Under the pieces are notes generated by a model. That model saw only the letters and a program-made list of their open reading frames with translations. It was not told the origin of the DNA and searched no databases. DNA of 24,000 bases, taken from NCBI RefSeq assembly GCF_900142125.1, contig NZ_FQZT01000012.1, positions 27,965-51,964 of the forward strand, in the 5' to 3' direction. Below, one piece after another: positions 1 through 24,000 of this stretch. Source of the stretch: Malonomonas rubra DSM 5091. Its GTDB lineage: Bacteria > Desulfobacterota > Desulfuromonadia > Desulfuromonadales > Geopsychrobacteraceae. The translations under genes were made by a program, and so were the position numbers. Numbering within the stretch: the stretch's first letter is position 1; each line of letters starts with the position of its first letter.

Positions 1-903
1 AGGCGTAATGCCTCTCCCTTTCCAGTCAGCCATTTCAACACTATCGGGTGGAACACTTCCCCCAATGAAAGTGAAGCGCTCTTTCAAGTCATCAAATCTC
101 TTTCCGTCAGCGGCTACAGCATTGAGAAGATAGCGCATGGGAGGGTCGTTGGCACTGTACCCGACCAAAACGATATGGTAGAGGCGTGCGACATCATAAA
201 TAAAATCTGGCACGACCCGTCTTCTCAAATAGAACTCGCCAAAATCCTGATCAGTAAGTATCAAGTCCACATTTCGGGATGGATCAGAATCCAATGCACC
301 GTGGATATGTAAAACTCCGGAGAAGTCCTCTCTACGCCCAGGCCTTGGGATTCCTCCGAGGGTATATGTTTCAACTTTCTGACCTTGATTACGCGAGGCT
401 TTTTCCAACAGAAGATCGAAGTTGGTCGTTGCGATTGCCACAGCCCCACCACGATCAGACAAGCGCATAAGCGATCGATGAACCGGACTTGGCTTCGAGC
501 CTTTAGTAAGGAGTAGAGTTCTTACCGCTTGCCTGACCTTGCTTTTTGCGTGCGGGTCATTATCAATCCGACGTTCAAGTAAACCCAAAACGACATCATA
601 ATCTTTTTGAACAAACCTCCTCACCTCTGCTGATTGGCCTTCATTTAAAGTCGAAAGATCTGGCTGATAACAATCGGGAGCATTGGAAGGGATGATGGAG
701 ATAACTGCGTGAACTGCTTGATCTAGAATACTATACACCTGAAGCACTAAATCTCTAAAATCAGGTAACGTTGGCCGCGAGATACCGGCACCCGCAATAA
801 AAAGGACCTCACCTCTAGCGTGAGCCAGCAATAGCCTCTCTGGGATCGCTGGGAGGCCAGGTCCTAAAGGAATAATTCGATCGCTTGCTAGGCTTTTATT
901 CAT
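1..903 (-). CDS. SIR2-family (SIR2_2 / ThsA-DSR-like) NAD-binding domain protein; N-terminal 301 aa, C-terminus outside the window
   Basis: Absent from the ORF track because it runs off the window. ATG at 903-901. I checked every in-frame triplet down to nt 1 and found no stop. The translation begins MNKSLASDRIIPLGPGLPAIPERLLLAHARGEVLFIAGAGISRPTLPDF. Later segments are AIATTNFDLLLE, GVLHIHGALD and IVLVGYSANDPPMRYLL. These carry the GAGxS, TTNxD, HxHG and VGYSxxD motifs typical of defence-type sirtuin domains. Confidence 0.75.
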   Translation of the reverse strand, partial: MNKSLASDRIIPLGPGLPAIPERLLLAHARGEVLFIAGAGISRPTLPDFRDLVLQVYSILDQAVHAVISIIPSNAPDCYQPDLSTLNEGQSAEVRRFVQKDYDVVLGLLERRIDNDPHAKSKVRQAVRTLLLTKGSKPSPVHRSLMRLSDRGGAVAIATTNFDLLLEKASRNQGQKVETYTLGGIPRPGRREDFSGVLHIHGALDSDPSRNVDLILTDQDFGEFYLRRRVVPDFIYDVARLYHIVLVGYSANDPPMRYLLNAVAADGKRFDDLKERFTFIGGSVPPDSVEMADWKGRGITP

Positions 904-971
904 TACATTTCACCGACTTAACATACAGACAACAGAGACGACAGATATCCGCCATGCCTACATCTGTTGCG

Positions 972-1952
972 TCAATAAACCATCTCATCCCTTGAATCAT
1001 GCCAATGTGGATTTATCTTTCCGTCTTTGAGCGGTGTGTTGTCCTCTATTGGGCCGATAATCGCTTCAAGCTTTTCACGCCACCCCTTGCGCGAATACCA
1101 GTTACGCACCTTCAATGCTTCTTCAGAATCAGCAACCGAGCGGCTTTCTGCTGCAGTAAAAATGTAATCTTCTGGATACCAGCCGACATGAGAGCGATGT
1201 TCCATCAGGGGCCCAGGAAAAATCTGCCCTTCCATAATTGCCTCAATCTCATCGGCCTCCATGACACAGCCTTTGAAGTAGATGCCGAGCATGTGCGCGA
1301 TTAGCGTTTTGGCCTTAAGCTGCATTCGCGTGCGTTCGTAGCCCCAGTAAATCTGGTCTCCTAGTGGGTAGTAGCGCCAGATAGAATCTTGGCAGCAGTC
1401 GCCCCAATGATCGAGTTCCACCCTGAACAAAAGAGCGATAAAAAAACAATCACAAGGGCCGTGTGACTCGATACTTTTCTGCAATTTGTCTTCTGGTCGT
1501 TTAATCGCGAATCCTTGAATAGCAACACCTGACTTTTTCAGCTCAAGCAAAAAATCTATATAGCTTGACAAGTCGTCGTTGTGACCGAGATAGGGGTATA
1601 TTGGCACATCCTTACCATCCAACCAGTCCCGCTGAACACCAAAACTGTCACAAGTTGTTTGCAGCAATTTTTCGTTGAGAGCTTGGAGCAACTTTTCGTC
1701 GGTACTAACGTCGACAAGCGAAAGCCCGCCCTCCTCTCCGAGAAACCTTGGAATCTGGGTTCGCTCTATGCCATGTGACTTGTATATCTGCACAAATCGT
1801 TCAACCAGAGAAAACACTTCACTAGTTTTGGGCTGTTCTTCTTGTTGATTTTGCCCGACTAATGATTCGGCTGATTTTCTAGTTACCCATCGCCAAAAAG
1901 CGTATATGCCCCCAATCACAGCAAATAAAGAAGCGATTGTTTCAAGCATCAC
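972..1952 (-). CDS. Hypothetical membrane-anchored protein (326 aa), no recognisable family
   Basis: ORF-track ORF. Its start (GTGATG at 1952-1947) overlaps the hsdS stop TGA (1951-1949), implying translational coupling. The N-terminal hydrophobic helix LETIASLFAVIGGIYAFWRWV is followed by a Q/E-rich linker and a soluble part of about 280 aa rich in Trp/Tyr/Cys. I recognise no catalytic motif. Confidence 0.7.
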   Translation of the reverse strand: MMLETIASLFAVIGGIYAFWRWVTRKSAESLVGQNQQEEQPKTSEVFSLVERFVQIYKSHGIERTQIPRFLGEEGGLSLVDVSTDEKLLQALNEKLLQTTCDSFGVQRDWLDGKDVPIYPYLGHNDDLSSYIDFLLELKKSGVAIQGFAIKRPEDKLQKSIESHGPCDCFFIALLFRVELDHWGDCCQDSIWRYYPLGDQIYWGYERTRMQLKAKTLIAHMLGIYFKGCVMEADEIEAIMEGQIFPGPLMEHRSHVGWYPEDYIFTAAESRSVADSEEALKVRNWYSRKGWREKLEAIIGPIEDNTPLKDGKINPHWHDSRDEMVY

Positions 1953-3664
1953 GCCACCAAAAGCTGCCGAACGGTAGCTTCCAAAAGTTTTTCGCTGTGC
2001 TGCTCGGTTTGGTTGAGCTTAACTTCGAGTTCGTCGCAAAGGGACATAAGTTGATCAACCTTGGCAACGATGCGTTTTTGCTCCGAGGTAGAGGGGACTG
2101 GCACCTCTATCGCTTTAATTTTGCCAATATATAAGCATGGCTGTGCAGACTGTTTAACATTGCCCCAAATTTGATTTTGCCCAACAGGGCTACGAAGCAA
2201 AACCGATAGGTACTCAGGCAAAATCCCTGGAGTAAACGGGCGGATTAAAGCAACACTCCTGACTAAAACGAAGTCTTCAGGGTCTTTGATTACAGTCAAA
2301 CGACCAGTGGTCGCTCCGACACACACCATCAAAATATCATCATGTCTCGGGTAGCACCTTCTCCAACATTTTTCTGCTGTTTCTTCGGATACAAAATCCG
2401 TGACTCGCAGATCAACATACCCATCCCTTATATTTTTTGCTGTTGCCAAAGGCACTCCTGAAGCAACTCTCGGAGGCGTCGAATGCTCCCCATCTGTAAC
2501 TAGCAACGTCACATCCTGAAAACGTGACCATACCCAACCATCTGGAACTGGATGCAGAAGACCCTCAACCTCAGGAAGCGTTTTGTCCTTCTTAATAGCC
2601 TTCTCCTTAACCAGCCTCTCCTTTTCAGCCTTAATCCTTTTCAGCAAAACCGAAGCAGGCTCATCGTTGGGATCTTGGGGGACGAGCTTGCCCTGAACTG
2701 CGAGCTGGAGGATGGCTGCGCGGAGTTTGGCGATGGTTTCGGGGTGGTCGTAGAGCAGGTCGAAGTTGGTGCTGATGCGCTGCCAGTGGTCGGCGAATTC
2801 GTCGGGTTCGCGGGCGGTGAGCAGTGCGTCGAGGGCGGCGTTGTTGAGGCGCACCCGCCCCTGCTGCTGCATTTGCTGGCGATCTTCGAGTTCGTCGCAC
2901 AGGGCCATGAGTTGGTCGACCTTGGCGACTATGCGTTTTTGTTCTTCGAGGGGTGGGAGAGGGATCGGAACTTCATTTGCCCTCGAAATTGTCAGCGTAT
3001 GAACCGTGGTCCCCATGCTTTCTTTATGAATCGTATCAATCCAATATGGAGTCCTCAGAAGACAACTTAGGAACCGAGAATATAAACCATAGTGGTTTTT
3101 AAAAATCAGAACGCTCGCGTCCTTGAAGTAAAATCTGTCTGAGTTTTTGACTATATACGGGATGCCAATCGTTCCAACCCCAGTGATCATCAGGTCGTTT
3201 TCTTCTGGCACTAATCCACCATTTGACAACTCCTGAAACAATTCCTCAGAAATAAAAAGCTCATTATTCACAGTTCCGAACTGTGAGAGTTTGACTATCT
3301 CTCTCGCCCTAAGAAAAGGGACCCCCTTGCTTTTCCAATCTTTTTTATGAACTCGACTGCTTGAGCCAATCAACCCCAGCGCACCAAATCTGCACCACTC
3401 CCATGCCCTTGGAAGCTCGAAAGGGATACCATCCTCGGAGATAGGAGGTAGAGTCTTGGGTGGCTTTATTCTTCCCTCAGTTACAAGTCTTTCTTTTGCA
3501 ATCTTAATTTTCTCCAGCAAAACAGAAGCAGGCTCATCGCTCGGATCTTGCGGCACTAGCTTCCCCTGCACCGCAAGCTGAAGAATCAACTCCCGCAGCT
3601 TTTGCACCCCGTTGGGCGCATCGACCAGATGTCCAAAATTGGCAAAGAACGTCTCGGCGGTCAT
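1949..3664 (-). CDS. hsdS: Type I restriction-modification specificity subunit HsdS (two target-recognition domains)
   Basis: 571 aa. Duplicated conserved helices ILQLAVQGKLVPQDP[S/N]DEPASVLL and [E/S]EQKRIVAKVDQLM[A/S]LCDELE flank two divergent TRDs. There is a 4-nt overlap with hsdM. Confidence 0.9.
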   Translation of the reverse strand: MTAETFFANFGHLVDAPNGVQKLRELILQLAVQGKLVPQDPSDEPASVLLEKIKIAKERLVTEGRIKPPKTLPPISEDGIPFELPRAWEWCRFGALGLIGSSSRVHKKDWKSKGVPFLRAREIVKLSQFGTVNNELFISEELFQELSNGGLVPEENDLMITGVGTIGIPYIVKNSDRFYFKDASVLIFKNHYGLYSRFLSCLLRTPYWIDTIHKESMGTTVHTLTISRANEVPIPLPPLEEQKRIVAKVDQLMALCDELEDRQQMQQQGRVRLNNAALDALLTAREPDEFADHWQRISTNFDLLYDHPETIAKLRAAILQLAVQGKLVPQDPNDEPASVLLKRIKAEKERLVKEKAIKKDKTLPEVEGLLHPVPDGWVWSRFQDVTLLVTDGEHSTPPRVASGVPLATAKNIRDGYVDLRVTDFVSEETAEKCWRRCYPRHDDILMVCVGATTGRLTVIKDPEDFVLVRSVALIRPFTPGILPEYLSVLLRSPVGQNQIWGNVKQSAQPCLYIGKIKAIEVPVPSTSEQKRIVAKVDQLMSLCDELEVKLNQTEQHSEKLLEATVRQLLVA

Positions 3665-5130
3665 GCCGACTCCCCCGCCGCATCGGTAGCCCGCTCCAAC
3701 GCATCCATCAACTCCTGCTTCAGCTTTTCACGAGTCTCGGAAACACTGGCGAGCAGTGTTTTATACTCGGCCAGCAGCTCTTCGGGATCGCCGTGGTCAG
3801 CCTCGACGGTGTTGGGGTTCTTGATATCGAGGTTGTAGCCGTTGACCTTGATCTGTTCGACCGAAACCTTCCACGCCTGCTCGCTCTCCACCCGGTTCTG
3901 CCACCATGCCTTCTCGGGCGCGAACTCTTCGATGCGCATCGGCTTGGTCTTGGAGTAGCTCTTGTACCCTTCGGGATAGGGGTGCTCGTAGTACCAGACC
4001 TCCTTGGTCGGCTCCCCCTTGGTGAAGAACAGCAGGTTGGTCTTGATGCCGGTGTAGGGGTTGAATACACCGTTGGGCAGACGTACCACGGTGTGCAGGT
4101 TGCAATCTTCGAGCAGCTTTTCTTTGATACGGGTCTTGACGCCTTCACCGAACAGGGTGCCGTCGGGCAGAACGATGGCGGCACGACCACCAGTTTTGAG
4201 CAGGTGCATGATCAGCACCAGGAACAGGTCGGCGGTTTCACGGGTACGGAAGCTGGCCGGGAAATTGGCCTCGATGCCGTCCTCTTCGGTGCCACCGAAC
4301 GGAGGGTTGGTGACCACCACATCAACTCGATCCTTGGGGCCATAATCACGTAGGGGGCGCGACAGGGTGTTGTCGTGACGGATGTTGGACGGCACTTCGA
4401 CACCGTGCAGCAGCATGTTGGTGGTGCAGAGCAGATGCGGCAGAGCTTTTTTCTCAACGCCGAAGACCGATTTCTGCAAAAGCTGCTCATCCTCAGCGGT
4501 CTTCACGTAATTGCCGCGTACATGTTCGATGGAACAGGAGAGGAAGCCGCCGGTGCCGCAGGCCGGATCGAGGAGCTTCTCACCGAGTTTCGGATCGACC
4601 ATGTCGACCATGAACTGGGTGACGGCACGCGGAGTGTAGAACTCCCCGGCGTTGCCCGCGCTCTGCAAGTCCTTGAGGATCTGCTCGTAGATGTCGCCGA
4701 AAGTATGGCGGTCGGTGGAGCGGTTGAAGTCGATCTCGTTGATCTTGTTGACCACCTGACGGATGAGGGTGCCGTTCTTCATGTAGTTGTAGGCATCCTC
4801 GAATACCGAGCGCACCACCAGGCCGCGCCCGTTGGTTCCGGCGTTCAGCTCCAGCTCCTTGAGGCTCTTGAACAGGTCGTTGTTGATAAAGTCGAGCAGT
4901 TCGTCGCCGGTAATTCCTTCGCTATCGGCAGCCCAATTGCGCCAGCGCAGTTGCTCGGGGATGGGAGAGCTGTATTCGTCGGAGAGGAGTTCCAGCTCCT
5001 GCTCCTGATCATCGAAAATTTTCAGAAAGAACATCCAGACAAGCTGGCCAATCCGCTGCGCATCGCCGTCAACCCCGGCGTCCTTGCGCATAATGTCCTG
5101 GATGGATTTGATGGTGGTGGATACTGACAT
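3661..5130 (-). CDS. hsdM: Type I restriction-modification N6-adenine DNA methyltransferase subunit HsdM
   Basis: 489 aa. SAM-binding motif I is LDPACGTGGFL and catalytic motif IV is VVTNPPFGG. The N-terminus is HsdM_N-like. AAGGAG Shine-Dalgarno sequence (SD) lies just upstream, overlapping the hsdR stop. Confidence 0.95.
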   Translation of the reverse strand: MSVSTTIKSIQDIMRKDAGVDGDAQRIGQLVWMFFLKIFDDQEQELELLSDEYSSPIPEQLRWRNWAADSEGITGDELLDFINNDLFKSLKELELNAGTNGRGLVVRSVFEDAYNYMKNGTLIRQVVNKINEIDFNRSTDRHTFGDIYEQILKDLQSAGNAGEFYTPRAVTQFMVDMVDPKLGEKLLDPACGTGGFLSCSIEHVRGNYVKTAEDEQLLQKSVFGVEKKALPHLLCTTNMLLHGVEVPSNIRHDNTLSRPLRDYGPKDRVDVVVTNPPFGGTEEDGIEANFPASFRTRETADLFLVLIMHLLKTGGRAAIVLPDGTLFGEGVKTRIKEKLLEDCNLHTVVRLPNGVFNPYTGIKTNLLFFTKGEPTKEVWYYEHPYPEGYKSYSKTKPMRIEEFAPEKAWWQNRVESEQAWKVSVEQIKVNGYNLDIKNPNTVEADHGDPEELLAEYKTLLASVSETREKLKQELMDALERATDAAGESA

Positions 5131-5146
5131 ATTGGAAAGTTACTCC

Positions 5147-7495
5147 TTATCCTGCGGTTCCATAGAGTTGTTGTTCGAGCTCACGTAGAGCAAGTTCAAA
5201 CTGTTTACGGCCGCCAAATTGCCGAACGATCTCAATCGGCGTACCGAATCTGTCGAGCGGCTGAACACGTAGCACCTTGAGATCTTCGATGCTTTCCACG
5301 CCCTCATCGGCATACTTATCGAGCAACGCGTCTAATACCGCTTTGGCCTGCTCGCCGTACTTTGCAAAGTAATTTCGTTTGCGGACATTCTCCGCACGTT
5401 CGCGCCTTGTCAGTGGCGGCTGGTCGAAAGCAACATGGCAAATCAAATCGAAAGGTCCGAAGTCCTTTCCGACCTCATCTGCCAGGGCATCCCAGAGGAT
5501 TCCCTCTTCTGCGAGTTCATCAATAACTGCCTGTTTCTTATCTGCCTCACTCCAGTGACGGATAAAGTCACGCAGAGTCTTAAATTCCTTTGCTACAGTC
5601 TTTTTGGTGTAGTCCTTGAGCGATTCGGTAATCAACTTGCCATCTGGGCCGTAGTATTGGACCCGCTCAGCAACCACATAAAAAGGAACATCGCCAACGA
5701 CATATTTCTTGCGCGGCTCAGGCTCTGGCCCGTCGCCAGGGGGAATAGGCGGAGGTTCAGGATGATCAGGGGGCTCACCATCTTCTGGTGGTTCTGGTGG
5801 AACAGGAGGGTCATCTGGACCAGGCTCGTAGATTTGCACCGGGTCACCATCAAAATCGGGATCGGCAAATAACTCTGTCGCCTTTTTGAAGTCGATGATG
5901 GTGAAGTAATACTTGTCGTAATCCTCGTTGATACGGGTACCACGACCGATGATCTGTTTAAAGGTTGTCATCGAGTTGATGGTCTGGTCGAGGACAATCA
6001 GTTTGCAGGTCTGGGCATCAACCCCCGTGTTCATCAGTCGGGAAGTCGTTGCAATCACCGGGTAGCGACTTTCTGGGTCGATAAAATTGTCGAGCTCCAT
6101 CTTGCCGAGATTGTCATCTCCGGTGATTTTCATCACGTACTTGCTGTTTTCTGCGGCGAGATCCTTGTTCGCGTTGACCAGTTCCTGCCGCATCCGCTCG
6201 GCGTGATCTATATCTTCACAAAAGACGATAGTCTTATCGAAACGGTTACTGGCCTTGAGGAATGCTGTGATCTTCTGCGCCACCAGTCGGGTGCGCAGCT
6301 CCATCACCAGCTCCCTGTCCATATCTTTGAGGTTGTAGATCCGGTCAGGGATTAGGTTGCCACTCCTGTCAACCTGGCCAGATTCAGGTCGCCAACCCTG
6401 AAGGTCTTTATCGAGATCGATCCGCACCACCTTGTAGGGAGCGAGGAAGCCATCATCGATTCCCTGCCGAAGGGAATATGTGTAGACCGGTTCGCCGAAG
6501 TAGTGAATATTGCTAACGTCCTTTGTTTCCTTCGGGGTTGCAGTCAAACCGACATGCGTGGCAGTGGAGAAATAATCGAGAATCTCCCGCCATGCAGAAT
6601 CTTCGGCGGCGCTGCCACGATGACATTCGTCGATCACCACCAAGTCGAAGAAATCTGGGGAGAACTGCTTGTAGATATTTTTTTCTTCCTCGTTGCCGGT
6701 CACCGCCTGATAGAGAGACAGGTAGATCTCGTATGACTTGTCGGCCTGACGCTTTTCGATCTTGGTCATTGCCGGACCAAACGGTTTGAAGTCGTTAGTC
6801 TTGGTCTGGTCGACAAGGATATTGCGGTCAGCAAGGAAGAGGATGCGTTTCTTGGTGCGAGACTTCCACAGACGCCAGATGATCTGGAATGCAGTATAGG
6901 TTTTTCCGGTTCCGGTAGCCATGACCAAAAGCAGCCGGTTTTGCCCCTTGGCTATGGCCTCAACCGTGCGATTAATGGCGACCCGCTGGTAGTAACGTGG
7001 TTCTTTTCCACTGCCGTCGGCATAATAGGGCTGCTCGACGACATCTTCAACCGAAGGCCCTATTTTCTTCCACTGCTTATAACGTTGCCAAAGGTCTGCT
7101 GGTGACGGGAACTGTTCGAGAGAGAGTTGCTGCTCTACTGAGTCAGACAGCCCTGTACGATCATGAAAAAGAAATCCATCTCCGTTGGAGCTGAACGCGA
7201 AAGGCACATCGAGGATCTCGGCATAGTCGAGTGCCTGCTGCATGCCGTGTCCGATACTGTGAGTATTATCTTTCGCCTCGATAATGGCGATAGGTTGGTT
7301 CGGTTTGTGGTAAAGGACGTAATCGGCGCGCTTGGCCTTGCCACGGGAATGCAGCTTGCCGCGGACAATGATGCGCCCAGCCGTAAATGTGACCTCTTCG
7401 CGAACCTGCGTGTGGGTATCCCAGCCGGAAGAGAGGACTGCCGGGAGAATGAACTTGGTGCAGATATCGCGCTCAGACAGGTCTTTCTTCGACAT
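5147..7495 (-). CDS. hsdR: Type I restriction enzyme endonuclease/translocase subunit HsdR (EcoEI/EcoAI-like, family IB-type C-terminal domain)
   Basis: 782 aa. The N-terminal PD-(D/E)xK nuclease motif is ADYVLY...IAIIEAKD. Walker A is [11 protein letters not shown] and the DEAH box is VIDECHR, followed by helicase C motifs. After a Pro/Glu-rich linker, the C-terminal roughly 170 aa resemble the EcoEI_R_C domain. Confidence 0.93.
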
Positions 7496-7643
7496 TGCAA
7501 CCCCCCACTGATAAGCAATCTACCGATCATAGCGAAATCACATTGGTTTTACCATCTCTATATTGGCTGTGTTCCTCTCTACAGATTTCATCGGCGCCCC
7601 TCTTTGAAACTCGCAAATAACATCAATGGCATCTACCGGAGTT

Positions 7644-7770
7644 CAAATGGAATCCATCTGGACTCCACTTCCGGACATTTTCCAATTGTGCGCAGTACAG
7701 CTCGGCAAAGTGGAATCCAATTGCAATCCAAATGGATTCCATTCTGCGATTCCACAACTATCGATTCCGG
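7644..7770. repeat. Phased array of the 9-bp palindrome TGGANTCCA (candidate operator or iteron cluster) upstream of hsdR
   Basis: Copies are TGGAATCCA 7648-7656, TGGACTCCA 7659-7667, TGGAATCCA 7711-7719, TGCAATCCA 7722-7730 and TGGATTCCA 7733-7741. Degenerate copies end at 7754 and 7769. Start-to-start spacing within clusters is 11 bp and between clusters 63 bp, so all copies lie on the same helical face. Three copies share the longer unit CAAA(N)TGGA(A/T)TCCA. Confidence 0.55.
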
Positions 7771-8162
7771 CAATAACCACAGCTCAGCGTTGACCATTTT
7801 CGCGCCGGCGTGGGGCAGCGCCTACGGGAGCCCCCCAAACCGTACCCTTGCCGCTCAAAAAAATAGGTACGCAAGAAAATAATTACTATAATTCAGAAGG
7901 TTAAGTCGTCTTTCCCGGAATGGAAATTAGCAAAAATCGACCCGTGAACCAAATTTAAAAAAGGCGCCTAAAGCCGCTTTTTCAATCTGCAGAGCTTAAA
8001 AGTGGGATGCTATTATGTCCCCATCATAGCTGCCGGGGATACGGTATCGTCCGCATAGACCAAGGGCATCGACCCTACGGTTTCATCTCACGCAGTAAAC
8101 GATTAGGTAGCTGGCCGAATAAACAGCCTGAACTCATGGCGAATTAGACCGCCTCAAACTCA

Positions 8163-8750
8163 GAGTGGCAGGACCACTCGACCAAACACGCTGCAGTCCG
8201 GACCTACACATGGGTTCGGGCTGCAGCACTAAAACATGGATGCAAGTGCATCCAACAACCAGAAGCCGACGCACTTCTGGTTTACATAGCCCACCTATAT
8301 CGTCTGGGCACTACGGCGAGAATCCCCATCAGTAATCAACGCTGAGCTCTCGCCCGAAAAGATTTCTGCTGCGAGCCCCTCGCTACAGAAAGTTACGTGG
8401 TCGATTCAGGGAAGATGACACAGTCCGAATCAAGCCACTATAAACAGACCGCACTGGTGGCGATAAGTTGCCTTCGGTCACCACCCTCCTGCCTTCCCAT
8501 CCGACGCTGCGACATTCTCGGCATTTGCCGTTCCCATTAGGCGCAGCGTCACCGTCTTGAAAATCCTGCCTTTATGTCCCGGAACCGTTAGGTTCGGACA
8601 CTTTGGCAATGCGATGCGTCATCGCATTATGAAGCTTCGGCATTGGTTGTAACAACTGACGCCCGCGCCTCCCTTGCCTATCTATTTATTTAGATAGGAG
8701 CAATGGCGTTAAGGCTTCGTAGGGGACCTGCCTGGGAGACTCCTGTCTCC
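8163..8750 (+). other. Hairpin-dense ORF-free segment; candidate structured RNA, long 5' leader or cis-acting DNA site cluster
   Basis: No ORF of 60 aa or more in any frame between 7883 and 8690. Stem-loops found by eye:
- 8163-8179: GAGTGG/CCACTC.
- 8191-8226: 14 bp including 2 G.U pairs.
- 8238-8253: GGATGCA/TGCATCC.
- 8259-8280: CCAGAAG/CTTCTGG.
- 8503-8550: GACGCTGCG/CGCAGCGTC, enclosing CGGC-ATTT-GCCG.
- 8575-8600: imperfect, GTTA loop.
- 8608-8628: AATGCGATG/CATCGCATT.
- 8677-8698: CCTATCTA/TAGATAGG.
- 8735-8750: GGAGAC/GTCTCC.
The G.U pairs in 8191-8226 would be A.C mismatches on the minus strand, so the plus strand is weakly favoured. Confidence 0.3.
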
Positions 8751-8845
8751 AACGTGATCGGCCGTAGCCATCTCAACATTAAGTTGACCTTGAAAGAAAA
8801 GGAAACAGGCGTCGAAAAAACGAATTTGAACAAAGGAGAACGGAA

Positions 8846-9787
8846 ATGAAATGCGGCAGCGAGAAAAACAACGGCTGGGGAACGCCTCTGATATGGGCAT
8901 GCCTCCAAGCCCTCAAACACAGATACGGCAAAGGGTGCTACGCGACTTTAGCGACCCACAAAGCTCATTTAACTCATTTTGCGAAGTACCTGAAGGCCCA
9001 CAACATCAACGATATCATGCGGGTGTCTGTGGAGGTGTTGCTTGCCTACGCAACATGCGTGCAGGAAAAACACAGCAATAACTATGCAAGGAACCTGATT
9101 AGCAGTGCGAACATCATCGTTGAGTCTGTCCGCGGCGATCGCAAGGTCCGGCTCGACCCATCGGAGGTTCTGGCACGTCGACAATCTGCCCGCAAGGATG
9201 CACCAGCAGGGCTAAATCTTGATGATGTCAATCGGGCAGCAGAGAGCCTCACCGAGAACGGCTACCCGAGAATCGCCGTCCTCATTCTGCTGATCAGACA
9301 TTTCGGAATGCGGCTCAAGGAGGGCTGCCTTATTGATCTCCGTGTCGCGTTACGACAAGCTAAAAAGCACGGGAAGATCGATGTGCGTCGAGGGACAAAA
9401 GGCGGTAGAGGCCGAACAATCGAAAGGTGGGTGCCTGCCACGGAACAAGCAATTGAGGTGCTGGTTCAGGCTCAAGCCTTTAGCTCAAAAGAAACAGGAA
9501 GCCTTATTCCGTCTGATATGAGTTCGGTTGAGTTTATGCGGCTGGCGAAAAGGGTATGGCGAAAAGTTAGGAAGGAATTTGGTCTCAGCAAAATCCACGA
9601 TCTGCGTTCAGCGTTCGCCTGCGATCGATATAAACAACTGACTGGCCATGATGCCCCGGCATGCCATCGCGGGAATCTCTCCGCGACGAAAGAGCAAGAC
9701 CGAAAAGCTCGCGATGTCATCGTTAAGGAGATTGGGCATGGAAGCCGTGGGCGCATGGCACCTTATGTCGGGCGAGGTGCGCGATGA
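8846..9787 (+). CDS. Tyrosine recombinase / phage-integrase-family protein
   Basis: 313 aa. GGAG SD sits 8 nt before the ATG. The full catalytic set is visible in order: Arg in HFGMRLKEG, Lys in RGTKGGRGRTI, His-x-x-Arg in IHDLRSAFA, then GH and Tyr in EIGHGSRGRMAPYVG. Confidence 0.7.
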   Translation: MKCGSEKNNGWGTPLIWACLQALKHRYGKGCYATLATHKAHLTHFAKYLKAHNINDIMRVSVEVLLAYATCVQEKHSNNYARNLISSANIIVESVRGDRKVRLDPSEVLARRQSARKDAPAGLNLDDVNRAAESLTENGYPRIAVLILLIRHFGMRLKEGCLIDLRVALRQAKKHGKIDVRRGTKGGRGRTIERWVPATEQAIEVLVQAQAFSSKETGSLIPSDMSSVEFMRLAKRVWRKVRKEFGLSKIHDLRSAFACDRYKQLTGHDAPACHRGNLSATKEQDRKARDVIVKEIGHGSRGRMAPYVGRGAR

Positions 9788-10224
9788 GGTGGGAGATAGG
9801 CCCAACTAGGGCACAGCGTGAAGCCACAGACTTTATCAAAAGTCGGCTACAAGGCAGTAAGAAAGGCATTGGCCGACAGCTCAAAGAGTGTCTGCGTGTG
9901 ATCTCGGTTATCAATGGGAAATTCGGTGTCGGCATCTATAACCTGAAATGCAGCCATCTGCACTGGTATTTGTCCGTGTACGACAAGGACCATAGCCCCA
10001 AGACGCGAAATAACCACTGGTACGCCGTATTAAGAATTATCGAAGCCTTGGGCAAAGAGGCTGATTGGAAGCCAAGACTTTCCAGTGGCCCCTGGGTTCG
10101 AAAGAACGGTGATTACTCTAAGCCAATCGAAATACGGCGTCCGAGCAAAAAGGCCACGCCATCCTTCCGAGGTAGGAGGCAAACTACACCAACAGCCACT
10201 CACAAAAATCGAAAAAGGCGCTAA
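9784..10224 (+). CDS. Hypothetical protein (146 aa) with a basic C-terminal tail, translationally coupled to the tyrosine recombinase
   Basis: ATGA start/stop overlap with the upstream gene at 9784-9787. No motif recognised. The Lys/Arg-rich C-terminus is RRPSKKATPSFRGRRQTTPTATHKNRKRR. Confidence 0.5.
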   Translation: MRWEIGPTRAQREATDFIKSRLQGSKKGIGRQLKECLRVISVINGKFGVGIYNLKCSHLHWYLSVYDKDHSPKTRNNHWYAVLRIIEALGKEADWKPRLSSGPWVRKNGDYSKPIEIRRPSKKATPSFRGRRQTTPTATHKNRKRR

Positions 10225-10336
10225 ATGACGTTTTTTCGGAACTCATTTTTAAAATCAAGCTGTCAAACTGACACTGTAATTAAAAATTAAAACTACGGGT
10301 TCCCGACAAGACTTCGAAGTGGGCCAAGGAGCAGAC

Positions 10337-10519
10337 ATGTTTGATCGAGACAAGATAGCGACCCTCATAAATAAAAGAGTCAACCGGGTACTTCAATACG
10401 CTGAAGCATCATTACCACAAAGTCAATTCCGAGCATTTCGGAAGTTAGTACTCGATGAATTCGGCGACAACGGAATGGCTAAAGACTTAAACAAAATGGG
10501 ACGGAACGGGCAGGAATAG
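10337..10519 (+). CDS. Small hypothetical protein (60 aa from the ATG; the track lists a 66-aa GTG-start version from 10319)
   Basis: AAGGAG at 10326-10331 lies 5 nt upstream of the ATG at 10337. The sequence looks helical and no family is recognised. Confidence 0.4.
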   Translation: MFDRDKIATLINKRVNRVLQYAEASLPQSQFRAFRKLVLDEFGDNGMAKDLNKMGRNGQE

Positions 10520-10547
10520 ATTATGCGAAGAAGGAGGTGCGCCATGA

Positions 10548-10688
10548 GTGGATAGCGCAAGCCGCAACAGTGACCAATTGGCAAACGAATATTCCGAATG
10601 GCAAGACAAACCACTACCGGAAGAAATACGACTTATTCAGACACACTTAGCAGACATATTGGAAGATATGTTTCAAGAATCAAACTGA
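10548..10688 (+). CDS. Unlisted small acidic ORF (46 aa, GTG start): MDSASRNSDQLANEYSEWQDKPLPEEIRLIQTHLADILEDMFQESN
   Basis: Below the size cutoff of the ORF track. A perfect AAGGAGG at 10531-10537 lies 10 nt before the GTG at 10548. Its TGA (10686-10688) overlaps an ATG at 10688 that is in frame with the resolvase-like gene. The sequence reads like a real helical protein. Confidence 0.35.
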   Translation: MDSASRNSDQLANEYSEWQDKPLPEEIRLIQTHLADILEDMFQESN

Positions 10689-11137
10689 TGGAGAAGAAAA
10701 TGATTGTAGCCCTTTACGCTCATGCATCACCCGACAGGCAAAGGGAAAATGAACCCTTTGCATCTAACCAAATATCTCGAATGAGGGCCCTTTGCGAGGC
10801 ACAGGGTTTTTCTGTCGCTACTGAATATATTGAGACTGAAGACACTGACACAGAACATCACACCCCAATGTTTAAGAAAATGATTTCTGAGGCCACTGAA
10901 GAAACGGTTCCTTATGACGCCATAATAGTAAGCAGCTGTTCAGGACCGTTTCAGCATGAAGTCACATATGCCATCTACAAGCATCATTTGGGCAAACATG
11001 GTGTCGATCTTATCGATGTAGACCAGCGGAGCCTTGATGAAACCTTTTCCGTGAAGATATTGCGTCTCGTCCTTTCTTCTTATGAGGCCCCCCTTAAAAA
11101 CGACCACATTCTTAGAGATTGGGTGCTAGACAAATGA
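10688..11137 (+). CDS. Resolvase-domain-only serine-recombinase paralog, probably catalytically inactive
   Basis: The track lists 10598-11137, but alignment with the next gene starts at MIVALY (ATG 10700, GGAG 6 nt upstream; alternative ATG at 10688). MIVALYAHASPDRQ aligns with MIVALYARVSTTKQ, and IIVSSCSGPFQHE with IIVHSLSRFFRE. Ser10 is kept. Arg8 is replaced by His, and the two SR..R arginines by Gly and Gln. It has no recombinase or zinc-ribbon domain. ATGA overlap with the next gene at 11134-11137. Confidence 0.7.
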   Translation: MEKKMIVALYAHASPDRQRENEPFASNQISRMRALCEAQGFSVATEYIETEDTDTEHHTPMFKKMISEATEETVPYDAIIVSSCSGPFQHEVTYAIYKHHLGKHGVDLIDVDQRSLDETFSVKILRLVLSSYEAPLKNDHILRDWVLDK

Positions 11138-12750
11138 TAGTTGCACTATACGCTCGCGTATCAACTACAAAGCAGGCCGAAAAGGATCTTTCGATCCCTG
11201 ATCAACTGGGCCAGATGAGGGATTGGTGCAAGTGGCAGGGCCATTCCATCGCTGCTGAGTACAATGAACCCGGAGCTTCTGCAACTGATGACCGTCGGCC
11301 AGTATTTCAACAGATGATAGCCGATGCTTGTGTAAATCCAGCACCCTTTAGCGCAATTATTGTCCATAGCCTGTCACGCTTTTTTCGTGAAGCCATCGAA
11401 TTCGGTATCTATGAAAAGAAGTTGGCCAAACAAGGAATCAGTATTGTCTCAATCACTCAACCGACCAACGATGACATCACTGGAGACCTGATCCGAAGGG
11501 TTATTAATGTCTTTGACGAATATCAAAGCAAAGAGAACGGAAAACACACTCTGAGAGGTATGCAAGAGAATGCTCGCCAAGGCTTTTTCAATGGAGCGAG
11601 ACCACCTTATGGCTATCGTGCAGTCGAAACTGAGCTTCCTGGTAAAAACGGTAAAAAGAAAAAGCTGAAGATTGACGAAAGAGAAGGGCCAACTGTCAAA
11701 AAAATCTTCGACCTTTATTTGAACGGCCACAGAGGGAAAACTCTGGGCGCCTACGGAATCTCCTGTCATCTGAACACGCTGGGAGAAACCCATCGAAGCA
11801 AAGAATGGAGTAGTGCGACCATCCTCTATATACTTAAAAACACTGCCTACATAGGCGAGTACTATTTCAATAAATTTGACTCCAAAAACAGAAAACCCAA
11901 ACCGAAAGAGCAGTGGATTTTGATTCCTGTTCCCTTGCTTATCGATAAAGAAGATTTTGAACGCGTGCAAAACCTTATCAAGGAAAGGGATCCACAGAAA
12001 ACTCCTGCACGCGTCACCAATTCGCCAACCCTGTTAACCGGTCTTCTCAAGTGCTCTTGTGGTGCGAGAATGACACTGGCAACTGGGAAAGGCGGCAAAT
12101 ACCGCTACTACAAATGCACAACGCGGATCAATCGAAACAAGCAAGCCTGCGACAGCTCAAGCATACCGGTCGAGACTTTGGACAGGCTCATCCTTGATGC
12201 AATCTCTGATAAAGTTTTCACTCCTCAAAGGGTCGCTGCAATGCTGAGAATGCTTCAAGAGCAGGTCAAGAATTCGCGCTCAAAGCATGATGGCGAACTA
12301 CTCTCCCTCAAAAAGGAACTTGCCCAAGTAGAGCAATCTCTCAGCCGACTCTACGAAGCGATCGAAAATGGCCTTGTCGCTCTCGATGAGACACTAAAAC
12401 AACGTACACAGAACAACCAGTACAAACGTCAAGAGATTCTGACCGAAATAGCCCGAGTAAAAAAGGAAAGCGAATCAGATTTCGATCAACTCGGACCAGA
12501 AAATGTTTTGCTCTTCTGCAATGCACTGAAGGCGAAGCTACATGACAGCTCGTCAAATTTCGGCAAAAATTATCTTAAATTGCTGATCGAAGATATCACT
12601 GTAGACGGAAAAGAAGTTCGTATCACAGGGAGCTATGCTGCTCTGGCGGGCGCACTGGAAAAAACAAAGGCGGGCGACTCGTCACGAGTGCCCACCTTTG
12701 GTGTGGTATGGCTCCCTTTGCTGGGCTCGAACCAGCGACAATCTGATTAA
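11134..12750 (+). CDS. Large serine recombinase (resolvase domain + recombinase domain + zinc ribbon + coiled coil)
   Basis: The track ORF 11119-12750 uses a TTG start; the likely start is ATG 11134 (MIVALYARVSTTKQ). Visible elements are the catalytic R8/S10, SRFFRE, GARPPYGY, the zinc ribbon CSCGARMTLATGKGGKYRYYKCTTRINRNKQAC, and a coiled coil ELLSLKKELAQVEQSLSRLYEAIENG. The last 42 nt overlap tRNA-Asn on the opposite strand. Confidence 0.9.
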   Translation: MIVALYARVSTTKQAEKDLSIPDQLGQMRDWCKWQGHSIAAEYNEPGASATDDRRPVFQQMIADACVNPAPFSAIIVHSLSRFFREAIEFGIYEKKLAKQGISIVSITQPTNDDITGDLIRRVINVFDEYQSKENGKHTLRGMQENARQGFFNGARPPYGYRAVETELPGKNGKKKKLKIDEREGPTVKKIFDLYLNGHRGKTLGAYGISCHLNTLGETHRSKEWSSATILYILKNTAYIGEYYFNKFDSKNRKPKPKEQWILIPVPLLIDKEDFERVQNLIKERDPQKTPARVTNSPTLLTGLLKCSCGARMTLATGKGGKYRYYKCTTRINRNKQACDSSSIPVETLDRLILDAISDKVFTPQRVAAMLRMLQEQVKNSRSKHDGELLSLKKELAQVEQSLSRLYEAIENGLVALDETLKQRTQNNQYKRQEILTEIARVKKESESDFDQLGPENVLLFCNALKAKLHDSSSNFGKNYLKLLIEDITVDGKEVRITGSYAALAGALEKTKAGDSSRVPTFGVVWLPLLGSNQRQSD

Positions 12751-12784
12751 CAGTCAGATGCTCTACCAACTGAGCTAAAAGGGA
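12709..12784 (-). tRNA. tRNA-Asn (anticodon GTT), CCA encoded
   Basis: The minus-strand sequence is TCCCTTTTAGCTCAGTTGGTAGAGCATCTGACTGTTAATCAGATTGTCGCTGGTTCGAGCCCAGCAAAGGGAGCCA. It folds by hand into a clean cloverleaf:
- 7-bp acceptor stem TCCCTTT/AAAGGGA.
- D arm GCTC/GAGC.
- Anticodon stem TCTGA/TCAGA with loop CTGTTAA.
- T arm GCTGG-TTCGAGC-CCAGC.
- Discriminator G followed by CCA. Confidence 0.93.
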
Positions 12785-12804
12785 ATAGCGTGTTGCGGAG
12801 ATGG

Positions 12805-12833
12805 AATATAGGAGATTGACTCTCCGCTGTCAA
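12805..12833 (-). promoter_or_regulatory. Sigma70-type promoter for tRNA-Asn
   Basis: On the minus strand, TTGACA (12833-12828) is followed by a 17-nt spacer and TATATT (12810-12805). The -10 element ends about 20 nt before the mature tRNA 5' end. Confidence 0.6.
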
Positions 12834-12839
12834 GTTTTT

Positions 12840-13427
12840 TTAACCGCCTTTTTTCAGGTCGTTCAAAACCAGCTTGGCGACGGCTTTCAGGGTCTCGAAA
12901 ACCCCCTCTCCGGTGGTCGCGCAGGCTTCCAGTTCTGGAACCTTGCGCTCATTGAGAAGGTTACTCAGTTCTTCGACCGATGTCACATCCGGCAGGTCGC
13001 GCTTGTTGTACTGAATGACGAAAGGAATTTTCTCGATATCGAAGCCTTGCTCCTCAAGGTTATCCTTGAGGTTCTCCAGGCTTTCTATGTTGGCGTCGAG
13101 ACGGGCATCCTGTGAATCGGCAACGAAAACGACGCCGTCGACTCCTTTCAGGATCAATTTCCGGGAGGCATCGTAAAACACCTGTCCCGGTACCGTGTAG
13201 AGATGGAAACGGGTTTTGAAACCACGAATTTCGCCAAGGGCCAGGGGCAGGAAGTCGAAGAACAGGGTTCGCTCGGTTTCCGTTGCCAGCGAGATCATCT
13301 TGCCTTTGGCGTCGTTGGCAGTCTTGTTATAGATATACTGCAGATTGGTAGTCTTGCCGCAGAGGCCAGGACCGTAATAGACAATCTTACAGTTGATTTC
13401 GCGTGATGCGTAATTGATAAATGACAT
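12840..13427 (-). CDS. mglA: Ras-like GTPase MglA (polarity/motility regulator)
   Basis: 195 aa, near-identical in pattern to Myxococcus MglA. Matching segments are [82 protein letters not shown] and [15 protein letters not shown]. Confidence 0.95.
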
Positions 13428-13440
13428 CCTGCAGCCTTAA

Positions 13441-13944
13441 TCAGTTAAAAAGATTGTCGATATCGTCGTCGGTAATTTCGGCGAATGGGCTATCACCACC
13501 AGCTCCGGCCGACGCTGTTTCCACTTCCGCCCTCTTCGACAGGTCATCGAAGACAACCGCCAGATCGCTGCTGGCTTTCTTCACCCGCAAGCGAACCAAA
13601 CCAAGAGAACTGCGCTGATCGAAAATCACCACAAGAATGACACGACCACCGACTATTGAAATGTGGATGTTATCCTTTTCCCCCTCGTGGAACAGGATGG
13701 AAAATTCCTTTTCGCCGATCAGCTTGGCCAAGCCTCCGGTCGCGGCAATATTGCCTGCCGTCAGAGACGCCAAACTGGTGGTGTCAAGGTTTTCGGTTTC
13801 GCCGGTCGCTGCGATCATCTGCCCATTTTTATCGACCAGGAAAATAACCTTGGAATTGGATTCGCGCAGCAGTTTTTCCAATAGCACGAGAATTCGCTGG
13901 TATTCCTCGTCGTACATCACCAGAGAGGACTGAGGTCCAAGCAT
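13441..13944 (-). CDS. mglB: MglB, roadblock/LC7-domain GTPase-activating partner of MglA
   Basis: 167 aa, immediately upstream of mglA on the same strand. The roadblock/LC7-like core is VIFLVDKNGQMIAATGE...SLASLTAGNIAATGGLAKL, followed by an acidic C-terminal tail. Confidence 0.88.
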   Translation of the reverse strand: MLGPQSSLVMYDEEYQRILVLLEKLLRESNSKVIFLVDKNGQMIAATGETENLDTTSLASLTAGNIAATGGLAKLIGEKEFSILFHEGEKDNIHISIVGGRVILVVIFDQRSSLGLVRLRVKKASSDLAVVFDDLSKRAEVETASAGAGGDSPFAEITDDDIDNLFN

Positions 13945-14161
13945 GAAAAGGCTCCTTGCTGTAGTTGATTAGCACTGTCCTGTATATCATTTAAAAAGTC
14001 TCATTTCAACCTGTTTGCGCAGTTTTTTAAAAAAATATTAATCACAATAGGATCGCTTCCAGCCCGCTCATAACGGCAATCTGCAGGTTGACTTGGCAGC
14101 AGAAATCCTCTAATTTCCAAGTATAATTTTCACCTGTTTTGCAGCATGAAAAGGAACGCTC

Positions 14162-15250
14162 TTGTCACAGATGCTGGAACTCCCGGTCGGCCTCAGGCGC
14201 TGGCCGAGCGAACGATTCGCCGCCACGCGGCAAAAAGAGGGATTTGAAATCTCCCTGCTGGAAGGCTGCGACAACGCCTACCGCTTTACTGCCACGATTA
14301 ACGCCGATAAAGTTGCGACCATCTTCCGCAACTTCAGCCGTTTTTTCGATGAAGAAGCTTTCTTTATTCTCGAGCATTACCCCGAAGTGGCTTTACCATC
14401 ACGCCCCAGCAGCACCCTTGAGCGCCCAATTCCACTTGTGCACTACTCGCCTTACCTGCCGACCGACGAAATCCTGCAAACGATAGAACCCTACATGCAG
14501 CGGATGATCCACGATGGTTTTGTCGGTTTCGGCCTGGCCAATAACCGCAAAGGGCTGGAGCTCTTCTTTTCAGAAGAGAAGGTGATGACCTTCTTTACCG
14601 ACAACCACCTGCGACTATCCGATTTTCTCCAGCGCCACCAGGTTCCACACTGTCAGAAGCTGACTTTGCCAGCCGATTTCGGCCACGACCATCTCTCGCT
14701 GCTCGGTTTCCCGCGTGAGAGCCTGCCGGCAGAACTACACGGTTTCAGTGACAGTGAACTTGATTCTAACATCTTCTGCGAAGAGCTGATCGACCAGCTG
14801 GATATGTATCAGGTTGAAGAGGGCCTCTCTTTTTTCCTGACCCGTAAAGAGCAGGAACAGATCGCTGAACTGATGGAGGCCGAGGTCAAAGACGAAGCCC
14901 TGGCCGAGATCGATTTCGGCAGCCTGCTGCTCGACTGGAGCGACTTCGTCAATGAGTGCGAAACCGGCTTTGAAGGCGACCTCTGGGAATATCGGCAGGG
15001 GCTGAAAATTCGCGATATCATCCAACTGGTGATTGAAGTTGCACCGTCAACACTGGCGGATAAAATCAATTCGATCGTCAAGGAACCGGATCAGATGTTC
15101 CTGAACACTTTGACAGATCTTCGCAAACGGCTCGACCCGCCGAGCGAACCACAACTGCAGCAGGAACGCTTCTGGTATCAGGGAATGGTGCGGAAACAGG
15201 GAATCGACCTGCGCCGCGACCTGATCCGCCAGGGCTGGTTCCAGCGCTGA
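14162..15250 (+). CDS. Hypothetical protein (362 aa), no recognised family
   Basis: Long ORF with protein-like composition, divergent from mglBA. TTG start at 14162 with AAGGA 6 nt upstream; alternative ATG at 14171. Confidence 0.65.
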   Translation: MSQMLELPVGLRRWPSERFAATRQKEGFEISLLEGCDNAYRFTATINADKVATIFRNFSRFFDEEAFFILEHYPEVALPSRPSSTLERPIPLVHYSPYLPTDEILQTIEPYMQRMIHDGFVGFGLANNRKGLELFFSEEKVMTFFTDNHLRLSDFLQRHQVPHCQKLTLPADFGHDHLSLLGFPRESLPAELHGFSDSELDSNIFCEELIDQLDMYQVEEGLSFFLTRKEQEQIAELMEAEVKDEALAEIDFGSLLLDWSDFVNECETGFEGDLWEYRQGLKIRDIIQLVIEVAPSTLADKINSIVKEPDQMFLNTLTDLRKRLDPPSEPQLQQERFWYQGMVRKQGIDLRRDLIRQGWFQR

Positions 15251-15257
15251 TACTGTC

Positions 15258-15989
15258 ATGCTGATCATCATCGCCGCCGTCCCCCTGGAAACCAACCTGT
15301 TGCGCCAGGAATTGAAAGATTCACGCACCGAGCAACTCGGGTCCTGTTGCATTGAAATCGGTACAATCTACGACCAGGACGTCTTGATCGCCCACAGCGG
15401 TGTCGGTCAAACGGCCATGAGTCTGCAGTTGACCCGACTCCTCGAACGCTACCCCGCAAAAGCTGTCCTTCTTTGTGGCTGTGGCGGCAGCTATCCCGAC
15501 AGCACCTTGCGGAACGGCGAACTCGCCATTGCAACAGCCGAATTTTTCGGTGATCTCGGCGTCTCCTGCGAGGAGGATTTTATTCATCTGAGCGAACTCG
15601 AGATCCCCCAAAACCCGGAGCTGGAACTGATCGTACAGAGAAGCTATCTGCTGCCCTCCCCGCTCGTGGAGCATGCGAGAAAAACCCTGCCGCAAGCTCT
15701 CTGCGGCACCTTCGTCACTGTCAACAGCTGCAGTGGCTGCGCGGCACTGAGCAACGAATTACAGCAACGCTCCGGCGGCATCTGTGAAAACATGGAGGGG
15801 GCAGCGGCGGCGCAGGTCTGCGCCGAATACAACCTCCCCCTGCTTGAATTGCGCGGCATTTCCAACCCGACGGGCTCTCGCGATCCCCAGCAATGGAACA
15901 TCCCGCTGGGAGCCGAAGCGGCCCAGCAGGGCCTGTTGGAAATCTTGCGGCACTGGCCAGAAAAACAGGAAGAATCATGCAACAGTTAA
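15258..15989 (+). CDS. mqnB: Futalosine hydrolase-like nucleosidase (PNP/MTAN fold)
   Basis: 243 aa. Nucleosidase-family motifs are AHSGVGQTAM, ENMEGAAAAQV and LRGISNPTG. It overlaps, and is co-oriented with, the mqnD-like gene. Confidence 0.7.
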   Translation: MLIIIAAVPLETNLLRQELKDSRTEQLGSCCIEIGTIYDQDVLIAHSGVGQTAMSLQLTRLLERYPAKAVLLCGCGGSYPDSTLRNGELAIATAEFFGDLGVSCEEDFIHLSELEIPQNPELELIVQRSYLLPSPLVEHARKTLPQALCGTFVTVNSCSGCAALSNELQQRSGGICENMEGAAAAQVCAEYNLPLLELRGISNPTGSRDPQQWNIPLGAEAAQQGLLEILRHWPEKQEESCNS

Positions 15990-16810
15990 GCCTCGGCTAC
16001 TCCCCCTGCCCGAACGACACTTTCATCTTTTACGGTTTGATTCACGGCAAGGTCGCCTGCCCGGACACCACTTTTGAAGAGCGGCTGGAAGATGTTGAAA
16101 CCCTCAACAAACTGGCGCTGCAGGGTGAACTCGATCTGACGAAAATTTCCTATCACGCCCTCGGTCACCTGCGCGATGAATACTCCCTGCTGCGCAGTGG
16201 TGGAGCGTTGGGGCGAGGTTGCGGGCCACTGGTCATTGCGCCGCGGGAAACCAACATGGCGCAATTGCGCGGTAAAAAGATAGCCATCCCTGGTACGCTG
16301 ACAACCGCCAACCTGCTGCTGCAGCTTTACGGTACCGGTTATGAGGACCTGCTGGTTCTGCCGTTTCATGAAATCATGCCGGCGCTGCTGGCCGGAAAGG
16401 CCGATGCCGGGGTGATCATCCACGAATCGCGCTTCACTTACCAGCTGCATGGGCTGAAGCAGGTGCTCGACCTGGGACAATGGTGGGAAGAGGACAGCGG
16501 CTGCCCGATTCCTCTCGGCGGAATTCTGGCAAAACGTTCCCTCGGAGCGGAAAAAATCAAACAGATCGACACCGCCCTGCGAGCCAGCGTCAAATACGCC
16601 TTTGCCACCCCACACGAGCCTGAGGCCTACATAAAGCAACATGCCCAGGAGCTGGCAGACGATGTCATCCGCAGCCACATCGAACTTTACGTCAACGATT
16701 TTTCCATCGACCTCGGAGCCGAAGGTATCAAGGCCATCGAAACCCTTTTCCAGCGGGCAGAAGAGCGCGGTATCATTCCAAAAAGCGAAAAATCTCTTTT
16801 CGCTGAATAA
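15977..16810 (+). CDS. mqnD: 1,4-dihydroxy-6-naphthoate synthase (futalosine menaquinone pathway)
   Basis: The track ORF starts at 15893. The likely true start is ATG 15977, giving MQQLSLGYSPCPNDTFIFYGLIHGKV, the hallmark MqnD N-terminus (SPCPNDTF). Confidence 0.8.
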   Translation: MQQLSLGYSPCPNDTFIFYGLIHGKVACPDTTFEERLEDVETLNKLALQGELDLTKISYHALGHLRDEYSLLRSGGALGRGCGPLVIAPRETNMAQLRGKKIAIPGTLTTANLLLQLYGTGYEDLLVLPFHEIMPALLAGKADAGVIIHESRFTYQLHGLKQVLDLGQWWEEDSGCPIPLGGILAKRSLGAEKIKQIDTALRASVKYAFATPHEPEAYIKQHAQELADDVIRSHIELYVNDFSIDLGAEGIKAIETLFQRAEERGIIPKSEKSLFAE

Positions 16811-16830
16811 AAATTCAACAATCCAGAAAT

Positions 16831-24000: not shown

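What the first reader, a model, noticed from the sequence alone, without database searches (positions are those of the whole stretch)
1..7495. Type I R-M operon extended by two extra co-directional genes (unknown membrane protein + SIR2): candidate composite defence module
Five genes lie in one orientation with minimal or overlapping junctions.
- hsdR/hsdM: the hsdM SD overlaps the hsdR stop.
- hsdM/hsdS: 4-nt overlap.
- hsdS/orf326: stop/start overlap.
- orf326/SIR2: 68-bp gap.
SIR2_2-type domains are established NAD-depleting effectors in Thoeris, DSR and SIR2-HerA systems. Accessory effectors are also known to be physically embedded in type I R-M loci, with PrrC in EcoprrI as the precedent. 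I do not recognise an R-M system hard-wired to an unknown TM protein plus a sirtuin as a named system.
Basis: partly seen in the sequence, partly recalled or inferred. Interest (0 to 1): 0.72.

Follow-up and report, generated by a model that had tools for sequence, protein, structure and literature searches.

The report
Restriction operon with stacked defence cargo
A complete type I restriction-modification operon on a mobile island of Malonomonas rubra is followed by an uncharacterised gene that habitually travels with such operons, and then by a separate, already named kind of NAD-destroying sirtuin defence system split into two genes; the five genes are stacked modules, not one hard-wired system.

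Summary
Five co-directional minus-strand genes (hsdR, hsdM, hsdS, orf326, SIR2) have exactly the junctions described.

The SIR2 gene is not a partner of orf326. It is a 401-aa protein followed, with a 4-nt overlap, by a 906-aa protein left of the window. Together they match the two parts of Dsr1. The pair recurs without orf326, once directly after hsdS of the same R-M lineage and once without any type I R-M.

orf326 has no Pfam, NCBIfam or PADLOC match. Its family has 824 cluster representatives. In 39 non-redundant loci the family co-occurs with this SIR2 only in M. rubra. In 14 of 25 loci with at least 8 kb of upstream sequence it sits downstream of a complete co-directional type I R-M. These involve several HsdR types and gene orders, and what follows it varies (CBASS-like, GmrSD, AAA, MazG or nothing).

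The AF2 model (pLDDT 85) shows an N-terminal hydrophobic helix, an XRE-like HTH and an α/β domain. Homologues replace the N-terminus with TIR, SEFIR, DUF4062, nuclease or Schlafen modules. IncI1 plasmid TraE is a distant relative.

Best reading: a defence island with modular cargo, in which orf326 is a new candidate R-M-linked defence gene. A PrrC/Ronin-like backup role is inferred, not shown.

The parts
5147..7495 (-). hsdR, type I restriction subunit (782 aa), EcoEI/IB-like
   Evidence: Pfam ResIII 2e-47, EcoEI_R_C 1e-35, HSDR_N, Helicase_C. PADLOC REase_I 1227 bits. The D...EAK nuclease motif and the DECH box are visible in the translation.
3661..5130 (-). hsdM, N6-adenine methyltransferase subunit (489 aa)
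   Evidence: Pfam N6_Mtase 5e-79 and HsdM_N. PADLOC MTase_I 815 bits. NPPFG and DPACGTGGF motifs are present. A 16-nt spacer with AAGGAG overlaps the hsdR stop.
1949..3664 (-). hsdS, specificity subunit (571 aa, two target-recognition domains)
   Evidence: Pfam Methylase_S with two stretches. PADLOC Specificity_I 522 bits. ATGA overlap with hsdM.
972..1952 (-). orf326 (325/326 aa), member of an uncharacterised, type I R-M-linked family and distant relative of IncI1 TraE
   Evidence: No Pfam, PADLOC or NCBIfam hit. 39 close homologues and 824 representatives at E<=1e-3. The start overlaps the hsdS stop. AF2 pLDDT 84.9, pTM 0.79.
1872..1952 (-). orf326 N-terminal hydrophobic/amphipathic helix (residues ~1-27), then an R/K-rich stretch
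   Evidence: AF2 helix 2-32. KD19 1.59 with a 16-residue uncharged run, amphipathic in some orthologues. Replaced by TIR, SEFIR, DUF4062, nuclease or Schlafen modules in homologues.
1620..1820 (-). orf326 XRE/CI-like helix-turn-helix region (residues ~44-110); holds most invariant residues (R51, H59, G60, R63, Q65-R68, W109)
   Evidence: Alignment A1. Foldseek hits to TP901-1 CI NTD (prob 0.85) and the lambda-186 repressor, and to many phage CI/XRE proteins (prob 0.8-0.98). No Pfam HTH hit.
1038..1571 (-). orf326 C-terminal alpha/beta domain (residues ~127-304), fold unassigned
   Evidence: AF2 secondary structure alpha-beta-beta-beta-alpha-beta-alpha. Only weak Foldseek hits to RNase H-like folds, E 0.1-2. 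No invariant acidic residues in A1 or A4.
904..971 (-). 68-nt spacer between orf326 and SIR2
   Evidence: Read directly. Only a weak hairpin without a T-run.
1..903 (-). First 301 codons of a 401-aa SIR2 protein, the first gene of a two-gene split Dsr1-like system (906-aa partner lies left of the window)
   Evidence: Pfam SIR2_2 2e-18. PADLOC Dsr1 5e-39. Full locus L001: the 401-aa protein matches Dsr1 positions 8-351 and the 906-aa protein matches positions 464-1272. NCBIfam Dsr1 188 and 123 bits. GAGIS, TTNFD and HIHG motifs are present.
8846..12784 (.). Mobile-element end of the island: tyrosine integrase-like gene (8846-9787), small ORF, two serine recombinase genes (10598-11137, 11119-12750) and tRNA-Asn (12709-12784, minus strand)
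   Evidence: Pfam Integrase_1, Resolvase, Recombinase, Zn_ribbon_recom. tRNA-Asn from Rfam and ARAGORN. Core genes lie to the right (MglA/MglB-like, menaquinone, SerA, PilZ, T2SSE).

Best explanation
The region is the upstream part of a one-strand array of defence genes, about 11.7 kb from the hsdR start to the PDC-S11 stop. It sits on an integrative island that abuts tRNA-Asn in Malonomonas rubra. The array is built from separable modules.

(1) A complete, apparently functional type I R-M operon (hsdR-hsdM-hsdS, EcoEI/IB-like).

(2) orf326, whose start overlaps the hsdS stop. It belongs to an uncharacterised family that is preferentially carried at or near the 3' end of type I R-M operons of several HsdR types.

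(3) A two-gene split Dsr1-like system: a 401-aa SIR2 NADase plus a 906-aa partner equivalent to the Dsr1 C-terminal region. It works on its own as an NAD+-depleting abortive-infection system.

(4) Beyond that, a PDC-S11 candidate nuclease gene.

SIR2 is therefore a neighbour of orf326, not its effector.

For orf326 I infer a second-line, infection-sensing protein coupled to the R-M system, with PrrC/Ronin-type logic. It would be made together with HsdS. Its conserved cytoplasmic core (XRE-like HTH plus alpha/beta domain) would act as sensor or switch. Its N-terminal module would be the output: in this clade a hydrophobic, membrane-directed helix; in relatives TIR, SEFIR, DUF4062, a nuclease or Schlafen.

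Shown: gene content, junctions, family membership, neighbourhood statistics, domain swaps. Inferred: co-translation, sensing, membrane output, any dependence on HsdMS.
For: Modularity:
- The SIR2 protein is 401 aa and is followed, with a 4-nt overlap, by a 906-aa protein.
- The two map to Dsr1 positions 8-351 and 464-1272 in PADLOC and to the NCBIfam Dsr1 model.
- All 120 best SIR2 homologues are 379-443 aa long, so the split is a conserved form.
- The pair recurs in Pelotalea (L063) without type I R-M or orf326. It also recurs in L064, directly after hsdS of the same R-M lineage (HsdM 90%, HsdR 82% identical), with no orf326.
- Genes downstream of orf326 homologues vary: E1/E2/JAB + patatin, AAA + GmrSD, GmrSD, MazG-like, or nothing.

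R-M linkage of orf326:
- 18 of 39 non-redundant loci carry co-directional upstream type I R-M genes. Among loci with at least 8 kb of upstream sequence, 14 of 25 carry a complete type I R-M.
- These span EcoEI_R_C-type, T1R_D3-type and roughly 930-1155-aa HsdR types and at least five gene orders.
- The start overlapping the hsdS stop recurs in orthologues down to 35% identity.
- In L015 a 47-codon hsdR remnant sits directly upstream, indicating a decayed R-M.
- By comparison, the cargo system TgvAB lies inside type I R-M in 79 of 1,341 cases.

Defence character of orf326:
- Homologues carry N-terminal TIR_2, SEFIR/bSEFIR, DUF4062, Cap4/LmuA/SduA-type nuclease or Schlafen AlbA_2 modules.
- Neighbours include GmrSD, Zorya-like genes, a KwaB-like gene, Mrr, PLD nuclease/KAP NTPase/QatB, and PDC-S11.
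- orf326 diverges much faster than, and not in step with, HsdM: 68/67/51/35% against 95/91/71/82%.

Precedents: PrrC, and RonA, a 61-aa membrane protein tightly linked to hsdS/hsdM that causes cell death when anti-restriction proteins are expressed.
Against: - There is no experimental datum for any family member.
- The N-terminal helix is only borderline transmembrane and is amphipathic in some R-M-linked orthologues.
- By a rough motif-and-hydropathy screen, about half of the representatives in which the motif was found have a short N-terminus with no recognisable effector or hydrophobic helix. The effector-swap argument therefore rests on a minority.
- The IncI1 TraE branch is not R-M-linked, and by eye it carries an RHH-like N-terminus (inference from the sequences printed). 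That points to DNA binding or regulation.
- About 40% of well-flanked loci have no type I R-M nearby, so R-M cannot be strictly required.
- The locus sample came from two peptide patterns of the close subfamily and is not an unbiased census.
- L064 shows that RM + SIR2 adjacency also recurs, so some functional tie between this R-M lineage and the SIR2 pair is not excluded.
Confidence: 0.45

Rival explanations
1. orf326 is an autonomous single-gene defence or conflict protein. It lands at the 3' end of type I R-M operons only because that site is a recombination hot spot for defence cargo, as for TgvAB or DarTG2. It has no functional dependence on the R-M enzyme.
For: - About 40% of well-flanked loci lack type I R-M.
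- The TIR fusion P0029 sits in a defence island without R-M.
- In distant relatives other cargo (Mrr, DUF4357, AAA_21, KwaB-like) separates the family member from the upstream R-M genes.
- The same post-hsdS site holds SIR2 + 906 in L064 and GmrSD-type genes elsewhere.
- Embedding of unrelated systems in type I R-M is documented.
Against: - Linkage of 14/25 is far above the 79/1,341 reported for TgvAB, and it spans several R-M families and gene orders.
- The start codon overlapping the hsdS stop is kept down to 35% identity.
Confidence: 0.27
2. orf326 is a DNA-binding regulator of the R-M operon or island, analogous to C-proteins, RptR or BrxR. Its XRE-like HTH would bind DNA and its C-terminal domain would sense a signal.
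For: - XRE/CI-like HTH fold.
- Relatives have an additional HTH_3 domain.
- The plasmid TraE proteins show, by eye, an RHH-like N-terminus (inference from the sequences printed).
- RptR, a dedicated regulator, shows a similar level of R-M linkage, 54/117.
Against: - The gene lies at the 3' end of the operon, not upstream.
- The N-terminus is hydrophobic.
- TIR, SEFIR and nuclease fusions are not expected of a repressor.
- The HTH residues are nearly invariant across very divergent members. That fits one conserved ligand better than locus-specific operators.
- There is no sequence relation to RptR, which is 79 aa.
Confidence: 0.15
3. One reading: hsdRMS, orf326 and SIR2 form one hard-wired composite system in which orf326 links R-M status to the sirtuin effector.
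For: - The genes are co-directional with tight spacing and no convincing terminator.
- The SIR2 pair follows hsdS of the same R-M lineage in a second locus, L064.
Against: - SIR2 accompanies orf326 homologues in 1 of 39 loci.
- L064 has RM + SIR2 + 906 without orf326, and L063 has SIR2 + 910 without type I R-M.
- SIR2 has its own conserved 906-aa Dsr1-type partner.
- orf326 orthologues are followed by unrelated systems.
Confidence: 0.08

Closest known systems
PrrC / EcoprrI (anticodon nuclease embedded in a type I R-M locus)
   Same: An accessory gene is placed directly after hsdS inside a type I R-M gene cluster (locus order from my own knowledge). The concept is a latent suicide function kept in check by the R-M complex (summarised).
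   Different: orf326 has no ATPase or anticodon-nuclease domain and no sequence match in Pfam, PADLOC or NCBIfam. No trigger or interaction is known.
Ronin (RonA + HsdS/HsdM decoy; bioRxiv 10.1101/2023.04.06.535777)
   Same: A protein with a hydrophobic helix is tightly linked to hsdS/hsdM. Ronin's proposed logic is that anti-restriction proteins binding HsdMS release a membrane-active effector.
   Different: RonA is 61 aa and consists only of the membrane segment. Ronin usually lacks hsdR. orf326 is 326 aa with an HTH + alpha/beta core, sits in a complete R-M-S operon, and its helix is only borderline transmembrane.
Dsr1 (defence-associated sirtuin 1)
   Same: The best PADLOC and NCBIfam match for both the SIR2 gene and its downstream partner is Dsr1. 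There is an N-terminal SIR2_2 domain with GAGIS, TTNFD and HIHG motifs and a long C-terminal region.
   Different: It is encoded as two genes (401 + 906 aa, 4-nt overlap) instead of one protein of about 1,260 aa. Scores of 188 and 123 bits are far below the equivalog cut-off of 1,400. The split form is itself widespread.
Defence cargo embedded in type I R-M operons (TgvAB in Vibrio VPI-2; DarTG2 with RptR in EPEC)
   Same: Unrelated defence genes are inserted in or next to type I R-M operons and co-oriented with them.
   Different: Those systems are placed between hsd genes and belong to other protein families. TgvAB is inside type I R-M in only about 6% of occurrences, against about half for the orf326 family sample.
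TraE of IncI1/IncK plasmids (R64 traE)
   Same: Distant homologue of the orf326 core: hhalign against family profile A4 gives Prob 96.4%, E 1e-9 over 186 columns. A Yersinia plasmid 'TraE' gives Prob 99.7%. Function is also unknown.
   Different: It is plasmid-borne in the transfer region and is not R-M-linked. It is dispensable for conjugation. Its N-terminus is not hydrophobic and looks RHH-like by eye.

Membership tests
Type I restriction-modification system | HsdR with an N-terminal PD-(D/E)xK nuclease region and an SF2 translocase | tested here: met
   HSDR_N, HSDR_N_2, ResIII, Helicase_C, EcoEI_R_C. REase_I 1227 bits.
Type I restriction-modification system | HsdM N6-adenine methyltransferase and HsdS with two target-recognition domains, encoded together | tested here: met
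   N6_Mtase 5e-79, HsdM_N, and Methylase_S with two stretches. ATGA overlap between hsdM and hsdS.
Type I restriction-modification system | Methylation of a bipartite site and ATP-dependent restriction | not testable with these tools
   Needs methylome and restriction assays.
Dsr1 | N-terminal SIR2 NADase domain with catalytic Asn/His motifs | tested here: met
   SIR2_2 2e-18. Dsr1 profile positions 8-302 and 57-351 matched. TTNFD and HIHG motifs are in the translation.
Dsr1 | Single polypeptide of about 1,250 aa carrying SIR2 and the C-terminal region | tested here: not met
   Two ORFs of 401 and 906 aa with a 4-nt overlap. The same split is seen in L063 and L064. All 120 top homologues are 379-443 aa.
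Dsr1 | Score above the NCBIfam equivalog cut-off | tested here: not met
   188.4 and 123.3 bits against a cut-off of 1,400.
Dsr1 | Phage-triggered NAD+ depletion | not testable with these tools
   Experimental.
Thoeris | ThsA (SIR2-SLOG) together with a ThsB TIR gene | tested here: not met
   ThsA profiles match only weakly, 1.6e-6. No TIR gene is present in L001.
SIR2-HerA | Adjacent HerA-type ATPase | tested here: not met
   The downstream 906-aa protein has no Pfam domain on record and matches only the Dsr1 C-terminal region.
PrrC-type R-M-embedded anticodon nuclease | ABC-ATPase-like N-domain plus anticodon nuclease C-domain | tested here: not met
   orf326 has no Pfam, PADLOC or NCBIfam hit. 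The AF2 model shows an HTH plus a small alpha/beta domain.
Ronin | A roughly 61-aa membrane peptide RonA linked to hsdS/hsdM, usually without hsdR | tested here: not met
   orf326 is 326 aa with a structured core, and hsdR is present. No direct sequence comparison with RonA was run.
orf326 / IncI1-TraE-like family (unnamed) | Conserved core: RF..H-G-[IV]-x-R-x-Q-I-P-R-F ... W-L-D-G HTH region followed by an alpha/beta domain with W/Y-P-E/D-D-Y | tested here: met
   Alignments A1 and A4. 824 representatives. TraE hhalign Prob 96.4-99.7%.
XRE/CI-type helix-turn-helix | Five-helix XRE fold recognisable by sequence or structure | tested here: inconclusive
   No Pfam HTH hit. Foldseek gives local matches to CI/XRE domains with probability 0.85-0.98 but E values of 0.05-0.5.
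Integral membrane protein | At least one hydrophobic segment long enough to span the bilayer | tested here: inconclusive
   16-residue uncharged run, KD19 1.59, <H> 0.70. The helix is amphipathic in orthologues P0009, P0016 and P0038.

The most novel reading that the evidence does not exclude
The orf326 family would be a new, widespread class of guard proteins for type I R-M systems. The conserved HTH + alpha/beta core would dock on, or read out the state of, the HsdM2S (or R2M2S) complex or its DNA substrate. When phage anti-restriction factors disable the enzyme, the core would release an N-terminal suicide module: a membrane helix here, and TIR, SEFIR, DUF4062, nuclease or Schlafen modules in relatives. 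The long-unexplained IncI1 TraE would then be a plasmid-borne offshoot of an immune sensor.
Probability: 0.22. Interest if true: 0.75.

Novelty: new variant of a known kind. Interest (0 to 1): 0.5.

Why it matters
The arrangement as first described (R-M + TM protein + SIR2) is an ordinary defence-island stack, and the sirtuin belongs to a named family.

What remains is a gene family with no model in Pfam, NCBIfam or PADLOC. It has hundreds of diverse members and an unusually strong, multi-lineage linkage to type I R-M operons. Its pattern of N-terminal module swaps is typical of immune sensor-effector proteins.

If it proves to be an R-M-coupled backup system, it would add a third and much more widespread example, after PrrC and Ronin, of bacteria guarding their restriction enzymes. 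It would also give a function to IncI1 TraE.

The conserved two-gene split form of Dsr1 is useful in its own right. It separates the NADase from its presumed sensor, which makes the activation mechanism easier to dissect.

Tried and rejected
- **Exact-sequence look-up of the GTG-start orf326:** found nothing. The ATG-start product P0001 was on record.
- **PDB sequence search with the family profile:** only chance hits, IP3 receptor at E 0.1.
- **Foldseek against PDB:** no match at E<=0.001. Only local HTH matches and weak RNase H-like hits, which I treat as a lead, not a fold assignment.
- **Phage sources:** no family member in viral contigs or in GenBank phages. One unnamed BFVD protein matches structurally at E 7.6e-5 and could not be followed up.
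- **Wider alignment A4:** too diverse to seed a metagenome scan.
- **RptR, the known R-M-proximal regulator:** 79 aa, placed upstream, not related.
- **The 290-aa gene between hsdR and hsdM in L064:** not a family member (hhalign Prob 0.7%).
- **PADLOC hits of fusion proteins:** checked for coverage of the conserved core. All lie in the N-terminal 170 residues or less, so the core is not a known PADLOC candidate.
- **A catalytic role for the C-terminal domain:** rejected for lack of invariant acidic residues.
- **A recent frameshift as the cause of the SIR2/906 split:** rejected because the split is conserved.

Full report
**Source and observation.** The window comes from Malonomonas rubra DSM 5091. 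The ATG-start product of orf326 is 100% identical to a hypothetical protein of that strain. Five genes lie on the minus strand: hsdR 5147-7495, hsdM 3661-5130, hsdS 1949-3664, orf326 972-1952, and a SIR2 gene that starts at 903 and runs off the left edge.

- hsdR/hsdM: hsdR TAA, then 16 nt, then the hsdM ATG, with AAGGAG overlapping the stop.
- hsdM/hsdS: ATGA.
- hsdS/orf326: GTGATG.
- orf326/SIR2: a 68-nt gap with only a weak, non-T-rich hairpin.

Pfam and PADLOC confirm a complete type I R-M of the EcoEI_R_C (IB-like) kind and a SIR2_2 domain.

**What the SIR2 gene is.** Its best PADLOC match is Dsr1 (5e-39), far ahead of ThsA or other SIR2 models. The same locus from a public assembly (L001) supplies the missing sequence. 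The SIR2 protein is 401 aa. It is followed, with a 4-nt overlap, by a 906-aa protein with no Pfam domain, and then by a 359-aa NucS_C-like protein.

In PADLOC the 401-aa protein covers Dsr1 positions 8-351 and the 906-aa protein covers positions 464-1272. The third gene is PDC-S11 (2.6e-157). NCBIfam's Dsr1 model agrees, at 188 and 123 bits, both far below its equivalog cut-off of 1,400. The locus therefore encodes a divergent Dsr1 split into two genes.

The split is not a sequencing accident. All 120 best homologues of the SIR2 protein (60-76% identity, out of 1,488 hits) are 379-443 aa long. The SIR2 + ~906-910-aa pair with the same 4-nt overlap recurs in Pelotalea chapellei (L063) and in a metagenome contig (L064). 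There is no ThsB/TIR gene and no HerA gene nearby.

**Does SIR2 go with orf326?** No.
- In L063 the pair sits among a large MmeI/Eco57I-type methylase, an AAA_21 ATPase, an HNH protein and McrBC, with neither type I R-M nor orf326.
- In L064 the R-M operon is of the same lineage as in the window (HsdR 82%, HsdM 90%). The hsdS 3' end is nearly the same DNA (…TTTTGGTGGCGTGAT), yet SIR2 starts 18 nt after the hsdS stop and orf326 is absent.
- Conversely, orthologues of orf326 that follow hsdS are themselves followed by other genes:
  - a 382-aa protein plus an E1/E2/JAB fusion plus patatin (CBASS-like) in Pelobacter seleniigenes;
  - an AAA ATPase plus GmrSD;
  - GmrSD alone;
  - a MazG-like gene;
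  - unrelated housekeeping genes on the other strand.
- Among 39 non-redundant loci that encode a family member, a homologue of this SIR2 is present only in M. rubra.

The criterion that the pair matches a named system is met only for the SIR2 gene.

**What orf326 is.** It has no hit in Pfam, PADLOC or NCBIfam. A word-seeded search found 39 relatives. A profile search of 1.84 billion cluster representatives found 824 at E<=1e-3 and 243 at E<=1e-30.

An AlphaFold2 model built on 37 homologues is confident (mean pLDDT 84.9, pTM 0.79). It shows three parts:
- a long N-terminal helix (residues 2-32);
- a five-helix region (about residues 44-110);
- an alpha/beta domain (about residues 127-304).

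*HTH region.* This region holds most of the invariant residues: R51, H59, G60, R63, Q65-R68, W109, in the motifs HGIERTQIPRF and WLDG. It matches XRE/CI repressor DNA-binding domains locally in Foldseek (TP901-1 CI NTD at prob 0.85, and many phage CI/XRE proteins at prob 0.8-0.98), but with weak E values.

*C-terminal domain.* It gives only weak hits, all to RNase H-like folds (E 0.1-2). It has no invariant acidic residues, so I do not assign it a catalytic role.

*N-terminal helix.* It is hydrophobic in this clade (KD19 1.2-2.45) but has only a 16-residue uncharged run in orf326. In several R-M-linked orthologues it is amphipathic with internal K/D residues. 'Membrane protein' is therefore plausible but not established.

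**Linkage to type I R-M.** Gene maps of ten homologues, plus 15 genome loci and 29 metagenome loci, were scanned with the window's Hsd proteins and with three further Hsd sets. After clustering at 90% identity there are 39 loci.
- 18 have co-directional type I genes upstream.
- Of the 25 loci with at least 8 kb of upstream sequence, 14 have a complete R-M.
- Others carry remnants: in L015 a 47-codon hsdR N-terminal fragment (70% identical) lies directly upstream of the homologue; L024 has an hsdS fragment; in L033 a single roughly 600-aa gene lies between hsdS and the homologue.

The R-M partners are of several types: EcoEI_R_C-type HsdR of about 780 aa, T1R_D3-type of 1,020 aa, and HsdR of about 930-1,155 aa that are only 25-30% identical to the window's. 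The gene orders also differ: R-M-S-x, M-M-S-R-x, R-S-…-x-…-M, R-S-…-M-…-x. The linkage is therefore not one inherited locus.

For comparison, TgvAB, a cargo system embedded in type I R-M, lies inside such clusters in 79 of 1,341 occurrences. RptR, a dedicated R-M regulator, is linked in 54 of 117. My sample was seeded with peptide patterns from the close subfamily and is not an unbiased census.

**Signs of a conflict function.** Within the family the N-terminal helix is replaced in some members by other modules:
- TIR_2 (for example P0029, in a defence island with GmrSD and another TIR gene);
- SEFIR/bSEFIR;
- DUF4062;
- the N-terminal nuclease domain shared by CBASS endonuclease effectors, LmuA and SduA;
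- Schlafen AlbA_2;
- in one case an extra HTH_3.

All PADLOC hits of these fusions lie within the first 170 residues or less, and the conserved core is never covered. One member carries a C-terminal TIR.

orf326 evolves faster than, and not in step with, its R-M neighbours. Its identities are 68, 67, 51 and 35%, where HsdM is 95, 91, 71 and 82%.

Two facts point the other way. By a rough motif-and-hydropathy screen, about half of the representatives in which the motif was found have a short N-terminus with no obvious effector. A plasmid branch also behaves differently. The 'TraE' of IncI1/IncK plasmids is dispensable for conjugation. It is a distant homologue (hhalign Prob 96.4%, E 1e-9; a Yersinia plasmid TraE gives Prob 99.7%). 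It occurs in 535 plasmids and is not R-M-linked. By eye it has an RHH-like N-terminus (sequence), which is my inference.

**How it most likely works.**
- *Shown:* the array is modular. orf326 tracks type I R-M, and SIR2 tracks its own 906-aa partner.
- *From established knowledge of the family:* the SIR2 + 906 pair acts like Dsr1/Dsr2, depleting NAD+ on infection and aborting phage growth (papers listed).
- *Inferred for orf326:* a second-line function coupled to the R-M system. Precedents are PrrC, and Ronin, in which a 61-aa membrane protein linked to hsdS/hsdM causes cell death when anti-restriction proteins are expressed.

I put about 0.85 on the modular architecture and about 0.35-0.4 on the guard-type mechanism, giving 0.45 for the combined statement.

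**Context.** The array lies on an integrative element. To the right of hsdR are a tyrosine-integrase-like gene, two serine recombinase genes and tRNA-Asn. Core genes follow: MglA/MglB-like, menaquinone/futalosine genes, SerA, PilZ and a T2SSE ATPase. To the left, beyond PDC-S11, L001 has a resolvase, a KfrA_N protein and an HTH/peptidase S24 repressor. A related island with the same recombinase and KfrA genes carries the L006 version.

**Verdict.** The five-gene 'composite module' is a stack of separable defence modules on a mobile island. That is ordinary for the R-M and the sirtuin, which are of known kinds, although the Dsr1 here is a conserved split variant. orf326 is the interesting part: an undescribed family with strong type I R-M linkage and immune-style domain swaps. 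Novelty: a new variant of a known kind (R-M-associated accessory defence). Interest 0.5.

Noticed in passing
window 1-903 and L001:11047-14969: Dsr1 is encoded here as two genes (SIR2 401 aa + 906 aa, 4-nt overlap). The split form is conserved and common: all 120 top homologues are 379-443 aa, and the same pair occurs in L063 and L064. It may deserve its own subtype, since NCBIfam and PADLOC model only the fused form.
   Followed up: partly
L001:15032-16111; L017:3048-3962; L038:1521-2609: A PDC-S11 (NucS_C-like) candidate defence gene lies near orf326-family genes in three separate loci: about 4 kb downstream in M. rubra, about 460 bp downstream in L017 (weak match, 32% identity over 68 residues, E 1e-4), and 132 bp upstream in L038 (58% identity). 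This is more than expected for a rare gene, but the sample is small.
   Followed up: partly
L064:12205-12451 (matches window ~3696-3943, the 3' end of hsdM): A second copy, about 250 bp long, of the hsdM 3' end (83% identical to the M. rubra hsdM) lies downstream of the SIR2 + 906 pair in L064. It looks like a scar of cassette exchange by recombination within hsd genes.
   Followed up: no
L015:9796-9999: A 67-codon ORF whose first 47 residues are 70% identical to the N-terminus of the window's HsdR sits directly upstream of an orf326 homologue. This is a type I R-M locus that has lost nearly everything except the accessory gene. A PLD nuclease, a KAP NTPase and QatB follow.
   Followed up: partly
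L062:2890-3711 (IncK2/Z plasmid pSTEC032) and L060:7803-8927: IncI1/IncK 'conjugal transfer protein TraE', which is dispensable for conjugation and of unknown function, is a distant homologue of the orf326 core. By eye it appears to carry an N-terminal ribbon-helix-helix-like motif. Relatives are found in 535 plasmids.
   Followed up: partly
window 8846-12784: The island end holds an Integrase_1-like gene, a 146-aa ORF whose start overlaps the integrase stop, two serine recombinase genes (the 543-aa one overlaps the 3' part of tRNA-Asn at 12709-12784), and then host core genes. The attachment site was not mapped.
   Followed up: partly
window 7496-8845: A 1.35-kb stretch between the hsdR start and the integrase gene has no ORF of convincing size (one 48-codon gene is called in L001). 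Related loci have a small HTH gene immediately upstream of hsdR (L006:3792-4070), but M. rubra does not.
   Followed up: no
model m8459223a0a00 vs BFVD A0A7G8Z7W6: One unnamed viral protein (264 aa) matches the whole orf326 model (Foldseek E 7.6e-5, 290 columns), although sequence searches of phage genomes and viral contigs found no family member.
   Followed up: no
L018:2739-9812: In Desulfurivibrio sp. D14AmB an 858-aa protein and SbcD-like and SbcC-like proteins (425 and 1,083 aa, recognised only by their N-terminal motifs) lie between hsdR/hsdS and the orf326 homologue. No hsdM was detected on the contig part held.
   Followed up: no

What the first reader, a model, noticed from the sequence alone, without database searches (positions are those of the whole stretch)
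972..1952. Unrecognisable 326-aa membrane-anchored protein translationally coupled to hsdS
The start codon (GTGATG) overlaps the hsdS TGA, so the protein is made in step with the specificity subunit. It has one N-terminal TM helix and then a cytoplasmic region of about 280 aa, including HWGDCCQDSIWRYYPLGDQIYWGYERTR and GPCDCFF. I can match no motif in it: no P-loop, nuclease, TIR or HEPN Rx4-6H signature. Its position between an R-M system and an SIR2 gene makes it a candidate sensor, anchor or effector.
Basis: partly seen in the sequence, partly recalled or inferred. Interest (0 to 1): 0.7.

Follow-up and report, generated by a model that had tools for sequence, protein, structure and literature searches.

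The report
Uncharacterised fourth gene of restriction operons
This is a real gene from a widespread, unnamed protein family that usually sits as the last gene of type I restriction-modification operons; it is built like a phage-defence sensor-plus-effector protein, so it is probably a back-up layer to restriction, although nobody has tested this.

Summary
The ORF (972-1952, minus strand) is real. Its ATG shares one base with the hsdS stop codon (TGATG). It matches nothing in Pfam, NCBIfam or PADLOC.

It is not an orphan. An exhaustive search found 519 cluster representatives (50% identity).

The AlphaFold model (pLDDT 86) shows four parts:
- a borderline-hydrophobic N-terminal helix;
- a disordered linker;
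- an alpha/beta domain whose only likely structural neighbour is an uncharacterised Thermus protein.

In 27 of 42 non-redundant loci the gene lies within 10 kb of type I or type ISP R-M genes. In 15 of these it directly follows hsdS, hsdR or the ISP enzyme, often with overlapping stop and start codons. The downstream neighbour varies (SIR2, CBASS-like, GmrSD, MazG-like), so the link is to R-M, not to SIR2.

In relatives the N-terminal helix is replaced by TIR, SEFIR, DUF4062 or Schlafen/AlbA_2 domains. This suggests a constant sensing core with an interchangeable output.

Best reading: an R-M-coupled abortive-infection or back-up module, analogous in concept to PrrC and Ronin's RonA. I class it as a new variant of a known kind. 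The mechanism is inferred, not shown.

The parts
972..1952 (-). Gene X. 326 codons from the GTG at 1952, or 325 aa from the ATG at 1949. Stop codon at 972-974.
   Evidence: ORF list and translation. A 100% identical protein, P0001, is known from Malonomonas rubra.
1947..1952 (-). GTGATG junction. The hsdS stop TGA (1949-1951) overlaps the X start, ATG 1947-1949 or GTG 1950-1952. A GGTGG ribosome-binding-like motif lies just upstream.
   Evidence: Sequence read directly. The same TGATG junction occurs in L001, L011, L023 and L024, and TAATG follows a type ISP enzyme in L046.
1884..1946 (-). N-terminal hydrophobic helix (residues 3-23, LETIASLFAVIGGIYAFWRWV), followed by the basic TRK. Proposed membrane-inserting output element.
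   Evidence: The AF2 model shows a helix at residues 3-34 with low pLDDT. KD19 maximum is 1.59. In relatives this region is TM-like, amphipathic, or replaced by TIR, SEFIR, DUF4062 or SLFN domains.
1821..1874 (-). Disordered, variable, Q/E-rich linker (residues 27-44).
   Evidence: pLDDT is below 50 for residues 29-39. Length is variable in alignment A1.
1608..1820 (-). XRE/CI-type helix-turn-helix fold (residues about 45-115). It is the most conserved part of the protein (R52, F53, H60, G61, Q66, I67, P68, R69, F104, W110).
   Evidence: Foldseek against BFVD returns many XRE/CI repressor hits, with probability up to 0.98 and rmsd 2.9 A over about 75 residues. The equivalent region of P0111 weakly matches the TP901-1 CI repressor. 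Conservation.
975..1607 (-). C-terminal alpha/beta domain (residues 116-326), a four-stranded sheet with flanking helices and no catalytic-looking conserved constellation. Conserved residues: Y119, Y194, W203, R209, K213, W258, D262.
   Evidence: AF2 models, pLDDT 86 and 84.8. The only probable PDB neighbour is 1wn9, a hypothetical protein (E 3.7e-3, probability 0.99).
1949..3664 (-). hsdS, type I specificity subunit (571 aa). Partner cistron of X.
   Evidence: Pfam Methylase_S and PADLOC Specificity_I, E 5e-157.
3661..5130 (-). hsdM, type I methyltransferase (489 aa).
   Evidence: Pfam N6_Mtase and HsdM_N; PADLOC MTase_I.
5147..7495 (-). hsdR, type I restriction subunit (782 aa, with the EcoEI_R_C C-terminal domain).
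   Evidence: Pfam ResIII, EcoEI_R_C and HSDR_N; PADLOC REase_I.
904..971 (-). 68-nt spacer between X and the downstream SIR2 gene. It holds only a weak hairpin (938-955) without a proper T-tract.
   Evidence: Terminator scan and sequence. No convincing terminator was found, so read-through into SIR2 is possible.

Best explanation
X is the fourth, accessory cistron of a type I R-M operon (hsdR-hsdM-hsdS-X). It belongs to a large undescribed family of modular defence proteins.

Shown:
- X is made in step with HsdS, because the stop and start codons overlap.
- Its constant core is an XRE-type HTH fold plus an alpha/beta domain.
- The segment N-terminal to that core is interchangeable across the family: a hydrophobic or amphipathic helix, TIR, SEFIR, DUF4062, or Schlafen/AlbA_2.

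Inferred:
- The core is the sensing or regulatory module, and the N-terminal segment is the output.
- In this protein the output is a membrane-inserting helix. On activation it oligomerises and damages or depolarises the inner membrane, arresting the infected cell.

Speculative:
- The trigger is tied to restriction itself. Either phage anti-restriction proteins disable the Hsd complex, or restriction fails. X would then be a back-up (guard) layer, as PrrC is for EcoprrI and RonA is for the Ronin HsdMS.
For: Operon position and coupling:
- TGATG overlap with hsdS.
- The same junction occurs in four other non-redundant loci, and TAATG follows a type ISP enzyme.

Linkage to R-M:
- 27 of 42 non-redundant loci carry type I or ISP R-M genes within 10 kb.
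- In 15 of these X directly follows hsdS, hsdR or the ISP enzyme.
- The R-M families differ: HsdR with EcoEI_R_C, T1RH-like_C or T1R_D3-like domains, and type ISP.
- In L055 the unit hsdRMS-X, with MazG-like and HicAB genes, sits between housekeeping genes.
- The downstream neighbours vary.

Modularity:
- Among 121 diverse members, 8 carry SLFN_AlbA_2, 5 TIR_2, 3 SEFIR and 2 DUF4062 N-terminal to the core.
- The SLFN-fused member also sits directly after hsdS.
- The SEFIR-fused member lies 3.6 kb upstream of an hsdMSR operon.

Other defence contexts:
- A Zorya operon.
- Upstream of Gabija genes on a Tn7-like element.
- A defence island carrying a TIR fusion.

Conceptual precedent:
- RonA is a 61-aa TM protein linked to hsdS/hsdM. 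HsdMS suppresses its lethality, and Ocr, ArdA or Aop1 trigger cell death (bioRxiv 10.1101/2023.04.06.535777).
Against: - No experiment exists for any family member.
- The N-terminal helix is only borderline for a TM segment (KD19 1.59), and it is amphipathic or polar in many R-M-linked relatives. Membrane damage is therefore not a secure output.
- Seven loci with ample flanking DNA have no R-M nearby (L006, L014, L018, L031, L034, L057, L062). Plasmid relatives annotated 'TraE' lie among unrelated small genes. The family can therefore work without an adjacent R-M system.
- X follows hsdS in some loci, hsdR or a type ISP enzyme in others, and unrelated accessory genes in still others. That argues against one fixed protein partner.
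- The locus sample is biased: it came from two peptide patterns derived from the close subfamily.
Confidence: 0.45

Rival explanations
1. X is an autonomous single-gene defence (or toxin-like) protein. It merely lodges at the 3' end of R-M and other defence operons to borrow their expression. It senses phage infection on its own and needs no Hsd subunit.
For: - Some loci are stand-alone or non-R-M: a TIR fusion in a defence island, the end of a Zorya operon, upstream of Gabija on a Tn7-like element, and L014, L031 and L034 with no R-M.
- The immediate upstream gene varies: hsdS, hsdR, a type ISP enzyme, Mrr, a KwaB-like gene, DUF4357, or AAA_21 ATPases.
Against: - The association is much stronger with type I/ISP R-M than with any other system: 27 of 42 loci, 15 of them directly adjacent.
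- Stop and start overlap with hsdS is conserved.
- The linkage persists for effector-fused variants.
- Random lodging in defence islands should not favour one system type so heavily.
Confidence: 0.25
2. X is a transcriptional or post-transcriptional regulator of the R-M operon, a controller in the manner of C-proteins or RptR. It acts through its XRE-type HTH, and the C-terminal domain is a signal-sensing domain.
For: - An XRE/CI-type HTH fold is present.
- Regulators associated with type I R-M do exist (RptR, PMC12255303).
Against: - X is the last gene of the operon, not the first.
- It carries a hydrophobic N-terminal helix.
- The HTH segment has net negative charge in 85% of family members (window -5). 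That is atypical for DNA binding.
- Relatives are fused to TIR, SEFIR, SLFN and DUF4062 modules, which makes no sense for a plain repressor.
- No sequence or fold match to any solved HTH regulator was found among PDB chains.
Confidence: 0.1
3. X is a structural accessory of the restriction enzyme. It could be a membrane tether or adaptor that positions the Hsd complex at the inner membrane where phage DNA enters, or one that modulates restriction (for example self-protection or restriction alleviation). It would have no killing activity.
For: - Translational coupling with hsdS suggests stoichiometric co-assembly.
- The hydrophobic N-terminal helix is followed by basic residues.
- From my own knowledge, not checked here: type I enzymes have been reported to associate with the cytoplasmic membrane.
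Against: - The helix is not hydrophobic in many R-M-linked relatives.
- Variants replace it with NADase-type or Schlafen-type domains while keeping the R-M linkage.
- Most type I systems lack X, so it is not needed for restriction (general knowledge).
Confidence: 0.1

Closest known systems
RonA of the Ronin system (E. coli ECOR55; bioRxiv 10.1101/2023.04.06.535777)
   Same: - A protein with an N-terminal hydrophobic helix, encoded tightly beside hsdS/hsdM.
- The proposed logic is the same: the effector is held in check by the Hsd methylase complex and released when phage anti-restriction proteins bind that complex.
   Different: - RonA is 61 aa and consists of little more than the TM helix. 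X is 326 aa with an HTH plus alpha/beta core of about 280 aa.
- Ronin lacks hsdR and acts as a decoy. X sits in complete hsdRMS operons.
PrrC / RloC anticodon nucleases embedded in type I R-M loci
   Same: An accessory gene inside a type I R-M operon, thought to act as an abortive back-up when restriction is neutralised.
   Different: - PrrC and RloC have an ABC-ATPase (AAA_13) head and an anticodon-nuclease tail. X has no P-loop and no Pfam hit.
- In one locus (L048) X follows an AAA_13 protein rather than replacing it.
Single-protein TIR/SEFIR defence proteins (for example the SEFIR system of Bacillus sp. NIO-1130; bioRxiv 10.1101/2022.05.11.491447)
   Same: - The architecture is an N-terminal effector followed by an uncharacterised C-terminal region.
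- Three family members (P0094, P0109, P0111) carry a SEFIR domain and match PADLOC's bSEFIR model.
   Different: - X itself has no SEFIR or TIR domain.
- The common 478-aa SEFIR proteins have an unrelated C-terminal domain (hmmsearch negative, hhalign probability 0.4%).
- It is unknown whether the validated protein carries the X core.
XRE-family HTH regulators of R-M systems (C-proteins; RptR, PMC12255303)
   Same: An XRE-type HTH fold, and genetic association with R-M.
   Different: - Those regulators are small, encoded at the 5' end of the operon, basic, and known to bind DNA.
- X is 3'-terminal, acidic in its HTH segment, carries an extra 210-aa domain and an N-terminal helix, and swaps that helix for effector domains in relatives.
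PDB 1wn9 (hypothetical protein TT1805, Thermus thermophilus)
   Same: The only probable structural neighbour of the C-terminal alpha/beta domain (Foldseek probability 0.99, E 3.7e-3, 140 aligned columns).
   Different: Its function is unknown, it is only 127 residues, and sequence identity is 15%. It gives no functional lead.

Membership tests
Ronin (RonA) | Small (about 61 aa) protein consisting essentially of one transmembrane helix | tested here: not met
   X is 326 aa with a folded soluble region of about 280 aa.
Ronin (RonA) | Tight genetic linkage to hsdS and hsdM | tested here: met
   TGATG overlap with hsdS. 15 of 42 loci are directly adjacent to an R-M subunit gene.
Ronin (RonA) | Orphan HsdMS without hsdR (decoy architecture) | tested here: not met
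   A full hsdR-hsdM-hsdS operon lies upstream in the window and in most loci.
Ronin (RonA) | Cell death triggered by anti-restriction proteins and suppressed by HsdMS | not testable with these tools
   Requires expression experiments.
PrrC/RloC anticodon nucleases | N-terminal ABC-type ATPase (AAA_13) with a P-loop | tested here: not met
   No Pfam, NCBIfam or PADLOC hit at E<=1 apart from a sub-threshold DUF3611 match.
PrrC/RloC anticodon nucleases | Embedded in a type I R-M locus | tested here: met
XRE-family R-M regulators (C-proteins, RptR) | XRE-type helix-turn-helix domain | tested here: inconclusive
   Fold-level matches to many phage CI/XRE proteins, with probability up to 0.98 but E>0.09. 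Weak sequence match of P0111 to TP901-1 CI (E about 0.6). No Pfam HTH hit for X.
XRE-family R-M regulators (C-proteins, RptR) | Small protein encoded upstream of the genes it controls, binding operator DNA | tested here: not met
   X is the 3'-terminal cistron and 326 aa long, and its HTH segment has net charge -5. DNA binding itself is not testable here.
bSEFIR / TIR single-gene defence proteins | N-terminal SEFIR or TIR domain | tested here: not met
   Absent from X. Present in relatives P0029, P0062, P0094, P0109 and P0111.
bSEFIR / TIR single-gene defence proteins | Shares the C-terminal domain of the experimentally validated SEFIR protein | tested here: inconclusive
   106 typical 460-500-aa SEFIR proteins lack the X core. 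The PADLOC bSEFIR profile nevertheless aligns through about 170 residues of the core of P0111. The sequence of the validated protein was not available.
Core type I R-M subunit | Homology to HsdR, HsdM or HsdS | tested here: not met
   No match to any R-M model in Pfam or PADLOC.

The most novel reading that the evidence does not exclude
The HTH plus alpha/beta core is a dedicated, portable 'guard' domain. It reads the state of ATP-dependent restriction enzymes (type I and type ISP) or of the phage proteins that inhibit them. It then switches on whichever effector is fused to it: a membrane helix, TIR, SEFIR, DUF4062 or Schlafen. That would be a widespread, modular effector-triggered-immunity layer built onto R-M systems.
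Probability: 0.3. Interest if true: 0.8.

Novelty: new variant of a known kind. Interest (0 to 1): 0.62.

Why it matters
Type I R-M systems are the commonest target of phage and plasmid anti-restriction proteins. Only a few back-up systems that punish such inhibition are known: PrrC, PARIS, Ronin and some retrons.

This family has at least 519 clusters at 50% identity and is found across Proteobacteria and relatives, Firmicutes, Verrucomicrobia, Lentisphaerae and Chlorobi. It is physically wired into R-M operons and shows swapping of effector domains.

If it does guard restriction, it would be a common, previously unannotated second layer of R-M immunity, and it would define a new sensor domain. 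The hypothesis is easy to test by cloning hsdRMS with and without X and challenging with Ocr- or ArdA-type inhibitors.

At the least, the family deserves a name and a profile in defence-annotation resources, because at present it is invisible to Pfam, NCBIfam and PADLOC.

Tried and rejected
- Functional link to the SIR2 gene: rejected. The downstream neighbours differ in every lineage.
- Cys-rich peptides as a metal site: rejected. The cysteines are not conserved.
- Full-length Foldseek against PDB: nothing at E<1e-3. The top hits (Mos1, RAG1) have TM-score below 0.2.
- Profile search against PDB sequences: only a spurious 29-residue match to major urinary protein.
- Homology of the X core to the C-terminal domain of ordinary SEFIR proteins: rejected.
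- Phage origin: no tblastn hit in 50,697 phage records and none in IMG/VR. One BFVD model has the same overall fold.
- PADLOC PDC-M43A matched 10 of 121 family members. I could not find which members or which region in 30 individually scanned proteins.
- Annotating the far end of the window through the look-up of encoding contigs failed, probably because of a start-codon mismatch.
The locus sample therefore derives from the close subfamily's motifs.

Full report
**Observation**

The window carries, on the minus strand, hsdR (5147-7495), hsdM (3661-5130), hsdS (1949-3664), the ORF in question (972-1952), and after a 68-nt spacer the first 301 codons of a SIR2 gene (1-903).
- The three hsd assignments are unambiguous: Pfam ResIII/EcoEI_R_C, N6_Mtase/HsdM_N and Methylase_S, and PADLOC REase_I, MTase_I and Specificity_I.
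- The SIR2 fragment matches the N-terminal part of Dsr1 (NCBIfam NF041818 E 2.6e-48, well below its curated cut-off because only a fragment is present; PADLOC Dsr1 5e-39).
- The junction reads TTGGTGGCG-TGA-TGC. The hsdS stop shares its last base with an ATG and is nested in a GTG, and GGTGG lies 4 nt upstream of the ATG.
- The identical database protein from Malonomonas rubra DSM 5091 starts at the ATG (325 aa).
- Residue numbers below use the 326-codon frame starting at the GTG.

**The protein is real and belongs to a large unnamed family**

- The word-indexed search found 39 homologues, none with a Pfam domain except one TIR fusion.
- The exhaustive HMMER search of 1.84 billion cluster representatives found 519 at E<=1e-3 and 236 at E<=1e-10.
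- X itself matches nothing in Pfam, NCBIfam or PADLOC.

**Anatomy**

AlphaFold2 with 37 homologues gives pLDDT 86 and pTM 0.80. The model has four parts.

1. A long N-terminal helix (residues 3-34, low confidence).
   - Its hydrophobic part, LETIASLFAVIGGIYAFWRWV, is followed by the basic TRK.
   - It is the only hydrophobic segment, and it is borderline for a membrane span: KD19 maximum 1.59 against the conventional 1.6.
   - Among 178 family members with a mapped core, 65 have a TM-like segment there, 89 have a short non-hydrophobic or amphipathic N-terminus, and 20 have N-terminal extensions longer than 130 aa.
2. A disordered Q/E-rich linker (residues 27-44).
3. A helical domain (residues 45-115).
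   - Foldseek against BFVD matches it to dozens of phage CI/XRE helix-turn-helix proteins, with probability up to 0.98, rmsd about 2.9 A over about 75 residues and target TM-score about 0.65.
   - The equivalent segment of relative P0111 weakly matches the TP901-1 CI repressor by sequence.
   - This is the best conserved part of the family: R52, F53, H60, G61, Q66, I67, P68, R69, F104, W110.
   - Its net charge is negative in 85% of members and is -5 here. For that reason I doubt it is a classical operator-binding domain.
4. An alpha/beta domain (residues 116-326; a four-stranded sheet flanked by helices).
   - I re-modelled it alone (pLDDT 84.8, pTM 0.86).
   - Its only probable PDB neighbour is 1wn9, an uncharacterised Thermus protein (E 3.7e-3, probability 0.99). 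RNase H, Mos1 and RAG1 appear only at noise level.
   - The conserved residues are mostly aromatic, plus R209, K213 and D262. I see no catalytic constellation.

**Genomic context**

I collected 63 loci in all: by exact-protein look-up, by pattern scans of genome and metagenome collections and from two annotated plasmid regions. I identified hsd genes by phmmer and hmmsearch with the window's own subunits. I annotated the other neighbours with Pfam. The two plasmid regions are treated separately below. After collapsing near-identical copies, the chromosomal and metagenomic loci gave 42 non-redundant ones (my own tally from the calls above; the 35-cluster stage is).
- 27 carry type I or type ISP R-M genes within 10 kb.
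- In 15 of these, X is the next gene after an R-M gene:
  - hsdS: window, L001, L003, L011, L015, L023, L024, L053, L055, L061;
  - hsdR: L017, L033, L039, L041;
  - a single-chain type ISP enzyme: L046.
- In nine more, one to three other accessory genes separate X from the hsd genes within the same co-directional cluster. These include SbcC-like and AAA_21 ATPases, Mrr, a KwaB-like protein and DUF4357.
- The remaining three R-M-linked loci have hsd genes downstream of X: L028 (hsdR next), L048 (hsdS/hsdM on the opposite strand) and L060 (hsdMSR 3.6 kb downstream).
- The HsdR proteins belong to different families (EcoEI_R_C, T1RH-like_C, T1R_D3-like).
- Stop and start overlap recurs: TGATG in the window, L001, L011, L023 and L024, and TAATG after the ISP enzyme.
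- In L055 the block hsdRMS-X, with MazG-like and HicAB genes, is inserted between housekeeping genes.
- Of the 15 loci without visible R-M, eight have less than about 3 kb of upstream DNA.
- Seven are genuinely R-M-free. Three of those lie in other defence settings: a TIR fusion in an island with SIR2_2, DUF4365 and GmrSD; the end of a zorABCD operon; and a DUF4062 fusion overlapping the start of gajA-gajB-like genes on a Tn7-like element.
- A distant branch (22-26% identity) occurs on plasmids, among small hypothetical genes in the two records I inspected. On a Yersinia MPF_I plasmid it is annotated 'conjugal transfer protein TraE'.

The gene downstream of X differs in every lineage:
- SIR2_2 (401 aa) plus a 906-aa protein in M. 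rubra;
- a CBASS-like set (a 382-aa gene, an E2/E1/JAB fusion and a patatin) in Pelobacter seleniigenes;
- GmrSD;
- an AAA ATPase;
- a MazG-like gene.

The partnership is therefore with R-M, not with SIR2.

**Modularity**

Among 121 diverse members, the region before the core is SLFN_AlbA_2 in 8, TIR_2 in 5, SEFIR in 3 and DUF4062 in 2.
- The SEFIR N-terminus of P0111 matches the crystallised Bacillus cereus SEFIR domain (5y8e) at E 5e-35.
- Those three SEFIR proteins match PADLOC's bSEFIR profile.
- Two members appear by eye to have restriction-endonuclease-like N-termini (P0048, P0068). Pfam does not confirm this.
- The R-M linkage survives the swap. The SLFN-fused protein directly follows hsdS, and the SEFIR-fused one lies 3.6 kb upstream of hsdMSR in an integrase-flanked island.

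A constant C-terminal module joined to interchangeable effector-type N-terminal domains is the usual layout of sensor-effector defence proteins. This last statement is established knowledge of defence-system architecture, not something tested here.

**Mechanism**

I commit to the following, with the basis of each step marked.
- Shown: X is co-expressed with HsdS as a fourth cistron.
- Inferred: the HTH plus alpha/beta core is the sensing or regulatory module, and the N-terminal segment is the output.
- Inferred, weaker: in this protein the output is a membrane-inserting helix that perturbs the membrane when the protein is activated or oligomerises.
- Speculative: activation is coupled to failure or inhibition of restriction.

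The conceptual precedents are PrrC and Ronin. In Ronin, the 61-aa TM protein RonA is lethal alone, is neutralised by HsdMS, and is unleashed by Ocr, ArdA or Aop1. An acidic HTH-fold domain could bind a conserved protein partner rather than DNA. Its strong conservation across R-M families hints at a generic ligand.

My confidence in each layer:

| Claim | Confidence |
|---|---|
| X is an accessory cistron of R-M operons | about 0.9 |
| It has a defence function | about 0.75 |
| The output is membrane-based abortive infection | about 0.4 |
| It guards restriction | about 0.3 |
| The whole chain together | 0.45 |

**Rivals**

- Autonomous defence gene hitch-hiking on R-M operons (0.25). The stand-alone loci and variable upstream genes support it. 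The strength and persistence of the R-M bias count against it.
- Regulator of the operon (0.1). The HTH fold supports it. The 3' position, the acidic HTH, the N-terminal helix and the effector fusions contradict it. RptR, the known type I-associated repressor, is a small 5' gene.
- Membrane tether or modulator of the restriction complex (0.1). The non-hydrophobic and enzyme-fused variants weaken it.

**Comparison with what is known, and novelty**

X fails the membership tests for RonA (size, presence of hsdR), for PrrC/RloC (no ATPase or nuclease), for C-protein/RptR-type regulators (position, size, charge) and for bSEFIR (no SEFIR domain). Ordinary SEFIR proteins have an unrelated C-terminal domain.

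X works, I propose, like the first two of these, but it is a member of none. Full-text searches found no description of the family. I therefore class it as a new variant of a known kind: an R-M-embedded accessory or back-up defence gene, built on a previously undescribed core domain.

**Limits**

- There is no experimental evidence for any family member.
- The locus sample is biased towards the close subfamily.
- The PADLOC PDC-M43A matches in 10 family members remain unexplained.

Noticed in passing
window 1-903 (minus strand) and beyond the window start (L052 11047-14969): The SIR2 gene downstream of X is only 401 aa and is followed by a 906-aa protein with no Pfam domain. The SIR2 part matches the N-terminus of the 1263-aa Dsr1 model, so this looks like a Dsr1-like system split into two genes. 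A NucS_C-like 359-aa gene follows.
   Followed up: partly
window 8846-12750 (plus strand): A cluster of recombinase genes lies divergent from hsdR: Integrase_1 (313 aa), a 146-aa ORF, a weak resolvase-like ORF and a large serine recombinase (543 aa). Resolvase and KfrA_N-like genes lie beyond the SIR2 side. The R-M/X/SIR2 block therefore appears to sit on a mobile island.
   Followed up: partly
window 20431-22725 (plus strand): A 764-aa PilB/PilF-type type IV pilus assembly ATPase (PDB 6f8l, E 1e-124). It is probably chromosomal backbone outside the island.
   Followed up: partly
window 2640-2700 and 3520-3600 (hsdS): The hsdS gene contains two near-identical internal segments, each encoding QLAVQGKLVPQDP(S/N)DEPASVLL. 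This is the usual duplicated conserved region of HsdS. It could in principle support recombination between the two half-genes.
   Followed up: no
L057 1-8900: A close homologue of X (P0024) is the last gene of a type I Zorya operon (zorA, zorB, zorC, zorD), after a 364-aa unknown protein. That protein is 59% identical to the 368-aa gene preceding X in the R-M-linked locus L013, so it may be a recurrent partner.
   Followed up: partly
L062 8001-12186: A DUF4062-fused family member overlaps by 4 nt the start of Gabija-like genes (an OLD-type TOPRIM ATPase and a UvrD helicase). They lie in the cargo of a Tn7-like element (TnsA-like, Mu-transposase-like, TniB, TniQ).
   Followed up: no
L048 1603-4865: Here X directly follows a 752-aa AAA_13 protein (E 1e-127), the ATPase family of RloC and PrrC. 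The hsdS and hsdM genes are on the opposite strand about 6 kb away.
   Followed up: no
L058 7803-8927 (Yersinia enterocolitica plasmid NZ_CP124257.1) and 10 other plasmids: Distant relatives of X (22-26% identity) are encoded on plasmids. Some are annotated 'conjugal transfer protein TraE'. In the two regions inspected (L058, L059) they lie among small hypothetical genes with no annotated R-M gene within 8 kb. The annotation is probably name transfer rather than tested function.
   Followed up: partly
BFVD entry A0A7G8Z7W6 (no locus): A 264-aa viral protein model shares the overall fold of X (Foldseek E 1.7e-4, probability 1.00, 289 aligned columns). Yet tblastn against 50,697 phage genomes and the IMG/VR scan found no homologue.
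   Followed up: no
alignment A2 (121 family members): Ten members match the PADLOC candidate-system model PDC-M43A (best E 1.5e-8). None of the 30 proteins I scanned one by one did, so the members and the region responsible remain unidentified.
   Followed up: partly

Follow-up and report, generated by a model that had tools for sequence, protein, structure and literature searches.

A catalytically degenerate resolvase-domain ORF overlapping the start of a large serine recombinase gene

In the window (the whole stretch of 24,000 nucleotides of Malonomonas rubra DNA analysed here), a short ORF encoding a resolvase domain ends on the start codon of a large serine recombinase (LSR) gene. This locus raises the question of whether the small protein acts on the recombinase, whether its reading frame serves only as a translated leader, or whether it is what is left of a duplicated or displaced gene. 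The first-pass annotation of this DNA had favored a dedicated non-catalytic partner, for example a regulator of tetramer assembly or of directionality. Coordinates of the features discussed below are shown in Table 1.

Table 1. Features of the small ORF, the adjacent LSR and the related paralog loci (window positions, unless a locus is named)
Feature	Position	Strand	Evidence or remark
Conserved 46-aa ORF, GTG start, Shine-Dalgarno (SD) AAGGAGG at 10531-10537	10548..10688	+	Frame conserved in D. kysingii
GGAG SD of the small ORF	10690..10693	+	SD pairing; orthologous to the D. kysingii LSR SD
Catalytically degenerate resolvase-fold ORF, 145 aa (small ORF)	10700..11137	+	ORF, Pfam, BLASTP, D. 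kysingii alignment, AF2
SD-like GGGTG for the LSR, inside the 3′ end of the small ORF	11121..11125	+	SD pairing
ATGA stop/start overlap of small ORF and LSR	11134..11137	+	Sequence
Complete 538-aa LSR (Resolvase, Recombinase, Zn ribbon)	11134..12750	+	Pfam, alignment
tRNA-Asn(GTT), island/chromosome junction	12709..12784	-	Same arrangement in D. kysingii
Ser->Ala paralog loci, P0272-P0274	L003 253-2962 (-); L046 5001-7710; L044 135-1812

The small ORF and the adjacent recombinase

The reading frame runs from ATG 10700 to the TGA at 11135-11137, and the LSR begins with the ATG at 11134-11136, as expected from the stop/start overlap described in the first-pass annotation. A start at 10688, given in the same annotation, was not borne out. 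This in-frame ATG lies four codons 5′ of ATG 10700 and has no SD (pairing of -0.7 kcal/mol), whereas ATG 10700 is preceded seven bases 5′ by GGAG (-6.4 kcal/mol) and corresponds, in a DNA alignment, to the start codon of the homologous LSR of Desulfuromusa kysingii. Because of this SD and this alignment, ATG 10700 is the likely start, and ATG 10688 is probably unused.

Pfam analysis detected the Resolvase domain (PF00239) in residues 4-124 of the small protein, with 25.9 bits (cut-off 23.3) and an E-value of 1.2e-5. It was the only Pfam domain found, and recombinase, zinc ribbon and coiled coil parts are absent. In BLASTP, the protein aligned with the N-terminus of the adjacent LSR with 35% identity over 141 aa (E-value 2e-26). 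Both proteins begin with MIVALYA, and the small one terminates inside helix E, at approximately LSR residue 147. Paralogy through the resolvase domain from a shared start, and a short protein that stops after this domain, had both been recognized in the initial reading of the DNA and were confirmed.

Catalytic residues were compared with those of 119 LSR clade members, with a 35-sequence alignment and with the catalytic domain of TP901-1 integrase (3BVP). Four arginines that are invariant in the clade are replaced in the small protein (R8H, R55T, R82G and R85Q), and these positions are equivalent to R8, R45, R68 and R71 of gamma-delta resolvase. The motif S-R-F-F-R became S-G-P-F-Q, and the clade-invariant DDRRP loop reads EHHTP, and therefore the Arg45 equivalent is gone. 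On the other hand, Tyr6 and Ser10, the latter at the position of the nucleophile, are kept; Ser10 is present in both the clade and the 3BVP alignments, in agreement with the first-pass annotation. The replacement of Arg8 by His and of the SRxxR arginines by Gly and Gln was likewise found in alignments with the 119 clade members and with 3BVP. Alignment to a characterised LSR (TP901-1), suggested beforehand as a check, upheld the arginine losses, to which comparison with the clade added that of the Arg45 equivalent. The LSR in the window keeps all catalytic residues.

Gamma-delta/Tn3 resolvases with S10A or with substitutions of R8, R68 or R71 are inactive for cleavage. Judged by its sequence, the small protein cannot function as a recombinase and DNA recombination would be beyond it, because the arginines, much of helix E and all DNA-binding domains are missing. 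Engineered resolvase mutants are altered at the same positions, but these are full-length laboratory proteins which bind DNA, whereas the small protein is natural, truncated and without DNA-binding domains.

An AF2 model of the small protein, for which LSR N-terminal domains served as the input alignment, showed the resolvase topology b1-aA-b2-aB-b3-aD-b4-aE with a pLDDT of 69.6, and residues 129-145 fell below 50. When this model was used in Foldseek, the TP901-1 catalytic domain (3BVP) was the top match, and 3GUV and 6DGC were also found (TM ~0.6). ESM Atlas returned only generic clusters of 150-165-aa resolvase-domain proteins, which are at most a lead. Among the known systems compared, the TP901-1 catalytic domain (PF00239) is the best sequence and structural match, with the same fold and order of secondary structures and with Ser and Tyr6 in common. 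Unlike that domain, the small protein is a stand-alone product of 145 aa in which four arginines are replaced and helix E is shortened or diverged. A complex prediction for the small protein with LSR residues 1-155 gave a score of 0.02, which is below the mark and is no argument either way with respect to binding.

The LSR gene overlaps the antisense tRNA-Asn gene with its last 42 nt, and therefore the small ORF and the LSR are a pair at the edge of a tRNA-integrated island. A second tRNA-Asn 3′ segment at the far end of the island was not found on the contig, and thus this end is unmarked by an obvious repeat. At 1-7495, the island contains SIR2 genes and a type I R-M operon. A near-consensus sigma-70-like promoter (TTGACA, 17 nt spacer, TATATT; 11/12 match) is located at 12805-12833 on the minus strand, immediately upstream of the tRNA-Asn gene.

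The LSR clade has a module, in the window at 8846-12750, of a ~300 aa protein, a 60-76-aa gene and a 41-49-aa gene which abuts the LSR. The ~300-aa protein of the window has a weak Integrase_1/phage-integrase match, and an extra 146-aa gene is present at 9784-10224. The two small module proteins have no Pfam match and are candidate integrase regulators or recombination directionality factors (RDFs). The 46-aa ORF has a strong SD, AAGGAGG (-15.3 kcal/mol). In the 3′ part of this ORF, 31 nt (10619-10649) match D. kysingii with 100% identity, also at synonymous positions, unlike the flanking LSR genes, which are saturated at third positions. This identity suggests a nucleotide-level constraint, for example on a DNA site or on a regulatory RNA, just 5′ of the integrase start.

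With regard to expression, neither a terminator nor a promoter-like site was found between the two genes, and the RNA across the junction had no structure beyond that of shuffles (z -0.15). The GGGTG in front of the LSR pairs with -6.9 kcal/mol, compared with -5.9 to -6.4 kcal/mol for the ancestral SD; of random positions, 12.6% reach -6 kcal/mol. Since the LSR has its own SD-like site and the junction RNA is not unusually structured, coupling is not obviously required, and the LSR may not be strictly dependent on it. These signals bear on the explanation which we rank as the main rival of a role in modulating the LSR, and which we consider possible, though the less favored of the two. According to it, the LSR was left without a UTR of its own after the duplication, the frame is kept open only to bring ribosomes to the ATGA for re-initiation or to avoid polarity, and the 145-aa product itself is functionless. 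The ATGA overlap and the position of the ancestral SD, which sits with the small ORF, fit a translated leader well. However, the GGGTG of the LSR is as strong as that ancestral SD, and the junction RNA has no significant structure that would hide the LSR start.

As the LSR overlaps the small ORF in the -1 frame, a programmed -1 frameshift could in principle fuse the dead domain to the LSR, generating a protein with two catalytic domains. This candidate was rejected as highly improbable. Upstream, the LSR frame is open only from 11119, inspection of 11119-11134 revealed no X XXY YYZ slippery heptamer, no stimulatory structure follows downstream, and the LSR keeps its own ATG along with the SD-like site.

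Origin and distribution of the small ORF

Among its relatives, the LSR is closest to that of D. kysingii (72% identity), and the island which carries the latter occupies the same site, a tRNA-Asn gene next to mglA/mglB. In D. kysingii, the LSR comes directly after a 64-aa gene and the 46-aa frame, with a 183-bp spacer only and no paralog. In a DNA alignment, the 5′UTR, SD and first codons of the D. kysingii LSR matched the DNA ahead of the small ORF; the LSR in the window has no leader of its own and abuts the small ORF. Because the D. kysingii leader and SD align ahead of it, we conclude that approximately the first 146 codons (434-440 nt) of the LSR gene underwent a partial tandem duplication and that the small ORF is the upstream copy. 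The LSR begins with ATGA, and a junction in this phase immediately terminates the frame of the upstream copy, which explains the overlap. Microhomology at the junction is limited to the common AAATGAT, and the frames misfit a simple E145-N146 junction. Over the C-terminal 390 residues, the window and D. kysingii LSRs are 69-77% identical and thus clear sisters, and identity to others is ~45%. In their N-terminal domains, the two share 69% identity, which does not exceed the identity to other clade members (~71%), and this discrepancy between the N- and C-terminal parts could be explained by a domain mosaic or by unequal rates.

It might also be proposed that an older or foreign integrase lost its 3′ part to the arriving LSR and that the small ORF is the 5′ stump left behind. 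In this case the small ORF would have diverged largely as part of an active enzyme. The small ORF is indeed no closer to its neighbor (34% identity) than to other clade members (31-39%), and at positions where the neighbor departs from the clade consensus, it matched the consensus 7 times vs 3 in a count from the alignment. However, no closer LSR clade was present among 1.84e9 representative proteins, and the top matches all belonged to this clade. Of the 70 columns that are at least 95% conserved in the clade, 45 are changed. In addition, the 5′UTR, SD and first codons are orthologous to those of the D. kysingii LSR, and the lack of a UTR between the small ORF and the LSR is as expected at a tandem duplication junction. 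We therefore regard displacement of an older integrase as unlikely.

The distribution of the small ORF was examined with tblastn in 25 related LSR loci, each of which included several hundred bases or more upstream of the LSR. A second resolvase-like segment was detected in none of them (0/25), and the locus in the window was the only one to have it. A paralog was also missing from three more relatives (59% identity), in which the module is composed of ~300 aa, 67-76 aa and 41-49 aa proteins and the LSR. A word-indexed search of 5.8e9 proteins yielded no orthologue and returned only the small protein itself and one LSR fragment, and an exhaustive phmmer search of 1.84e9 representative proteins also yielded none. 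The best database matches were all members of this LSR clade (31-41% identity; 35-41% for the best ones in the exhaustive search). Among the short matches in the latter search, all 53 of the 53 examined keep YARVS, and those that reach the SRFF-type motif keep its first arginine with one exception; therefore, they are fragments of ordinary LSRs. When the small protein was compared with the genomes of 60 relatives, only that of a Desulfuromonas sp. MAG (designated G055) was matched, at two places.

Thus, the small ORF is a singleton, unique to this genome. As it has no orthologue, cross-lineage conservation, the usual proof of function, cannot be shown for it. The dedicated non-catalytic partner proposed in the first-pass annotation is in this respect only half sustained: the protein is non-catalytic, but absence from 25/25 loci and from the databases speaks against a conserved, dedicated partner. 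No described equivalent was known to the first-pass annotation, and this also agrees with the literature, in which we found no description of natural dead resolvase-domain partners of LSRs.

Constraint on the reading frame

Absence of the small ORF from homologous islands had been named beforehand as a sign of a decaying duplicate. The absence was found, whereas decay was not, as judged by the open frame and by the pattern of substitutions. Third codon positions are saturated (identity 0.37) when the small ORF is compared with the LSR, and also when the two LSR orthologues are compared; therefore, pairwise dN/dS of the small ORF is not estimable, and simulations were used instead. Neutral drift to the observed identity corresponds to about 225-250 substitutions in 435 nt. 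Over this divergence 9-10 stop-creating changes are expected, and the probability of an open frame is ~1e-4 with frameshifts left out of the count. No stop or frameshift was seen, and the frame is open throughout. Apart from the uncertain C-terminal end, alignment with the LSR required one internal in-frame gap of 2 codons.

Sequences were then allowed to drift, stop-free, from a clade-consensus-coding sequence (the most favorable start) down to the same identity. Scored with a family-profile HMM, the small ORF reached 97 bits, compared with 58-63±9 bits and a maximum of 90 for the drifted sequences. None of the simulations attained 97 bits (0/300 at each of three transition/transversion ratios, 0/900 overall). 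The BLOSUM sum was also higher, 224 vs 178±18 in simulated sequences (p 0.004). Predicted beta strands were preferentially preserved, with 17/25 consensus residues retained compared with 36/120 elsewhere (Fisher p 5e-4). The least retained segments were those most conserved in the family, namely loop 46-55 (1/10), the SRxxR segment (3/8), helix E (4/22), in which a Pro is inserted, and the C-terminal continuation of helix E (3/16). Helix E is the canonical dimer interface, and its poor retention speaks against a heterodimer of the canonical type between the small protein and the LSR. Among the clade-invariant columns (at least 95% conserved), 25/70 (36%) are retained, no better than among variable columns, and at this level the loss of all four arginines is not significant by itself (0.64^4 = 0.17). 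Taken together, the tests indicate that the fold core of the small ORF has been under selection and that its catalytic and helix-E surfaces were released or remodelled, on the assumption that divergence accrued after the duplication and with reference to past, not necessarily present, selection.

A decaying pseudogene fragment, that is, an unselected partial duplicate which is open by chance, is very unlikely on these grounds. In its favor are the absence from all related islands and databases searched, the loss of the catalytic residues and the low confidence of the C-terminus in the AF2 model. Nevertheless, the low probability of an open frame, even before frameshifts are considered, the non-neutral substitutions and the intact SD and ATG are difficult to reconcile with it. 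The translated leader discussed above is a more serious alternative, since selection against stops alone would account for the open frame, and since family-invariant and variable columns were lost at an equal rate. However, the substitutions are far more compatible with the family than those of stop-free drift (97 vs ~60 bits), and the beta strands were preferentially retained.

Since the ORF is intact and the beta-sheet core is preserved, its product is most likely a folded, non-catalytic resolvase-core protein, and a role of this protein as an LSR modulator is probable. In its full form, our preferred explanation is that the small ORF encodes a young, translated, non-catalytic resolvase-core protein which modulates the LSR via coupling, via non-productive association, or both; we give it about an even chance. 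The alignments show that the 5′ end of the LSR gene underwent a lineage-specific partial tandem duplication, with the ancestral 5′UTR and SD retained by the upstream copy and with the full-length LSR starting at the duplication junction, where it overlaps the stop of the small ORF. In the upstream copy, the four arginines and all DNA-binding domains are gone, and so is much of helix E. We infer that it is translated, that it binds the LSR and that it affects recombination. The small protein would be made from the same mRNA as the LSR and just before it. Modulation might follow two routes: LSR translation could be set by stop-start coupling, or the small protein could sit as a non-productive subunit on the LSR catalytic domain, damping or gating integration and excision.

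Truncated paralogs in a sister subclade and relation to known systems

A second case was observed in a sister subclade. In the Desulfuromonas sp. MAG (G055), the operon consists of a 304-aa gene, a 48-aa gene, a 282-aa truncated LSR paralog, an 80-aa ORF and a 541-aa LSR. The 282-aa paralog is 39% identical to its own LSR and stops within the recombinase domain. In this protein, YDRFAID replaces YxRVST (Ser->Ala), and the arginines are kept. It shares only 23% identity with the small ORF of the window and thus arose independently of it. Two orthologues of 287 aa (49-51% identity) have the same Ser->Ala change; one has a 43-aa gene directly before it and a live LSR directly after it, and the other follows a 49-aa gene at a contig end. 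For the two close members of this group, dN/dS was 0.51-0.56, which is relaxed and, by this rough count, <1. In one element, the 80-aa ORF, which has a degenerate resolvase-like N-terminus (VGIYCRIGNRRQ), overlaps the start of the live LSR by 4 nt.

The G055-type paralogs and the window ORF belong to the same LSR family, and in both cases the slot in the operon is that which follows the 41-49-aa gene and directly precedes a live LSR. Both are truncated and catalytically compromised, and they have diverged from their partner LSRs to a similar extent (39% and 35% identity, respectively). They differ in that the G055-type proteins are longer (282-287 aa) and keep part of the recombinase domain. 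In addition, these proteins lose the serine and keep the arginines, and the window ORF does the reverse. Moreover, the G055 type occurs in three elements with dN/dS of ~0.5, whereas the window ORF is a singleton. Since the Ser->Ala paralogs are independent of the window ORF, there were at least two births in the slot before a live LSR. Comparison of the sequences thus indicates that a dead, truncated paralog ahead of a live integrase arose at least twice in this LSR family and persisted at least once, and within the sister subclade it suggests that the 5′ end of the LSR gene was partially duplicated more than once.

To our knowledge, RDFs are the only natural protein regulators of serine integrases. 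Those of phiC31 (gp3), Bxb1 (gp47), SPbeta (SprB) and TP901-1 (Orf7) are small, element-encoded accessories which act on the LSR protein and not on DNA, and in this they resemble the role proposed here. By definition, an RDF binds its integrase and turns on attL x attR recombination. Known RDFs have no sequence relationship to the resolvase domain, and their target is the coiled coil or the DNA-binding part of the integrase. If the integrase is indeed preceded by an expressed, dead version of its own catalytic domain, this would be a different kind of regulator. Dead-enzyme regulators are known elsewhere, for example the trypanosome AdoMetDC prozyme (PMC5201418). There, a duplicated dead domain is found beside the active enzyme, as in our case. 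The prozyme belongs to an unrelated family, and its regulation was demonstrated, whereas for the small protein regulation is inferred.

It is tempting to speculate, although we hold this view only tentatively, that 5′ ends of LSR genes in this family repeatedly yield retained, co-translated, non-catalytic "half-integrase" accessory subunits. Such subunits would form an undescribed class and might, for example, act as a stoichiometric brake which locks the island in the chromosome, and the window ORF would then be a newly born member.

Serine integrases are major genome-engineering tools. The locus offers a duplication junction along with a closest relative that lacks the duplication and may serve as a natural control; with the junction visible and the sister island lacking the duplication, it represents a dated birth event. 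It also has an independent, conserved counterpart in the sister subclade. If the preferred explanation is true, the small ORF would be a clear case of a new gene born from partial duplication, and its product a built-in dominant-negative or gating subunit of the integrase.
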